DNA of 64,000 nucleotides from positions 416,001-480,000 of the forward strand of contig JAXGMI010000001.1 in assembly GCA_040768745.1 (NCBI GenBank), given 5' to 3'. A model generated the notes under the pieces. It did not search any database, was not told the DNA's origin, and saw nothing but the letters and a program-made list of their open reading frames with translations. Shown here in pieces: positions 1 through 64,000 of the stretch. Source of the DNA: Desulfomicrobium sp. (GTDB lineage Bacteria > Desulfobacterota > Desulfovibrionia > Desulfovibrionales > Desulfomicrobiaceae). Within the stretch, counting starts at the first letter, position 1; every line of letters starts with the position of its first letter. The position numbers and the translations under genes are program-made.

Positions 1-654
1 CAAACCCGTTTTGGTCAACCCCTTTTCTTCGGAGTACAGGTAGTTCCAGTTGGCGTCATCGCCGACCACGCAGCCCTTGCGGCCCACATCGGACGGCTCG
101 GACTGACAGGACACGGAAATCAGAACTTGTCCAGTGGGTCCGGGAAAGACCGCCATGGCTCGATTCTGTTTGTATGCGTAATAGCCGCCAGTGTTGGCGT
201 CCGGAGTGATGACCTCTCGTTCCGTGCCCCGGATCAAAGCCGTCCCCCTCTGTCCTATGGACTGGGCCAATTTTTTCAATTCCATGTCCATGGAGCGATC
301 CAGCCATTCCTGTTCGCGCACCGATGAGGGCATGGTCACATAGATCGGAATGTCCGGATTGTAGACGTACTCGGTGAGCCGGGCCAGAGTTCCTCGCAGG
401 GTGAAGGAGTAAAATGCGCCGGTGGCCTTGTTCCGGTCCTGCATGGCCATGCTCGTGTCCGCGGCCGTGGATCGCACGAAATCAACGATGCCGGAAACCT
501 GGTCCCGGGCGAAATCCTTTTTCGTCACCGGCACAGACAGGATGTATTCCAGCCCTGGGTAGAGGGCGTCAGGAACGGACTGCTGGGCCAGGGAACGGCC
601 AGGTATGGTCAGACAGAGTGTCACCAACATCCAGAGAAAAGGGCGAAAAAGCAT
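1..654 (-). CDS. Exported conserved hypothetical protein, partial (runs off the window start)
   Basis: Not in the ORF track; read manually. ATG at 654 after GGAAGG; open frame to position 1 (MLFRPFLWMLVTLCLTIPGRSLAQ...SDVGRKGCVVGDDANWNYLYSEEKGLTKTGL) with a signal-peptide-like N-terminus. Confidence 0.75.
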   Translation of the reverse strand, partial: MLFRPFLWMLVTLCLTIPGRSLAQQSVPDALYPGLEYILSVPVTKKDFARDQVSGIVDFVRSTAADTSMAMQDRNKATGAFYSFTLRGTLARLTEYVYNPDIPIYVTMPSSVREQEWLDRSMDMELKKLAQSIGQRGTALIRGTEREVITPDANTGGYYAYKQNRAMAVFPGPTGQVLISVSCQSEPSDVGRKGCVVGDDANWNYLYSEEKGLTKTGL

Positions 655-840
655 AGTATCCTTCCCGTTGGGAGTTCACCGCCGCAGCGGTCAAAAGTTG
701 TGGTGTTGCGGAAAATCAGACCCTTTTTTTCCTTTCTCACACCATGGCCTTGGATTCAAGGGCCGGATGGAGGCCCAAACGGCGGCAGCTCCCATATCTC
801 CCCTGTCCTGGACGAAGACGCGGACCTGGGCTATACAGGA

Positions 841-1989
841 ATGCGTCGCAACCAACCCGATGCCATGACAGATTCGCCCACCCTCACCGTTGACCTCCGG
901 TCTGATTCCTTGGGTCTGGCCTTGCGCGGGGCTCTGAACCTGCACACCACCCCGGCAATCCTGAACCGGCTGGCCAAACTTCCCCTGCCCCTGCCCGGCC
1001 GCATCAGCGTGGACATGGGCGGAGTGGAACGCATGGATGACTGCGGGGCCCTGGTCATGATCCGCCTCCAAAGAATGGCCAGGGAGCACGACAGCGCGAT
1101 CACTTGGCAGAACATCCCCGAACATGTTCAGGAAGTGGCGCGTTTTTTGCGCCTCGAAAGCCTGCCGGAAACCACCCGGTCCACGAAGACAAAACCCGGT
1201 TTTCTGGCCCGCTTCGGGATGAAGACCCTTCATGTCACAGACCAGGCGGGCAACCATGTGGCCTTTGTGGGCGAACTCACCGTCGGCCTCTTCTCGCTGT
1301 TCAGGCATCCCGGACGTCTCCGTCTGGGCGACACGATCACATACATGCAACGGGTTGGCGTGGACGCCCTGCCTATCGTTGGGCTGATCAGCTTCCTGCT
1401 GGGTCTGATCATGGCCTTCATGTCCGCGGTGCAGCTGCAGCAGTTCGGGGCCAACATCTACGTGGCCTCCCTGGTGGCGCTGGCCATGGTCCGCGAACTG
1501 GGACCGATCATGACGGCCATTATCGTGGCTGGCCGGTCCGGGTCGGCCTTTGCCGCTGAAATCGGAACCATGAAGGTCTCAGAGGAAGTGGACGCCCTCA
1601 TCACCATGGGCTTTCAGCCGACCATGTTCCTGGTGGCCCCCAAGGTCATCGCCTCCTTTCTGGTGGTACCCCTGCTGGCCCTCTATTCCAACCTTTTCGC
1701 CATTGCAGGCGGGCTGCTGATCGGAGTGACCACCCTGAACCTGACCCCCCATGCCTACATGCTGCAGACCATGAACACCCTGACCATCTTCGACGTGAAC
1801 TGGGGAATCTTCAAGAGCGCCATCTTCGCCGTGCTCATTGCCGCCATCGGCTGTTTCAAGGGCTACCAGGTCCGTGGCGGGGCGGCCAGCGTGGGCCAGG
1901 CGACCACCTCTGCGGTGGTCACGAGCATGTTCATGATCATCCTGGTGGACTCAATCCTGGCCGTCATCCTGAGGTACTGGAGGCCATGA
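841..1989 (+). CDS. mlaE: MlaE-family ABC permease with N-terminal STAS domain
   Basis: STAS-like segment (DMGGVERMDDCG) and MlaE motifs RELGPIMTAIIVAGRSGSAFAAEIGTMKVSEEVDAL and VGQATTSAVV. Start is 841 or 865. Confidence 0.9.
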   Translation: MRRNQPDAMTDSPTLTVDLRSDSLGLALRGALNLHTTPAILNRLAKLPLPLPGRISVDMGGVERMDDCGALVMIRLQRMAREHDSAITWQNIPEHVQEVARFLRLESLPETTRSTKTKPGFLARFGMKTLHVTDQAGNHVAFVGELTVGLFSLFRHPGRLRLGDTITYMQRVGVDALPIVGLISFLLGLIMAFMSAVQLQQFGANIYVASLVALAMVRELGPIMTAIIVAGRSGSAFAAEIGTMKVSEEVDALITMGFQPTMFLVAPKVIASFLVVPLLALYSNLFAIAGGLLIGVTTLNLTPHAYMLQTMNTLTIFDVNWGIFKSAIFAVLIAAIGCFKGYQVRGGAASVGQATTSAVVTSMFMIILVDSILAVILRYWRP

Positions 1990-2744
1990 CCAGTCCGGTC
2001 ATTTCCGTACGGGGTCTGACCATGGGATTCGGCGGACAGACTCTGATGGAGAATCTCGATTTCGACATCCTGGGTGGGGAAATTTTCGTCATCCTGGGTG
2101 GAAGCGGCTGCGGTAAATCCACCCTGCTCAAGCATCTGGTCGGCCTGCACAAGCCCATGTCCGGATCCATCACCATCGCCGGAATGCGCATGGACCCTGG
2201 CGATACCGAGACCTTCCATCGCATCCTGGCCTGCATAGGAGTCATGTATCAGGGAGGGGCACTCTTCTCCTCCATGACCTTAGGCGAAAATGTGGCACTG
2301 CCCATCGCCGAGTATTCCGATCTGGACCAAGGGGACATCGCCGACCTTGTCCGGCTGAAGCTGCGTCAGGTCGGCCTGGAAGGATTTGAACACCATCTGC
2401 CCGAGGAACTGTCCGGAGGGATGAAAAAACGGGCGGCCATCGCCAGGGCGCTGGCTCTCAACCCCGGCATACTTTTTCTGGACGAACCTTCGGCCGGCCT
2501 GGATCCCATCAGTTCGGCCGAACTGGATGCCCTGATCCTACGCCTGAACCGCACCCTGGGCGCCACCTTCGTGGTCGTCACCCACGAATTGTCTTCCATC
2601 TTCACCATTGCAGGCCGGGTCATCATGCTCGATAAGAAATCCAAGTCCATCATCGCCGAAGGCGACCCCCGAGTCCTGCGGGACACAAGTCCGCATCCCT
2701 TCGTCCGCCAATTCTTCAATCGACGGCCGGAAATGGAGGCATAA
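1986..2744 (+). CDS. mlaF: MlaF-family ABC ATPase
   Basis: Walker A GGSGCGKS, signature LSGGMKKR, Walker B LFLDEP; overlaps the mlaE stop. Confidence 0.92.
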   Translation: MTSPVISVRGLTMGFGGQTLMENLDFDILGGEIFVILGGSGCGKSTLLKHLVGLHKPMSGSITIAGMRMDPGDTETFHRILACIGVMYQGGALFSSMTLGENVALPIAEYSDLDQGDIADLVRLKLRQVGLEGFEHHLPEELSGGMKKRAAIARALALNPGILFLDEPSAGLDPISSAELDALILRLNRTLGATFVVVTHELSSIFTIAGRVIMLDKKSKSIIAEGDPRVLRDTSPHPFVRQFFNRRPEMEA

Positions 2745-3757
2745 TGGCTTCGGCTCGCGTCAATTTCACTGTGGGGCTGTTCATGACCGCCGGGCTGGCC
2801 CTGGCCACCGTGGCCATTATCTGGCTGGGCATGACGTCCTTCCTGCGCAAGGGCGAGATGTTCGTAACCTATTTCGACGAATCCGTGCAGGGCCTGGGCG
2901 TTGACTCCCCGGTCAAGTACCGGGGTGTGCCCGTGGGCCGGGTTACGGACATACGCATCGCCCCTGACTATCATCTCATTGAAGTGGTCATCCTGGTCGA
3001 TGACGAACACACCGGGGTTGAAAACCGCTTTGCGGGGAGCGTGGCCAGCCTGGCCAACGTGGGTATCACCGGGGCCATGTTCGTGGAAATCGACAAGGCC
3101 AAACCCAGCACATTGGACTTGGCACCGCCCCTGAGTTTTACTCCGGAATATCCGGTCATCCCTTCCAAACCGTCGGAGATCAAAAAATTCTTTTCCGAGA
3201 TCGAACAAATTGCCAGGAAGATTCAGTCCATCGATTTCAAAGGCATCTCGGACCAGGCCCTGGCCACGTTCGGGTCCCTCAACGCCGGCATCGAATCCGC
3301 CCAGATCGGGGCCATTGCGTCTGACATCCGCACCTTGCTGGCCAGCCTCAATGCCGTGGCCGATCCCACTCGCCTGAATGCCATGGCCCAGAACATGGAT
3401 CGCACCGTCCTCGCCTCCCGAACGTTGATGGAAAGGGCTGCGACTGACCTGAGCCGCCTGGATGAAATTCTGGGTCAAATTCAGGGCATAGTGAATGCCA
3501 GCCGGCCACACATAGAAAACACCCTGGGATCCATGGCCTCCACGACCCTCAAGGCTGACGCATTCATGACCCAGAGCACGGCCACGGTGTTTCAGATGCA
3601 GTCCTCCATCAAGGAGTTGCAGGATCGCATGACCACCACAGCTGACAATCTCGAACAGACCTCCGCCAACCTGAACGCGCTCCTCAACAACCTGAAGGAC
3701 CAGCCGTCCCAGCTTCTCTTTGCCCAGCCCAAGAAGCCGCGACAGGTGGAGGAATAG
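2744..3757 (+). CDS. mlaD: MlaD/MCE-domain protein with helical C-terminus
   Basis: N-terminal TM helix, MCE motif FDESVQGLGVDSPVKYRGVPVGRV, coiled-coil tail ending QPSQLLF. Confidence 0.88.
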   Translation: MASARVNFTVGLFMTAGLALATVAIIWLGMTSFLRKGEMFVTYFDESVQGLGVDSPVKYRGVPVGRVTDIRIAPDYHLIEVVILVDDEHTGVENRFAGSVASLANVGITGAMFVEIDKAKPSTLDLAPPLSFTPEYPVIPSKPSEIKKFFSEIEQIARKIQSIDFKGISDQALATFGSLNAGIESAQIGAIASDIRTLLASLNAVADPTRLNAMAQNMDRTVLASRTLMERAATDLSRLDEILGQIQGIVNASRPHIENTLGSMASTTLKADAFMTQSTATVFQMQSSIKELQDRMTTTADNLEQTSANLNALLNNLKDQPSQLLFAQPKKPRQVEE

Positions 3758-3766
3758 GGAACGAAC

Positions 3767-4378
3767 ATGGTCATCCGCCTTCTCGCATCGTGTCTTCTGG
3801 TCCTGACCCTGGCGGGTTGCGCTGCAACCCGTCCGTCCTCCCCGGACACCCGCTTCTACACCCTGGAATACGATCCCCCCCTCGTGGACGGCCAGCCCTG
3901 CAGCGCCGTCATCCAGATGACCCGCTTCGGCGTGGCCCCGGAATTCAACACCACGAAACTCGTCTACCGCGACCTGGCCTTCGGCCGCCAGGAATACGCC
4001 TACCATCAGTGGCGGGGCACGCCCCAGGCCCTGGTGGCGGATTATCTGCGCCGGGACATGCAGAAAAGCGGACTCTTCATGGCGGTCGCGGGCCCGAATT
4101 CATCCATGCCGGCCACACACCAGCTGGAGGGCGTTGTGGAGGAATGGATGGAACTGGACCAGGCGGAGCGATGGCTGGCCTCGGCAGAACTGACCATCAT
4201 CCTTCTGGACGTTCGCACAGGGGGGATACCGGACCTGGTCATATTTCAACGGACCTACAAAACGTCGGAACCGTGTGCCAAAAAAAATCCCGCCTCAGTG
4301 GCCGAAGCCATGAGCCGGGTTATGCGGAACCTGTCACAAAGGATCGTCACCGACGTGCACGCTGCCGTGCGGAACTAG
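3767..4378 (+). CDS. ABC-type transport auxiliary lipoprotein (PqiC-like)
   Basis: Lipobox LAGC, FYTL, YAYHQW motif; last gene of the MCE operon. Confidence 0.8.
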   Translation: MVIRLLASCLLVLTLAGCAATRPSSPDTRFYTLEYDPPLVDGQPCSAVIQMTRFGVAPEFNTTKLVYRDLAFGRQEYAYHQWRGTPQALVADYLRRDMQKSGLFMAVAGPNSSMPATHQLEGVVEEWMELDQAERWLASAELTIILLDVRTGGIPDLVIFQRTYKTSEPCAKKNPASVAEAMSRVMRNLSQRIVTDVHAAVRN

Positions 4379-4396
4379 GAGAGTACCCTCCGCCTT

Positions 4397-5296
4397 CTAG
4401 GGTTTTCCGTCGGTGGTCAGTCCATTGAAGGACGCAATGATCTCCCAGGCCTGCTCGGCCGTGCTGACGTACTGGAAGATGTCCAGGTCCTCCGGGTTGA
4501 TGGTCCCCTCCTCCACCAATGCATCAAAATTGATCACTTTTTGCCAGAAACGCCGGCCAAAGAGCAGGACCGGAATGGGCCGCACTTTGCTGGTTTGAAT
4601 GAGGGTCAGGGCCTCGAAGAGTTCGTCCATGGTCCCGAACCCTCCCGGAAAGGCCACCAGGGCCTTGGCCCGCATCAGCAGATGCATCTTTCGGATGGCG
4701 AAATAATGGAACTGAAAGCTCAGTTCCGGGGTGATATAGGGATTGGGCTCCTGCTCGAAAGGCAGGACAATGTTCATGCCGATGCTTTTGGCCCCCACGT
4801 CGTGGGCGCCCTGGTTGGCCGCACCCATGATCCCGAACCCGCCGCCGGTCATGACCACGTGCCTGTACCGTTCTGAATTCTCGGAAATGAGCCGGCCGAG
4901 TTTGCGCGCTTCCGTATAGTAGCGGCTGTTGGCCACGATCGTGCGGGCGCGGACCAGCTCCTGGTGCAGAACCGGGTCCTCCGGGTTTTTCTTCAACCCA
5001 TCCAGCACCTTTTCCATGCGCACATTGGCCGTTTCAGGATCAACCATGCGGGCACTGCCGAAAATGACCACCGTGGATTCGATCTGCTGCTCCTGCAGGG
5101 CCAGCTCGGGCTTCAGAAGTTCCAGCTGCAGCCGCACCGGCCGGAGCTCCTCCCGCAACAGGAAATCCTGGTCCTGGAAGGCCAGGCGATAGGATGGGGA
5201 ATTGCACTGCGCCGTATTGACGTGCCTCTGGGCGGCCACGGCATCCTCGTTGGCCGAAGGGAACATTCCGAAACGACGGGAAAGTTTGGTTTTCAT
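4397..5296 (-). CDS. LOG family (TIGR00730) Rossmann-fold protein
   Basis: VIFGSAR, TGGGFGIMGAANQGA and PGGFGTMDELFE motifs; ATG at 5296 after GGAAGG. Confidence 0.9.
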   Translation of the reverse strand: MKTKLSRRFGMFPSANEDAVAAQRHVNTAQCNSPSYRLAFQDQDFLLREELRPVRLQLELLKPELALQEQQIESTVVIFGSARMVDPETANVRMEKVLDGLKKNPEDPVLHQELVRARTIVANSRYYTEARKLGRLISENSERYRHVVMTGGGFGIMGAANQGAHDVGAKSIGMNIVLPFEQEPNPYITPELSFQFHYFAIRKMHLLMRAKALVAFPGGFGTMDELFEALTLIQTSKVRPIPVLLFGRRFWQKVINFDALVEEGTINPEDLDIFQYVSTAEQAWEIIASFNGLTTDGKP

Positions 5297-5439
5297 TGTC
5301 CTTCCTTGATTAAATGAAGCTCCCTGGCGATCTTTTCTGACATGCACGGGCGCCATGTGCACCGACCGCCCTCCAAAGACAAGCGGCCCTCACGGGCCGC
5401 CAAATCCAAATCATCACTCTCCGGCTGAGGCTGCAAGGC

Positions 5440-5751
5440 TCAATCCACGATTTTTTCCAGCCAATCCAGCGCCGCTGCGACCGTAGGGAAACCGATGGTG
5501 GCAGTCAAGACAATGACCGCATGCCGGACCTCTTCGGGGGTGGCTCCGGCCTGCAAGGCTCGCCGGGCATGGCTGCGCACGGCGCCCTCCGATCTGAGCG
5601 CCACCGACGCACCCAGCTGGATGAGCTGGATATCCTTGTCCTTCAAAGGCCCGGCCCCTTGCGCAGTCTTGCCCAATGTCTCGGCCGCGCCAATCAGATC
5701 CGGATACATCCCCTGCAGTTTCTGATAATGTTTGGGTTTACCCGTGCTCAT
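5440..5751 (-). CDS. Carboxymuconolactone decarboxylase (AhpD-like) family protein
   Basis: AGPLKDKDIQLIQL...VRSHARRALQAGATPEEVRHA...GFP pattern; GGAGGA RBS. Confidence 0.8.
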   Translation of the reverse strand: MSTGKPKHYQKLQGMYPDLIGAAETLGKTAQGAGPLKDKDIQLIQLGASVALRSEGAVRSHARRALQAGATPEEVRHAVIVLTATIGFPTVAAALDWLEKIVD

Positions 5752-5848
5752 GCGTTCCTCCAGTTCGTGAAATGGTTCGGGTCGTTCATTGACGCGACCA
5801 TAAATCAATCATAGTGGCAACTGGTCCTGAAAAACAAGGAGTTTTGCC

Positions 5849-6211
5849 ATGAAAATCGCCATCCCCACTGCCGGCGGCCATGTGGACGAACATTTCGGTC
5901 ACGCCCGGACCTTCACCATTTTCACCTTGAGCAATTCCGGAGAAGTTCTGGAAGAGGAGACATTCTACCCCCCATCGGGCTGTGGATGCCAGTCCACTGT
6001 GGGAGTGACCATGCAGGCCAAGGGCGTGAGCCTGATGCTGGCAGGCAACATCGGCCAGGGCGCCATCACCAAGATGGCCGGGCACGGCATCAGTGTGATC
6101 CGGGGATGCGCGGGAGAGATCCGCGACGTCCTGACCCGTTGGCAGCGCGGAGAGATCACGGACCAGGACATCCTCTGCACCCATGACGGCTGCGGCCACC
6201 AGGGAAATTGA
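5849..6211 (+). CDS. NifB/NifX family (Nitro_FeMo-Co) metal-cluster-binding protein
   Basis: MKIAIP...VDEHFGHA...GNIGQGA motifs, Cys/His-rich tail. Confidence 0.85.
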
Positions 6212-6212
6212 C

Positions 6213-6683
6213 ATGGAATGCCCTTGCCGCTCCGGACGTCTTTTCGCGGACTGCTGCGGCCCCATCATCACCGGAAAGACCGCGGCCCCGACGCCCGAAG
6301 CCCTGATGCGCTCGCGCTTCACGGCCTTCAGCCGCGACGAGATGGACCACCTGCGCGAGTCCATGGTCGAGGAGCACCGCAGCGAGTTCCACGCCGACGA
6401 CGTGCGGCGCTGGAACCGGGAGACGGCTTGGCTGAACCTGGAGATCCTGGAGACGGCAGTGGACGGCGACGAGGGCATGGTCCGCTTCCGGGCGACGTTC
6501 CGCCACAAGGGCGGCACCCAGAGCCTGACGGAGCGCAGCCGCTTCGTGCGCCGTGAAGGCCGCTGGTACTATCTGGACGGGGAGCACGAGACCGCGACTG
6601 TCCGCAACGAACATCCCAAAGCCGGCCGGAACGATCCCTGCCCCTGCGGCAGCGGAAAAAAATTCAAGAAGTGTTGCGGGTAG
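6213..6683 (+). CDS. ychJ: YchJ family SEC-C metal-binding protein
   Basis: N-terminal CPCRSG...[16 protein letters not shown]...WYYLDG, C-terminal [18 protein letters not shown]. Confidence 0.88.
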
Positions 6684-6688
6684 AGTAT

Positions 6689-7954
6689 ATGTCTGTCATT
6701 TTTTCCATCGTCCTCGTCTTCGCCGTGATGCTTGCGGGCATTCGGCTGAAGCTGGGCCTTGGCCTGTCTATCCTGGCGGGCAGTCTGGTCCTGGCCCTGC
6801 TTTTCGGCATGACGCCGGCGGCCTGGATCAAGGCCATACCCAAGGCCCTGCTGACCGAGGAGGCCTTCGTGCTCTGCGCCATCATCGCCGTCATCCTGGT
6901 CTTCAGCGCCCTGTACTCGGCCTCGGGGCAGTCGGCACGGTTCATGAGCGCCATCCGCGGACGTATACGCTCCCGGTCCCTGCTGCTGGTCTTTTTCCCG
7001 GCCCTCATCGGCCTGCTGCCCATGCCCGGCGGCGCCATCTTCTCGGCGCCCATGGTGCAGAAGGCCGCCGAAGAACTCGACGTCTCGCCCCGGGACCAGA
7101 CCCTCATCAACTACTGGTTCCGCCATATCTGGGAATTGGCCTGGCCCCTCTACCCCGGCCTCATCCTGGCCTCCTCCCTGGCGGCCATACCCGTCACGGG
7201 GCTCATCGCCCTCATGTGGCCCGGGCCTTTTGTCAGCATTTCCCTTGGCTGGCTCCTCATCCTGCGGCCGGCCCTGAAGCACGCCCCTCGCCTGCCAGCT
7301 GCAACGGAGCAGAACGGCGGCGACAGCGGATGGAGCGGTGGCATCCCCCTGCTGACGGCCATTCTCGGATCCATCGCCGGCGAATGGATCTGCGCCCGGC
7401 TCTGGCCTGGCAGACCCATGGAGTACGGCGTCATCGCCGCCCTGATCCTGGCCTCCCTGGCAAGCCTGGCCATGGCCCGGGCCAGATGGACCGAGGTCCT
7501 GCGCGAGGCGGGCAAGGACAACACCCTGTCCCTGCTGGCCGTGGTCGGGGGCATCTTCGTCTTCAAGGAAGTCCTGCACCAGGGGCACGTCGTGGAAGCC
7601 CTGGCCCGGATCATCGGGGGCGGCAACGCCGTGTTCATCATGGCCTCCACCCTGCCCTTCCTGGTGGGCTTCGTGTCCGGTCTGACCATCGCCTTTGTCG
7701 GCGCGACCTTCCCCCTGCTTTTCGGCCTGGCCCAATCCACGGGACAGGAGCATCTTGTCCCGGCCATTCTCAGCCTGGGTTTCTATTCCGGCCTGGCGGG
7801 CATCATGGCTTCACCCATGCACATCTGCTACCTGATGACCTGCAACTTCTTCCACCAGGACCCGGGCAAGCTGCTGCCACGCATCATCATCCCTGGCCTG
7901 CTGCTCATCCCGGCCGGCATGGTCGTGACCTTCCTGAACACCTTCTGGCGGTGA
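6689..7954 (+). CDS. DUF401-family multi-pass membrane protein (putative transporter)
   Basis: Many TM segments; GLLPMPGGAIFSAP, NYWFRHIWE..WPLYP and SPMHIC motifs. Confidence 0.75.
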   Translation: MSVIFSIVLVFAVMLAGIRLKLGLGLSILAGSLVLALLFGMTPAAWIKAIPKALLTEEAFVLCAIIAVILVFSALYSASGQSARFMSAIRGRIRSRSLLLVFFPALIGLLPMPGGAIFSAPMVQKAAEELDVSPRDQTLINYWFRHIWELAWPLYPGLILASSLAAIPVTGLIALMWPGPFVSISLGWLLILRPALKHAPRLPAATEQNGGDSGWSGGIPLLTAILGSIAGEWICARLWPGRPMEYGVIAALILASLASLAMARARWTEVLREAGKDNTLSLLAVVGGIFVFKEVLHQGHVVEALARIIGGGNAVFIMASTLPFLVGFVSGLTIAFVGATFPLLFGLAQSTGQEHLVPAILSLGFYSGLAGIMASPMHICYLMTCNFFHQDPGKLLPRIIIPGLLLIPAGMVVTFLNTFWR

Positions 7955-8256
7955 CCCCTGCCCTCCACCCTGCGGAAAACTTGATCTGGCATCCCCCCGC
8001 ATCCGCGCGCCTGCACAAGAATCGGGATCGCGGCTCCTGTCCGTTTCCGGTTATCGCCCATGACTTTTCGAGCCCGCCCCAAATGCCAGTGACCCCAATT
8101 GTCCGGGGTCTCCAGGACATTGCAGGACGCCGGGCGTTGTCCCGGCATCCGCTCCGGGGCATGTGCGTCTCAGATATCGAAGACAGGACTTTTCAAAATC
8201 GCTGGCATATGTTTTATTCTTAAAAGCACAACATCAACATCCACAAGGAGAACAAT

Positions 8257-8862
8257 ATGTACGCAGTCGCAGTCAACGGCAGCCCGCGCAAGGGCGGCAA
8301 CACGGAGATCCTTTTGAAGCGCGTCCTCGCACCTCTGACTGAGGCCGGCTGGGAAACGGAGCTGGTGCAGGTCGGCGGACAGAAGATCCGCGGATGCCAG
8401 GCCTGCTACAAATGCTTCGAAAACAAGGACGGGCAGTGCTCCATGAAGAACGACGTGTTCAATCCGATCATGGAAAAACTGCTCAAGGCCGACGCCATGA
8501 TCTTCGGCTCCCCGACCTACTTCACCGACGTCTCGGCCGAGATGAAGGCGCTCCTGGACCGCTCCGGCCTCGTGGCCATCGCCAACGGCCGCGCCTTCAA
8601 GGGCAAGATCGGTGCGGCCGTGGTGGCCGTGCGCCGGGGCGGGGCGACCCACGTCTTCGACACCATCAACCACATGTTTCTCATGAACCAGGTCATTGTC
8701 CCCGGTTCGGTCTACTGGAACCTGGCCTACGGCCGGAACAAGGGCGAGGTCGAGGGGGACGCCGAAGGTATGGGCAACATGAAAAACCTCGGCCAGATCA
8801 TCGCCTGGCTGGGCGCGGCCATCAAGCCACACCTGGCGAAGTTCCCCGCCCCGGAAGCCTGA
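8257..8862 (+). CDS. Flavodoxin family / iron-sulfur flavoprotein (NADPH-dependent FMN reductase)
   Basis: NGSPRKGGNT, Cys motif CQACYKC...C, GSPTYF, RRGG; AAGGAG RBS. Confidence 0.88.
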   Translation: MYAVAVNGSPRKGGNTEILLKRVLAPLTEAGWETELVQVGGQKIRGCQACYKCFENKDGQCSMKNDVFNPIMEKLLKADAMIFGSPTYFTDVSAEMKALLDRSGLVAIANGRAFKGKIGAAVVAVRRGGATHVFDTINHMFLMNQVIVPGSVYWNLAYGRNKGEVEGDAEGMGNMKNLGQIIAWLGAAIKPHLAKFPAPEA

Positions 8863-8881
8863 GCGAATGAGGGAGGTTCAC

Positions 8882-9697
8882 ATGATCGATTTCCGCATCG
8901 ACAGTGAAAAATGCATCCAGTGCGGCGAGTGCGCGGCGGACTGCCCGGCCGGCATCATCTTCATGAACGACCTTCCGGTGATGTCCGACGAGGGCCGCTG
9001 CTACCGCTGCCTGCACTGCTACTCGGTCTGTCCAGTTGGGGCCGTGTCCATCCTCGGCCTGACGCCGGAAGGGGGCGAGCCTGCCAGGGACCTACCGTCC
9101 CCGGCGCAGATGAAGGATCTGATCACCTGGCGGCGGTCCGTGCGGCGCTACAGGGACGAGAACGTCCCTGCGGCCCTCATCGACGAGCTCGTCGAAACGG
9201 CGTGCCATGCGCCGACCGGGGTCAACGCCCAGGGCGTCGTGTTCACGGTGGTCCGGGACAAGGCCTTCATGGACACGCTGCGCCGCGAGACCCTAAAGCG
9301 TCTCGGATCGATGGTTGACGCCGGAAAACTGCCGGACGGACTGGTCGGCCAATACCTGGGCTTCGCCGTCCGCGCTTGGAGAACCGAAGGCCGGGACGCC
9401 ATCTTCCGGGGCGCGCCGCACATGCTGCTGACGAGCACATCCCCCGGCGTCCCTTGCCCGGTCCAGGACGTGCACATCGCCCTGGCCACTTTCGAGCTCC
9501 TGGCCAGCTCCCACTCCTTGGGCACTCTGTGGGACGGCATGTTCATGATGGCCCTGGCCGTCTGCCCCGAGTTGCGCGAAACCCTGCGCATCCCCGCGGA
9601 CCACGCCCTCGGCTACGCCCTCCTCTTCGGCAGGCCCGCCGTTCAGTACCATCGGCCCGTCAGACGGGGCCCGGCCAAGGTCAATATCCTCGAATAG
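8882..9697 (+). CDS. Nitroreductase family protein with N-terminal 2x[4Fe-4S] ferredoxin domain
   Basis: CIQCGECAADCP and CYRCLHCYSVCP; RRSVRRY and HAPTGVN nitroreductase motifs. Confidence 0.9.
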   Translation: MIDFRIDSEKCIQCGECAADCPAGIIFMNDLPVMSDEGRCYRCLHCYSVCPVGAVSILGLTPEGGEPARDLPSPAQMKDLITWRRSVRRYRDENVPAALIDELVETACHAPTGVNAQGVVFTVVRDKAFMDTLRRETLKRLGSMVDAGKLPDGLVGQYLGFAVRAWRTEGRDAIFRGAPHMLLTSTSPGVPCPVQDVHIALATFELLASSHSLGTLWDGMFMMALAVCPELRETLRIPADHALGYALLFGRPAVQYHRPVRRGPAKVNILE

Positions 9698-9703
9698 AAA
9701 TAA

Positions 9704-9741
9704 GACCGGAGCGCCTGCAGGCGCTCCGGTCCTTCCCTTTT
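9704..9741 (+). terminator. Intrinsic terminator-like hairpin after the nitroreductase
   Basis: Perfect palindrome GACCGGAGCGCC-TGCA-GGCGCTCCGGTC followed by CTTCCCTTTT. Confidence 0.6.
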
Positions 9742-9761
9742 GTACAGCGGAGAAATTCCCC

Positions 9762-10664
9762 ATGGACACCACCGGCATCATTCTGGCCATCCTCTCGGCC
9801 CTGTTCATGGGCACCATTGGTGTCTTCTCCAAGATCACGGGGCTGCCCGCCGAGACCGTCACCTTTTTCCGCCTTCTGCTGGGGGCCGGATTCCTGGGAC
9901 TTTTCCTGATGGCCACGCGGCAGGCCGCCCTGCTGCGGCGCTGGCCATCCTGGCCGGTGATCGCCAACGGCGGCCTGCTGGCCGGATTCATCATCTTCTA
10001 CGTGCAGGCCATGAACCTGACCTCCATGGCCAACGCCGTCATGCTCGTCTATCTGGCGCCGGTGGTCGCCTCGGTCTTCGCCCATTTCCGTCTGGGGGAA
10101 CGTTTGAACGCCACGGGCTGGCTCCTCATTGCCACGGCAGTGCTCGGTTTCGCGGCCATGATGGAATTCCGGCTGGATTTCGCCGGGGGCGGCAACCACG
10201 CCATGGGCCTGGGTTTCGCCGGATTGGCCATGATCTGCTACGCGGGGTTCATCCTGGTGAACCGGCGCATCCGTCCGGGTGTTCCGGTCATGACCAGGGC
10301 CTTCTACCAGCTCCTGGTCGGCGCGGGGGTCATGCTGCCGTTCTTTTTGGCCAACCGGCCCGAAATCTCTGCCAACAACGGACTGTGGCTCCTGGGCACG
10401 GGACTGGTCCCGGGCTTCCTGGCCATCACCTTCGCCGTCATGGCACTGAGCCGCCTGCCGGCCGCCACCTTCGGCACCCTGGCCTACTTCGAACCCCTGG
10501 CCGTGGTCTTCTTCGGCTGGACCATCTTCGGAGAAACCCTGTCCTCCCTGCAACTGGCCGGCTGCGCCGCCATCCTGGCCAGCGGCTGCGCCAAGGCCCT
10601 GATCGAACGCCATCCGCCTCGTGAGAGCAAATTCCAAAGGCAAGGGTCAGATCTTGAATCTTGA
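9762..10664 (+). CDS. DMT/EamA family transporter; last codons and stop lie inside inverted repeat A
   Basis: Ten-TM EamA duplication (FFRLLLG, YLAPV, LGERL, YFEPL, FGETL); C-terminal GSDLES* is encoded by the repeat. Confidence 0.88.
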   Translation: MDTTGIILAILSALFMGTIGVFSKITGLPAETVTFFRLLLGAGFLGLFLMATRQAALLRRWPSWPVIANGGLLAGFIIFYVQAMNLTSMANAVMLVYLAPVVASVFAHFRLGERLNATGWLLIATAVLGFAAMMEFRLDFAGGGNHAMGLGFAGLAMICYAGFILVNRRIRPGVPVMTRAFYQLLVGAGVMLPFFLANRPEISANNGLWLLGTGLVPGFLAITFAVMALSRLPAATFGTLAYFEPLAVVFFGWTIFGETLSSLQLAGCAAILASGCAKALIERHPPRESKFQRQGSDLES

Positions 10665-10666
10665 AT
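10644..10666 (+). repeat. Inverted-repeat end A (GGGTCAGATCTTGAATCTTGAAT)
   Basis: 23-bp sequence, reverse complement of 10898-10920 and the same core as 13610-13632. Confidence 0.95.
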
Positions 10667-10897
10667 TTCTGGATAACAACTTGCCTTACGTCCGTATAGA
10701 CTTGTCGTAAAATGTTGATGTGGTCCTGATCGTGTCCGGTCCCATCCCTTCCGTACCCGATGTCTTTTGCTGGTTTGCCCTGCCTGACAGATATTGTAAC
10801 ATAAAGGTTTGACTTGCAATATTGCGTTTGCTCGCGCTATCTGACCGGTAAATTTTATTATTCGTGGTAGAGCCGTGTCCTTTCTATGAATGGAACT

Positions 10898-10920
10898 ATT
10901 CAAGATTCAAGATCTGACCC
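10898..10920 (-). repeat. Inverted-repeat end B (ATTCAAGATTCAAGATCTGACCC)
   Basis: Exact reverse complement of end A; followed by an extra partial end copy (aaTGACCCC). Confidence 0.95.
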
Positions 10921-11005
10921 AATGACCCCACTTATGGAGATCCCCAAAAATCGTCCGTTTTCAGCTGATCCGTATTTCCCCGGCTCGACCGGAGGGAGGC
11001 AGATC

Positions 11006-12841
11006 ATGTCGGAGGACAGGCCTTTCGACATATCCACGCCGAGAGTCGTCATCCTGATCCTTGGCCTTCTGTTGCCGTATTTCTTCTGCGGCTGTGCAAC
11101 CACGCCGCAGCCCGACCTGAAGCCGCCCGCGGTCAGCCTGGGCCCGGTCATGGACGTTCTCAAGGTCGAAACAGGGGACGACGTGGTCAGGCTCGTGCCC
11201 AATCCGGAAGGGGAGGTCCACGCGCTGATCGCCTCTGCGCAATGGAAGCAGGTCGTGCATGTCCTGGTGCGCGAGGAAGGCGCCTGCGAACCGGAAACCG
11301 TTCTGTCGAACGTTTCGCCGTCCCGGCTCGACGGGGCATGGGACAGGGACGGCAGGCTGCACGCCCTCATCGACACCATCCACATGATTCGGGAGGACGG
11401 GAGTTGGCTTCCGTCCGCGCGCACGCCGTGGACGGAAACGGGCATCACCCCGTCCCGGGCCGGGTTCGTGCCCGGATCCCCCGACCTTGTCTGGGCCTTC
11501 GTCGTGGAAGGCAGCGACGTGGGCGCCTCGCTGCGAATGGACATCTACGGATTCGGCGGAGGCTACCCTGCGGCAGGGATCATCTGGCCCTGGTTCACCA
11601 GGGGCTCCCGGCTGGTGCTCGCGGCCGAGGACAGTCCCGCCTGCTGGAACGTGTTCGACCTCACCGGGCGCCTCGATTCGGTCCCCCTCGCCCTGGCCTC
11701 GGATCTGGCCGGCACCCTCCACGTCCTCTATTACAAATCCCTCGGCGGGCTCCTGAAGGACATGGACCTGCACTACACGAAGCTCGGCGTCCGCGACCTG
11801 GCCCCGGACGCCGCGAGGCACCCCGAGGACAAGGAACTCAAGGCCGGCGACAGGCTTCTCAAACTCCATAACATTGCCGGGTCGCGGATCCCGAACACCC
11901 ATGCGCAGCGCCGCTCCGTTCCCGACTGCATCGCCGCTGACCCCGGCAGCGGGGCCGTCCTGATCGGGATGGACCTGCTGATCCGGGGCAACGAGTATAC
12001 GGACGGGGTCCGCGGGTCACTCCCGCCGGAAGGCGGCATGTTCACGCGCACGGCCCCGGCCGGGGACAACACCTTCCACGCGTTGGTCGGTGCCGGCTGC
12101 TACAGGTTGCTCTCAGGCCTCGAATGGTCCGCGCCCATGCAACTGGGCGTCGCGGAAGTCGCCTCGTTCTGGGGTTCGACCTGGGAGGCCTGCGACCTGG
12201 CCAGCACCGGCAACGGCAAGGCCTTCGCCACCTGGCCGACGCCGCATGGCATCATGGGACGTTGGATCACCCGAGACATCGCCAACGCGACCGACTCCAG
12301 CAACATGACATATCCCATGTGGCCGCTGGAGCATCCAGGGCAGCGGGATCCGTTCGAACCCGTGCACATCGTCGTCGACACGCCGCATCGCGATCAGGAC
12401 GTCGCCTGCCGCGCGCACGTCCTCGTCACGGACTCCCGCAACGAAACGGAGTTCCGGCGGACCACGATCCGCGACACGCGCATGAGCCGCATCGATCTGT
12501 ACCCGCCCGTCCCCGAACTGGTGGGGCGGATGGTCGAGACGTCCGCAGCCCGCCTTCTCGCCACGAAAGCAGAACAGCCGCCCGAAACGATAGCATGCGA
12601 TATCGCCGTATTCGATATCGGGACGCCGGCCACGATGCTGTACTGGGATGTCGAAACGAGGCTGGAATTGATCCTGCGCGCCCGCGGCCAGGTCAGGACG
12701 GTGTCGGTGTCGGCGACTGAACGCACCTGGCTCTGGCCGTCCGAGGACATCATCGGCCGGGTCGCCCGTGAAGCGCTCCGCCAGGCCGGGGAAGGCATCG
12801 ACCGGACGCTGCGGGAACTGCTTGCGCCCTCAGGGGGCTGA
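11006..12841 (+). CDS. Large hypothetical lipoprotein (probably two domains)
   Basis: GGGAGG RBS before ATG 11006; hydrophobic signal plus lipobox-like FFCGC; beta-rich N-region and a distinct C-terminal alpha/beta region. Confidence 0.7.
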   Translation: MSEDRPFDISTPRVVILILGLLLPYFFCGCATTPQPDLKPPAVSLGPVMDVLKVETGDDVVRLVPNPEGEVHALIASAQWKQVVHVLVREEGACEPETVLSNVSPSRLDGAWDRDGRLHALIDTIHMIREDGSWLPSARTPWTETGITPSRAGFVPGSPDLVWAFVVEGSDVGASLRMDIYGFGGGYPAAGIIWPWFTRGSRLVLAAEDSPACWNVFDLTGRLDSVPLALASDLAGTLHVLYYKSLGGLLKDMDLHYTKLGVRDLAPDAARHPEDKELKAGDRLLKLHNIAGSRIPNTHAQRRSVPDCIAADPGSGAVLIGMDLLIRGNEYTDGVRGSLPPEGGMFTRTAPAGDNTFHALVGAGCYRLLSGLEWSAPMQLGVAEVASFWGSTWEACDLASTGNGKAFATWPTPHGIMGRWITRDIANATDSSNMTYPMWPLEHPGQRDPFEPVHIVVDTPHRDQDVACRAHVLVTDSRNETEFRRTTIRDTRMSRIDLYPPVPELVGRMVETSAARLLATKAEQPPETIACDIAVFDIGTPATMLYWDVETRLELILRARGQVRTVSVSATERTWLWPSEDIIGRVAREALRQAGEGIDRTLRELLAPSGG

Positions 12842-12901
12842 TGTTGCAGGCAAGAACATGATATGACGCTCATCAACACATGCAAACCAAAGGAGGTTCC
12901 A

Positions 12902-13429
12902 ATGAACACGAAACTCTTGTCCGTCGTCCTTCTGGCCCTCGTCCTCGCGGGCTGCGCGTCGGGGGTCAAACGGCCCCAGACCGCAGAGGCCAACAGGCCC
13001 TGCCTCTCGGACCGGGAACAGGTTTCCTCCGTGTCCGTCTCGCTGACTGAAGATGCCAAGAAGAAGGCCCTGGACAACCTCAAGTTCAACCCCGACGAAC
13101 TGCTCAGCCACGTCAAGCGCGGCCTGGAAGCCAACAACCTGTTGAACGGAACAGGCGACCTGCCCCGACCCCACCTCGAGGTGCAGGTCAAGGACATGCG
13201 GATACGCTCCAACTTTTCCGCCGTCATGTGGGGCTTCATGGCCGGGGCCGACTCCATCACCGCCGACATCGTGCTCGCCGACGATGCCGGGAAGGAACTC
13301 GACCGCTTCGAGGTCTCGGCGTCCTACGCCCTGGGCGGGCTGGCCGGGGGCCAGGATAGCGCGCGGATGGGCTGGCTGTACGAGAAATTCGCCGAGGAGA
13401 CGGTCAAGGAACTGACCAAACAGCAGTGA
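12902..13429 (+). CDS. Lipoprotein, DUF4410-like
   Basis: AGGAGG RBS, lipobox LAGC, RIRS...WGFMAGADSITADIVL pattern. Confidence 0.7.
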   Translation: MNTKLLSVVLLALVLAGCASGVKRPQTAEANRPCLSDREQVSSVSVSLTEDAKKKALDNLKFNPDELLSHVKRGLEANNLLNGTGDLPRPHLEVQVKDMRIRSNFSAVMWGFMAGADSITADIVLADDAGKELDRFEVSASYALGGLAGGQDSARMGWLYEKFAEETVKELTKQQ

Positions 13430-13497
13430 GGCCACAGAGGGATTTCATGAGTCGCCGGCTGGGTGAATGATAATCTGAAACAGAATCAGGGAACGTC

Positions 13498-13605
13498 ATG
13501 GGTGGCGAAACCATCATCCGACTCGGAGCCTTCGCGCTGACGGCCGTGCTCATGGCCGCCCTTGAAGCCGCCAGGCCGCGCAGGCGGGACGATGCGGACC
13601 CATAA
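13498..13605 (+). pseudogene. 5' fragment resembling a sterol desaturase/fatty-acid hydroxylase family gene, ending at the element border
   Basis: Manual translation MGGETIIRLGAFALTAVLMAALEAARPRRRDDADP*, resembling the recalled family N-terminus (E..IRL..F....LMA..E...PRR); stops 3 bp before repeat C. Confidence 0.5.
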
Positions 13606-13608
13606 CAA

Positions 13609-14523
13609 GGGGTCAGATCTTGAATCTTGAATTTTTTCGGAGCATTTCCTCACCATGGCCCGACCACTCCGCATAGAATTTCCGGGAGCCATCTACCATG
13701 TGACATCCCGGGGCAACGCCCAGGCTCCCATTTTTCTGGACGACATCGACAGGAACACCTTTCTCTCCGTCCTCGGACTGACAATGCGCCGGTTCAACGT
13801 GATCTGCCATGGGTATTGCCTGATGACCAACCACTTCCATCTCCTGCTTGAGACTCCAGACGCCAATCTGTCCAAGGCCATGCGCCAGTTCAACAGCGTC
13901 TACACGCAGGCATTCAACCGGCGGCATGCCCGGGTTGGTCACGTGCTGCAAGGGCGGTTCAAATCCATTGTCGTTGACCGGGACGCCTATCTTCTCGAAC
14001 TGTGCCGATATATTGTCCTCAACCCCGTAAGGGCCGGGATGGTCAAGGAGCCTGGAAAGTATCCATGGTCCAGTTACCGGGCCACGGCAGGGCTAGGAAA
14101 GAAACCGGATTTTCTGGCTGTGGACTGGATTCTGGAACAGTTCGGCACTGATCGCGTCCAGGCCCGGAAAGAGTACCGTCTTTTTGTCAAGGCAGGGCTG
14201 GATTCCGAATCGCCATGGAATGACCTCAAAGGACAGTGCCTGCTCGGAGACGACCCGTTTCTGGAGAAGCTTTTTCCCCTGCTCAAGGACAAAAGCGCTT
14301 TCAAGGAGATCCCTCGCATTCAGCGTTTTGCCGACCGTCCGGCCTTGGAGGAGATATTACAGGGCACAGAAGGCCGTGCGCAGCGTGACGCAGCCATCCT
14401 CAAGGCCTGCCATGTGTACGGATACACCCAGGCACACGTTGCTGCCGCAACAGGATTGCACTATTCGACGGTCAGCAAAATCATCAGGAAGATTGAATAA
14501 TTCAAGATTCAAGATCTGACCCC
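13609..14523 (+). mobile_element. Y1/HUH (RAYT-like) transposase element bounded by perfect 25-bp terminal inverted repeats
   Basis: GGGGTCAGATCTTGAATCTTGAATT (13609-13633) and its exact reverse complement (14499-14523) tightly bracket the transposase ORF. Confidence 0.85.
13655..14500 (+). CDS. REP-associated tyrosine transposase (RAYT/Y1_Tnp HUH superfamily) with C-terminal HTH
   Basis: MARPLR, YHVTSRGN, HUH motif NHFHLL, GHVLQGRFKS, catalytic-Tyr region RYIVLNP, WSSY; C-terminal HTH YTQAHVAAATGLHYSTVSKII. Confidence 0.92.
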   Translation: MARPLRIEFPGAIYHVTSRGNAQAPIFLDDIDRNTFLSVLGLTMRRFNVICHGYCLMTNHFHLLLETPDANLSKAMRQFNSVYTQAFNRRHARVGHVLQGRFKSIVVDRDAYLLELCRYIVLNPVRAGMVKEPGKYPWSSYRATAGLGKKPDFLAVDWILEQFGTDRVQARKEYRLFVKAGLDSESPWNDLKGQCLLGDDPFLEKLFPLLKDKSAFKEIPRIQRFADRPALEEILQGTEGRAQRDAAILKACHVYGYTQAHVAAATGLHYSTVSKIIRKIE

Positions 14524-14533
14524 AGGATTCTAT

Positions 14534-14824
14534 ATGAAGAAGGTCGTATTTGTCGTACTAATTGAAGAAATCGAGAACCAGGAAATATATGATACTTATA
14601 TTCGGCAGGTTGTGAAAATTATTCAACAGCACAACGGAGAATATATAGCAAGAAGCAATAAAATATTGCCTCTTTCCGGAAGAATGCCGGAACGGTCGAT
14701 AGTCATAGGGTTTGACTCAATGGAAGAAGCCCGCAAGTGCTTTTTTTCGGAAGAATATGAAAGAATAAAGCATTTAAGGGAGAACAGCACCAAGTCGAGA
14801 GCTTTTTTTATCGAAAATGAGTGA
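14534..14824 (+). CDS. DUF1330-family protein (AT-rich, foreign-looking)
   Basis: Y..YI..V...I.QHNGEYIAR...PER..VIGFDSMEEA...FFSEEY..IK.LR pattern; visibly AT-rich; ATG only 10 bp after repeat D. Confidence 0.8.
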   Translation: MKKVVFVVLIEEIENQEIYDTYIRQVVKIIQQHNGEYIARSNKILPLSGRMPERSIVIGFDSMEEARKCFFSEEYERIKHLRENSTKSRAFFIENE

Positions 14825-14848
14825 TAAGAAGAAAGCCACATAACCAAG

Positions 14849-14965
14849 CAGCACATCAAAGGTTCATACACTACCTTTCACAATATCAAGCGCACCGGCC
14901 ATCTTTTTCAGAGCAGATGTCATGCCGTTCTCGTTGAGGCCGACGCATATGCCTTCGAACCCTCC
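14849..14965 (+). pseudogene. Internal remnant of a second RAYT/Y1 transposase
   Basis: Translates QHIKGSYTTFHNIKRTGHLFQSRCHAVLVEADAYAFEPS, colinear with RQFNSVYTQAFNRRHARVGHVLQGRFKSIVVDRDAYLLELC of the intact transposase; no start codon. Confidence 0.75.
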
Positions 14966-14989
14966 ACACTAGTAAGGAAATTTTCCACA

Positions 14990-15736
14990 ATGGACATTCC
15001 ACGGATCTTCAACATCACCGAAAGTGCCCACCGCATCCACAACCCGTTCACACCCGAAAAGCTCGCCACTCTCGGCATGGCGCTGCGTCTTGAAACGGGG
15101 ACCCGAGTGCTCGACCTCGGCAGCGGTTCGGGGGAGATGCTGTGCACCTGGGCACGCGATCACGGCGTCATCGGCACCGGCATCGACATGAGCCGTTTGT
15201 TCACCGAGCAGGCGAAACTGCGCGCTGAAGAACTCGGCGTGGCCGATCGGGTCACCTTCATCCATGGCGATGCTGCAGGCTATGTCTCTGACGAGAGGGC
15301 CGGTGTGGCCGCCTGTGTCGGCGCCACCTGGATCGGCGGGGGAGCCGTCGGCACTATCGAGCTTCTGGCGCAAAGCCTCCTCCCCGGAGGGATCATCCTC
15401 ATCGGCGAACCCTACTGGCGGCAGTTGCCTCCGACAGAAGATGTTGCCAGGGGCTGTCTTGCCAACTCGATCTCCGACTTTCTCCTGCTTCCAGAACTTC
15501 TCGCGTCTTTCGGCCGCCTTGGCTACGACGTCGTGGAAATGGTTCTGGCAGACCAGGACAGCTGGGACAGGTACGAGGCGGCCAAGTGGCTGACCATGCG
15601 CCGATGGCTCGAAGCCAATCCCGACGACGAACTCGCGAAGGATGTTCGAGCCAAACTGACCTCGGAGCCCGGGCGGTACGCCGCTTTCACGCGTGAGTAC
15701 CTGGGCTGGGGTGTGTTCGCGCTGATGACACGGTGA
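14990..15736 (+). CDS. Class I SAM-dependent methyltransferase (YjhP-like)
   Basis: Motif I VLDLGSGSGE, FIHGDA, CVGATWIGGG, REYLGWGVF; resembles E. coli YjhP from recall. Confidence 0.85.
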   Translation: MDIPRIFNITESAHRIHNPFTPEKLATLGMALRLETGTRVLDLGSGSGEMLCTWARDHGVIGTGIDMSRLFTEQAKLRAEELGVADRVTFIHGDAAGYVSDERAGVAACVGATWIGGGAVGTIELLAQSLLPGGIILIGEPYWRQLPPTEDVARGCLANSISDFLLLPELLASFGRLGYDVVEMVLADQDSWDRYEAAKWLTMRRWLEANPDDELAKDVRAKLTSEPGRYAAFTREYLGWGVFALMTR

Positions 15737-15785
15737 TGAGGGGATTGCCAGGCGATTCAGAAAGTGAAGAACATCCGATCATGAT

Positions 15786-15842
15786 TTTCAACTGATTCAA
15801 GCCGATGCCGCTTCGTGGCGCGGCTTCATTCAGGTGTTGGCC
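15786..15842 (+). other. Degenerate integron attC-like recombination site
   Basis: CAACTGATTCAAGCCG-A-TGCCG-CTTCG-TGGCG-CGGCTTCATTCAGGT-GTTGGCC: imperfect hairpin with an extrahelical base, an AAC...GTT core, ~50 bp after a CDS stop. Confidence 0.6.
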
Positions 15843-15845
15843 TGC

Positions 15846-16055
15846 TTATGACTGTACCCCTGACGCCATCCTGACAATTGAAAGGGAAAAACAAACAGAA
15901 ATGACCAGAGTAGGTCTGCGCATGAGGCGTTCGACTGTCTGCCAAGGCGTTGGAAAAGGAACCCCTCGTAGCCAGAGGACGAAATCAGCAACTCCCTGCC
16001 AGATCAGAACAACCACGACCAGAGGGATGAATGCCCGAAGGACCCCCCTCATCAT
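15846..16055 (-). pseudogene. Truncated ABC transporter permease (SsuC/TauC-like N-terminus)
   Basis: ATG overlaps the radical SAM gene stop (ATGA); MMRGVLRAFIPLVVVVLIWQGVA...VPFPTPWQTVERL resembles a permease first TM plus P.P motif, but the ORF ends after 69 aa. Confidence 0.55.
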
Positions 16056-19000
16056 AACGCCCTCAAAGAACGCCCGCCGGGGTGGAGCGGGCAGCCCGGC
16101 CCAAGGCATTCGGCGTTCTGCGAGGACTGCATGCATCGCAGGACGTGGTTGACGCTGAGAGCTACGGGCAGCAGCTTCGCAGAAAGTTCGGCCGCTTTGT
16201 TCAGGGCGATCCAGCCATCACGCTGGCAGCAGCGGGCCGCCTTGAAGCGGGCGATCTCGGCCAGCACTGCCTGGGTCACGCCCTGGACCTGCTTGCGCTC
16301 CCGGGCTTTGATCGGGTTGGCGTCGAGCAGCAGGCTGTAAGCGATGCCCACTCCCACCGCCGCACCGCAGACTCCCATGAACCCGCAGAACCCGCCGGCG
16401 ATGCCCCTGCCGCGAGAGATGGCCGTCTCGATCAATTTCTCCGACACCTCGCCTCCGAGGTTCCTGTAGGCGGTCAGGATGATGCCGGGGATCATTGCGT
16501 GGTACTCCGGTCCATGCACGGGCACTGCCGGATGCTGCCGAATCTGTACGAAGAGCTTCAGCATGTCCTTCTCAGTGCTGGAGAGACAGATATGCCTGAT
16601 GACCTCCACGGCGTCGGCCCCATGGCAGGCGTCACAGACAAAATGTCCGTTCTCGCACTGCCCGCTGGCCCGGAAAGAAAGCCCGCAATAGGCGCAGGAC
16701 CGCTCCTGGTCCCCGCGGAAATAGGTCAGGGGTGCTCCGCAGACCATGCACCCGGTGCCCTGTTTCAGCGCTGCCGTGGCGTCCGAAGCGGGAGCCCGGC
16801 TTTTTTCGGGCGGCCTGTAGCAGGCGCAGGTGTTTTCGGCCTCGACATTGAGCGTGGTCCCGTCCGAGCCGAGCTGGAAAACCTGGTCCCCCAGAAGGTC
16901 GGCCTCCTGGCGGGTCACGGCCACCGTCGCCCCCTTGGGCAGGAGCGTACCGGAGGCCAGGAGCAGGTACGGCAGCGGACCGCGGTACATGACATCGACA
17001 GAGTCTTCGTTCAGGGGCTTCTGCGCCGAAAATGTCAGGGAAAAGAAGGGATGTCCGGCCACCTGGCGATAGGGGAACCGCTTGAGCAGGCGTACGCCCG
17101 TGAAGCCCAGCTCCTCAAGCAGTGCGCAGAGGTGCGCAATGTTCAGGGCCCCAGCGATGCACTCGCCCCGAAGCATCTCGTCGTTGCGGATGGCGGCGTC
17201 GGGTTCGGACTCGCAGACCACGTCGGAGATGACCAGACGCCCGCCCGGCCGCAGTACCCGCAGAATTTCGGAGAAAGCCCGCCGCTTGTCGGTCGACAGG
17301 TTCATGACGCAATTGGACACGACCACGTCGGCCGATTCGTCCTGCAGGGGCAGGCTCTCCAGATAGCCGCCGCGGAAATCGAGGTTGTCGTATCCGAGGT
17401 TCGCGGCCACCTGAGGTTGGGCCTTGCGGGCCAGGTGGAGCATGGAGTCGAGCATGTCCACGCCGATCACGGATCCGTCCGGGCCCACAAGCCTGGAGGC
17501 AATGAAGCACTCCACGCCCGCACCACACCCCAGGTCGACCACCCTCTCGGTCGGCCGGACATCCGCATCCAGCACCGGGCTGCCGCAACCGTAGCCGCGA
17601 AAGCGGAATGCCTCGGGGACGTGCGCGATGAGATCCGGAGCGTAACAGACGGGGTTGAGAATGCCCTCCTTGGTGTCTCCGGCTGCCTGCGTGTAGAACT
17701 CCTTGATGGAGGTCAGGCTGTCCTGCTGCGCCGTGGCCAGGAGGCAGTTCGAATGCAGAAAGGCGACATTGCCGTGCGCCCCGCACGACCGCAGAGTCTC
17801 ACCCATTTGCAGCACGATTCCCGGCTTGACCGGACGGGGATGTTTTCGCGCCTCGCGGGCGATCAGCCACAGGGCCAGACGCTGATGCAGGGGTTCGTAT
17901 GGGTCGTCGCCCATGAAGCTGCCCTTGTGCACATAGCTGTGATCCATGTCGCCGCCGCCAAGGATGAAGCGCCACGGGGACTGGATTTGCGCCACGCTGG
18001 TGCCGCGAATGCGTTGCAGGATCGGACTTTCGAGCCGGGCTTCGAGGAGGCCGTCGGGCATGTCTGTGGCCAGCTCGGGTCTGCCCACCAGGGCGGCCGA
18101 TGGGTAGAGACGGCCATCGGGACCTACGGCCAGAGACTCCCAGCCTCCGGATGACCCGTCATGGATCGTGCCGGCCGGGGCGAATATCTGTGATTTCAGG
18201 GCCTCGACATTGTCGATGCCCACGCCCCGGCGCTCGGCCAGGTCTGTCGCGCGGGTGAGATTGTCGAATATGTCATCCAGTGGAGGGAACTTTTCCGGCG
18301 TCCCGCGTCCTTCCACGAAATACCACATGAAATGGACGTTCCCCGCCCCACGATCGGCCGCGAAATCAATGACATCCATCATCTGCGCGACATTGTCCCG
18401 CGTCACGCACATGGACAGCGTGAAGGGGACAGCCCGCTCGCGAAGTCCGTGCAGGGTGCGGCACAGGCGGGTGAAGGCGCCCTGGCCCCGCAGCAGATCG
18501 TGCGTGTCCCCCAGGCCGTCCAGGCTGATCTGGACGTGGAACCTCTCCGGGTCCGGCGTGTTGCGATCTAGAAAAGCAAGGAGCTTCAGGCCGTTGGTCA
18601 GCATCACGAGATGCGTGTCCCGCCTGGAAAGAATGCCATCGACTATGGCGTCTATCTCCGCATGGACAAGAGGCTCTCCGCCGGTCAGGGCGAACAGGCG
18701 GCATCCGGTTTCGTAGGACTCCTCGACAATGGCCGAAACAGAACCGGCCGACAGTTCCGTGTCATCTTTCGGCGAGCAGGTGAAAAGGCAGTGCGCGCAC
18801 GTCAAGTTGCACCGGTTGGTGACATGAAACCACAGCTCCCGCACCGGACCCAGCTCAACCTGCCTGTCTCTTCCCAGATACGAGGCTTTGCGAATCCGGG
18901 GAATCCGCGCGAGAAAGGCTTCCCCCTCAGGGCCGGCACACGTCGAATCTGAAAGCCGCTGAAGAATGGAGTCCCCTGCCGGATTAGGGACAAACCAGTG

Positions 19001-19075
19001 CGGTTCTTCGAGGCTGACAAAAATTGGCTGGCCCATGGATTCATAACGATTCCAGGAATTCAAAAATAGTTCCAT
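16052..19075 (-). CDS. Radical SAM / ArsM-like methyltransferase / Cys-rich (DUF5714-like) fusion protein
   Basis: CNLTCAHC plus LTGGEP radical SAM core; ArsM-type YGCG, DLGCGAG, SNCV and GECIAGA; C-terminal CxxC clusters, HGPEYH, CGFMGVCGAAVG, ARCCQR. Confidence 0.88.
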   Translation of the reverse strand: MELFLNSWNRYESMGQPIFVSLEEPHWFVPNPAGDSILQRLSDSTCAGPEGEAFLARIPRIRKASYLGRDRQVELGPVRELWFHVTNRCNLTCAHCLFTCSPKDDTELSAGSVSAIVEESYETGCRLFALTGGEPLVHAEIDAIVDGILSRRDTHLVMLTNGLKLLAFLDRNTPDPERFHVQISLDGLGDTHDLLRGQGAFTRLCRTLHGLRERAVPFTLSMCVTRDNVAQMMDVIDFAADRGAGNVHFMWYFVEGRGTPEKFPPLDDIFDNLTRATDLAERRGVGIDNVEALKSQIFAPAGTIHDGSSGGWESLAVGPDGRLYPSAALVGRPELATDMPDGLLEARLESPILQRIRGTSVAQIQSPWRFILGGGDMDHSYVHKGSFMGDDPYEPLHQRLALWLIAREARKHPRPVKPGIVLQMGETLRSCGAHGNVAFLHSNCLLATAQQDSLTSIKEFYTQAAGDTKEGILNPVCYAPDLIAHVPEAFRFRGYGCGSPVLDADVRPTERVVDLGCGAGVECFIASRLVGPDGSVIGVDMLDSMLHLARKAQPQVAANLGYDNLDFRGGYLESLPLQDESADVVVSNCVMNLSTDKRRAFSEILRVLRPGGRLVISDVVCESEPDAAIRNDEMLRGECIAGALNIAHLCALLEELGFTGVRLLKRFPYRQVAGHPFFSLTFSAQKPLNEDSVDVMYRGPLPYLLLASGTLLPKGATVAVTRQEADLLGDQVFQLGSDGTTLNVEAENTCACYRPPEKSRAPASDATAALKQGTGCMVCGAPLTYFRGDQERSCAYCGLSFRASGQCENGHFVCDACHGADAVEVIRHICLSSTEKDMLKLFVQIRQHPAVPVHGPEYHAMIPGIILTAYRNLGGEVSEKLIETAISRGRGIAGGFCGFMGVCGAAVGVGIAYSLLLDANPIKARERKQVQGVTQAVLAEIARFKAARCCQRDGWIALNKAAELSAKLLPVALSVNHVLRCMQSSQNAECLGPGCPLHPGGRSLRAL

Positions 19076-19382
19076 TAAAACTTTATCCTATTGTAATTCA
19101 ATAACAATAAAATACACTGTTCATGGAATACAATTTCTTGTTCAACATCGTCCTGACTCGCAATCAATTCGACGTATTGTTATTCTTTTTACAGGGAGGC
19201 TTCGTCCAGTTTATGCAGATAATGAACGACCTCCCAGCCATGCATGGTCATGGATTTTCTGCGGACCCACTCCCTCAGTCGGGATGTCATGGAACCCAAG
19301 CTGTGGGCCAGACAGTTTTTTGCAGGTGCCAACACCCTGGCCGGAGAGCCCTTTTCCGTTCATCCCGGCTTTCTCCCGGAGT

Positions 19383-20579
19383 TCAGGCATTAACCCACCC
19401 CCAGACCGCGTGCACGGGATCGGAATGCTGGATCATGGGGTAATACCGGTCCCGGGCGTCCATGGGCCGGGGCCACCCGCGTTCGGACAAGGTATGGAGG
19501 CCCTGGAAACGGCCGCTCAACCGGAACATCTGGGCAACCATCGCCACGCGCTCAAATTCGTGCAGTTCTGTCCAAATCCGCACGGCCTGGTCCGGGAACC
19601 AGCGGTGTGAAAAAACCATGACGCACAAACCCCCCGGTTCAAGCACCCGTGCAACCTCCCGGAACACGTCCACCGGACGGGTCAGGTACTCCACGGACAG
19701 GCTGCAGACCACGGCGTCGAAAGATCCTTCCCCATAAGGCAGGACAGGGTTGGCGTTCAGGTCGTGCACGAGAAACGTTGACAAGGCCGGATTGTCGGCC
19801 AGCTCCTCCGCGTTCATGCCCAGCCCCGAGGCTGTCACCCCGTGGGGCAGGTGGGACTGCCAGCCGGCCATGAGGTCCAGGATGCGCTTCTTGCCGGTCA
19901 GGAGGCTCGCGTAGATGCCCTCGATGACGGCCCTGGCCTGGCTGTCTACGTGGGCAACCTTGCGCGGGGTGGAGTAGAACGCGGCATCGTTCCCCCCCAG
20001 CGGTTTGTCCAGGGGCCTGCCCAGACCGAAATCCATGCCCTGGGCAGGCTTCCTTTTCAGCCCCGGACCGTCGGTCAGGGCGCAGATCCAATCCTGGCAC
20101 TGTCCCCCGAACTCGGCAGTCTTGGCCCAGACATCCAACGCCGCAATGTCCAGTTCCGCGTGGACGCCAGCCAAAGGGTGATTCAGATCCACTGTCAGCG
20201 TGGTCTCGTCCATGTCGATGACGCGGAACGGGTTGATATTCTGGGGGAAAATTCCAGGCAGGCCGCGCAACACCCCCTGGGGATAGAAACGGCCCCGCAC
20301 CGGTACGATGCCCGTCATCCCGGGCTTGAAGCTGGACCGGGAAACACGCTGCACCTTGCCTTCATCACGGCACGGCAGATGGATTCCAGGCATGAAAGGC
20401 ACACGGATGGACGACCCTTTCTCCAGTCCGGTCAACGCTTTTCCCAACTCCCCTGGAAAATAATCACGCCACATGTTCACGTTCTGGGCATAGAACCTGT
20501 CTTCGTGGCAGATGTCGTGTTCCTCCCAGTGCAGACGGAAATGGACATTGGCCAGGGTGTCTGTGCAAATGGCGGTCAT
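19383..20579 (-). CDS. SlyD/FKBP-like domain fused to a class I SAM methyltransferase
   Basis: N-part VDLNHPLAG (FKBP C-terminal motif); C-part DAAFYSTPRKVAHVD, ILDLMAGWQSH, FDAVVCSLSVEYL, FSHRWFP; GGAGG RBS. Confidence 0.8.
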   Translation of the reverse strand: MTAICTDTLANVHFRLHWEEHDICHEDRFYAQNVNMWRDYFPGELGKALTGLEKGSSIRVPFMPGIHLPCRDEGKVQRVSRSSFKPGMTGIVPVRGRFYPQGVLRGLPGIFPQNINPFRVIDMDETTLTVDLNHPLAGVHAELDIAALDVWAKTAEFGGQCQDWICALTDGPGLKRKPAQGMDFGLGRPLDKPLGGNDAAFYSTPRKVAHVDSQARAVIEGIYASLLTGKKRILDLMAGWQSHLPHGVTASGLGMNAEELADNPALSTFLVHDLNANPVLPYGEGSFDAVVCSLSVEYLTRPVDVFREVARVLEPGGLCVMVFSHRWFPDQAVRIWTELHEFERVAMVAQMFRLSGRFQGLHTLSERGWPRPMDARDRYYPMIQHSDPVHAVWGWVNA

Positions 20580-20669
20580 GACTGCCTCCAATTTTTACGT
20601 AATGAGAATTTTTTCTATTAATAGGAGAACGCCGGCAGTCAAGAACCGAGCGCCCTGCGAAATTCAGAC

Positions 20670-20695
20670 AAAAAAAGGCGTCCCCATGGACGCCC
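20670..20695 (-). terminator. Intrinsic terminator after the ferredoxin
   Basis: Minus strand GGCGTCC-ATGG-GGACGCC followed by a T7 tract. Confidence 0.7.
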
Positions 20696-20721
20696 CAGTC
20701 ATGGAGTTTGAACCAGCAATC

Positions 20722-20916
20722 CTATTCGATGACTTCGATGCAGTCGTCAGGACAGTATGCTGCGGCCTTGCGGGCCAGATCTTCCTCGCAAGGGTTTTTC
20801 AGCACCATGGCCACATGCGCCCCCTCGTCGTAGGCAAAAATATCCGGGGCCATTTCCACACAAGCCAGACAACCCGAGCAACAGGGCCGGTTCAGGGCCA
20901 CTTCCACCATTCTCAT
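20722..20916 (-). CDS. Single-cluster ferredoxin
   Basis: CSGCLACVEMAP...CPDDCI; overlaps the aminotransferase stop. Confidence 0.85.
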   Translation of the reverse strand: MRMVEVALNRPCCSGCLACVEMAPDIFAYDEGAHVAMVLKNPCEEDLARKAAAYCPDDCIEVIE

Positions 20917-22067
20917 CGCACTCCTCCCAGATATTTTTCAAGCCGCCGCATGCCTTCTCCGATGTTCTCGATGGAATTGGCGTAGGAAAAACGGATGTAC
21001 CCCTCGCCTCCTGGCCCGAAATCCACGCCCGGCGCCACACCCACGCCAGCCCGCTCCAACAGGTCGAAGGTGAACTGCATGGAGTCGCTGGTGAACTTCC
21101 TGGCGTTGGCAAAAACATAAAAAGCGCCCGTGGGCTCGACCTTGATGCCGAAGCCAAGCTCCCGCAGTCGGTCGATCATAAACCTGCGGCGCTGGTCGTA
21201 GATGGCTTTCATGCGCTCCACATCCGGCCCGGCCTGGGTCAAGGCGGCCACTCCGGCCCACTGGGCGATGGAACTGGTGCACAGAAAAAAGTTCTGCTGC
21301 ATGGTCTGCAGACGGTTCATGTAGCCCCTGGGCGCGATGACAAATCCAAGCCTCCAGCCAGTCATGGCGTACAGTTTGGAGAACCCGTTGAAAACGAAGC
21401 AGTTGTCCGTAAATTCCAGGGCCGAATGTTCCTCTCCGGCATAGACCAGACCGTGATAGATCTCATCGGAAAAAATTGGGACTCCCAACTCAGCCAGATC
21501 CCGGAACACCTCCGGACTGACCAAGGTGCCCGTGGGATTGGCCGGGGAATTGACCAGGATGCCGCGCACGTCTTCACCCATGCGGGCCTTGACCCGGTCA
21601 ATGCGGAATTGGAACCCGTCTTCCTCGCGGACCGGCACAAAGTCCGGCACAGCTCCGGTGAAACGGATGAAGTTCGGGTAGCAGGCGTAGCTGGGGTCAG
21701 AGAGCAGGACCCGGTCTCCGGGTTGGAACAGGAGCGAGAAAACGAGCAGCATGGACGGCGACGTGCCCGAGGTGACAAGCACCTGGTCGGGATGGACCGG
21801 GACGCCGTACTTGGCATGATAGTGGGCGCAGATGGCCTCACGCAGCTCGATGATGCCCAGGGAATGGGTGTACTGGCAGCGACCGTCGCGGATGGCCTTG
21901 CAGGCGGCCTCCTTGACGCACTCGGGCGTGTCGAAATCGGGCTCTCCGATCTGCAGATGCACAATGTCCCGTCCTTTCTTTTCCAGGGCGCAGGCCCGCT
22001 CCAGGACGTCCATGACCTTGAAGGAACTCAAATCCTGGCAGCATGGGTTGATGCGGCATTCGTTCAT
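20913..22067 (-). CDS. PLP-dependent aminotransferase class I/II (aspartate aminotransferase-like)
   Basis: IGEPDF, NSPANPTG, SDEIY, FSKLYAMTGWRLG (PLP lysine), YIRFSYA. Confidence 0.92.
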   Translation of the reverse strand: MNECRINPCCQDLSSFKVMDVLERACALEKKGRDIVHLQIGEPDFDTPECVKEAACKAIRDGRCQYTHSLGIIELREAICAHYHAKYGVPVHPDQVLVTSGTSPSMLLVFSLLFQPGDRVLLSDPSYACYPNFIRFTGAVPDFVPVREEDGFQFRIDRVKARMGEDVRGILVNSPANPTGTLVSPEVFRDLAELGVPIFSDEIYHGLVYAGEEHSALEFTDNCFVFNGFSKLYAMTGWRLGFVIAPRGYMNRLQTMQQNFFLCTSSIAQWAGVAALTQAGPDVERMKAIYDQRRRFMIDRLRELGFGIKVEPTGAFYVFANARKFTSDSMQFTFDLLERAGVGVAPGVDFGPGGEGYIRFSYANSIENIGEGMRRLEKYLGGVR

Positions 22068-22347
22068 TACATTCCCCCTCATGAGTAAAGATAGGGGCGG
22101 CTTATACCCGTTCACGCCAAATCTCAAATCCGATCAAGGGAGGCGGTCATGGCGCCTTGCGTCCGCCCGCCTCCCATATTATGGCTTCGCCACTTTGCGT
22201 TCGGACCGACCCAGCGCAACGCCAAATCACAACGTATTCCATTTCCTTTCCCGTCAACGACGATTTTGCGGCCACGGCCCACCCGCGCGCAAACCACGCG
22301 GCCGGCTGCAGGACGCGTTGATACGGAAAAGCGATGAAGGAGATAGC

Positions 22348-23448
22348 ATGGGACTGAGCATAGGCATCGTGGGCCTGCCCAACGTGGGCAAATCCACCCT
22401 TTTCAACGCGCTGACCAAGGCCCAGAACGCCGAAAGCGCCAACTACCCGTTCTGCACCATCGAGCCCAACAAGGCAGTGGTTCCTGTGCCGGACCCGCGT
22501 CTGTACAAACTGGAGGAACTGGTCAATCCCCAGAAGGTGGTTCAGGCCACCGTGGATTTCATCGACATCGCCGGGCTGGTCAAGGGCGCGAGCCAGGGCG
22601 AGGGGCTGGGGAACCAGTTCCTGGCCAATATCCGCGAATGCGACGCCATCCTGCACGTGGTGCGCTGCTTCGAGAACGGCGACGTCATCCACGTCAGCGG
22701 CTCCGTGGACCCCATCCGGGACATCGAGATCATCGACACCGAGCTCGTCCTGGCCGACCTGCAGGCCGCCGAGCGCAAGGCCGACCGCCTGGCCAAGCAG
22801 CTCAAGGGCGACAAGAAGCTCGGCGTTCAGCTGGAACTGCTGCAGAAGCTCATCAGTCACCTGAACGCAGGCAAACCGGCCTCCGAACTCGAAGAACTGA
22901 AAAGCGACCTCGGAGCCGAACTGCGCAAGGACCTGCTGCTCATCACCTTCAAACCCGTCATCTACGGCATGAACGTGGACGAGGGGGGGCTGGCCGAGGA
23001 CAACGATTTCGTGCGGCAGGTTCGCGCCCTGACCGAAGCCCGCGGCTCCCGGGCCGTGAAGATCTCGGCCCGCATCGAGGAGGAGCTGGTCGGCCTCTCG
23101 CCCGAAGAGGCCCAGGAGTTCCTGGCCTCCTACGGCGTGACCGAGTCGGGCCTGGATCTCGTCATCCGCACGGGCTACGAGATGCTCGGTCTGTGCTCCT
23201 ATTTCACGGCCGGGCCCAAGGAAGTCCGGGCCTGGACGATTCGCCAGGGCTGCAAGGCCCCCCAGGCCGCGGGCGTCATCCACACGGATTTTGAGCGCGG
23301 CTTCATCCGGGCCGAGGTCATCGCCTTCGACGACTACGTCAGGCACGGGTCCGAGGCCAAATGCCGCGCCGCAGGGGTGCTGCGGGTCGAGGGCAAAGAA
23401 TACGTGCTCAAGGACGGCGATGTGGTCCACTTCCTCTTCAACGTCTAG
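22348..23448 (+). CDS. ychF: Redox-regulated ATPase YchF
   Basis: [49 protein letters not shown] domain [13 protein letters not shown]. Confidence 0.97.
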
Positions 23449-23593
23449 GAGGCCGCCCGAAACCCGTCTCCAAAATCGGCGTACCCATGCTGGGCCCACG
23501 CACGCCTTGCCACACGGGTTTTGAACGACCTCAACCTTTTGGATTTTATGAAGAAGGCCTGCAACACCAAGAATTTTCAACAGGCTCCAGGGG

Positions 23594-24346
23594 ATGAACA
23601 TGCTTGAGAACATCGACGTCATCCTCTTCCGCCCCAAATACCCCGAGAACATCGGCTCCGTGGCTCGTGCCTGCCTGAACATGGGCTGCGGCCAGATCGT
23701 GCTCGTGGACCCATGGAACTGGGACCTGGAAAAGGCCCTGCCTCTGGCCACGCACCACGCCCGGCACCTACTGGACACCGTGCGCATCCACTCCACTCTG
23801 GCCGAGGCCCTGGCGCCCTATTCCTTCTCCTATGGCACCACGGCCCGCACGGGCGGCTGGCGCAAAGCCATCCAGACCCCTGAGGAGGCCGCTCCACAGA
23901 TCATCGAGCAGCGCAATTCCGGGGGCCAGGTCGCCATCGTCTTCGGCCCCGAGGACAAGGGCCTGACCAACGACGAGACGGAGCTGTGCAACCACCTCCT
24001 GACCATCCCCACCACCGGAAGCCTGACGTCGCTGAACCTCAGCCAGGCGGTCATGGTCATGCTCTACGAGTGCTTCAAGAATTCCCTGACCAAGCCGTTC
24101 AAGGTCGCCGGATATCCCAAGGAGCGCTATATCAACCATGAGGAACGCGAGATTCTTTTCGCGCAGCTGCGCGAAACCCTCATGGACATCGACTATCTGA
24201 AGCCCGACAACCCGGACTACTTCATGCTCTCCATCAAACGCTTCCTGAACCGGGTCAACCCGAGGCTGAACGAATACAACCAGCTCATGGGTCTGTGCCG
24301 GCAGCTCCGGCGCATCGTGCGCATCGCCAAGAGCCGTCAGGCTTGA
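23594..24346 (+). CDS. trmJ: tRNA methyltransferase, TrmJ/LasT (SPOUT) family
   Basis: PKYPENIGSVARACLNMG, VFGPEDKGLTN, SLNLSQAVMVMLYE. Confidence 0.85.
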   Translation: MNMLENIDVILFRPKYPENIGSVARACLNMGCGQIVLVDPWNWDLEKALPLATHHARHLLDTVRIHSTLAEALAPYSFSYGTTARTGGWRKAIQTPEEAAPQIIEQRNSGGQVAIVFGPEDKGLTNDETELCNHLLTIPTTGSLTSLNLSQAVMVMLYECFKNSLTKPFKVAGYPKERYINHEEREILFAQLRETLMDIDYLKPDNPDYFMLSIKRFLNRVNPRLNEYNQLMGLCRQLRRIVRIAKSRQA

Positions 24347-24400
24347 TCCCGGACCGCTTCGCCCCGAACCGGTCCGAGACGTTGCCGGCCTCCCGCGGCG

Positions 24401-25120
24401 TCATCTTTCCCCGCAGGCGCTTCCCGGCCGGTTCCGCAGCTCCTCGATGAGCTGGATCTGCATGTCCTGAATCTCCAGCAGCCTCTGCCACTGCCGCGTC
24501 AGCAGGTGGTCCATCTTCTCGTTCAGGTGCTTTATCTCGAGCTCGGCCTTGAGGTTGACCTGGTAGTCGTTCTCGGAACGCAGGCGGTCCTTAGCCTCCT
24601 GGCGGTTCTGGCTCATCATGATGACCGGGGCCTGCAGGGCTGCCAGACACGAGAGCACAAGGTTGAGCAGGATAAAGGGGTAGGGGTCGAAGGCCTGCGC
24701 CGCCTGGTACGCGTTCCAGCAGATCCAGACCACGAGCATGCCGGCGAAGATGAGGATGAACTTCCAGCTGCCGCCGAAGTCGGCCAGCCTGTCGGCCAGA
24801 CGTTCGCCCAGGGTCAGGGAGTCCGAGTATTCCTCGTTGATGTTGGAGGAAAGCAGCTCCTGTTCCCGCAGGCTGCGCAGCACGTCCTCCTCCAACCGCG
24901 TCAGCTCGCCCTTCTCCTCCTCCAGCATTTCCGCCAGGTACCGATCCCTGAACTCGTTCAACTCCTCGGCGCAGACGCGGCTTTCGTCATGAAGGCCGGG
25001 ATGCAGGGCCATGATGAAACGTTGCAGCGAGGGCCGCAGCGCGGAGATGGGCACAAGGCTCTGAAGATCGCCGCTGCGGCCGCAAATGGCGCAGGCTTCG
25101 GCTGATGGAATTTCGGACAT
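24401..25120 (-). CDS. DUF1003 membrane protein
   Basis: GERLADRLADFGGSW, FDPYPFILLNLVLSCLAALQAPVIMMSQNRQ, NLKAELEI. Confidence 0.9.
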   Translation of the reverse strand: MSEIPSAEACAICGRSGDLQSLVPISALRPSLQRFIMALHPGLHDESRVCAEELNEFRDRYLAEMLEEEKGELTRLEEDVLRSLREQELLSSNINEEYSDSLTLGERLADRLADFGGSWKFILIFAGMLVVWICWNAYQAAQAFDPYPFILLNLVLSCLAALQAPVIMMSQNRQEAKDRLRSENDYQVNLKAELEIKHLNEKMDHLLTRQWQRLLEIQDMQIQLIEELRNRPGSACGER

Positions 25121-25188
25121 GACAGACTCCTTTTTCGGTATCGGATCATCCGCATCGCACTGGCCGCAGCCATCCCGGGTCAAACACA

Positions 25189-26643
25189 TCACCGACGGCC
25201 CATGGCCTGGCCCAATCGCCGTATTCCTTCCTCGATAATATCCTCGCTGTTGGACGCGAAGTTCAGCCGCATGCAGCCTTCGCCTTTTTCGGGATCGAGG
25301 TAGAAATTCCCGCCCGGCGCAAAAATCACCCCCTCGGCACAGGCTTTGACCAGCAGATCCGAAGCCCGAATCCCGTCCGGCAGCCTGGTCCAGACAAAAA
25401 GACCGCCCTTGGGGCGCACCCACGACGACCCTGCGGGCATATGCCGCTCCAGGGCGGCCAGCATGGCGTCCCGGCGGCGGCGATACACCGTGCAGGAGCG
25501 CTGCAGGTGGGCTGAATAGCGGCCCACGGACACGTAGTCCCGCAAGGCGCGCTGGATCAGGTTACAGGTGGCCAGGTCGTGGCAGCGCTTGGAACGGACC
25601 AGATGATCGTAGACGGGCCCGTCGGCGACCACGAAGCCCACCCGCAGGCCGGGGATGAGCATTTTGGAAAACGTGCTGACGTAGATAACCCGCCCGTCCG
25701 GATCCAGGGACTTGAGGGTGGGCTGGGCACGGCCCTCGTAGCGGATGTCCCCGACGTAGTCGTCCTCCAGAATGGGCACGTCGAAACGGCCAGCCAGATT
25801 GATGAGCTGTCTGCGGCGCTGACCGCTCAGGCAGGCCCCGGTGGGGTTGTGAAAATTGGGGATGGTGTACACGAGGCCGGGGCGGTGTCGCACCAGGACC
25901 TCCTCCAGCGCCTCCATATCCATGCCCTCTTCGTCGACACCCACCGAGTGGATGGCCAAACCCCGGGCACGGAAAACATCCAGGGCTCCGGCGTAGGTCG
26001 GCCGTTCCACCACCACTCCCTGGCCTGGAACCAGAAGCAGCGCGGCTGTCAGGGACAGGGCCTGCTGGGATCCGGCGGTGATGAGGATGCTGTCCGCGCC
26101 CGTCTGGATGCCCTGGCTGGCCAGAACCTGGGCCAGGGTCACGCGCAGGGGCCGGTAGCCGGCTATCTCCCCGTATTCGACGGACGCAGAGCCGTCCCGT
26201 CGCATGACTTGGCCCAGCATCCTGCGGAACTCGTCCATGGGGAAGAGCCTGGGGTCGCAGGCCCCGCCGTCCAGGGCGATCCAGTCCGTCTGGCGGCTGG
26301 CCTCGGGCAGGTAGGCGCTCATGGCCTCGTAGCCGCCGTACCGCAGCCGCCCCTGCCAGGCGGGCCAGTCCCCGGAACGGGATGCCGCGGCCGGTTCGCC
26401 CGGCGCGTGCGCCAGCACGTAGAAGCCGCTGCCCTGGCGGGAAGCGACGAGGCCCTCGGCCATGAGTTTGGCGTAGGCGCTCTCCACCGTGCCACGATTC
26501 ACGCCCAGACTCGCGGCCAGAGTTCGCACCGCCGGCAGCCGCACACCAGGGCGCAGGTTGCCGGTCAGGATGCTGTCCCGAAGGTGGTCGCTGATCTGTG
26601 CATAGAGTGGCAACCGCGAATCCGGATCAAGGGCCAGGCGCAT
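25189..26643 (-). CDS. MocR/GabR family PLP-dependent GntR transcriptional regulator
   Basis: N-terminal wHTH PLYAQI...RLPAVRTLA...VNRGTVESAY; aminotransferase-like domain PNFHNPTG, EDDY, TFSKMLIPGLRVG. Confidence 0.92.
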   Translation of the reverse strand: MRLALDPDSRLPLYAQISDHLRDSILTGNLRPGVRLPAVRTLAASLGVNRGTVESAYAKLMAEGLVASRQGSGFYVLAHAPGEPAAASRSGDWPAWQGRLRYGGYEAMSAYLPEASRQTDWIALDGGACDPRLFPMDEFRRMLGQVMRRDGSASVEYGEIAGYRPLRVTLAQVLASQGIQTGADSILITAGSQQALSLTAALLLVPGQGVVVERPTYAGALDVFRARGLAIHSVGVDEEGMDMEALEEVLVRHRPGLVYTIPNFHNPTGACLSGQRRRQLINLAGRFDVPILEDDYVGDIRYEGRAQPTLKSLDPDGRVIYVSTFSKMLIPGLRVGFVVADGPVYDHLVRSKRCHDLATCNLIQRALRDYVSVGRYSAHLQRSCTVYRRRRDAMLAALERHMPAGSSWVRPKGGLFVWTRLPDGIRASDLLVKACAEGVIFAPGGNFYLDPEKGEGCMRLNFASNSEDIIEEGIRRLGQAMGRR

Positions 26644-26654
26644 GGGACTCTCCG

Positions 26655-26709
26655 AAAATTGGACTGGTCATTTTTTTAAAAAATTGCCCCTTCTGGGAGG
26701 GCCAATTTT
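26655..26709. promoter_or_regulatory. Putative MocR operator: two direct boxes and one inverted box
   Basis: AAAATTGGAC (26655), AAAATTGCCC (26680) and inverted GGGCCAATTTT (26699), between the divergent regulator and DMT genes. Confidence 0.55.
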
Positions 26710-26751
26710 TCTCTAGACCACCTTCCATTCCAGCACAAGAAGGAGAAAATC

Positions 26752-27705
26752 ATGGCCATGTCCAGGTCCGCCCGAGGCTACACAGCCGCCCTTGTCAGCG
26801 CCATCTTCCTTTCCACCACCTCCATATTCATCCGCTACCTCGTCACGAACTTCGACATGCCTCCTCTCATTCTGGCCTTCTGGCGCAACGTCTTTGTCAT
26901 CGCCACCCTGGTGCCGGCCATGCTCCTCATCAACCCCCGCCTGTTGCGCGTGGAGTTGCGCCACATCCCCTTCCTGGCCATGTTTGGATCCATGATGGGG
27001 GCCTTCAACGGCCTGTGGGCCATTTCCGTGGCCAACAACGGCGCGGCCGTGGCCACGGTCATGGTCTACTGCTCCGTGGCCTACACCGCCGTCCTGGGCT
27101 GGAAGTTCCTGGGCGAGAGCATGGGATGGCTGAAAATCTCGGCCATCGCCCTGTGCATGGGCGGCTGTGCCCTCATCTCCGGGGCGCTGAACGCCGTGAC
27201 CTGGCAGGTCAATTTCCTCGGCATCGTTGCGGGTCTGCTGACAGGGATGTGCTACACCGCCTACAGTCTGATGGGGCGGATGACCTCGGAACGCGGCATC
27301 TCGCCGTGGACGACCCTCCTCTATATCTTCACCTTCGCTGTCCTCTTCCTCTTCCTGGTCAACCTCAGCGGCGGGCGCATCCCCGGTTCGGCCACCAACC
27401 TCGCGGACCTTTTCTGGCTGGGCGACAGCGTCAGGGGCTGGGCCGTGATGGTCCTCCTGGGCGCCATCCCCACGGTGGGTGGCTACGGATTCTACAACGT
27501 GAGCCTGTGCCTGCTGGACGCGAGCATCGCCAACATCATCGTGTCCCTGGAGCCGGCCTTCACCGCTGTCTTCGCCTATCTCATCCTGGCCGAGGTTCTG
27601 ACCCCCGTGCAGATGTTGGGCGGAGCCCTCCTCCTCTCGGGCGTGGCCGCCATCAAGTTGGCGGACTTGCGCAAAACCGCTCTCCCCGTGCCACAGGAAG
27701 CATGA
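26752..27705 (+). CDS. DMT/EamA family transporter
   Basis: Ten-TM EamA repeat (AFWRN, FLGES, SLEPAF); divergent from the MocR gene; AAGGAG RBS. Confidence 0.88.
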   Translation: MAMSRSARGYTAALVSAIFLSTTSIFIRYLVTNFDMPPLILAFWRNVFVIATLVPAMLLINPRLLRVELRHIPFLAMFGSMMGAFNGLWAISVANNGAAVATVMVYCSVAYTAVLGWKFLGESMGWLKISAIALCMGGCALISGALNAVTWQVNFLGIVAGLLTGMCYTAYSLMGRMTSERGISPWTTLLYIFTFAVLFLFLVNLSGGRIPGSATNLADLFWLGDSVRGWAVMVLLGAIPTVGGYGFYNVSLCLLDASIANIIVSLEPAFTAVFAYLILAEVLTPVQMLGGALLLSGVAAIKLADLRKTALPVPQEA

Positions 27706-27730
27706 AGCCCCGCAGGGCGGGGCTTCATGC
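27700..27730. terminator. Hairpin between convergent genes
   Basis: 14-bp perfect stem GCATGAAGCCCCGC-agg-GCGGGGCTTCATGC. Confidence 0.55.
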
Positions 27731-27749
27731 GCTGCGCCAAAGCAGCAGT

Positions 27750-28382
27750 TTATCTGGCTTCAGCTTCCCTGCGCACCATACGGATCAGTTCCGTCATGTT
27801 GCTGACCTCTGTCACCTTCCAATGCCCCTGCTGCTGGCGCTTGAGTCGCATCTGCAACGGATAACTGCGTTCGCTGCCATGATCATACATGCGGGCCGTG
27901 GCTGTGGCCGTGTCAGCCTTGGGACTGTCGCAGCGCACGGAGCGCAGTTCTTTGCGGGCCGTGGATGCATCGGCGAACAGGGCGGAAAGGATACCTCCGT
28001 TGGGCAGGTTTTTGGACCTTGAGGGCTGGCCGGAAAAATTCCCCGATGCCACACCCCAGACCACGAACTTCCGTGTCTCCTCGATCAGCAGCAGCCTCAT
28101 GGACTGGGCGGCCTGCGTCTCCCGGCCCGCGGCCAGGCCCCCTGACAGCATTTCCAGCAGGGGATCGCCCTCCCCTCCGGGCGGATTGCTGGCGAAATCG
28201 GCGATGAACTCATCCACCCCCTTGGTGATGACGCCGCCCACATCCAGGTATTTTTCCAGCAGGACCGGATCGTTGCTGTCCACGGCCCGTTGGATTCCAA
28301 CCAGGGCCTTGTCCGGGGCCTCGGCCGCGGCAGTCGGCATGGCCGCAACACAAATCCATAGCAAAATATACCACATCCGCAT
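27750..28382 (-). CDS. Exported hypothetical protein
   Basis: AGGAGG RBS, signal peptide (MRMWYILLWICVAAMPTAAAE), W.V..V.N C-terminal pattern. Confidence 0.75.
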   Translation of the reverse strand: MRMWYILLWICVAAMPTAAAEAPDKALVGIQRAVDSNDPVLLEKYLDVGGVITKGVDEFIADFASNPPGGEGDPLLEMLSGGLAAGRETQAAQSMRLLLIEETRKFVVWGVASGNFSGQPSRSKNLPNGGILSALFADASTARKELRSVRCDSPKADTATATARMYDHGSERSYPLQMRLKRQQQGHWKVTEVSNMTELIRMVRREAEAR

Positions 28383-28783
28383 GGGTTTCCTCCTTCGAAG
28401 TTCATCCGGCTCCTATCCCACGCCGGGACGGCCCGTCCAGAGGGGGGTTCCAGGGAGAAAAACCGGCTGATTCCATTCCCGGGGTTCAAGAACCGGGGTG
28501 GCCAAAATCCAGGACGAGCTGTTGTCCGTGGTCCCAACACCTCCCTGAAAAAGCCCTCCCTGGCCGCGAACCCCGAGGATGGAGAAAAACCACCACGCAT
28601 GCATTGGCCCCCGCCGGTTCGTCCGCACGGGGGGGCGCCTTGCGGATGCACGTATCGATATCATTTTCCCGATGCCGGCCTTGATGCCCATGCCGGAGGC
28701 CACCGAAGGGAGAACCCGTGGACCACAAACCTCAGGGCAACAGGTATGGCGGCCATCTTCTCTGGAAATCGAGATGTCCGCCT

Positions 28784-29023
28784 TTATCCTCTCTTCACCT
28801 CCAAGGCGTCCTCGAAAAAGGCAGTCATCAAAAAATTCTTTCCCGCGATGTTCAACGTCTCCTCCTGTCCTGGAAAAAGCTCCATGACCGAGTTGAAACT
28901 GTCCCCCACAAAAATGGCCTTGGCTTCGCCATTGCTTTCCCAGCGGACCACAGTCCCGTCGTCGAGGGCGAGAAGTTCCCCGTCATGTAAGCGAACAGGC
29001 AGATCCTTTTCTGAATATTCCAT
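28784..29023 (-). CDS. Small hypothetical protein
   Basis: GGAGG RBS; acidic 79-aa beta-rich ORF MEYSEKDLPVRLHDGE... Confidence 0.7.
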   Translation of the reverse strand: MEYSEKDLPVRLHDGELLALDDGTVVRWESNGEAKAIFVGDSFNSVMELFPGQEETLNIAGKNFLMTAFFEDALEVKRG

Positions 29024-29222
29024 TGTGTACCTCCGCAATAGATTTTCAAAACACCACGAAATTTTGGGAAATCATAGCAAAGCGCAGGCCGGGGTCAAGG
29101 ACAGATGCGGATAATATTCGTGGGTCGGGACTGTCCCGGGCTTTCTTGACGTATGCAGGGATCACGCCTAGTGGCTCCTAGGCCATTTTGGCCTGAGGAT
29201 CCATGAATACAATGAGACGACG

Positions 29223-30818
29223 ATGAGCCAACTCGAAAAAGAGATACGCCACAATGTGGAGAATCGCCGGACCTTCGGCATTATCAGCCATCCCGACGCC
29301 GGCAAGACGACCTTGACCGAAAAACTCCTTCTTTTCGGCGGTGCCATCAACATGGCCGGCACGGTCAAGGCCCGCAAGGCCTCCCGCCACGCCACGTCGG
29401 ACTGGATGAAAATGGAGCAGGAACGCGGCATCTCCGTGACCACCTCGGTCATGAAGTTCGAGTACCGCGGCTATGACATCAATCTGCTGGACACTCCCGG
29501 CCACGAGGACTTCTCCGAAGACACCTACCGCGTCCTGACCGCCGTGGACTCGGCCCTGCTGGTCATCGACAGCGCCAAGGGCGTCGAGGCCCAGACCCGC
29601 AAGCTCATGGACGTCTGCCGCATGCGCAACACGCCCATCATGACCTTCATCAACAAGCTCGACCGCGACGGCCTGGAGCCCCTGGACGTCCTGGCCGACA
29701 TCGAGGAGCACCTGGGCATCGAGTGCGCCCCCCTGAGCTGGCCTATCGGCATGGGCAAGGGCTTCAAGGGCACCTACTCCATCTACAAGCGCCAGATCCA
29801 CCTCTTCTCGGCCACCCACGGCGGCCGCATCCAGCAGGGCGTGGTCATCGACGACGTGAACGACCCCAAGCTCGACGAACTGCTCGGCCTGCAGGCCCAG
29901 GACCTGCGCCGCGACCTGGAGCTGCTGGAGGGCGCCGGCAACCCCTTCTCCGTGGAGCGCTACCTGGCCGGGACCCAGACCCCGGTCTTCTTCGGCAGCG
30001 CCATCAACAATTTCGGCGTGCAGGAGATGCTCGACACCTTCGTCGAGCTGGCCCCCCACCCGCGCCCGCGCCCGGCCGTGACCCGCGAGGTCTCGCCCTT
30101 CGAGGAGGAGTTCTCGGGCGTGGTCTTCAAGATCCAGGCGAACATGGACAAGGCCCACCGCGACCGCATCGCCTTCCTGCGCATCTGCTCGGGCAAGTAC
30201 GTCAAGGGCATGAAGATCCGTCACCACCGCATCGGCAAGGACGTGCAGATATCAAACGCCACCATCTTCATGGCCCAGGACCGCACGGGCGTGGAGGAGG
30301 CTTATGCCGGCGATATCATCGGCCTGCACAATCACGGCACCATCCGCATCGGCGACACCTTCTCGACCAAGGAGGAGCTCAAGTTCACGGGCATCCCGAG
30401 TTTCGCGCCCGAGCATTTCCGCAAGGTCATCCTGAAGAGCCCGCTGAAGGCCAAGCAGTTGCAGAAGGGCCTGGAGCAGTTGGCCGAGGAGGGCGCCGTG
30501 CAGGTCTTCAGGCCCATGATCGGCAACGACTACATCCTGGGCGCCGTAGGCGTGCTGCAGTTTGACGTCATCGTTTCGCGTCTTAAAGATGAGTATGCAG
30601 TGGACGCCATCTACACCCCGGTCAACCTCTCGGCCGCGCGCTGGGTCCACTGCGACGACAAGCCCCTGCTCGGCCGTTTCCAGAAGGACCTGCTCCACTC
30701 CCTGTCCACAGACTCCGAGGGCAACCTCGCCCTGCTGGTGGACAGCGCCTGGCGCCTGGAATACATCATGGAACAGTGGCCGGACATCACCTTCCACTCC
30801 ACGCGGGAAAAGAACTGA
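29223..30818 (+). CDS. prfC: Peptide chain release factor 3
   Basis: [49 protein letters not shown]. Confidence 0.97.
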
Positions 30819-30829
30819 CCCGGGGGAAC

Positions 30830-31720
30830 ATGGCCCTTCTCTTCACTTTTCTTCTTCTCCTTCTCCTCCCCCAGGACGCCCTGGCCTGGGGACCAGGGGT
30901 ACACATGGCCATCGGCAACAACGTCCTGGCCCACCTGCACCTCTTCGCCCCGGCCCTGGCCGGGGCGTTGACCGCCCACCCCGAGCAGTACCTGTACGGC
31001 TGCCTCTCAGCCGACATCTTCATCGGCAAAGGATGCACGTTCACGCCGACCCACTCCCACAACTGGGACATGGGACGGGTTCTGCTGCGCCAGGCCGAGA
31101 GCCCCGAGGCCCAGGCATACGCCTACGGCTATCTCTCCCATTTGGCGGCAGACGTCATCGCCCACAACTACTTCGTGCCCAACATGCTCGGCTTCTCGGC
31201 CGGACGGGGCAAATTCGCCCACACCTATGTGGAGATGCTCGCGGACCTGCAGGTCGAATGCCCACGCAAGCAGGCCTCGCGCATCTTTCGCCTGCCGCAC
31301 CCCGACGCCGATGACACGCTGGTGGCGACCATGGGACAAAAAAAAATCCCGTTCTTCATCAAGAAGCGCATCTACCGCCAGAGCCTGAGGCTGGTGGAGA
31401 AGCGCACATACAAGAACTCCCTGCGCGTCTTCCGTGACCTGCTGCCGTTTTCGAGCAAGAAGGTCTTCATCTCCGAGGCCATTTCCTATGCCCAGGACCT
31501 GGTCTTCGATCTTCTGCAGCATCCCATGCGCTCACCGGTTCTGGAATGCGACCCTATCGGCAGCTCGAACCTGAGCCAGATCCGCCGCTTCCAGCGCAGG
31601 CAGCGCCTCTACTATACCCAGCACGGCCAGGGGATCATCTTCCCCCTGGACAGCCGACTTGAACCCTGCCTGCACACATCGGGAGAATCGTATGCGCACC
31701 TTTCTCGCTTTTCTGCGTGA
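30830..31720 (+). CDS. Zinc-dependent phospholipase C family protein
   Basis: Signal peptide then AWGPGVH, AD, SHNW, YGYLSHLAADVIAHNYFVP, H..VE zinc ligands. Confidence 0.8.
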   Translation: MALLFTFLLLLLLPQDALAWGPGVHMAIGNNVLAHLHLFAPALAGALTAHPEQYLYGCLSADIFIGKGCTFTPTHSHNWDMGRVLLRQAESPEAQAYAYGYLSHLAADVIAHNYFVPNMLGFSAGRGKFAHTYVEMLADLQVECPRKQASRIFRLPHPDADDTLVATMGQKKIPFFIKKRIYRQSLRLVEKRTYKNSLRVFRDLLPFSSKKVFISEAISYAQDLVFDLLQHPMRSPVLECDPIGSSNLSQIRRFQRRQRLYYTQHGQGIIFPLDSRLEPCLHTSGESYAHLSRFSA

Positions 31721-32051
31721 CCGCATCACGCTGGTCAAGGACACGGAAAAAGAGGCCCTCAGTCTCTTGCACGAGGGTGGAGACGAAAAGGGATACCGGG
31801 AGGCCATGCGCCGCAAGGCCATGATTCTGGCCAACCTCTCTGCCGACGCGGCACCGCTCCTCCCCGGAGTGCCCATGGGCAAGCGTCCCATGATCGAGCA
31901 CCGCCTGGACGTGTTCTCCCAGAGCGCCCAACGCAGCCTGGACATCGGCAGCGTCTTCTACATGTCCGCCCTGCTCTATCCTGACGACCATCAGCCCGGA
32001 CAACCCAACACCTTGGAAGTCTTTCTCGCGGACCTTGAACGCGACAGATAG
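31692..32051 (+). CDS. Conserved hypothetical protein
   Basis: GGAGA RBS; SVFYMSALLYPDDH.PG.PN motif; sits in an operon context. Confidence 0.7.
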   Translation: MRTFLAFLRDRITLVKDTEKEALSLLHEGGDEKGYREAMRRKAMILANLSADAAPLLPGVPMGKRPMIEHRLDVFSQSAQRSLDIGSVFYMSALLYPDDHQPGQPNTLEVFLADLERDR

Positions 32052-32081
32052 TTTCTCCAACCACATACCCAAGGATCTACC

Positions 32082-32507
32082 ATGACACTTGCAGAGGGAA
32101 CCAGGGTCCTGGTTCATTACACCGGAACACTTGACGACGGGACGCAGTTCGACTCTTCCCGGGGGCGCGAACCCCTGGAAGTTATTCTGGGCCAGAATAT
32201 GGTCATTCCAGGCTTTGAACAGGCCATTGTCGGGATGGACGTCGGACAGACAGTGACCGTGACCATCGCCGAAGAACATGCCTACGGGCCCCACAACGAG
32301 GAGATGGTCATCCGTGTTCCCAAAACCTCCTTTCCCCCCGAAATCAAGGTCGCGGTCGGAGAGCAGCTCATCCTGCGTTCTCCAGAAGGGCACGAAGTTC
32401 CCGCCCTCATCGTGGACGTGAACGAGGAAGACGCCACCCTGGACGCCAACCACCCCCTGGCCGGCTTTGCCCTGACGTTCGAGATCGAGCTGATCAGCGT
32501 GGGCTAG
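32082..32507 (+). CDS. FKBP-type peptidyl-prolyl isomerase (SlyD/SlpA-like)
   Basis: VHYTGTLDDGTQFDSS, IPGFE, AYG, DANHPLAG. Confidence 0.92.
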   Translation: MTLAEGTRVLVHYTGTLDDGTQFDSSRGREPLEVILGQNMVIPGFEQAIVGMDVGQTVTVTIAEEHAYGPHNEEMVIRVPKTSFPPEIKVAVGEQLILRSPEGHEVPALIVDVNEEDATLDANHPLAGFALTFEIELISVG

Positions 32508-32762
32508 GGGTTGCGCAACAAGACCTCGAGCCCGTGTTCTGGTTGACGCTCCTGCCCATAAGGGCATCACGATGCCTTGCTTCGCGAAGACTCCTTGCGA
32601 TGACGCCCTTTCTTCCGTCGATTGCGAGGAGTCTTTGACGGGCAGAGGTGTTCTTCAACCCCAGCCGGTCCCGAGCCCAGCAAAAAAGGGACCCGGCGCC
32701 ATGCCGAAATCCCTTATCCCTTTTCAAACCCCAACCCGTTACACAGGCAAAGCACCCCGTCC

Positions 32763-34919
32763 CTAGCCCGTGGCGAATCTGGTCACCTCGTGCACCGACT
32801 CCAGTTTGCGCAGCTTCTCGATGATCCCGTAGAGCTGCGTGGTGGTCTTGACCTCGATCACGAAATCCATCTCCGACATGCCGTCCACACTGGAATTGAA
32901 CTGACCGGAGTCGATATTGACTCCTTCCTTGGCCAGCAGCCCGGTAATCTGACTGAGCATCCCGCGCTCGTTCTTGCAGATGACCCTGATCCGGGCCGGC
33001 AATACCTTGGATTCTTCCTGTCCACCCCAACTCACGTCCAGGAGCCGCTCCACCTCCATGTTGGCCACATTGGGACAGTCCTGGGTATGGATGGTCACGC
33101 CCAACCCTCGGCTGATGTACCCGACGATGGGGTCCCCCGGCAGCGGGTTGCAGCACTGGGCGTAGCGGATGAGCACATCATCCACGCCCTTGATGAAGAT
33201 GGCGTCGTTCTTGTCCTTGGACTTGGCCGGAGCTTGTGCCCCTGAGCGATCCTGGGGTTTGCGCTCTTCGGCTTTCTGTTCTTCTTTGGGAAGCAGTTTC
33301 CTGAGCACCTGCTTGGGAGTGATGCGGCCATGACCCACTGCAGAAAAAAGGTCGTCTACCTGCCGGAAGGAAAACTCGCGGACCACGGGCTCGAATTCCC
33401 CATTCTTCAACGCCTTGGAGACATTCACCCCCATGCGGCGACCTTCCTTCTCCAGCAGTTCGCGGGCCAGGGTCAGGCTGCGGGCCCGCTCTTCCGTCCC
33501 GATCCAGTGCTTGATCCTGGATCTGGCCTTGCCGGATTTGACGAAGTGCAGCCAATCCCGGCTCGGACTGCGGGAGGCGTCGGTGATGATCTCCACGGTG
33601 TCCCCATTCTTGAGCGCGGTATTGAGGGGGACAATACGGCCATTGACCTTGGCCCCGGCGCAGTGGTTCCCGACCTCTGTGTGGATCGTATAGGCGAAAT
33701 CCACAGGTGTGGACCCCTCGGGCAGTTCCTTGACCTGACCCTTGGGGGTGAAAGCGTAGACCTCGTCCTGGGAGAGATCCAGGCTCAGGGTGGACATGAA
33801 GTCACGCGAGTCCTTCAGGTCGCCCTGCCAATCCAGGATCTGCCGCAGCCAGCTGAACCGGTCCGCCTCCTGCGCCTTCTTGCTGCCCTGTTCCTTGTAG
33901 GCCCAATGGGCGGCCACCCCGTTTTCGGCCAGCTGGTGCATTTCCTCGGTACGGATCTGAATCTCAATGCGTTCGCCATCCGGCCCGATGACCGTGGAGT
34001 GCAGGCTCTGGTACATGTTGGCCTTGGGCATGGAGATGTAGTCCTTGAACTTGCCCGGCACGGGTTTCCACAGGGAATGGACCAGCCCCAGCACGGTGTA
34101 GCACTCGCGCAGGTTGTTCACGACGACCCGGAAGGCGATCATGTCAAAGACCTGGTCCAGGGTCAGACCGCGCTGCTTCATTTTGTGGTAGATTGAGTAG
34201 ACATGCTTGACCCGGCCCTTGACCCGGCCCTTGATGTCATTCTCCTCCAGCACGGTCTGGATCATGGCGCAGACCTTGTCGATATAGGCCTGCCCCTGCT
34301 GCTCATAACGGTCAATGCCTTCGGAAATCTGGGCGTATACGTCGGGTTTCAGATACCTGAGGCTCTGGTTCTCCAGCTGCACCTTGATGCGATAAAGGCC
34401 CAGACGGTTGGCCAGGGGGGCGTAGATGCCCAGGGTCTCCTGGGCAATGGCCCGCTGCTTGTATTCTTTCTGGAACTCCAAGGTGGAAATGTTATGCAAC
34501 CTGTCGGCCAGCTTGACCAGCAGAACCCGTATATCGTCGGCCATGGCCAGGATCATCTTGCGGATATTCTCGGCCTGGGCCTGTTCCTTGGACTCGAAAT
34601 TCATCTTGCTGATCTTGGTCACGCCTTCGACAATGGCCGCCACATCGGGTCCGAACTGATTGGAAATCTGAACAATGGAGGCTTCAGTGTCCTCAACCGT
34701 GTCATGCAGCAGTCCTGCAGCAATGGTCGCCGCATCCAGACGCAAATCCGCCAGGATATGGCTGACCTCCAGTGGGTGGGAAAGGTAGGGTTCCCCTGAA
34801 AGACGGATCTGGCCGGCATGGGCCGCCGCTGAGAAGACGTAGGCCTTCTGCACCAGGGCCACGTCGGAGGCTGGAAGATAGGCGGATGCCTGGTCCAGAA
34901 TATCTGTGATGCGAATCAT
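32763..34919 (-). CDS. spoT: Bifunctional (p)ppGpp synthetase/hydrolase RelA/SpoT
   Basis: HD hydrolase LLHDTVED, KLADRLHN, synthetase YQSLH/EIQIRT, TGS DFAYTIHT, CC zinc finger and ACT domain. Confidence 0.93.
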   Translation of the reverse strand: MIRITDILDQASAYLPASDVALVQKAYVFSAAAHAGQIRLSGEPYLSHPLEVSHILADLRLDAATIAAGLLHDTVEDTEASIVQISNQFGPDVAAIVEGVTKISKMNFESKEQAQAENIRKMILAMADDIRVLLVKLADRLHNISTLEFQKEYKQRAIAQETLGIYAPLANRLGLYRIKVQLENQSLRYLKPDVYAQISEGIDRYEQQGQAYIDKVCAMIQTVLEENDIKGRVKGRVKHVYSIYHKMKQRGLTLDQVFDMIAFRVVVNNLRECYTVLGLVHSLWKPVPGKFKDYISMPKANMYQSLHSTVIGPDGERIEIQIRTEEMHQLAENGVAAHWAYKEQGSKKAQEADRFSWLRQILDWQGDLKDSRDFMSTLSLDLSQDEVYAFTPKGQVKELPEGSTPVDFAYTIHTEVGNHCAGAKVNGRIVPLNTALKNGDTVEIITDASRSPSRDWLHFVKSGKARSRIKHWIGTEERARSLTLARELLEKEGRRMGVNVSKALKNGEFEPVVREFSFRQVDDLFSAVGHGRITPKQVLRKLLPKEEQKAEERKPQDRSGAQAPAKSKDKNDAIFIKGVDDVLIRYAQCCNPLPGDPIVGYISRGLGVTIHTQDCPNVANMEVERLLDVSWGGQEESKVLPARIRVICKNERGMLSQITGLLAKEGVNIDSGQFNSSVDGMSEMDFVIEVKTTTQLYGIIEKLRKLESVHEVTRFATG

Positions 34920-35208
34920 GCTTATCCTGTGAGTTCGGGAAGATGGCTCCGATGTTCCACCCTGAAATTGGCCCTCGGGCATCAAAAAGTCAACTTCTCT
35001 TTGAAACGGCCCTGCCCCAGTACAGATCCCCACACCGCTGCGGCGTGAAAATCGGGACATGGCCATAAAAATATCCCAGCCCCTTGATAAAGAATTGTGA
35101 TTTGATTAAATGGTTCTATTGTGTCATCCCGCGCTCCGCGCTGAACACGCGTCGCGGAAAAAGACCTTTCTGGCCGTCCTGCGATTTCCATGGAGCTGAA
35201 AGCAATAC

Positions 35209-38200
35209 ATGTCCCACACTGTTGAAGAACGCGTCCAACGCATCCTGAACACCTTTATGTCGGAAAACATCCCCGAACACATCCGCGACGGGGCCCAATA
35301 CCTGATCGCCGGTGGCGGCATCCAGAAAATCGACGTCCGCCGGGATGAAGAATCCTGGGACGTGGAGGGCCAGATCCAGGGGGACGATTTCCAGACCTAT
35401 ACTTCGGAACTGGGCATCGACCTGGGCCACGGCAGCATCCATTCCTACTGCAACTGCGAGGACTCCTTTTCCGGGATTTGCCGGCACGTGGCGGCCATGG
35501 CCATGGACCTTGCAGCCAGGCTCGACGTCAAACACGAGGCTGAGCCCCAGCCCCTCAAATCGGAATGGAAACACAGCTTCCGCTCGTTCTTTTCCACTGC
35601 CCTGGAGCCGGAACCGGGACAGCATTATTTCATATTCCGGTTCTTTGCCGAACCTGGGCGATTGCTGGTGGAATTCTTCCGCGCCCGTCAGAACAAGTCA
35701 GGGTTGTCCACGGTGCAGAATCCTGTGTCCCTGGAGCAGATCATCCGCAACCCGGACTGGTGTGAAATATCCCCTGACCTGCCGAAAGTCAGCGAGCAGA
35801 TCGGCCAGTACCTGGATTACTACGGACACCGGGTGGAGATACCCTTCGGCCTGATGACGTGGTTCTTCTGGGCCATCAAAAACGAATATTACCAACTCTG
35901 GGAAGAGACCGAGCAACCCGTACGCATTGAAAGCACACCCATGCGTCTGCAGTTGCGGCCCAAATTCACCGAGGAGGGCCTGTCCTTCGACATCATGCTT
36001 GGCCGCGAAGGCAAGGTACCCTTCTCGATCCTGAACCAGAAAGTGAGTTTTTACGGACAAATCCCGCTCTGGGTCTGCCTGAAACACAGTTTCTACCCTG
36101 TTCAGACGGGCCTGCGCCCCAGTCTCATCCAGGAGCTGGTCACGGCTCCACCGGTCATCCCCCACGCGGATATCTCAGAATTTCTGGACAGGGTCTGGAC
36201 CCAGATTCCCGCTTCCGACCTTCACGGGCAGGATGAATTTCTTGAACGCATGCAGCCCATTTTCGTACCCGCCGCGTACAACCCCAAGCTCTTCCTCAAC
36301 GAAGAAGGCAGCCTGCTGACCCTTGAAATCCAGAACATCTACGAAACCGAGCACGGAGACATCTTTCTGCCCGGCCCGAACCAGGATCTGCAGACCGGCA
36401 GCTACCAGTTCGAAGGCAAATCCTTTCTCATCCGTCGCGATCAGGAGGAGGAGGAGACCCTGCTGACCACTCTCGTGGACATGAACTTCCAACCCAGAAA
36501 CAATGCCATCTGGTTCCTGGAACCGGAGGAGGCCATCACCTTCCTGCTGGATTCCTATCCCAAGCTCGTCGAAGCCTACCGGGTGTACGGCGAGAAGGAT
36601 CTGACCCGCTACAAGGTCCGGCTCACCTCTCCCAACGTCGTGGCCACGGTGGAGACCCAGGAAGAAGACAAGTGGTTCAACCTGGAGATCAATGTCCAGT
36701 ACGACGATATCTCCGTGCCCATCGACAAGATCTGGAAGGCCTGGACCCAGGGCAAGCGCTATGTCCAGCTCAAGGACGGATCCTATACCAGCCTCCCTGA
36801 ATCATGGCTGGAGAAGCTTGGACATAAGCTCGTCGCCCTGGGGCTCGATCCGGAGAAGCCCCCCAAGAAACGGTTTGAAAACTTCGAAGCCCCGGTCCTG
36901 GATAAAATCCTGGAGGACATCCCTGAAACCACCTCGGACGGCTTCTGGGACACATTGCGTGAAAAAATAAATGATTTCAAAGAAATAGAACAAATTTCCG
37001 CGCCCAGGCACTTGAATGCCACCCTCCGCCCCTACCAGCTTCAGGGCATGAGTTACATGAACTTCCTGCGCGAATACCATTTTGGCGGAATCCTGGCCGA
37101 CGAGATGGGCCTGGGCAAAACCATCCAGACCCTGTCCTTCCTGCAATACATGAAGGAGAAAGGGAACAAGGGCCCAAACCTCATCATCGTCCCCACCTCG
37201 GTATTGCCCAACTGGGAACGCGAGGCCCAGAAATTCGTGCCGGACATGAAGCGGCTTGTCATCTACGGGGCCCGGCGCGAAAACCTGTTCAAGAAGATCG
37301 AATCCTCGGAACTCATTATCACGACCTATGCCCTGTTGCGCCGGGACCTGGATGAATTGCTCAAATTCGAGTTCAATGCCATCATTCTGGATGAAGCCCA
37401 GAACATCAAGAACCCGAACACCATAACGGCCAGGAGCGTTCGCAAGATGCAGGCCCGTTTCAGGCTCTGCCTGTCAGGTACGCCTATCGAGAACACCCTG
37501 CTGGAACTGTGGTCCCTGTTCGAATTCCTCATGCCGGGTTTCCTGGGCTCCCAGGCGTCTTTCCAGAAAGGTTTTGTCAAGCCCATCAAGGACGGTGACG
37601 ACGACAGCCTGGGCTACCTCAAGGCCCGGGTCAAACCCTTCATCCTGCGCCGGACAAAGAATAAAGTGGCCAAGGATCTGCCGCCCAAGGTGGAAAACAT
37701 CTACTACTCCGCCCTGCTGGACGACCAGATGGAACTCTATGCGGCCCTGGCCAAGAAGCTCAAAGAGCAGGTTCTGCAGGACGTGGACGAGAAAGGCATC
37801 GGCCAGAGCCAGATCTCCATTCTGGACGCATTGCTCAAGCTCCGGCAGATCTGCTGCCACCCGAGACTCCTCAAGCTTGACATGCCTGGCCTCCATCCCA
37901 ATTTGTCCTCGGGCAAGTTCGAGGCCTTCAAGGATCTGGTCACTTCCATTATCGACGACGGGCACAAGGTCCTGGTCTTCTCTCAATTTGTGCAGATGCT
38001 GCACATCATCCGCAACTGGCTGAACATGGTCGAAATTCCTTTCTGCTATTTGGACGGCACCTCCAAGGACCGCTTCGAACAGGTGGACAAGTTCAACAAT
38101 ACACCCGAGATCCCCATCTTCCTCATTTCCCTCAAGGCTGGCGGGACCGGGCTCAACCTGACTTCGGCAGACTATGTCATCCATTACGACCCGTGGTGGA

Positions 38201-38415
38201 ACCCGGCCGTAGAGGACCAGGCCACTGACCGCACCCATCGAATTGGTCAGACCCGCCAGGTCTTTTCCTACAAGATGATCTGCGAGAATACGGTGGAGGA
38301 AAAGATCCTGAAACTCCAGGAATCCAAGAAAGGCATCGCCGATTCGATCATACCGGGCCAGTCGGCCTGGAAGAGCCTGACCCGCTCGGACCTGGAGATG
38401 CTGTTCGAGGTCTAA
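35209..38415 (+). CDS. SNF2-family helicase with N-terminal SWIM zinc finger
   Basis: CNC...CRH SWIM motif; LADEMGLGKT, DEAQ, SGTPIEN, QATDRTHRIGQ. Confidence 0.93.
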   Translation: MSHTVEERVQRILNTFMSENIPEHIRDGAQYLIAGGGIQKIDVRRDEESWDVEGQIQGDDFQTYTSELGIDLGHGSIHSYCNCEDSFSGICRHVAAMAMDLAARLDVKHEAEPQPLKSEWKHSFRSFFSTALEPEPGQHYFIFRFFAEPGRLLVEFFRARQNKSGLSTVQNPVSLEQIIRNPDWCEISPDLPKVSEQIGQYLDYYGHRVEIPFGLMTWFFWAIKNEYYQLWEETEQPVRIESTPMRLQLRPKFTEEGLSFDIMLGREGKVPFSILNQKVSFYGQIPLWVCLKHSFYPVQTGLRPSLIQELVTAPPVIPHADISEFLDRVWTQIPASDLHGQDEFLERMQPIFVPAAYNPKLFLNEEGSLLTLEIQNIYETEHGDIFLPGPNQDLQTGSYQFEGKSFLIRRDQEEEETLLTTLVDMNFQPRNNAIWFLEPEEAITFLLDSYPKLVEAYRVYGEKDLTRYKVRLTSPNVVATVETQEEDKWFNLEINVQYDDISVPIDKIWKAWTQGKRYVQLKDGSYTSLPESWLEKLGHKLVALGLDPEKPPKKRFENFEAPVLDKILEDIPETTSDGFWDTLREKINDFKEIEQISAPRHLNATLRPYQLQGMSYMNFLREYHFGGILADEMGLGKTIQTLSFLQYMKEKGNKGPNLIIVPTSVLPNWEREAQKFVPDMKRLVIYGARRENLFKKIESSELIITTYALLRRDLDELLKFEFNAIILDEAQNIKNPNTITARSVRKMQARFRLCLSGTPIENTLLELWSLFEFLMPGFLGSQASFQKGFVKPIKDGDDDSLGYLKARVKPFILRRTKNKVAKDLPPKVENIYYSALLDDQMELYAALAKKLKEQVLQDVDEKGIGQSQISILDALLKLRQICCHPRLLKLDMPGLHPNLSSGKFEAFKDLVTSIIDDGHKVLVFSQFVQMLHIIRNWLNMVEIPFCYLDGTSKDRFEQVDKFNNTPEIPIFLISLKAGGTGLNLTSADYVIHYDPWWNPAVEDQATDRTHRIGQTRQVFSYKMICENTVEEKILKLQESKKGIADSIIPGQSAWKSLTRSDLEMLFEV

Positions 38416-38474
38416 CACCAGATTGCATGCAAAGCGGGGAGATGGCATGCCTCTTTCCCCGATTTTCGGAAAAC

Positions 38475-38849
38475 ATGTACCTGCTCGCCGCCAACCTGGT
38501 TCTTCTCCTGCACCTTGCCTTCATCTGCCTGGTCGCTGTCGGCGGACTGATCGCGATGCGCTTCCCGCGCTTCGCCTTCATACACATCCCTTCCGCCATC
38601 TGGGGATTTCTGGTGGAAGCCTTTGGATGGTACTGTCCGTTGACAGAACTGGAAACCACCTTCCTGCGCCGGGCCGCAGAAACCGGATATGAGTCAGGCT
38701 TTCTCGGGCACTATCTGATGGCCGCAATCTACCCTGCAGGCCTGACCCGGCAAACCCAGATTTTCCTGGCCGCAGCCCTCGTCGGGCTCAATGTGGGCCT
38801 CTACGGATTGATGCTGTACCGGCGTACACAACGCGGTGCACGGTCGTGA
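38475..38849 (+). CDS. DUF2784 family membrane protein
   Basis: LHLAFI, HIP...WG, CPLTELE..LR..A, GF..HY..IYP motifs. Confidence 0.8.
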   Translation: MYLLAANLVLLLHLAFICLVAVGGLIAMRFPRFAFIHIPSAIWGFLVEAFGWYCPLTELETTFLRRAAETGYESGFLGHYLMAAIYPAGLTRQTQIFLAAALVGLNVGLYGLMLYRRTQRGARS

Positions 38850-38916
38850 ACAAATTCGGGCACTGATCCATCCCAGGGTCATGGTCTGCAAACCGCGCCA
38901 AACCGTGCATCCCCTT

Positions 38917-39777
38917 TCACCCGCGCGGTTGATCTTTAAGCAGGGATTGCAGCACGGCATGGGTCCGGGCCGGATAATCGGTGATAATGGCCGTGGCTCC
39001 GTCCCGGACCATCCGGAGGATGTCGCCAGCCTGGTTCACCGTGTAGACATTGACGTCAAATCCCCCTGCACGGATGTCGTGGATCCTGCCTGCCCAGAGG
39101 CCTCCCAGGGAAGGATGCAGGGCCTTGGCTTCCAGATCCTTCAACCGGACAAGGATTTCTTGGGTGGGAAGCCGCAGTGCGGTCTCATCCATCAGAAGTC
39201 CGACGGGCACCTGCGGGCAAAGGGTCCGAAAATACTCCAGGGATTTCTGCCGAAACGAGGAGACCAGCACGTGCCGGAAGGCTCCCGTTTTTTTGATCTC
39301 GGCGGCCACCCCTCTGACCAGACCGCGATCATCCCCGCCGAGCATGTCCTTGACCTCGACATTGGCGAAAAACCCTGCCCCAAGAGTCCAGGACAGGGCC
39401 TCGGCCAGGGTTGGGATGGTTTCCCCTGCAAAATATTTCAGGTCCTCCGCACCCACCTGTCCGCTGGCCACGGTTCCAAATGGATCCCGCCGCGCAAACC
39501 AACTGCCGGCGTCCAATCGGCGAATCTGATCAAGACTCAAGTGACTGACAAGGTGCTTGGGGCGTGGCGGCATGTCAGGCAACCCGGCGATATTCGTCAC
39601 CCTGCGCAAGCCCTGATCATGGGCGACAACGATGGCACCATCGCGGGTGATGCGCACGTCCAGCTCCCAGCCATGCGCCCCTTGGGCCAAAGCGGCCCTG
39701 GCTGCGGCTAAGGTATTCTCAGGAGCAACGCTCCGGGCTCCGCGGTGAGCCCAGACTTCGGGGACGACTGCCAGCAT
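38917..39777 (-). CDS. Glycerophosphodiester phosphodiesterase
   Basis: WAHRGA...PENT, ELDV, HD, IPTLAE, NVEVK, YTVN, IITDYP. Confidence 0.9.
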   Translation of the reverse strand: MLAVVPEVWAHRGARSVAPENTLAAARAALAQGAHGWELDVRITRDGAIVVAHDQGLRRVTNIAGLPDMPPRPKHLVSHLSLDQIRRLDAGSWFARRDPFGTVASGQVGAEDLKYFAGETIPTLAEALSWTLGAGFFANVEVKDMLGGDDRGLVRGVAAEIKKTGAFRHVLVSSFRQKSLEYFRTLCPQVPVGLLMDETALRLPTQEILVRLKDLEAKALHPSLGGLWAGRIHDIRAGGFDVNVYTVNQAGDILRMVRDGATAIITDYPARTHAVLQSLLKDQPRG

Positions 39778-39910
39778 GGTCTGCTCCAACCCGGTCGAAG
39801 GGGAAACGGCCCTGAGCCCCACGGCGACAATCCCGCAAAGGCTGACACACCCTGAACAGCAGCACAGACTGGCTGTGGATGCACGTGTCAGGACCTGGCC
39901 ACCTTCATTA

Positions 39911-40060
39911 TCAGTCGACCGGGCACTCCTTTTTGTCACATTCTGAAGCGTGCAGAAAACGCATGGCTGGCGGCGTGACGACGTTCAGATTTGCCTTCAT
40001 GGTTCGTATTTCGGACTTCCATGGTGTGAGTAATAATGCAGCTTCAGTCTCCATAATCAT
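39911..40060 (-). CDS. Candidate 49-aa small protein (below the ORF-track cutoff)
   Basis: AAGGAG RBS 8 nt before ATG; MIMETEAALLLTPWKSEIRTMKANLNVVTPPAMRFLHASECDKKECPVD*. Confidence 0.4.
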   Translation of the reverse strand: MIMETEAALLLTPWKSEIRTMKANLNVVTPPAMRFLHASECDKKECPVD

Positions 40061-40305
40061 CAATTATTCTCCTTATACCTGGAAATACTCAGCAATAGCG
40101 GCAGATTTTTACCCATCTGGCAATGCAACCCCATGGGATTCCAACAGACTGAGTTTACTTGTTTTTATTTTTTTATATATATTTCAATATATTATTCTAA
40201 AAACACGCGAATGATCCCTTTTTGGACAAAGAATCCCTTTAGTTTGATTTCTAAATTCAAAAAATTGAGAAAATAAAAGAAAATTTTAGATTTTAATTTT
40301 TATTA

Positions 40306-40314
40306 TGTGGAAAA
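40306..40314 (-). promoter_or_regulatory. DnaA-box-like site in an AT-rich tract upstream of the dnaA paralog
   Basis: TGTGGAAAA = TTTTCCACA, fits TTWTNCACA; a near-match TGTGATAAA at 40327; surrounding 40150-40340 is very AT-rich. Confidence 0.45.
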
Positions 40315-40530
40315 TAGTTTTATTCTTGTGATAAAAAAAACATTGACGCTCGGTCATCCATGGCCCTTCGGGGAATGCGCGGATCCCATGGAAAGCCGGG
40401 AGTACGTCTGTTCTGGCTATTCGTAATGATATGAGTGTATTACGTTGTACAGAAACAGATCCACCAACTTCTCGCATCCGGACTTTCCCGGAGTTGTCGC
40501 CAGGTCCTCACTTGGCTAGGGATCACTCCC

Positions 40531-41877
40531 ATGACTTCCCCATGGAACCGTATCTCTCTCGCACTTGAACAATGCCTTGCTCCGGGGCTTTTTCAACTCT
40601 GGATCAAGCCTCTGCGCGGATGTCTGGAAGATGATGTCCTTGTGTTGCGTGCGCCAAACGAATTCGTGCGCAGCAAGGTCAACGACCGCCTGATGGACAC
40701 GATCCGCGAAGTAGCCACCGAGAGTCTCGGTTACTCTCCGCGGATCGACCTGGGCACATTGTCAGCCATCCCCTCCACTCCAGCCTTGCCCGCCCCGGAA
40801 AAAAAGATCGTCACCAGACAAATGGGCCTGCCCATGACGCACCCCCTGACCACGCAGGTCGTGCAAAGCTGGCGACACCAGTTCGATGACTTCATTGTGG
40901 GACCTTGCAATAATTTAGCATACATGGCTTCTCGCAGTTTCTGCCAGGATATGCAGGGTTCCGAGCAGCTCTTTCTCTGCTCAGCCCCAGGCCTGGGCAA
41001 GACCCACCTGGTGCAGGCCATTGGCAATGAGATCGCCCGGCAGACCAACCGAAACCATTTGCGAATCAGCTACCTGAGCGGCGAGGAATTCGCCTCGCAA
41101 CTCGTCATGGCCATCAAAGCCAAGACTGTGGAGCAGTTCAAGACCCGCTTTCGGAACAATGTGGACTTCCTTCTTCTGGAAGACATCCACTTTTTCCAGG
41201 GCAAGGAGAAAATGCAGGATGAACTCCTCAATACGCTGAAGTCACTGCAAAACCAAGGCAGGCGCGTGGTCCTGACCAGCACCTTTCTGCCCCGCGAACT
41301 GACGGACATAGACCCCAATCTCGTGTCCCGTTTTGCCCAGGGGTTTATGGCGGTCATTGATAAGCCAGACCATCAGACCCGGCTCAACATCATTGCATCC
41401 AAAGCCCACTGCGCCCAGGTCCACATGCCCGGCAGCGTGGCCCAGCTGCTGGCAGATCGAATCAGGAACGACGTCCGCCAGCTTGAGAGCTGCCTGAAGA
41501 ACATCATCCTCAAGGCCAAGCTGCTGAACGTGGACATCTCCATGGACCTGGCCTGGAACGTGCTCAACAACTACGCGCTGGATGACGCATCTCTGGACCT
41601 GGACAAGATCATCAGCTTTGTCTGCCAGGCGTATGGTCTCGGCCTGGACGAATTGCGTTCCAAAAGCAGAAAGAAGGAACGCGTCGTGGCCCGCAATACC
41701 GCCTACTATTTGGCCCGCAAACATACCGACCTCTCTCTGGTGGACATCGGCCGGAGATTCAACCGCAAGCACTCCACGGTGATCAAGGGCATTGCCTCGG
41801 TGGAGCAGGAAGTCTCCCGCAAGACGGCCCTGGGCAATCAGATTGCCCGGACCATCAGACAGCTGCAGGCGCGATAA
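40531..41877 (+). CDS. dnaA: DnaA family replication initiator paralog (all four domains, no adjacent dnaN)
   Basis: Domain I (LWIKPL, APNEF), AAA+ (FDDFIVG..N, PGLGKTH, LLLEDI, SRF, DVRQLE), domain IV (RNTAYYLAR, IGRRFNRKHSTV). Confidence 0.85.
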   Translation: MTSPWNRISLALEQCLAPGLFQLWIKPLRGCLEDDVLVLRAPNEFVRSKVNDRLMDTIREVATESLGYSPRIDLGTLSAIPSTPALPAPEKKIVTRQMGLPMTHPLTTQVVQSWRHQFDDFIVGPCNNLAYMASRSFCQDMQGSEQLFLCSAPGLGKTHLVQAIGNEIARQTNRNHLRISYLSGEEFASQLVMAIKAKTVEQFKTRFRNNVDFLLLEDIHFFQGKEKMQDELLNTLKSLQNQGRRVVLTSTFLPRELTDIDPNLVSRFAQGFMAVIDKPDHQTRLNIIASKAHCAQVHMPGSVAQLLADRIRNDVRQLESCLKNIILKAKLLNVDISMDLAWNVLNNYALDDASLDLDKIISFVCQAYGLGLDELRSKSRKKERVVARNTAYYLARKHTDLSLVDIGRRFNRKHSTVIKGIASVEQEVSRKTALGNQIARTIRQLQAR

Positions 41878-41909
41878 AAAGGCCCGCACCCGGATTCCGG
41901 GCCGGGCTT
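41876..41909. terminator. Hairpin between convergent dnaA paralog and HD-GYP gene
   Basis: AAAAAGGCCCG...CCCGG-ATT-CCGGG...CGGGCTT stem with an A-tract (T-tract on the minus strand). Confidence 0.45.
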
Positions 41910-41936
41910 GGCCACGTCAAACCAGTCGTTTTCGTC

Positions 41937-44009
41937 CTACCTTGCTGCCTTCTCCATGATCTTCTGACCGCGAGCCGAATCAAGCGCCTTGGCAAGGGCT
42001 TCAACAACACGCTGATCATAATGCATTGCAGCATCACGCAGGGTCTGCAATGCCTCTGCTGCTGGCATGGCCGGACGGTAGGCCCTGGGCCTGACCATGG
42101 CGCAGAAGCTGTTGGCCACGCTCAGAATTCTGGCCTGCAGGGTGATCTCGTCTTCCTGCAGTCCTCTCGGGTAGCCGCTCCCGTCGAGGCTTTCATTCAT
42201 CTGGTATATGGCCTCGAAGACAGGCAACTCGAAATCGATCTGGCGAAGAATGTCGGCCGCATGCTCGACATGTTTCTGCATCGACTGTCTTTCGGCATCG
42301 GTGAGTGGCGAGGGCTTGGTCAGCAGATCCCTGTCAATGAACATCTTGCCGATCTGGGACAGGTGGGAGGCGATTTCCACCGTGGACCTGAGAGCCTCCG
42401 GAAGCTGCAGGTCTTCTGCCACCAGGGAGGACAGATCCCGCATCAGCACCGAGTGCCCGGCCAGATAGGGATCCGTAAACTCAATGGCCTTCACGAGCGC
42501 CTCAACGGTCTGCTGAATGGCCAGCCGCTTGCGCTCCTCGGCCCGGACCATGCTGGTCACATCCCGGAACACGGACACGATGCCTTGTGGTGCGTCCTGC
42601 GCACCCTTGAGGAGGACCTTGGTGATCTGAAAATGATGCAGCTGTGACTTGAGATAAATACGTTCCGTGCACACGACAGGGGCGCCTGTCCTGAGCGCCT
42701 CTTCGTCGGATTGTTCCAGCCGTTTTCCCGTGTCGAAACCAAAAAGCGCCACGTCATCCAACCCCAGCACCTCTCCCTCGGGCCTGTCCACCCCGGCGGA
42801 CAAGGCCGGATTTGCATAGACATAGGCCCCATCCAGATTTTTCACGGCGATGAAATCCGGAATGGAACCGTTGATGGAATCCAGAAAATTGCGCTGCTGC
42901 TCCAGTTCCGTGGCTAGCTGCTGGAACTGATGCGCCCTGCGTGTCTGATTTTGCCCCATGGTCCGCCACCAGACGACTCCGAACAGCAGGCTGGCGACCA
43001 TAGCGATGAGCGCCGCGATGAGAATGGAAATGCGCGAATATTCCTGCACGCCCTTGGCGGCGTCGTGGGCGTCCACTTCCTGGACGACCCATAGGTCCAG
43101 TTCAGGCACCTTCGTGCCCAGCGAAAAGACAGGATTTTGTCCGGACAGGGCCGCACGCTTGGCGAACTTCATGCGCTGGTCCGGCTCCAGCTCCGGAGGC
43201 GCGTTCAAGGGAACCATTCCACCGGGACTCCAGGGAACAATTTCCTGGAAACCTACTTCGGTCATCTGCATGAGCCGCGTCCGTTCCCCCTTGGTTGCCA
43301 GCGGGGAGTTGGAGAGCATGGCGGAAATGTTTGTGGTCGCGCTCTTGGTCAGCATGACCACGGCCACGACATTCTTCTCAGCATCCTCGCTTGCCGTGGA
43401 CAGGATGGGTACGAACAGGTCGATGACAAGTCCGTTGTCCGTCTGCCGGAACAGGGAAAAATGAGGCATTGGATAGGCAAAGGTTTTCTTGATTAAGGCC
43501 TGCTGTGTGGGCGACAACGGCAAGGAGCGGACATCAGATCCTATGTAGGACTGCCCGGCCCTGTGCACGATACGCCCGGACATGAAACCCGCAAAGGACG
43601 TGAAGTCGGTGAAGGTCTGTTGCATGAGCGGGAGCTGCTCTGCCAACTGAGCCATCTGCTCCTGTTCATCCCCCTCGGGAATCACGCCGGTGATCAAAAA
43701 ACTCGGGTCCGCATCGATCAGATCCATGTCAGTGGCGTAGAGGCGGAACAGGTCCGACGAAACGAGCCGCTCGGTTTGCTGAACATGACCAGCCAGCCAG
43801 GACTGCAGGACTTCCACCCGGCTGTTGGCCAGAAGTGCCAAACGCTCCCGCACCTGCCCCAGCATTTCGTCCTGCTTGGACCGAATGCTCCAGACCACCC
43901 AGGAGAGCAGGACGGCGATAACCAGAAAGATCAGCGCCACGCCCATGACCATTTCGGATCTGCTGTTGCCAAGGGCTGGCTGTGCCTGATTGCCTTTTGA
44001 TGCTGCCAT
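41937..44009 (-). CDS. Inner-membrane sensor: periplasmic domain + PAS + degenerate HD-GYP (LapD-position c-di-GMP receptor)
   Basis: Two TM helices flanking a periplasmic region, a PAS domain (YVYANP), and an HD-GYP fold with GHS, SQIGK (for HDIGK), QMNE (for HHE), DGSGYP, VANSFCAM..PRAYR. Confidence 0.85.
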   Translation of the reverse strand: MAASKGNQAQPALGNSRSEMVMGVALIFLVIAVLLSWVVWSIRSKQDEMLGQVRERLALLANSRVEVLQSWLAGHVQQTERLVSSDLFRLYATDMDLIDADPSFLITGVIPEGDEQEQMAQLAEQLPLMQQTFTDFTSFAGFMSGRIVHRAGQSYIGSDVRSLPLSPTQQALIKKTFAYPMPHFSLFRQTDNGLVIDLFVPILSTASEDAEKNVVAVVMLTKSATTNISAMLSNSPLATKGERTRLMQMTEVGFQEIVPWSPGGMVPLNAPPELEPDQRMKFAKRAALSGQNPVFSLGTKVPELDLWVVQEVDAHDAAKGVQEYSRISILIAALIAMVASLLFGVVWWRTMGQNQTRRAHQFQQLATELEQQRNFLDSINGSIPDFIAVKNLDGAYVYANPALSAGVDRPEGEVLGLDDVALFGFDTGKRLEQSDEEALRTGAPVVCTERIYLKSQLHHFQITKVLLKGAQDAPQGIVSVFRDVTSMVRAEERKRLAIQQTVEALVKAIEFTDPYLAGHSVLMRDLSSLVAEDLQLPEALRSTVEIASHLSQIGKMFIDRDLLTKPSPLTDAERQSMQKHVEHAADILRQIDFELPVFEAIYQMNESLDGSGYPRGLQEDEITLQARILSVANSFCAMVRPRAYRPAMPAAEALQTLRDAAMHYDQRVVEALAKALDSARGQKIMEKAAR

Positions 44010-44023
44010 GTTCCTGTCTCCGT

Positions 44024-44683
44024 CTATGGTTGTTTGGCCAGTGCGATGTGGGACCACCGGTACTTCTCGTTCACGGAAAATTGCGGGACATAATGCTTGT
44101 ATTTGCGGTGCGAAAAAATGGCGCTGGTCACATTGTCCAGCACAAGGGCATCCCCTTGCAGGAAGACAACCAAAATCGCATGGCCGATATTCCTGATGCG
44201 GTCCTTCAAGATGACGATCCGCAGGTCGCTGGCGGCGAACCCCAACTCCCGCAGCATGAAATATTTGATGATGGCGTAATCCTCGCAATCACCGGACAGC
44301 CTCAGAAATTCCTGCGGGGTGGCCCACCAGTCCGACGCCCCATAGGCTTCAACATCCAGCCGGTATGGCCAGCTGTTGAAAAAGGCGTTGACCATCTTGA
44401 GCTGGGTCACCCTGTCCTTGCCTTCGGCATCCCGCTTGATACGCAGCCAGCTGGCTGCGCCTGGAGGACACGCCGTTCTGAAATTGCAGACACTGAGCGT
44501 TTTGACCTGCTTCTGGGCCATGGACAGAACACGCTTCCATTTGGGCAGGGCCTTGAAACTGCCGCGAAAGGCCGCGGTCTGGAAGATCCTGACGGATTCT
44601 GATGCATGTTCCGCCCCACTCCTGGCCGGAAGTAAAAACACCACCACAAGAAGGAACAAGAAAATTGCAACAGCGGGCCGCAA
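44024..44683 (-). CDS. lapG: LapG-like periplasmic transglutaminase-like cysteine protease (BTLCP)
   Basis: Signal peptide; DWWATPQEF, GDCEDYAIIKY, GHAIL and VLDN give the Cys-His-Asp triad. Confidence 0.9.
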   Translation of the reverse strand: MRPAVAIFLFLLVVVFLLPARSGAEHASESVRIFQTAAFRGSFKALPKWKRVLSMAQKQVKTLSVCNFRTACPPGAASWLRIKRDAEGKDRVTQLKMVNAFFNSWPYRLDVEAYGASDWWATPQEFLRLSGDCEDYAIIKYFMLRELGFAASDLRIVILKDRIRNIGHAILVVFLQGDALVLDNVTSAIFSHRKYKHYVPQFSVNEKYRWSHIALAKQP

Positions 44684-44686
44684 ACG

Positions 44687-46015
44687 TTACCGCTCCCGCA
44701 AGGCGTTTTCCTTGGCCTTCAAGATCGGCTTGAGGAGGTAATCGAGAACACTTTTCTTGCCGGTCAGGATGTCCACACTGGCCGTCATGCCCGGAATGAT
44801 GGGCAGATTTCCCCCCCGGTACACGATGGCCGCAGCCTTGGTCCGCAGCTTGACCTTATAGAAGCTTTCCCCTTTCTGGTTCTCGATGGTGTCGGCGCTG
44901 ATCTGCTCCACAGCCCCTTCCAATCCACCGTAAATGGAGAAATCATACGCTGTGATCTTGATCATGGCCTTTTGCCCGGGGTGCAGGAAGGCTATGTCTG
45001 CGGGCTTGATATTGGCCTCTATTAAAAGAGTATCATCCAACGGCACGATTTCCAATATGGGCTCCCCAGGCTTGACCACCCCTCCGGCGGTGTTCAGGAT
45101 GACCTGCTTGATGGTTCCGCGGACCGGGCTGCGCACATCGGTGCGGGTCACCCTGTCCTGTCCGGCGGACAGGGCATGGAGTTTTGATTCGAGCTCGGTC
45201 TGATGCTTGTTCATTTCCTGCAAGGCCAGAGCCTTGAATTCAGCCAACCGCTGAGCCTGCCGCTCCTTGATCTCCTGGGCTGCCTGCTGGGTCCGTGGAA
45301 TAGCCACACTGAGAGTCTGCAGATCCCCGCGCAGAGAGCTGACGCTGCGTTCCAGAGTCAGATATTCCACACGCGGATAGACCTTTTTTTCCACAAGGGG
45401 CCGGGCAATATCGAGCTGTTCCTGGGCCAGTTTCAGGTCAGATGCCACTTGGGATTTGCGGATGGACATCTCGTTGGCTTCTTGCACCCGCTGGGTATAC
45501 TGGCTGCGCAAAATGTTCATTTCCTGATTGAGCTGATTCATACGCGCGCGGTAAATGTCCATCTGGTCCCTGATCAGGGCTGGAGCCTTGGTCCGCAGTT
45601 CCTCTGAAAATCCCGGCTCAGTTCCCGCTGCCTCGGCCTTCAGACGTGCAATGGCCGCTTCATGGGACAGGGCCTGGCTGGCCGTATCCTTCAAGGTGCT
45701 CTGCGCCATCTCGTTGCTGATGCGGACCAGAATGTCCCCTTTTTCCACGATCTGGTTCTCCCGCACCAGGGTTTCCTCCAGAATGCCGCCCTCCAGATTC
45801 TGGATGACCTGCACCCTCTGGGAAGGAATGACCTGTCCCGTGCCGCGGGTCACTTCATCCAGAATGGCAAAGTGGGTCCAGACCAGAAACGAACCCAGCA
45901 GGAAGCAGATGGTCAATGACAGGACATAGGCCCAGCGATGGCCGCGCCGGAACAGGGCGGCATCGACCTCATTCATGAACTCCAGCTCGTGCTCAGAAAA
46001 CAATGGCTTATGCAC
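44687..46015 (-). CDS. Type I secretion periplasmic adaptor (HlyD/LapC-like)
   Basis: GQVIPSQRVQVIQNLEGGI, VRSPVRG, ITAYDFSIYG, PGMTASVDILTGKKSVLDYLLKP. GTG start inferred. Confidence 0.92.
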   Translation of the reverse strand: MHKPLFSEHELEFMNEVDAALFRRGHRWAYVLSLTICFLLGSFLVWTHFAILDEVTRGTGQVIPSQRVQVIQNLEGGILEETLVRENQIVEKGDILVRISNEMAQSTLKDTASQALSHEAAIARLKAEAAGTEPGFSEELRTKAPALIRDQMDIYRARMNQLNQEMNILRSQYTQRVQEANEMSIRKSQVASDLKLAQEQLDIARPLVEKKVYPRVEYLTLERSVSSLRGDLQTLSVAIPRTQQAAQEIKERQAQRLAEFKALALQEMNKHQTELESKLHALSAGQDRVTRTDVRSPVRGTIKQVILNTAGGVVKPGEPILEIVPLDDTLLIEANIKPADIAFLHPGQKAMIKITAYDFSIYGGLEGAVEQISADTIENQKGESFYKVKLRTKAAAIVYRGGNLPIIPGMTASVDILTGKKSVLDYLLKPILKAKENALRER

Positions 46016-48221
46016 GCCTGCCTCCGTTGGCCCGCTTCTGCAGGTCCGCAAGCACGGCGTCGCGCGGGCCGTCAGCGATGATTTTGCCATCTTCCAGCGC
46101 GATGATCCGGGTTGCCAGGGACAAGAGACTGGGCCTGTGGGTGATGAGGAGAAGCGTTTTCTCCTTCAAGGCAGCCGCAAGGCGGAGCTTCAGTATGGCC
46201 TCCACGCCCACATCCATGGAACTGCTTGGCTCATCCAGGATGACGATGTCCGGATCCATGAGCAGGGTCCGGGCAATGGTCACTGCCTGACGCTGGCCGC
46301 CAGACAGGTTCAGACCGCGCTCTCCGACCTGCAGGTTGAAACCGGCCGGACTGTTTTTTACGAAATCCGTCACCCCGGCGATCGTTGCGGCCCTGATCAA
46401 GGCATGGTCGCTGACATGGGGAGCCCCCAGGGTGATGTTTTCCCGGATCGTGCCCTGGAAAAGAAAGTTGTCCTGGGCCATGTAGCCGATTTTCGAGCGC
46501 AGCTCGGTCGGGTCGATCTGGCGGATGTCCAGACCTCCCACCTTTACCGCCCCGCGCTGGGGCGTGTACAGACCGTTGACCAATTTGCCCAGGGTGGTCT
46601 TTCCAGACCCCATCTTGCCGACAATGGCTACCCGCTCTCCCTGGTTGACATGAAACGTCACATACGAGAGAGCATTGACTAACGCCCCAGGATATTTGAA
46701 ACTTACGTCCTCAAAGGTGACAGAGCTGCGAAGATCCCGGTGCTCTGTGTGCTGTACGTCCTCGGATCGCTCGCTGGGAATCTTCATCAGCACGTCCAGA
46801 TTTTTGAGCGCCATGCGGCTTTGCTGCAACCTCGTCAGCATGGCGGCCACGGCTCCCAGGGGACTCATGGCCCTGCCGACCAGGATGGAGCAGGCAATGA
46901 GACCACCCGTGGTCATTTCTCCGTCCGAGATGCGGTACACGCCCCAAATGATCACTCCTGCATACACCAGCTGGGAAACAAGCTGCGTGAACGTCAGGGA
47001 AAACGTGCTCAGGGATTTGGCGCGGGTGGATGACCGGGCACCCAGGCCGATGATGTTCTCCCACCGTCCGAGCATGGCCCCCTCTGCCCGGCTGGTTTTG
47101 ATGGTCTCCAGCCCTCCTATGGCCTCAACCAGCAAGGCGTTCTTCTGGGTGGACTCTCTGTAGCCTCCTTCAATGGCCTGCCTGAGAGGGCCCTGCACGA
47201 TGATCCCGACCAGGATGACGATGGGTGTGGCCACCCCAGGTATGACGGCCAAGGGGCCACCGATGAAAGCGATAATGACAATGAAGAGGACCAGGAAGGG
47301 CAGATCGATCAGGGCCAGCAGAGTCGTGGAGCTGAAGAATTCACGCAGTGCATCGAATTCACGCATATTGTTGACCAGTGCCCCGGTGGAGTCCGGCTTG
47401 TGGTCCATGCGGATGGACAGGATGTGGCTCATCAGCTTGCTGGCCACGAGTATGTCGGAGTTGCGTCCTGCAATGTCCACGAAATACCCGCGCAGGTTGC
47501 GCAGGATGAAGTCGAAGAAAAAGGCCAACCCTACCCCGATGGACAAAACCCACAGGGTTTCCAATGCGTTATTGGGCACCACCCGGTCGTACACATTCAT
47601 GGTGAAAACGGGCGAGGCAATGGCCAAAATATTAATGAATATGGATGCAAGGGCCACGTGCCTGTAGATCGGCCAGAAATGAAGAAGGGTTCCCCAGAAC
47701 CACCTCTTCGTGTCGGAGATTTTCAGATCCTTGGACCACGAGGCCGCCTTTGCCCTGGGACGGGCAAAGACCGCATGGCCCGAATAGCTGGAACGCAACT
47801 CCTCCAGTGGAATATCGAAGGGCGCGTCCGGATTTTCAGGCACGATGATCCTGGCCGAATCCGTTTGCATGCCCGTCAGCACGCAGGCCCCGCCATCGGC
47901 CATGAGCAGGATGCAGGGCAGATTGAGGGTGGAAATCTTTTCCGGGTCCGGCTTGTGAACGATCCGGGCGTCAATGCCCTCTCTCCGGGCGGCACGAATA
48001 CACGCATAGGGGGTCAATCCATCCGAGGTGCGAGGCAGACCAGCTTCCAAGGCTGTGAGGCTCACTGGTTTGTCGAACAGGCGAGAGACAATTGCCAGGC
48101 ATCCGACCAAAGGAGTGGTGAACCCGACCTGGGCCGGAGTGAGCTGGACTGTAGGCGAACGTTGCGGTTTTTCAACGGCTGGAGCAGGAAGGCGGGAGCC
48201 AATGGCTTGAGTGCCGTTCAT
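46008..48221 (-). CDS. Type I secretion ABC permease/ATPase (LapB/LssB-like) with C39-like N-domain
   Basis: MNVYDRVVPN, DLPF, Walker A GKMGSGKT, LSGGQRQ, LDEP. Confidence 0.93.
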   Translation of the reverse strand: MNGTQAIGSRLPAPAVEKPQRSPTVQLTPAQVGFTTPLVGCLAIVSRLFDKPVSLTALEAGLPRTSDGLTPYACIRAARREGIDARIVHKPDPEKISTLNLPCILLMADGGACVLTGMQTDSARIIVPENPDAPFDIPLEELRSSYSGHAVFARPRAKAASWSKDLKISDTKRWFWGTLLHFWPIYRHVALASIFINILAIASPVFTMNVYDRVVPNNALETLWVLSIGVGLAFFFDFILRNLRGYFVDIAGRNSDILVASKLMSHILSIRMDHKPDSTGALVNNMREFDALREFFSSTTLLALIDLPFLVLFIVIIAFIGGPLAVIPGVATPIVILVGIIVQGPLRQAIEGGYRESTQKNALLVEAIGGLETIKTSRAEGAMLGRWENIIGLGARSSTRAKSLSTFSLTFTQLVSQLVYAGVIIWGVYRISDGEMTTGGLIACSILVGRAMSPLGAVAAMLTRLQQSRMALKNLDVLMKIPSERSEDVQHTEHRDLRSSVTFEDVSFKYPGALVNALSYVTFHVNQGERVAIVGKMGSGKTTLGKLVNGLYTPQRGAVKVGGLDIRQIDPTELRSKIGYMAQDNFLFQGTIRENITLGAPHVSDHALIRAATIAGVTDFVKNSPAGFNLQVGERGLNLSGGQRQAVTIARTLLMDPDIVILDEPSSSMDVGVEAILKLRLAAALKEKTLLLITHRPSLLSLATRIIALEDGKIIADGPRDAVLADLQKRANGGRRA

Positions 48222-48545
48222 GAAAGCGTACCCTCGAAAGCGTTTTGTTGACGAAACCTATGCATATACTGCCAGCTTTACAAGAATGGACCGCCCGGTG
48301 TCATTCACCCGAAAGTGTGAAACAAGATGCGCTTGTCCCTGAACCTTCATGTCTGCTGAACATTTTTTCCCTGATTTGTGCCAAGATGTTGCTGGCCCCC
48401 GTCATTGAAGAACCCCGGGTATGATTTGTTGACGCCAGTTCTTTTCATACTTGACCCCTGACGGCTGCGGTTTCATATATCCCGTCAAAGCATCGGGTAT
48501 TGATGCTTCAGAATTCTTCCCAGCCCGCAAACCAGCGGAGGCCCC

Positions 48546-51500
48546 ATGGCAAAGAACACGCAAAAGACCATTCAGCCCATTCACGCCCCACAAGAAGGGG
48601 AGATGCGCACAATAGACGTTACTCCAGATGCACCGATAAAACTGTCTCAAGAATTCGAGCAGGCCGAACCCAGAGTGGAAGGGGCTTCCCTGATATTCAC
48701 CTTTGCCAATGGTGGCCAGGTCGTGCTCGATTTTTCCGATCTGGGCCAAGCTGCATTGCCCAATATTGTTCTTGCCGATGGCACCGTGTTGAGTGTTGAT
48801 GAGTATCTGAGAGGTCTGGGCCTCCAGGAAATTGAAACTGCCGCAGGTCCCGGGACCCAAAGTGGAGGCGTGGGAGCCTACGAGGACGACCCCGGCGACA
48901 TCATCGACGGGGTGGCCAAGCTCGGAGGACTGGATCCAAGGGACTTCCCTGCCGTTACGGATGAAGAACTGCAAGGAAGAGGCGACGACGCGGGCCAGGC
49001 CACCATCCTCGACAACGACGAGCCCGTCCCCCCGACCCCGGCCGTGAGCGTCAGCGACGTGCAGGTCGACGAGGGCCAGGACGCCGTCTTCACGGTCAGC
49101 GTGACCAACGCGGCCCCAGGCAGCACCGTCACCCTGACCCTGGCCGACGGCACGGCCGTGGACGCCGACTACAACGAGGCCCGCTTCCAGTTCAGCACAG
49201 ACGGCACGACCTGGTCCGACGTGACCGGGCCCATTGACGTGCCGGACGGCAGCTCCACCCTGCTGGTCAGGACCGACACCGTGGACGACGCCTCGGACGA
49301 GCCAGACGAGACCTTCTCCCTTTCCGCGACCCTGAGCACCGGACAGAACGACGCGGGCCAGGCCACCATCCTCGACAACGACGAGCCCGTCCCCCCGACC
49401 CCGGCCGTGAGCGTCAGCGACGTGCAGGTCGACGAGGGCCAGGACGCCGTCTTCACGGTCAGCGTGACCAACGCGGCCCCAGGCAGCACCGTCACCCTGA
49501 CCCTGGCCGACGGCACGGCCGTGGACGCCGACTACAACGAGGCCCGCTTCCAGTTCAGCACAGACGGCACGACCTGGTCCGACGTGACCGGGCCCATTGA
49601 CGTGCCGGACGGCAGCTCCACCCTGCTGGTCAGGACCGACACCGTGGACGACGCCTCGGACGAGCCAGACGAGACCTTCTCCCTTTCCGCGACCCTGAGC
49701 ACCGGACAGAACGACGCGGGCCAGGCCACCATCCTCGACAACGACGAGCCCGTCCCCCCGACCCCGGCCGTGAGCGTCAGCGACGTGCAGGTCGACGAGG
49801 GCCAGGACGCCGTCTTCACGGTCAGCGTGACCAACGCGGCCCCAGGCAGCACCGTCACCCTGACCCTGGCCGACGGCACGGCCGTGGACGCCGACTACAA
49901 CGAGGCCCGCTTCCAGTTCAGCACAGACGGCACGACCTGGTCCGACGTGACCGGGCCCATTGACGTGCCGGACGGCAGCTCCACCCTGCTGGTCAGGACC
50001 GACACCGTGGACGACGCCTCGGACGAGCCAGACGAGACCTTCTCCCTTTCCGCGACCCTGAGCACCGGACAGAACGACGCGGGCCAGGCCACCATCCTCG
50101 ACAACGACGAGCCCGTCCCCCCGACCCCGGCCGTGAGCGTCAGCGACGTGCAGGTCGACGAGGGCCAGGACGCCGTCTTCACGGTCAGCGTGACCAACGC
50201 GGCCCCAGGCAGCACCGTCACCCTGACCCTGGCCGACGGCACGGCCGTGGACGCCGACTACAACGAGGCCCGCTTCCAGTTCAGCACAGACGGCACGACC
50301 TGGTCCGACGTGACCGGGCCCATTGACGTGCCGGACGGCAGCTCCACCCTGCTGGTCAGGACCGACACCGTGGACGACGCCTCGGACGAGCCAGACGAGA
50401 CCTTCTCCCTTTCCGCGACCCTGAGCACCGGACAGAACGACGCGGGCCAGGCCACCATCCTCGACAACGACGAGCCCGTCCCCCCGACCCCGGCCGTGAG
50501 CGTCAGCGACGTGCAGGTCGACGAGGGCCAGGACGCCGTCTTCACGGTCAGCGTGACCAACGCGGCCCCAGGCAGCACCGTCACCCTGACCCTGGCCGAC
50601 GGCACGGCCGTGGACGCCGACTACAACGAGGCCCGCTTCCAGTTCAGCACAGACGGCACGACCTGGTCCGACGTGACCGGGCCCATTGACGTGCCGGACG
50701 GCAGCTCCACCCTGCTGGTCAGGACCGACACCGTGGACGACGCCTCGGACGAGCCAGACGAGACCTTCTCCCTTTCCGCGACCCTGAGCACCGGACAGAA
50801 CGACGCGGGCCAGGCCACCATCCTCGACAACGACGAGCCCGTCCCCCCGACCCCGGCCGTGAGCGTCAGCGACGTGCAGGTCGACGAGGGCCAGGACGCC
50901 GTCTTCACGGTCAGCGTGACCAACGCGGCCCCAGGCAGCACCGTCACCCTGACCCTGGCCGACGGCACGGCCGTGGACGCCGACTACAACGAGGCCCGCT
51001 TCCAGTTCAGCACAGACGGCACGACCTGGTCCGACGTGACCGGGCCCATTGACGTGCCGGACGGCAGCTCCACCCTGCTGGTCAGGACCGACACCGTGGA
51101 CGACGCCTCGGACGAGCCAGACGAGACCTTCTCCCTTTCCGCGACCCTGAGCACCGGACAGAACGACGCGGGCCAGGCCACCATCCTCGACAACGACGAG
51201 CCCGTCCCCCCGACCCCGGCCGTGAGCGTCAGCGACGTGCAGGTCGACGAGGGCCAGGACGCCGTCTTCACGGTCAGCGTGACCAACGCGGCCCCAGGCA
51301 GCACCGTCACCCTGACCCTGGCCGACGGCACGGCCGTGGACGCCGACTACAACGAGGCCCGCTTCCAGTTCAGCACAGACGGCACGACCTGGTCCGACGT
51401 GACCGGGCCCATTGACGTGCCGGACGGCAGCTCCACCCTGCTGGTCAGGACCGACACCGTGGACGACGCCTCGGACGAGCCAGACGAGACCTTCTCCCTT

Positions 51501-54500
51501 TCCGCGACCCTGAGCACCGGACAGAACGACGCGGGCCAGGCCACCATCCTCGACAACGACGAGCCCGTCCCCCCGACCCCGGCCGTGAGCGTCAGCGACG
51601 TGCAGGTCGACGAGGGCCAGGACGCCGTCTTCACGGTCAGCGTGACCAACGCGGCCCCAGGCAGCACCGTCACCCTGACCCTGGCCGACGGCACGGCCGT
51701 GGACGCCGACTACAACGAGGCCCGCTTCCAGTTCAGCACAGACGGCACGACCTGGTCCGACGTGACCGGGCCCATTGACGTGCCGGACGGCAGCTCCACC
51801 CTGCTGGTCAGGACCGACACCGTGGACGACGCCTCGGACGAGCCAGACGAGACCTTCTCCCTTTCCGCGACCCTGAGCACCGGACAGAACGACGCGGGCC
51901 AGGCCACCATCCTCGACAACGACGAGCCCGTCCCCCCGACCCCGGCCGTGAGCGTCAGCGACGTGCAGGTCGACGAGGGCCAGGACGCCGTCTTCACGGT
52001 CAGCGTGACCAACGCGGCCCCAGGCAGCACCGTCACCCTGACCCTGGCCGACGGCACGGCCGTGGACGCCGACTACAACGAGGCCCGCTTCCAGTTCAGC
52101 ACAGACGGCACGACCTGGTCCGACGTGACCGGGCCCATTGACGTGCCGGACGGCAGCTCCACCCTGCTGGTCAGGACCGACACCGTGGACGACGCCTCGG
52201 ACGAGCCAGACGAGACCTTCTCCCTTTCCGCGACCCTGAGCACCGGACAGAACGACGCGGGCCAGGCCACCATCCTCGACAACGACGAGCCCGTCCCCCC
52301 GACCCCGGCCGTGAGCGTCAGCGACGTGCAGGTCGACGAGGGCCAGGACGCCGTCTTCACGGTCAGCGTGACCAACGCGGCCCCAGGCAGCACCGTCACC
52401 CTGACCCTGGCCGACGGCACGGCCGTGGACGCCGACTACAACGAGGCCCGCTTCCAGTTCAGCACAGACGGCACGACCTGGTCCGACGTGACCGGGCCCA
52501 TTGACGTGCCGGACGGCAGCTCCACCCTGCTGGTCAGGACCGACACCGTGGACGACGCCTCGGACGAGCCAGACGAGACCTTCTCCCTTTCCGCGACCCT
52601 GAGCACCGGACAGAACGACGCGGGCCAGGCCACCATCCTCGACAACGACGAGCCCGTCCCCCCGACCCCGGCCGTGAGCGTCAGCGACGTGCAGGTCGAC
52701 GAGGGCCAGGACGCCGTCTTCACGGTCAGCGTGACCAACGCGGCCCCAGGCAGCACCGTCACCCTGACCCTGGCCGACGGCACGGCCGTGGACGCCGACT
52801 ACAACGAGGCCCGCTTCCAGTTCAGCACAGACGGCACGACCTGGTCCGACGTGACCGGGCCCATTGACGTGCCGGACGGCAGCTCCACCCTGCTGGTCAG
52901 GACCGACACCGTGGACGACGCCTCGGACGAGCCAGACGAGACCTTCTCCCTTTCCGCGACCCTGAGCACCGGACAGAACGACGCGGGCCAGGCCACCATC
53001 CTCGACAACGACGAGCCCGTCCCCCCGACCCCGGCCGTGAGCGTCAGCGACGTGCAGGTCGACGAGGGCCAGGACGCCGTCTTCACGGTCAGCGTGACCA
53101 ACGCGGCCCCAGGCAGCACCGTCACCCTGACCCTGGCCGACGGCACGGCCGTGGACGCCGACTACAACGAGGCCCGCTTCCAGTTCAGCACAGACGGCAC
53201 GACCTGGTCCGACGTGACCGGGCCCATTGACGTGCCGGACGGCAGCTCCACCCTGCTGGTCAGGACCGACACCGTGGACGACGCCTCGGACGAGCCAGAC
53301 GAGACCTTCTCCCTTTCCGCGACCCTGAGCACCGGACAGAACGACGCGGGCCAGGCCACCATCCTCGACAACGACGAGCCCGTCCCCCCGACCCCGGCCG
53401 TGAGCGTCAGCGACGTGCAGGTCGACGAGGGCCAGGACGCCGTCTTCACGGTCAGCGTGACCAACGCGGCCCCAGGCAGCACCGTCACCCTGACCCTGGC
53501 CGACGGCACGGCCGTGGACGCCGACTACAACGAGGCCCGCTTCCAGTTCAGCACAGACGGCACGACCTGGTCCGACGTGACCGGGCCCATTGACGTGCCG
53601 GACGGCAGCTCCACCCTGCTGGTCAGGACCGACACCGTGGACGACGCCTCGGACGAGCCAGACGAGACCTTCTCCCTTTCCGCGACCCTGAGCACCGGAC
53701 AGAACGACGCGGGCCAGGCCACCATCCTCGACAACGACGAGCCCGTCCCCCCGACCCCGGCCGTGAGCGTCAGCGACGTGCAGGTCGACGAGGGCCAGGA
53801 CGCCGTCTTCACGGTCAGCGTGACCAACGCGGCCCCAGGCAGCACCGTCACCCTGACCCTGGCCGACGGCACGGCCGTGGACGCCGACTACAACGAGGCC
53901 CGCTTCCAGTTCAGCACAGACGGCACGACCTGGTCCGACGTGACCGGGCCCATTGACGTGCCGGACGGCAGCTCCACCCTGCTGGTCAGGACCGACACCG
54001 TGGACGACGCCTCGGACGAGCCAGACGAGACCTTCTCCCTTTCCGCGACCCTGAGCACCGGACAGAACGACGCGGGCCAGGCCACCATCCTCGACAACGA
54101 CGAGCCCGTCCCCCCGACCCCGGCCGTGAGCGTCAGCGACGTGCAGGTCGACGAGGGCCAGGACGCCGTCTTCACGGTCAGCGTGACCAACGCGGCCCCA
54201 GGCAGCACCGTCACCCTGACCCTGGCCGACGGCACGGCCGTGGACGCCGACTACAACGAGGCCCGCTTCCAGTTCAGCACAGACGGCACGACCTGGTCCG
54301 ACGTGACCGGGCCCATTGACGTGCCGGACGGCAGCTCCACCCTGCTGGTCAGGACCGACACCGTGGACGACGCCTCGGACGAGCCAGACGAGACCTTCTC
54401 CCTTTCCGCGACCCTGAGCACCGGACAGAACGACGCGGGCCAGGCCACCATCCTCGACAACGACGAGCCCGTCCCCCCGACCCCGGCCGTGAGCGTCAGC

Positions 54501-57500
54501 GACGTGCAGGTCGACGAGGGCCAGGACGCCGTCTTCACGGTCAGCGTGACCAACGCGGCCCCAGGCAGCACCGTCACCCTGACCCTGGCCGACGGCACGG
54601 CCGTGGACGCCGACTACAACGAGGCCCGCTTCCAGTTCAGCACAGACGGCACGACCTGGTCCGACGTGACCGGGCCCATTGACGTGCCGGACGGCAGCTC
54701 CACCCTGCTGGTCAGGACCGACACCGTGGACGACGCCTCGGACGAGCCAGACGAGACCTTCTCCCTTTCCGCGACCCTGAGCACCGGACAGAACGACGCG
54801 GGCCAGGCCACCATCCTCGACAACGACGAGCCCGTCCCCCCGACCCCGGCCGTGAGCGTCAGCGACGTGCAGGTCGACGAGGGCCAGGACGCCGTCTTCA
54901 CGGTCAGCGTGACCAACGCGGCCCCAGGCAGCACCGTCACCCTGACCCTGGCCGACGGCACGGCCGTGGACGCCGACTACAACGAGGCCCGCTTCCAGTT
55001 CAGCACAGACGGCACGACCTGGTCCGACGTGACCGGGCCCATTGACGTGCCGGACGGCAGCTCCACCCTGCTGGTCAGGACCGACACCGTGGACGACGCC
55101 TCGGACGAGCCAGACGAGACCTTCTCCCTTTCCGCGACCCTGAGCACCGGACAGAACGACGCGGGCCAGGCCACCATCCTCGACAACGACGAGCCCGTCC
55201 CCCCGACCCCGGCCGTGAGCGTCAGCGACGTGCAGGTCGACGAGGGCCAGGACGCCGTCTTCACGGTCAGCGTGACCAACGCGGCCCCAGGCAGCACCGT
55301 CACCCTGACCCTGGCCGACGGCACGGCCGTGGACGCCGACTACAACGAGGCCCGCTTCCAGTTCAGCACAGACGGCACGACCTGGTCCGACGTGACCGGG
55401 CCCATTGACGTGCCGGACGGCAGCTCCACCCTGCTGGTCAGGACCGACACCGTGGACGACGCCTCGGACGAGCCAGACGAGACCTTCTCCCTTTCCGCGA
55501 CCCTGAGCACCGGACAGAACGACGCGGGCCAGGCCACCATCCTCGACAACGACGAGCCCGTCCCCCCGACCCCGGCCGTGAGCGTCAGCGACGTGCAGGT
55601 CGACGAGGGCCAGGACGCCGTCTTCACGGTCAGCGTGACCAACGCGGCCCCAGGCAGCACCGTCACCCTGACCCTGGCCGACGGCACGGCCGTGGACGCC
55701 GACTACAACGAGGCCCGCTTCCAGTTCAGCACAGACGGCACGACCTGGTCCGACGTGACCGGGCCCATTGACGTGCCGGACGGCAGCTCCACCCTGCTGG
55801 TCAGGACCGACACCGTGGACGACGCCTCGGACGAGCCAGACGAGACCTTCTCCCTTTCCGCGACCCTGAGCACCGGACAGAACGACGCGGGCCAGGCCAC
55901 CATCCTCGACAACGACGAGCCCGTCCCCCCGACCCCGGCCGTGAGCGTCAGCGACGTGCAGGTCGACGAGGGCCAGGACGCCGTCTTCACGGTCAGCGTG
56001 ACCAACGCGGCCCCAGGCAGCACCGTCACCCTGACCCTGGCCGACGGCACGGCCGTGGACGCCGACTACAACGAGGCCCGCTTCCAGTTCAGCACAGACG
56101 GCACGACCTGGTCCGACGTGACCGGGCCCATTGACGTGCCGGACGGCAGCTCCACCCTGCTGGTCAGGACCGACACCGTGGACGACGCCTCGGACGAGCC
56201 AGACGAGACCTTCTCCCTTTCCGCGACCCTGAGCACCGGACAGAACGACGCGGGCCAGGCCACCATCCTCGACAACGACGAGCCCGTCCCCCCGACCCCG
56301 GCCGTGAGCGTCAGCGACGTGCAGGTCGACGAGGGCCAGGACGCCGTCTTCACGGTCAGCGTGACCAACGCGGCCCCAGGCAGCACCGTCACCCTGACCC
56401 TGGCCGACGGCACGGCCGTGGACGCCGACTACAACGAGGCCCGCTTCCAGTTCAGCACAGACGGCACGACCTGGTCCGACGTGACCGGGCCCATTGACGT
56501 GCCGGACGGCAGCTCCACCCTGCTGGTCAGGACCGACACCGTGGACGACGCCTCGGACGAGCCAGACGAGACCTTCTCCCTTTCCGCGACCCTGAGCACC
56601 GGACAGAACGACGCGGGCCAGGCCACCATCCTCGACAACGACGAGCCCGTCCCCCCGACCCCGGCCGTGAGCGTCAGCGACGTGCAGGTCGACGAGGGCC
56701 AGGACGCCGTCTTCACGGTCAGCGTGACCAACGCGGCCCCAGGCAGCACCGTCACCCTGACCCTGGCCGACGGCACGGCCGTGGACGCCGACTACAACGA
56801 GGCCCGCTTCCAGTTCAGCACAGACGGCACGACCTGGTCCGACGTGACCGGGCCCATTGACGTGCCGGACGGCAGCTCCACCCTGCTGGTCAGGACCGAC
56901 ACCGTGGACGACGCCTCGGACGAGCCAGACGAGACCTTCTCCCTTTCCGCGACCCTGAGCACCGGACAGAACGACGCGGGCCAGGCCACCATCCTCGACA
57001 ACGACGAGCCCGTCCCCCCGACCCCGGCCGTGAGCGTCAGCGACGTGCAGGTCGACGAGGGCCAGGACGCCGTCTTCACGGTCAGCGTGACCAACGCGGC
57101 CCCAGGCAGCACCGTCACCCTGACCCTGGCCGACGGCACGGCCGTGGACGCCGACTACAACGAGGCCCGCTTCCAGTTCAGCACAGACGGCACGACCTGG
57201 TCCGACGTGACCGGGCCCATTGACGTGCCGGACGGCAGCTCCACCCTGCTGGTCAGGACCGACACCGTGGACGACGCCTCGGACGAGCCAGACGAGACCT
57301 TCTCCCTTTCCGCGACCCTGAGCACCGGACAGAACGACGCGGGCCAGGCCACCATCCTCGACAACGACGAGCCCGCGGACGACCAGCCGACAGTGAAGAG
57401 CTTCACACACACCCTGGTCGAAGACGGCGACGCCTACGATGTTTCCGGCGACGCACTTTCCGGTTCGAGCCTCGGCAACGGGACAGCGATGGAGCACGCG

Positions 57501-59645
57501 TTCGTATGGACAACAGCCCCGACGGCGGCCCAGTACGGAACCGTGACCCTGAACCCCGACGGGACATACAGCTACACGCTGGACAACACCAATCCTGAGG
57601 TGGACGCCTTGCAGGCGAACCAGCAGCTCACGGAAACCTTCCTGTACACATACACGGACACCGACGGCGACGAAGCGACGGGCAGCGTGACGATCACCAT
57701 CACGGGCGCTAACGATGCCCCGGTGGTCTATCCTGACACGAACTGGGCCATGGATGCCACAACCCCTGGCGGTGAAAACGAGCATATCCTGGCTGTGGGC
57801 AATGTCCTTGTCAGCTCCCCGCATTCCGGCGCCCCTGATGGACTCGACCGCGGAGACGTGAAAGACCAGGATGTGGATGCAACGGACACGCTGTCCGTCA
57901 TCCAGATACGTCTTGGCAATGCCGGCGCGGACCTGCCCGTGCAATCGGCCACGACATTCGAAGACGGAACAATCATCCAGGGCCTGTACGGAACATTATC
58001 CATCGGAGCGGATGGATCATACGTGTATGTGGTGGATTTTGACCATCCCGACGTCAACAGGCTGAACGTCGGAGAACATCTCCTGGATGTATTTACCTAT
58101 ACAGCAACGGATGGGAGCCTGCCGCGGGAAACCACGCTCAGCATCGCCGTGTTCGGGACCGACGATCCCCCGGTTTTCTCTCCGGCCATTGAAACATGGG
58201 TTCCCCTGGATTCGACACAAACGACTCCCGGCTATGAACTCGGATACCCCATCACTCTCGACATCCAGGATGTGGACTCGTCCTTCGGCATCAGATTCAT
58301 TGCTTCGCTGCCGGATGGCGACGCCCAGGCGGATGGACGCCTCGTTTACTACGAAAACGGTGAATCTGTGGACGTCACCGCAGGTACCGTGTTCGAATAT
58401 GAAGCGATTCCGCAGATCTACTACATTCCTCCTGCAGGAGTCGAGCTGACTTCGACATATCTGGATTCCGTGTCGTACGAAATCGTCGACAGCGACTCGG
58501 GCATGGTGTCCGGCACCGGAATCGTCAATATCCATGCTGTTCCTCCAGCAGCAATTGCCGGTCCGACTGCGCAGATCGGGGATGGAACCAATCCGCTGAA
58601 CTCTGGATCGGATCAGAAGTTCACCATCACATTCGCCAACGATACAGGAATGAACTTCATCAACTCGTTGCAGAACAATCTGGATGATGCCCACCTGACC
58701 ATGTACACCGATTTCCAGGTCGCCCCTTTCACCGTCCCTGTGGATGCAGGCAGCCAGGACGGACTTTTTCTTGAACAGCAGGTCCAGGTCCGGCTTGAAA
58801 TAGACGGACAGACATTCCTGGTCAAAAATGCGTCCGCAATGGATTCCGACACGTGGGCCTATGACTCCGAGACGGGATTGATGAAGGCTGTCGTGGACTT
58901 CGATGACATCATGCTGGCATTCGACAATGATCCCAACAAAAACAAGGATGACTGGCAGGTGGATCCCCATGGTGAAGGACCGGGCAACACCCTGACCTTG
59001 GCGGAATACCTGACTGCCCACCCGGCCAGCCCCACGGACACCTGGATCCTGATCTACAACGACACGACCGGAGGCAGCGAACAGGCACGCTTTGTCAGCT
59101 TTGCGTTCAGCGCCAACCAGGAAGGGGATGACAGCGTGGTTGTCACCGGAACGTCCGGTCTTCCGAACTTCATATTCGGCTCAGACACGGGCAATGATAT
59201 CCTCACCGGAGCCGACATGGATGACACCATCATTGGCCGTGGCGGGAATGATACCTTGTCCGGACAGGGAGGTGACGACATCCTCCTTGGCGGGGCCGGA
59301 AGCGACACCTTCAGATATACGGCCGGTGATGTTGGGGACGGTCACGACACCATCATGGACTTTCATGTTGCGCCCCTGGATGCGGAAGGCGACGTTCTCG
59401 ACTTCACTGGCGGCCTGACTGGTGCCACTCTGGACAACATCAGTTCCTTTCTCGAGTTCAGGAATATCAGCCAGAATCCTGACGGCAGCACAAAGGCGGA
59501 TTTGTTTGTCGATCAGAATGGGAGTGCAGGCGGAACTGATTTCGCATCAATTGCCACTGTACACATGACAGGAGTCGGCGACGCTGAATCTGGTACAGAA
59601 ATCCTGAATGCAATGATTGAAAACAATTCGATCAAGATCGCATGA
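48546..59645 (+). CDS. Giant T1SS-secreted RTX adhesin (LapA-like), 3699 aa
   Basis: N-terminal retention module with ETAAG; 23 Calx-beta-like 121-aa repeats; two VCBS-like repeats (YGT.T..PDG.Y.Y); a unique domain; RTX nonapeptides (GRGGNDTLS, GGAGSDTF); T1SS C-terminal signal (DTIMDF...DVLDF). Confidence 0.95.
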   Translation: MAKNTQKTIQPIHAPQEGEMRTIDVTPDAPIKLSQEFEQAEPRVEGASLIFTFANGGQVVLDFSDLGQAALPNIVLADGTVLSVDEYLRGLGLQEIETAAGPGTQSGGVGAYEDDPGDIIDGVAKLGGLDPRDFPAVTDEELQGRGDDAGQATILDNDEPVPPTPAVSVSDVQVDEGQDAVFTVSVTNAAPGSTVTLTLADGTAVDADYNEARFQFSTDGTTWSDVTGPIDVPDGSSTLLVRTDTVDDASDEPDETFSLSATLSTGQNDAGQATILDNDEPVPPTPAVSVSDVQVDEGQDAVFTVSVTNAAPGSTVTLTLADGTAVDADYNEARFQFSTDGTTWSDVTGPIDVPDGSSTLLVRTDTVDDASDEPDETFSLSATLSTGQNDAGQATILDNDEPVPPTPAVSVSDVQVDEGQDAVFTVSVTNAAPGSTVTLTLADGTAVDADYNEARFQFSTDGTTWSDVTGPIDVPDGSSTLLVRTDTVDDASDEPDETFSLSATLSTGQNDAGQATILDNDEPVPPTPAVSVSDVQVDEGQDAVFTVSVTNAAPGSTVTLTLADGTAVDADYNEARFQFSTDGTTWSDVTGPIDVPDGSSTLLVRTDTVDDASDEPDETFSLSATLSTGQNDAGQATILDNDEPVPPTPAVSVSDVQVDEGQDAVFTVSVTNAAPGSTVTLTLADGTAVDADYNEARFQFSTDGTTWSDVTGPIDVPDGSSTLLVRTDTVDDASDEPDETFSLSATLSTGQNDAGQATILDNDEPVPPTPAVSVSDVQVDEGQDAVFTVSVTNAAPGSTVTLTLADGTAVDADYNEARFQFSTDGTTWSDVTGPIDVPDGSSTLLVRTDTVDDASDEPDETFSLSATLSTGQNDAGQATILDNDEPVPPTPAVSVSDVQVDEGQDAVFTVSVTNAAPGSTVTLTLADGTAVDADYNEARFQFSTDGTTWSDVTGPIDVPDGSSTLLVRTDTVDDASDEPDETFSLSATLSTGQNDAGQATILDNDEPVPPTPAVSVSDVQVDEGQDAVFTVSVTNAAPGSTVTLTLADGTAVDADYNEARFQFSTDGTTWSDVTGPIDVPDGSSTLLVRTDTVDDASDEPDETFSLSATLSTGQNDAGQATILDNDEPVPPTPAVSVSDVQVDEGQDAVFTVSVTNAAPGSTVTLTLADGTAVDADYNEARFQFSTDGTTWSDVTGPIDVPDGSSTLLVRTDTVDDASDEPDETFSLSATLSTGQNDAGQATILDNDEPVPPTPAVSVSDVQVDEGQDAVFTVSVTNAAPGSTVTLTLADGTAVDADYNEARFQFSTDGTTWSDVTGPIDVPDGSSTLLVRTDTVDDASDEPDETFSLSATLSTGQNDAGQATILDNDEPVPPTPAVSVSDVQVDEGQDAVFTVSVTNAAPGSTVTLTLADGTAVDADYNEARFQFSTDGTTWSDVTGPIDVPDGSSTLLVRTDTVDDASDEPDETFSLSATLSTGQNDAGQATILDNDEPVPPTPAVSVSDVQVDEGQDAVFTVSVTNAAPGSTVTLTLADGTAVDADYNEARFQFSTDGTTWSDVTGPIDVPDGSSTLLVRTDTVDDASDEPDETFSLSATLSTGQNDAGQATILDNDEPVPPTPAVSVSDVQVDEGQDAVFTVSVTNAAPGSTVTLTLADGTAVDADYNEARFQFSTDGTTWSDVTGPIDVPDGSSTLLVRTDTVDDASDEPDETFSLSATLSTGQNDAGQATILDNDEPVPPTPAVSVSDVQVDEGQDAVFTVSVTNAAPGSTVTLTLADGTAVDADYNEARFQFSTDGTTWSDVTGPIDVPDGSSTLLVRTDTVDDASDEPDETFSLSATLSTGQNDAGQATILDNDEPVPPTPAVSVSDVQVDEGQDAVFTVSVTNAAPGSTVTLTLADGTAVDADYNEARFQFSTDGTTWSDVTGPIDVPDGSSTLLVRTDTVDDASDEPDETFSLSATLSTGQNDAGQATILDNDEPVPPTPAVSVSDVQVDEGQDAVFTVSVTNAAPGSTVTLTLADGTAVDADYNEARFQFSTDGTTWSDVTGPIDVPDGSSTLLVRTDTVDDASDEPDETFSLSATLSTGQNDAGQATILDNDEPVPPTPAVSVSDVQVDEGQDAVFTVSVTNAAPGSTVTLTLADGTAVDADYNEARFQFSTDGTTWSDVTGPIDVPDGSSTLLVRTDTVDDASDEPDETFSLSATLSTGQNDAGQATILDNDEPVPPTPAVSVSDVQVDEGQDAVFTVSVTNAAPGSTVTLTLADGTAVDADYNEARFQFSTDGTTWSDVTGPIDVPDGSSTLLVRTDTVDDASDEPDETFSLSATLSTGQNDAGQATILDNDEPVPPTPAVSVSDVQVDEGQDAVFTVSVTNAAPGSTVTLTLADGTAVDADYNEARFQFSTDGTTWSDVTGPIDVPDGSSTLLVRTDTVDDASDEPDETFSLSATLSTGQNDAGQATILDNDEPVPPTPAVSVSDVQVDEGQDAVFTVSVTNAAPGSTVTLTLADGTAVDADYNEARFQFSTDGTTWSDVTGPIDVPDGSSTLLVRTDTVDDASDEPDETFSLSATLSTGQNDAGQATILDNDEPVPPTPAVSVSDVQVDEGQDAVFTVSVTNAAPGSTVTLTLADGTAVDADYNEARFQFSTDGTTWSDVTGPIDVPDGSSTLLVRTDTVDDASDEPDETFSLSATLSTGQNDAGQATILDNDEPVPPTPAVSVSDVQVDEGQDAVFTVSVTNAAPGSTVTLTLADGTAVDADYNEARFQFSTDGTTWSDVTGPIDVPDGSSTLLVRTDTVDDASDEPDETFSLSATLSTGQNDAGQATILDNDEPVPPTPAVSVSDVQVDEGQDAVFTVSVTNAAPGSTVTLTLADGTAVDADYNEARFQFSTDGTTWSDVTGPIDVPDGSSTLLVRTDTVDDASDEPDETFSLSATLSTGQNDAGQATILDNDEPADDQPTVKSFTHTLVEDGDAYDVSGDALSGSSLGNGTAMEHAFVWTTAPTAAQYGTVTLNPDGTYSYTLDNTNPEVDALQANQQLTETFLYTYTDTDGDEATGSVTITITGANDAPVVYPDTNWAMDATTPGGENEHILAVGNVLVSSPHSGAPDGLDRGDVKDQDVDATDTLSVIQIRLGNAGADLPVQSATTFEDGTIIQGLYGTLSIGADGSYVYVVDFDHPDVNRLNVGEHLLDVFTYTATDGSLPRETTLSIAVFGTDDPPVFSPAIETWVPLDSTQTTPGYELGYPITLDIQDVDSSFGIRFIASLPDGDAQADGRLVYYENGESVDVTAGTVFEYEAIPQIYYIPPAGVELTSTYLDSVSYEIVDSDSGMVSGTGIVNIHAVPPAAIAGPTAQIGDGTNPLNSGSDQKFTITFANDTGMNFINSLQNNLDDAHLTMYTDFQVAPFTVPVDAGSQDGLFLEQQVQVRLEIDGQTFLVKNASAMDSDTWAYDSETGLMKAVVDFDDIMLAFDNDPNKNKDDWQVDPHGEGPGNTLTLAEYLTAHPASPTDTWILIYNDTTGGSEQARFVSFAFSANQEGDDSVVVTGTSGLPNFIFGSDTGNDILTGADMDDTIIGRGGNDTLSGQGGDDILLGGAGSDTFRYTAGDVGDGHDTIMDFHVAPLDAEGDVLDFTGGLTGATLDNISSFLEFRNISQNPDGSTKADLFVDQNGSAGGTDFASIATVHMTGVGDAESGTEILNAMIENNSIKIA
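48985..57375 (+). repeat. Tandem array of 23 x 363-bp units (+42 bp) encoding Calx-beta-like domains
   Basis: Recurring antisense ORFs step by exactly 363 bp (49153 to 57139); the translated repeats are identical and I saw no nucleotide differences. Confidence 0.95.
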
Positions 59646-59724
59646 AGACAAGAATATACGCTTTGATTTACATCTCTTAATTTTCAGAAATTCAATAAAT
59701 TTGAGAGATACAAAGGGCTGCACA

Positions 59725-60471
59725 ATGACATTTTTTCAGGATATGAAAGTTTCGGAAATTCATTCCTATGATACGCATACCAATAAATGCATTCCTGATC
59801 TTGCCGATGGGGGTGTTCCAGTGCAGTTCAGCCCATGCCCCGCAGCGAATGCACTGACCGAAACGGGAAGCATCCTGAAGCATGGACTGGCGAAAGATTC
59901 CTTTCGGGTCGTCTCCTTTGCGGGACTGCCTGTCCCGAAAACCTTCCTGACTGTCCATCCGCCCCAGGGCGGGGAGCTGACCGTCTGGCAGGACTGCGGA
60001 TACTCCTTCGTGCCCTTTTCAGCGGGCCCGGACAGAAGGGCCCGCGAGTCCATAACCACCTATTACAGCTATGTCATCGAGAACATCCATGGGGACACGG
60101 CCCAGGGAACATTCGCCCTGAACCGCATGGACGCGATCCCGTCCAGGATGCATGATTTCCAGTCCTGGTCCCTTTCAGATCTTCTCGAAATCCTCGGACT
60201 TTCGGACATGAGCGCCGATTCTCCATGGCCGGGACCTAGCCCTGTTCCCTCCCTCAATGCCGAGGGGGCCAACAAGGCGAAATCCATCCTGCAGTGGCTC
60301 GATGACTATGATTACTCCGCATCGAGGCCCAAAAATCAACCCCAAGCCCTTGATCCGGGGTCTTTCCTTTCCTGCGGCAAAGCACCCGGGAGGTGCCAAA
60401 ATAACGACGAAGAGGATGCCTCGGATCGTGTCCCGGGTTGCCACACCCAGGCGCCGGAAGATCAGCTGTGA
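59725..60471 (+). CDS. Hypothetical protein containing one VCBS/Ig-like module
   Basis: GGELTVWQDCGYSFVP...YSYVIEN..GDTAQGTFAL resembles the adhesin Ig-like repeat; lies between the adhesin and TolC genes. Confidence 0.5.
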   Translation: MTFFQDMKVSEIHSYDTHTNKCIPDLADGGVPVQFSPCPAANALTETGSILKHGLAKDSFRVVSFAGLPVPKTFLTVHPPQGGELTVWQDCGYSFVPFSAGPDRRARESITTYYSYVIENIHGDTAQGTFALNRMDAIPSRMHDFQSWSLSDLLEILGLSDMSADSPWPGPSPVPSLNAEGANKAKSILQWLDDYDYSASRPKNQPQALDPGSFLSCGKAPGRCQNNDEEDASDRVPGCHTQAPEDQL

Positions 60472-60643
60472 AAATGGAAGGCAGGTTGATCAACGCAGAC
60501 GCATGGCGGGCACACGCATGACAGGCGGCCACGGCACCCATGGAAGACAAGCCCATGAATTTCGGTACAAAAAATGCTAAGTTAACCCTGAGCGCGTAGA
60601 TTTATTGCGAACAACCCCTCTCATCATCAGCACGAGGAACGGC

Positions 60644-61963
60644 ATGCGATTCAAAACATTCAGCTTTGCCTTGGCATTGACCTTCATGTCCTTCAGTGGC
60701 GCCGTCCTGGCCGAAGAACTGACCGTGATCCAGAAGACTGTCATTGACACCCTGCGGTACGCTCCACGTCTGGAAATGATCAAAAGTAACCGGGAAGCCG
60801 TAGGACATGACCTGGAAAAGTCCAGGGGCCGCTGGTATCCGAAACTGGATGCCCGCGGAGGCACGGGAGCGGATGCCTTCAGCAGCGATGTGACCCGCGA
60901 TTCGGGCAGGGACGACCATTGGAAAAGTCGCTCCGAGCTGGGGGCCTATTTGACCCAGCGTCTCTACGATGGCGGCGAGGCTTCCAGCCAGATCCGCCTG
61001 GACGAACGACGTCTTGCCTCTCTGAACCATCGCGTTTTTGACAACGCCGAGTCCCTGGCCTTGGACGCCGTCATCGCCGCCCTGGAGGTATACCGGCAAC
61101 GGGAGCTGTTGTCCCTGGCTGAAGAGAACGCCAGGGCGCACCGGGAAATCCTCGCCTCCCTGGAAGAGCGTGAAAAGGCTGGGGCCGGAACCGTGGCCGA
61201 TGTCACCCAGACCCAAGCGCGGTTGTTCATGGCCCAGGCATCCCTCCAAAAAACACATGCGGCCTTGCAGGCAGCCCTTTCCAATTACCAGCGCCTGACC
61301 GGCTATCTGCCGGGCAAGTTGGCCATGACCCCGTATCCTGCGCAGAGCATCCCCGGAACCCTGGAGGAGATGACTGCCGTGGCCAAGAGCGGCAACCCGA
61401 AAATCAATGCCGCAGGGGAGGATGTCAATGCAGAGTCGGAACGGGTGAACATAACGAAGGCCAACTACCACCCTTATGTCTATGCAGAGCTGTCCTCTGC
61501 GTACACCGATGGCGTGGAAGACCAGGAGGAATGGGAGCACGGCAATGCCGCCATGATCCGCTTCACCTGGAATTTGTTCAACGGAGGCTCGGACACAGCC
61601 GCGCAGAAAGCGGCCAAGGCTCGTCTCCGGCAGGGCGAAGCCGATCGCGAGGATCTGATCCTGGCGGTGGAGGATGAAACCAAGGCCACATGGGCGCAGT
61701 ACAAATCTGCCATCAGCGAAGTCAAAGAATACAAACAGGCAGTAGAATTCAACCGGACCACCAAGGACGTCTATCTGGAGCAGTTCAACGTGGCCCAGCG
61801 GAGTCTTCTGGACGTGCTCGACTCAGAAAACGAAGTTTTTCAATCGTCCAATCAGTTGGTAACGTCCTCAGTCAATGAACAGATCGCCGGGTACAAGCTT
61901 CTGGCCTTGTCCGGCAGCCTGATCAAAAGCCTGGGCGTGGATCCTGCGCTGTACAAGGAGTGA
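60644..61963 (+). CDS. TolC family outer-membrane protein (LapE-like)
   Basis: Signal peptide, YPKLD, LTQRLYDG, WNLFNGG, QFNVAQRSLLDVLDSENE. Confidence 0.92.
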   Translation: MRFKTFSFALALTFMSFSGAVLAEELTVIQKTVIDTLRYAPRLEMIKSNREAVGHDLEKSRGRWYPKLDARGGTGADAFSSDVTRDSGRDDHWKSRSELGAYLTQRLYDGGEASSQIRLDERRLASLNHRVFDNAESLALDAVIAALEVYRQRELLSLAEENARAHREILASLEEREKAGAGTVADVTQTQARLFMAQASLQKTHAALQAALSNYQRLTGYLPGKLAMTPYPAQSIPGTLEEMTAVAKSGNPKINAAGEDVNAESERVNITKANYHPYVYAELSSAYTDGVEDQEEWEHGNAAMIRFTWNLFNGGSDTAAQKAAKARLRQGEADREDLILAVEDETKATWAQYKSAISEVKEYKQAVEFNRTTKDVYLEQFNVAQRSLLDVLDSENEVFQSSNQLVTSSVNEQIAGYKLLALSGSLIKSLGVDPALYKE

Positions 61964-62011
61964 TGCCCCTCCTCCACCTGAGTACCGAAGGCCTCCTCGC
62001 TCTCGCCAGCC

Positions 62012-62036
62012 AACCCCTGCCCTGCAGGGGTTTTTC
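62012..62036 (+). terminator. Intrinsic terminator after TolC
   Basis: AACCCCTGC-CCT-GCAGGGGTT followed by TTT. Confidence 0.65.
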
Positions 62037-62071
62037 GTTGCCCGCGGCCACACTGTCCTGAAATCCGGGAC

Positions 62072-62093
62072 AAAAAAAGCCCCTCCCGGGGCG
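62072..62093 (-). terminator. Intrinsic terminator after the PilZ gene
   Basis: Minus strand GCCCC-GGGA-GGGGC followed by T7. Confidence 0.55.
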
Positions 62094-62129
62094 TGTCAAG
62101 GTCGCCTTTCTGCGTCCTGCGGCTCATGT

Positions 62130-62465
62130 TCAATGTGACGGAACCGGCTGTTTCCCCTGCTTCCCCTTGGGCGCAATCTCCAATCCAGCCGCATACATGC
62201 CTGAAAAACGGCCGTCCTGCTGTGCGCTCCAGCGGACCATGGCCATGCAGGACGTTTCGCCGGCAGGTTGGACATTCTCCGACTCGGGCCGGAAGCGTAT
62301 CCTGACAGGTTCGCCTTTGACCAAGGGCTGATCAAGTTCCACCAGCAACCCCCTTTCACTGGCATTGAGCACACGCGAAGGGATCGGCGTTCCCTCCAAA
62401 GAGTAACGCTCAAGGCTGCAGGCCGACAAACTCGCCCTTCTGGAGAACTGCCTCCGTTCGATCAT
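62130..62465 (-). CDS. Single-domain PilZ protein (c-di-GMP effector)
   Basis: ERRQFSR (RxxxR) and NASERG (D/NxSxxG) motifs, VRWS, AGLE. Confidence 0.8.
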   Translation of the reverse strand: MIERRQFSRRASLSACSLERYSLEGTPIPSRVLNASERGLLVELDQPLVKGEPVRIRFRPESENVQPAGETSCMAMVRWSAQQDGRFSGMYAAGLEIAPKGKQGKQPVPSH

Positions 62466-62643
62466 TTTTCTTGGCCCTGAGAGGACAGGATATGCAAAAA
62501 ATATTGCTGTCCCACAATTACGTCAGACAAAAAACATTGTCCAGCATCATGACGGAAGATTGAGGCATGGCCGAGACATCCTTACTCCGAGAACAATTGC
62601 CTCCCTCTTCCGATCATCCCCTCTGGCTGCACAGCATAGGGCT

Positions 62644-62913
62644 TCAGTAGCGGCCATTTTTGACTGTGACCACAAAGAGTTCCAACTGTGGATCGTTTTC
62701 CGCGCTCACCCCGGGCTGATTCGGTTCGCACCACTCGAATCGGGACTCCCGCCAGACCACGGTGGTTCGCCAGGCCTTGAAGGCCGCGTCGACATAGACA
62801 ACGTCCACCTTGCCGGACGCATCATAGCCGGAATCATCGCAGACAATGCCGACCTTGGTGAATGCATGACCGTGTATGGTCACCGGGTAGCCCGGCTTGA
62901 TCCTGGGGCGCAT
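62644..62913 (-). CDS. Small hypothetical protein
   Basis: GGAG RBS; 89-aa ORF with a plausible SH3-like beta composition. Confidence 0.5.
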   Translation of the reverse strand: MRPRIKPGYPVTIHGHAFTKVGIVCDDSGYDASGKVDVVYVDAAFKAWRTTVVWRESRFEWCEPNQPGVSAENDPQLELFVVTVKNGRY

Positions 62914-63029
62914 GGGAAACTTCCTCCGTCAAGTTCGCAATAGTGGCAGTTCGTACTTGATAACGACCTTTTGGCCGCATGCAAAGAAAAATACGTTCCG
63001 CCTCCCAATGGCCGCCTTTTCACGGAAAG

Positions 63030-63058
63030 AAAAGCCCGCCTCCCTGGGGAAGCGGGCT
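63030..63058 (-). terminator. Terminator-like hairpin downstream of pal
   Basis: AGCCCGC...GCGGGCT stem with an A-tract on + (T-tract on -). Confidence 0.5.
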
Positions 63059-63199
63059 GGGTCCGTCCTGAACGCATTGTCTGCCTCTGCCGGTCAAGCA
63101 CTGTCGCCTTTTTGGTCAGGGAGAACTCCCTGACATGGCGCCACTCTGCTGACCTCCGTAGAACAATGCTTCATCTCATGAAAACTTCAATCTGCAGAG

Positions 63200-63733
63200 C
63201 TATTTGGCGCTGGCCTTGAACTCATCGCGTCTGTTCTTGGCCCAGGCAGCTTCGTTGGATTCCGCAACTGCCGGATATTCTTCACCATAGCTGATGATGG
63301 ACAACTTGGAAGAGTCAATGCCCATCAGGACCAGGAATTCATAGGCCGCACGGGCGCGACGCTCTCCGAGAGCCATGTTGTACTCGTTGGTGCCGCGTTC
63401 GTCACAGTGGCCTTCAATCAACAGGGCCAAACCAGGGTTGGCCTTCATCAGGTCCGACTTTTCGGTCAGGATCCGACGGGACTCTTCGGTCAGATCGCTC
63501 TTGTCGAAGGCGAAATAAATCCTGTCCGCGCCGATCTTGTCGATGGCCTGGCGCTGCATCTCCGCGAGACGCTGGGCCTCCAGTTCGGCCGCTGTCAGAC
63601 CAGTCGCCTTGGGTCCGGCCGCACCTGCCGCGGACGTCCCCGCAGGAGTGGAGCTCACTTTTTTGGAGCAGCCGCCGGCCATGCCGAGAAAAAAGACCAA
63701 CAGGGCCAATCCCAACAAACCAAACTTTCTCAT
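63200..63733 (-). CDS. pal: Peptidoglycan-associated lipoprotein Pal (OmpA family)
   Basis: Lipobox AGGC, IYFAFDKS, IEGHCDERGTNEYNMALGERRA, SYGEE.P, KNRR. Confidence 0.93.
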   Translation of the reverse strand: MRKFGLLGLALLVFFLGMAGGCSKKVSSTPAGTSAAGAAGPKATGLTAAELEAQRLAEMQRQAIDKIGADRIYFAFDKSDLTEESRRILTEKSDLMKANPGLALLIEGHCDERGTNEYNMALGERRARAAYEFLVLMGIDSSKLSIISYGEEYPAVAESNEAAWAKNRRDEFKASAK

Positions 63734-64000
63734 AACTTCCCCCTCTTGTGATACGGTTAAAAAACAGCCCCAAACGCAACAGAAATTTGCTGTGCAAATT
63801 CCTAACACACCTCGCGGACAAAGGGTAGAATAATTTTTCTTCTGCGCCTTGGGAACTTCTGCGTCAGACCAGCGTGGCCGCTGTGCCGTCGTGTTCCATG
63901 ACCTGCAGGGATTCCGCGAAACGGGCGTGCAGATCGTCAAAGAGAAGGGGAATGCGGGCCCGGAAGGCGGCCATAAGGGGAAGCATGATCTGCCGCATCT

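Follow-up and report, generated by a model that had tools for sequence, protein, structure and literature searches.

Background

Two arsenic systems are among the closest known to the gene considered here. In the first, ArsM and ArsS (NF038099 and TIGR04167; SsArsM and SsArsS of Synechocystis), an ArsM-type methyltransferase is paired with a CxxxCxxC radical SAM enzyme, and ArsS requires no net reductant for 5'-deoxyadenosyl (5'-dA) addition (PMC13598754). In the second, ArsL and ArsM of arsinothricin, the radical SAM domain of ArsL is followed by a cysteine tail (RCCLKC; NF040542), and its C-terminal cysteines bind As(III) (bioRxiv 10.1101/2024.02.01.577332; 10.64898/2026.04.29.721666). ArsM itself has four conserved cysteines (PMC6138428), and ArsMs with fewer are known (PMC8649762). 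ArsS and ArsL are the only radical C-As enzymes found in the literature searched, which yielded no published work on DUF5714 and no paper on a fusion of radical SAM and ArsM domains.

Architecture and conservation of the fusion

The window, that is, the whole 64,000-nucleotide stretch of Desulfomicrobium sp. DNA that was analysed, carries such a fusion on its reverse strand (16052..19075) as a single open frame of 1007 amino acids, and we established its architecture, conservation, phylogenetic placement and co-occurrence with other genes. The protein consists, in order, of an RRE-like cap, a radical SAM core, a Cys-free SPASM domain, a Cys tail, an ArsM-type methyltransferase, a Zn-ribbon-like segment and DUF5714 (AlphaFold2 model: mean pLDDT 89, pTM 0.75). 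Pfam recognises Radical_SAM (85-239), Methyltransf_31 (510-635) and DUF5714 (826-997, E 9e-58), together with a weak match to a PriA-type Zn ribbon (776-799). The first-pass annotation had read a radical SAM domain, a methyltransferase and a Cys-rich region in one polypeptide, and this is borne out by the intact frame and by the same layout in homologues; to it we add the RRE-like N-terminus, the Cys-free SPASM fold, in the linker, a tail that is invariant (C431...HxNC444), and the absence of one of the four ArsM cysteines, namely the first, and the Cys-rich region proves to be the named Pfam family DUF5714. The fusion family has partner genes in common with ArsM and ArsS (TIGR04282, TIGR04283, TIGR04169-like, TVP38, MerA-like), and differs from them in being one polypeptide with an RRE-like cap, a SPASM fold and an extra DUF5714.

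The homologue set comprises the best 120 of 1313 matches, one of them the window's own copy; the 119 others are full-length (96-100% query coverage, 51-63% identity) and have the same three Pfam domains, so that the fusion is neither chance nor misassembly. The gene is conserved in many anaerobic bacteria. C89/93/96, C431, C444, C497, C589, C639 and C752 are kept in 120/120 aligned sequences, as are the seven cysteines of residues 776-817 and C897/903/949/950/981/990/995. Within the same group, a radical domain may precede or follow its ArsM-type partner (ArsM first in P0334, P0339 and P0347), related fusions without DUF5714 exist, and the same tail also occurs in some relatives whose fusion partner is TusA or a methyltransferase not of the ArsM type. 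No free-standing version of precisely this Cys-free radical domain was found among the 41 listed short matches, of which the 30 at family level were rejected as single-contig fragments or frameshifts, judged by their ends.

Radical SAM domain and cysteine tail

The radical SAM core (residues 76-290; 18206..18850, reverse strand) has the features of its superfamily, namely CxxxCxxC, GGEP (132-135) and a partial TIM barrel, and the motif that had been placed at 18788-18811 is C89/C93/C96 in the ORF translation. Residues about 1-60 (18896..19075, reverse strand) probably form a degenerate RRE (PqqD-like) cap, as suggested by the model, in which three strands are followed by helices, by fold alignment with CteB (445-464 columns) and by relatives. 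PqqD (PF05402) gave no match to the query N-terminus and matched one of 12 family N-termini weakly (E 0.18), and it scores above cut-off in relatives L189, P0350 and P0360. Alignment with canonical SPASM proteins delimits a SPASM-like domain without cysteine (17846..18205, reverse strand), where the canonical Cys sites read D/S, YPS, GGGDxDH and DPY; residues 291-410 contain neither a PF13186 match nor a cysteine, so the seven/eight-Cys auxiliary cluster motif is absent and the fold retained. The post-core stretch has 0 cysteines in the query against 4-12 in most relatives with an intact SPASM. This Cys-free region is nevertheless highly conserved (mean 0.72, 35 near-invariant columns), and the barrel carries family-specific invariant residues.

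A kinship of the radical domain with ArsS or ArsL, which the first-pass annotation had suggested checking by phylogeny, did not emerge. The domain scores 40.9 bits with TIGR04167 (cut-off 300), Pfam finds no DUF3641 C-terminus, a feature of ArsS, in the ORF, and ArsS forms a clade of its own (100/100) on a long branch, far from the fusion. The NF040542 model finds nothing in the host genome at E 0.001, and the terminal RCCLKC is absent from the ORF; the tail motif here is C...HxNC, and the neighbours, unlike those of ArsL, are transferases. The RCC of DUF5714 was considered as an ArsL tail and rejected, since it reads ARCCQRD, a different motif in a separate domain. The radical domain accordingly represents a lineage of its own, of RRE/SPASM type, outside both ArsS and ArsL. 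Its nearest solved folds are the peptide maturases CteB, SkfB, anSME, PqqE and SuiB, with which the fusion shares the RRE-like cap, the barrel, the SPASM fold and, as predicted by the model, the binding of a leader-like peptide; it differs from them (14-20% identity) in having no auxiliary-cluster cysteines, in using its own tail as the 'peptide' and in being joined to ArsM.

This tail, PxIxxxM-x6-C431...H-x-N-C444 (17738..17824, reverse strand), is homologous to the one found at the C-terminal end of stand-alone relatives. Tail profiles of intact-SPASM relatives and of fusions match with a probability of 91.7 (E 8e-7), a result that is partly circular because the tails were chosen by motif, and set directly against L190-194 the tail gave no significant match (E 0.99). 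A complex model, in which the tail was supplied as a partner although it is covalently attached in the actual protein, lays it on the RRE and into the barrel with a score of 0.65 (best of three controls 0.00), a mark reached by 116/157 solved pairs and 2/215 mismatched pairs; at least 82% of the contacts recur between runs, with a partner pLDDT of at least 61. The modelled contacts include invariant or near-invariant E80, W82, L159, W251, D288, N289 and G373-H379. On this prediction the tail docks on the RRE and reaches into the barrel; the pass may reflect the solved RiPP maturase-peptide structures (CteB, SuiB, ChlB).

Methyltransferase domain

Residues 456-690 (17006..17710, reverse strand) are of the ArsM/AS3MT type by sequence, fold and tree. 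The best PDB sequence matches are CmArsM, CrArsM and AS3MT (E 2.5e-35 to 1e-29), the next non-ArsM methyltransferase following at E 7e-11, and ArsM/AS3MT chains head the Foldseek results (all 12 rows shown for ranks 1-13). The domain is nested among ArsM-like sequences in the tree, as the first-pass annotation had anticipated, and has a clade to itself (100/99), next to unstudied LCCP-type ArsMs. It is the sole ArsM-like domain in the host genome.

The motifs YGCG (C497), SNCV (C589) and GECIAGAL (C639) are present, and their cysteines align with C72, C174 and C224 of CmArsM. Their equation with the arsenic-binding and catalytic cysteines of ArsM holds to that extent; ArsM has four, and the first (CmArsM C44 / BgArsM C30 position) is absent, L473-N474 replacing the CC of the LCCP motif in 11/11 DUF5714 fusions shown. 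C477 was considered as a substitute and rejected, being present in 95/120 only and absent in distant members. The domain scores under every curated ArsM cut-off tried (PRK11873, 208 bits against 263; NF038099, 125 against 400; NF040538, 163 against 500), these being whole-protein scores built for other subfamilies. Compared with CmArsM (4FR0/4KW7), CrArsM (5EVJ) and human AS3MT (8XT7), it thus shares the fold, the SAM motif and three cysteines, and differs in the first cysteine, in its clade and in lying outside ars operons.

C-terminal cysteine modules

The C-terminal motifs read earlier (CMVC, CAYC, CENGHFVCDACH, HGPEYH, CGFMGVCG and RCC) are all present. The C750-x-C752 pair (16820..16828, reverse strand; conserved in 118/120 and 120/120, respectively) may be equivalent to the terminal vicinal-Cys tail of stand-alone LCCP-type ArsMs and of DUF5714-less fusions. 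It is followed by a Zn-ribbon-like segment (residues 776-817; 16625..16750, reverse strand) with seven invariant cysteines and a histidine, and by the helical DUF5714 domain (CGFMGVCGAAVG, RCC and C-terminal cysteines; 16085..16600, reverse strand), assigned by Pfam (PF18978, 195 bits against a gathering score of 26.2). The latter region resembles MbdU, with which it shares a CGAAVG motif (NF045648, 129 bits against a cut-off of 600, over 763-996); the gene has no in-frame TGA, so that, unlike MbdU, the fusion is not a selenoprotein. PF09719 (C_GCAxxG_C_C) stays under its cut-off (19.5 bits against 27, E 0.001), the likeness to split-Soret cytochrome c 1H21 is weak (Z 5.7, rmsd 4.0, 121 aligned), and hhalign gives the C_GCAxxG_C_C/split-Soret comparison a probability of 3.7. 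Since Foldseek returned no match at E 0.001 and the best VIA-align Z was 5.9, we neither assign a fold to DUF5714 nor claim a new one; a search of the ESM Atlas returned only DUF5714 clusters.

The first-pass annotation had seen this region as a binding or redox module. The linker tail (C431/C444) is the best candidate for the arsenic site of the radical step, ahead of the C-terminal domain, which related fusions lack altogether.

Genomic context and co-occurrence

No arsenic or arsenosugar gene flanks the fusion gene in the 64-kb window. An FKBP/methyltransferase gene lies 307 bp upstream and a convergent methyltransferase gene downstream; a local operon with either was rejected, as neither recurs beside homologues. 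A search for sigma-70-like promoters at the locus found none, and terminator-like matches there were non-informative. Scattered identical pieces of the gene occur in contigs of three RNA runs, for which there is no silent control. The host genome encodes acr3-arsC-arsR and a TIGR04282/TIGR04283 transferase pair, both unlinked to the fusion gene, the pair being 130 kb away; no counterpart was found there for the APH kinase that adjoins the transferases in a relative.

Across 401 sampled genomes of the same phylum, the arsenosugar-type transferase TIGR04282 is present in 35/35 carriers of the fusion (baseline 211/401) and ArsS in 3/35, where 12.5 would be expected (baseline 143/401). Among the 258 ArsS-less genomes, TIGR04282 is found in 32/32 carriers against 43/226 others; Fisher p-values for these associations overstate them because related genomes are not independent. 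In a set of 50 carrier genomes, TIGR04282 is above cut-off in 47 and ArsS present in six. As for adjacency, a TIGR04282-like gene occurs in 11/74 and 9/19 loci examined (20/93 adjacent) and a TVP38/VTT gene in 22/74 and 9/19; a canonical ArsM-AhpD-ArsS-MerA-like cluster (L201), read by eye, has such neighbours too. Stand-alone relatives share a stretch with TIGR04282 in 5/5 loci, the order in L192, whose stand-alone relative lies at 2011-3567, being TIGR04282, TIGR04169-like, radical SAM, TIGR04283. The first-pass annotation had named as fatal to its proposal a methyltransferase clustering away from ArsM and homologues without metalloid-related context; what we find is an ArsM-type domain and homologues in an arsenosugar-type context, though unlinked in the host. 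Carriers are largely sulfur-cycling anaerobes and include cultured Prosthecochloris, Maridesulfovibrio and Sulfurospirillum.

Sixteen Desulfomicrobium genomes include 12 with TIGR04282, two with the fusion gene and none with ArsS, so that 10 of the 12 transferase-positive genomes have neither; the transferase pair occupies a conserved position at feoB-greA, and its presence in the host may therefore reflect ancestry alone. An Rv1681-like alternative enzyme was found in 0/26 genus relatives, a set without a positive control. In the wider sample, 43 genomes have TIGR04282 but neither ArsS nor the fusion family, and a related or alternative radical enzyme was found for about eight of them. Of the 140 ArsS-only genomes, no more than 84 carry a gene like ArsM, and the 'arsenosugar' transferase system may thus serve more than arsenic.

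Proposed function and alternatives

The first-pass annotation proposed a fused enzyme that methylates arsenic, or another thiophilic metalloid, and alkylates it by radical chemistry. The ArsM-type domain and the arsenosugar-type context speak for it; the radical domain is not of the ArsS or ArsL kind, the first cysteine is replaced, and the arsenic site has to be moved to the tail. Our preferred reading, with a probability of roughly one half, is that the protein produces DDMAA or a closely similar 5'-deoxyadenosyl methylarsenical and so takes the place of ArsM and ArsS in the opening steps of an arsenosugar-type pathway of anaerobes. By homology with ArsM, C589 and C639 would bind the As(III) species and SAM would methylate the arsenic; as the first ArsM cysteine is missing, the step from MAs(III) to DMAs(III) may be the preferred one, or else the tail or C750/C752 may lend a thiol. 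The methylarsenite is predicted to be handed to the tail, whose residues 419-424 would pair with strand 27-34 of the RRE, as a RiPP leader does, and whose residues 436-446, C444 among them, would run into the barrel. As in ArsS, the 5'-dA radical would then add to the tail-bound arsenic; loss of the SPASM auxiliary clusters would fit, since ArsS requires no net reductant for such an addition. The Zn-ribbon/DUF5714 unit might be a metal or Fe-S redox module re-reducing disulfides or As(V), with the caveat that related fusions do without it, and TIGR04282 and TIGR04283, going by their NCBIfam labels, would take the arseno-ribose further. More tentatively, a RiPP-maturase scaffold may have been turned into a third, independent C-As radical enzyme, which dropped its auxiliary Fe-S clusters and whose RRE clamps its own Cys tail as a built-in leader and swinging arm, shuttling methylarsenite from the ArsM site to the barrel. 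In that case it would head an anaerobic arseno-glycoconjugate pathway found across Desulfobacterota, Chlorobi, Campylobacterota and Planctomycetes.

It is unlikely, yet worth weighing, that the C-As bond is made in a different product, through ACP transfer as in ArsL or by coupling arsenic to another carbon partner, which would give an undescribed organoarsenical. The distance of the radical domain from the ArsS clade, the family-specific barrel residues, the retention of ArsS in 3/35 carriers and the Cys tail, which is the strategy of ArsL (bioRxiv 10.1101/2024.02.01.577332; 10.64898/2026.04.29.721666), are in keeping with this, but the ArsL/RCCLKC model is empty in the host, sugar-transferase neighbours fit a ribosyl product, and the near-exclusion with ArsS suggests the same step.

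We consider it quite improbable that the enzyme acts on some other thiophilic element (Sb, Se, Te or a sulfur species) and that the transferases build a non-arsenic glycoconjugate. The 56/140 ArsS-only genomes without an ArsM-like gene, the sulfur-cycling hosts, the resemblance to the selenoprotein MbdU and the rhodaneses, CCG Fe-S proteins, MerA-like reductases and sulfonate-type ABC transporters among homologue neighbours would suit it. Against it, three ArsM cysteines are kept 120/120 in the fused methyltransferase, all 37 annotated matches among 40 listed plasmid matches are labelled arsenite methyltransferase or have no annotation under the match, and on a Paraclostridium plasmid a stand-alone gene for DUF5714 lies directly next to an arsR-arsM operon in convergent orientation (one lineage).

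The tail could also be a built-in precursor peptide, the RRE/SPASM enzyme modifying it or a partner protein (through a thioether, anSME-like Cys oxidation, or an As-C adduct that stays on the protein), with the methyltransferase acting afterwards or separately. The maturase folds, the leader-plus-core placement of the tail in the model and the relatives fused to TusA or other methyltransferases agree with this; we nonetheless hold it to be rather improbable, because an enzyme that is its own substrate turns over once, the residues that hold the auxiliary clusters in SPASM maturases are lost, screening of neighbouring ORFs of at least 70 aa revealed no recurrent, conserved small precursor, and neither the repeated ArsM fusion nor the transferase profile is accounted for. 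That the radical module is decayed or regulatory and the protein a plain detoxifying ArsM is very improbable: the query has lost its SPASM cysteines and has a truncated RRE, but CxxxCxxC is kept 120/120, the Cys-free SPASM region is conserved, the gene lies outside ars operons, and its profile tracks the transferases and excludes ArsS.

If the preferred reading is true, a third C-As radical lineage is present in 35/401 sampled genomes of the phylum, as well as in green sulfur bacteria and others, and anaerobes of sediments, aquifers and digesters would make complex organoarsenicals missed by surveys based on arsS and arsM. If the RRE indeed binds the tail in cis so as to present a small-molecule substrate, a RiPP recognition module would have been put to a novel purpose. 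As a single soluble polypeptide, the fusion makes the hand-off from ArsM to the radical domain directly testable, and it offers a route to the function of DUF5714.

Architecture of the fusion and its homologues

The gene at 16052-19075 on the minus strand of the window is a single frame of 1007 amino acids, and its translation contains every motif listed in the first-pass annotation, with CxxxCxxC at 18788-18811. By Pfam, residues 85-239 are a Radical_SAM domain, 510-635 a class I methyltransferase and 826-997 DUF5714; the top NCBIfam match is the arsenite methyltransferase PRK11873 (208 bits against a cut-off of 263) and the MbdU selenoprotein model of NCBIfam spans residues 763-996. AlphaFold2 models the protein with confidence (pLDDT 89, pTM 0.75). 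In the 90% protein set, 1313 of 8000 candidates matched; the best 119 non-self matches span 96-100% of the query, are 51-63% identical to it and have the same domains. We fetched 74 loci from GTDB genomes titled Desulfobacterales, Desulfuromonadales, Maridesulfovibrio, Chlorobium/Prosthecochloris, Sulfurospirillum, Planctomycetes and Anaerolineales, and also evenly drew 401 Desulfobacterota genomes. In this phylum sample the radical and methyltransferase domains share one frame in all 34 non-self matches, with DUF5714 in 30; of the other four, one runs into a contig edge, two continue in the following ORF and one has no DUF5714. Our search, which covered the relevant literature incompletely, found no publication on a radical SAM-ArsM fusion or on DUF5714.

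The Zn-ribbon-like segment carries seven invariant Cys and DUF5714 seven further ones, and we infer a redox or metal-binding role for this C-terminal unit. The DUF5714 model (pLDDT 93, confident) found no clear structural match, and weak hints connect it with the family of C_GCAxxG_C_C / split-Soret cytochrome c. The unit is accessory, since related fusions ending in CC do without it. A stand-alone DUF5714 gene lies on a Paraclostridium plasmid (L206:9727-10449, NZ_CP094934.1), convergent with arsR-metallophosphoesterase-arsM, and DUF5714 is found on two further Paraclostridium plasmids.

The methyltransferase domain

This domain had been described as ArsM-like, with three Cys motifs of ArsM/AS3MT, a description that stands. 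By alignment, C497, C589 and C639 correspond to CmArsM C72, C174 and C224; ArsM/AS3MT chains are the top-ranked Foldseek structures; and in a 39-row tree, the deep nodes of which are weak, the fusion domain forms a clade (100/99) within the ArsM-like rows, beside uncharacterised stand-alone ArsMs with an LCCP motif, five other methyltransferases lying outside on long branches. LCCP, which holds the first of the four ArsM Cys, is replaced by xxNP in all 11 DUF5714 fusions shown, so that this Cys is lost. A review (PMC6138428) states that CmArsM requires all four Cys to convert As(III) to MAs(III) and that C44 and C72 are dispensable from MAs(III) to DMAs(III); PMC8649762 mentions two or three Cys in known ArsMs. 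Judged on sequence, the fused domain is predicted to be ArsM-like in function, lacking one ArsM feature, the first Cys, and it is the only ArsM-like domain of the genome. Many PRK11873-type ArsM matches in our match table (e.g. in genomes G185, G296, G319, G411, G137 and G282) have one in-frame TAG or TGA within the matched stretch, which may reflect recoding or else a tail match that follows a short protein.

The radical SAM domain and its wider group

The parallel drawn earlier with ArsS and ArsL does not extend to the identity of the radical domain: it scores 41 bits on the ArsS model (TIGR04167, cut-off 300), the ArsL model has zero matches anywhere in the query genome, and ArsS is remote in a 63-row tree (100/100, branch 1.84). 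By these comparisons the fusion belongs to neither family. Among solved structures, the RRE/SPASM maturases CteB, SkfB, anSME, PqqE and SuiB come nearest to the radical domain in fold by Foldseek; the SPASM region retains its layout and is still highly conserved in sequence, every cluster ligand having been lost family-wide. In the tree, the Cys-free forms group in a single clade (100/99) whether or not they carry DUF5714, and tailed relatives branch near the base without firm placement.

We searched 1.84 billion representatives with a profile and inspected 97 of the 150 matches listed. The wider group seen there comprises enzymes with intact SPASM Cys, a PqqD-positive N-terminus and a tail P-x-I-Y-x-x-M...C...H-C-x-C, terminal or read through, that occur alone, before ArsM, after ArsM, or joined to other methyltransferases or TusA. 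The tailed enzyme is C-terminal to an ArsM-type domain in P0334, P0339 and P0347, and precedes a non-ArsM methyltransferase in P0341, P0342 and P0358 and TusA in P0360. An independent radical SAM-ArsM fusion is encoded at L195:4676-6571 (genome G307) and L196:6899-8746 (G105), where a different radical enzyme, not ArsS (top NCBIfam radical match the Rv1681 family, below cut-off), is joined to an ArsM of the LCCP type that ends in CC; both genomes have the transferase TIGR04282 and no ArsS.

The Cys tail

The apparent linker C431...HSNC444 corresponds, by sequence, to the terminal tail of stand-alone relatives. H-x-N-C is present in 120/120 close and 17/17 distant members, and tail profiles of fusions and relatives match at probability 91.7, a partly circular comparison because the tails were chosen by motif; direct comparison with the tails of L190-194 was not significant. 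These stand-alone relatives (L190:4296-5855, L191:7958-9607, L192:2011-3567, L193:2385-3944 and L194:7234-8976) end in C...GYCICF[AS], keep only three SPASM Cys and lie directly 3' of a TIGR04169-like AhpD gene, close to TIGR04282.

When residues 1-411 and 413-452 were folded as separate chains, the model scored 0.65 and none of the 3 controls exceeded 0.00, the model passing a mark reached by 116/157 solved and 2/215 mismatched pairs, with contact agreement of at least 82% and partner pLDDT of at least 61; this pass may reflect solved maturase-peptide complexes. The best predicted contacts join 419-424 to 27-34 (third RRE strand) and 437-440 to 304-313, and the predicted interface takes in barrel residues 80, 82, 129, 157, 159, 250-251, 288-289 and 373-379, most of them (near-)invariant. 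In this predicted docking the tail takes the places of a RiPP leader and its core, here provided in cis. In ArsL a Cys tail serves as the arsenic site, a precedent that makes the query tail a candidate by analogy: without RCCLKC, ArsL still cleaves SAM and AST-OH formation is abolished (bioRxiv 10.1101/2024.02.01.577332), and a further report (10.64898/2026.04.29.721666) locates As by MS on the three tail Cys.

Genomic context and co-occurrence

The metalloid-related context is seen among homologues, through TIGR04282, but not beside the query copy, whose neighbours in the window include no arsenic gene. The query genome encodes TIGR04283/TIGR04282, transferases labelled arsenosugar-type in NCBIfam, 130 kb from the fusion gene, a TVP38 and CCG Fe-S pair on another contig and acr3-arsC-arsR elsewhere (arsC and arsR identified by eye); ArsS is absent. 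TIGR04282 is present in 47, and ArsS in 6, of the 50 carrier genomes that stand for 50 of the 74 loci. In the 401-genome sample the fusion family occurs in 35, ArsS in 143 and TIGR04282 in 211; all 35 carriers have TIGR04282 and 3 have ArsS (12.5 expected), and among ArsS-less genomes TIGR04282 is found in 32/32 carriers versus 43/226 non-carriers, p-values for these associations being inflated because the genomes include kin. A TIGR04282-like gene lies in the flank of the fusion in 11/74 and 9/19 loci and TVP38 in 22/74 and 9/19, several of them close kin.

APH-family kinases (one methylthioribose-kinase-like), a candidate sugar-activation step, lie with the TIGR04282/04283 pair or form fusions with DUF2064 in L024, L029, L040 and L047 (Sulfurospirillum), L210:7177-8133 and L212:7252-8982, with a MIP channel also downstream in L040. 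In the Pelobacter-type loci L039, L041, L043, L048 and L051 an ADP-ribosylglycohydrolase and/or TVP38 gene precedes the fusion and a DraT/DraG block is divergent. Upstream of the query fusion, on the same strand, 19383-20591 (-) encodes a 402-aa FKBP/SlyD-like and methyltransferase-like protein, seen adjoining none of the homologues in the fetched loci. An IS200-like (Y1) transposase (13655-14500, +) and a low-GC stretch (0.48; 14000-14999) lie 1-2 kb past the 3' end of the fusion gene, which, with the presence of that gene in only 2/16 genus genomes, suggests a recent gain.

Some observations argue against an arsenosugar-type reading. In the 16 genomes of the genus, TIGR04282 is present in 12, the fusion gene in 2 and ArsS in 0, and the transferase pair occupies a conserved feoB-greA site; the transferases therefore persist without a recognised radical partner. 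Similarly, about 35 of the 43 genomes with TIGR04282 but neither ArsS nor the fusion family yielded no radical partner; this search did recover stand-alone tailed relatives near transferases in five genomes, one further ArsM fusion of the tailed group and, in two cases, a different radical enzyme fused to ArsM. The gene order in L192 is TIGR04282, TIGR04169-like (109 bits, cut-off 120), radical SAM, TIGR04283.

Proposed function

An ArsM-like gene occurs in only 84/140 ArsS-only genomes, and 'arsenosugar' may therefore be too narrow a label in NCBIfam. A C-As product different from that of ArsS is unlikely, if the best placed of the alternatives. Less probable still is a substrate containing another element, and modification of the fusion itself or of another protein, as by the maturases that it resembles in fold, is marginally less so. 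Plain detoxification is very improbable.

The most likely reading, to which we give a probability of about 0.5, is that the fused ArsM-type domain would methylate an As(III) species and hand the methylated arsenic to the protein's own tail, where addition of a 5'-deoxyadenosyl radical would give the 5'-deoxyadenosyl methylarsenical DDMAA or an analogue. PMC13598754 and PMC8552651 describe this addition by ArsS as running without net reductant. The fusion is predicted to work like the ArsM and ArsS pair, from outside the ArsS and ArsL families.
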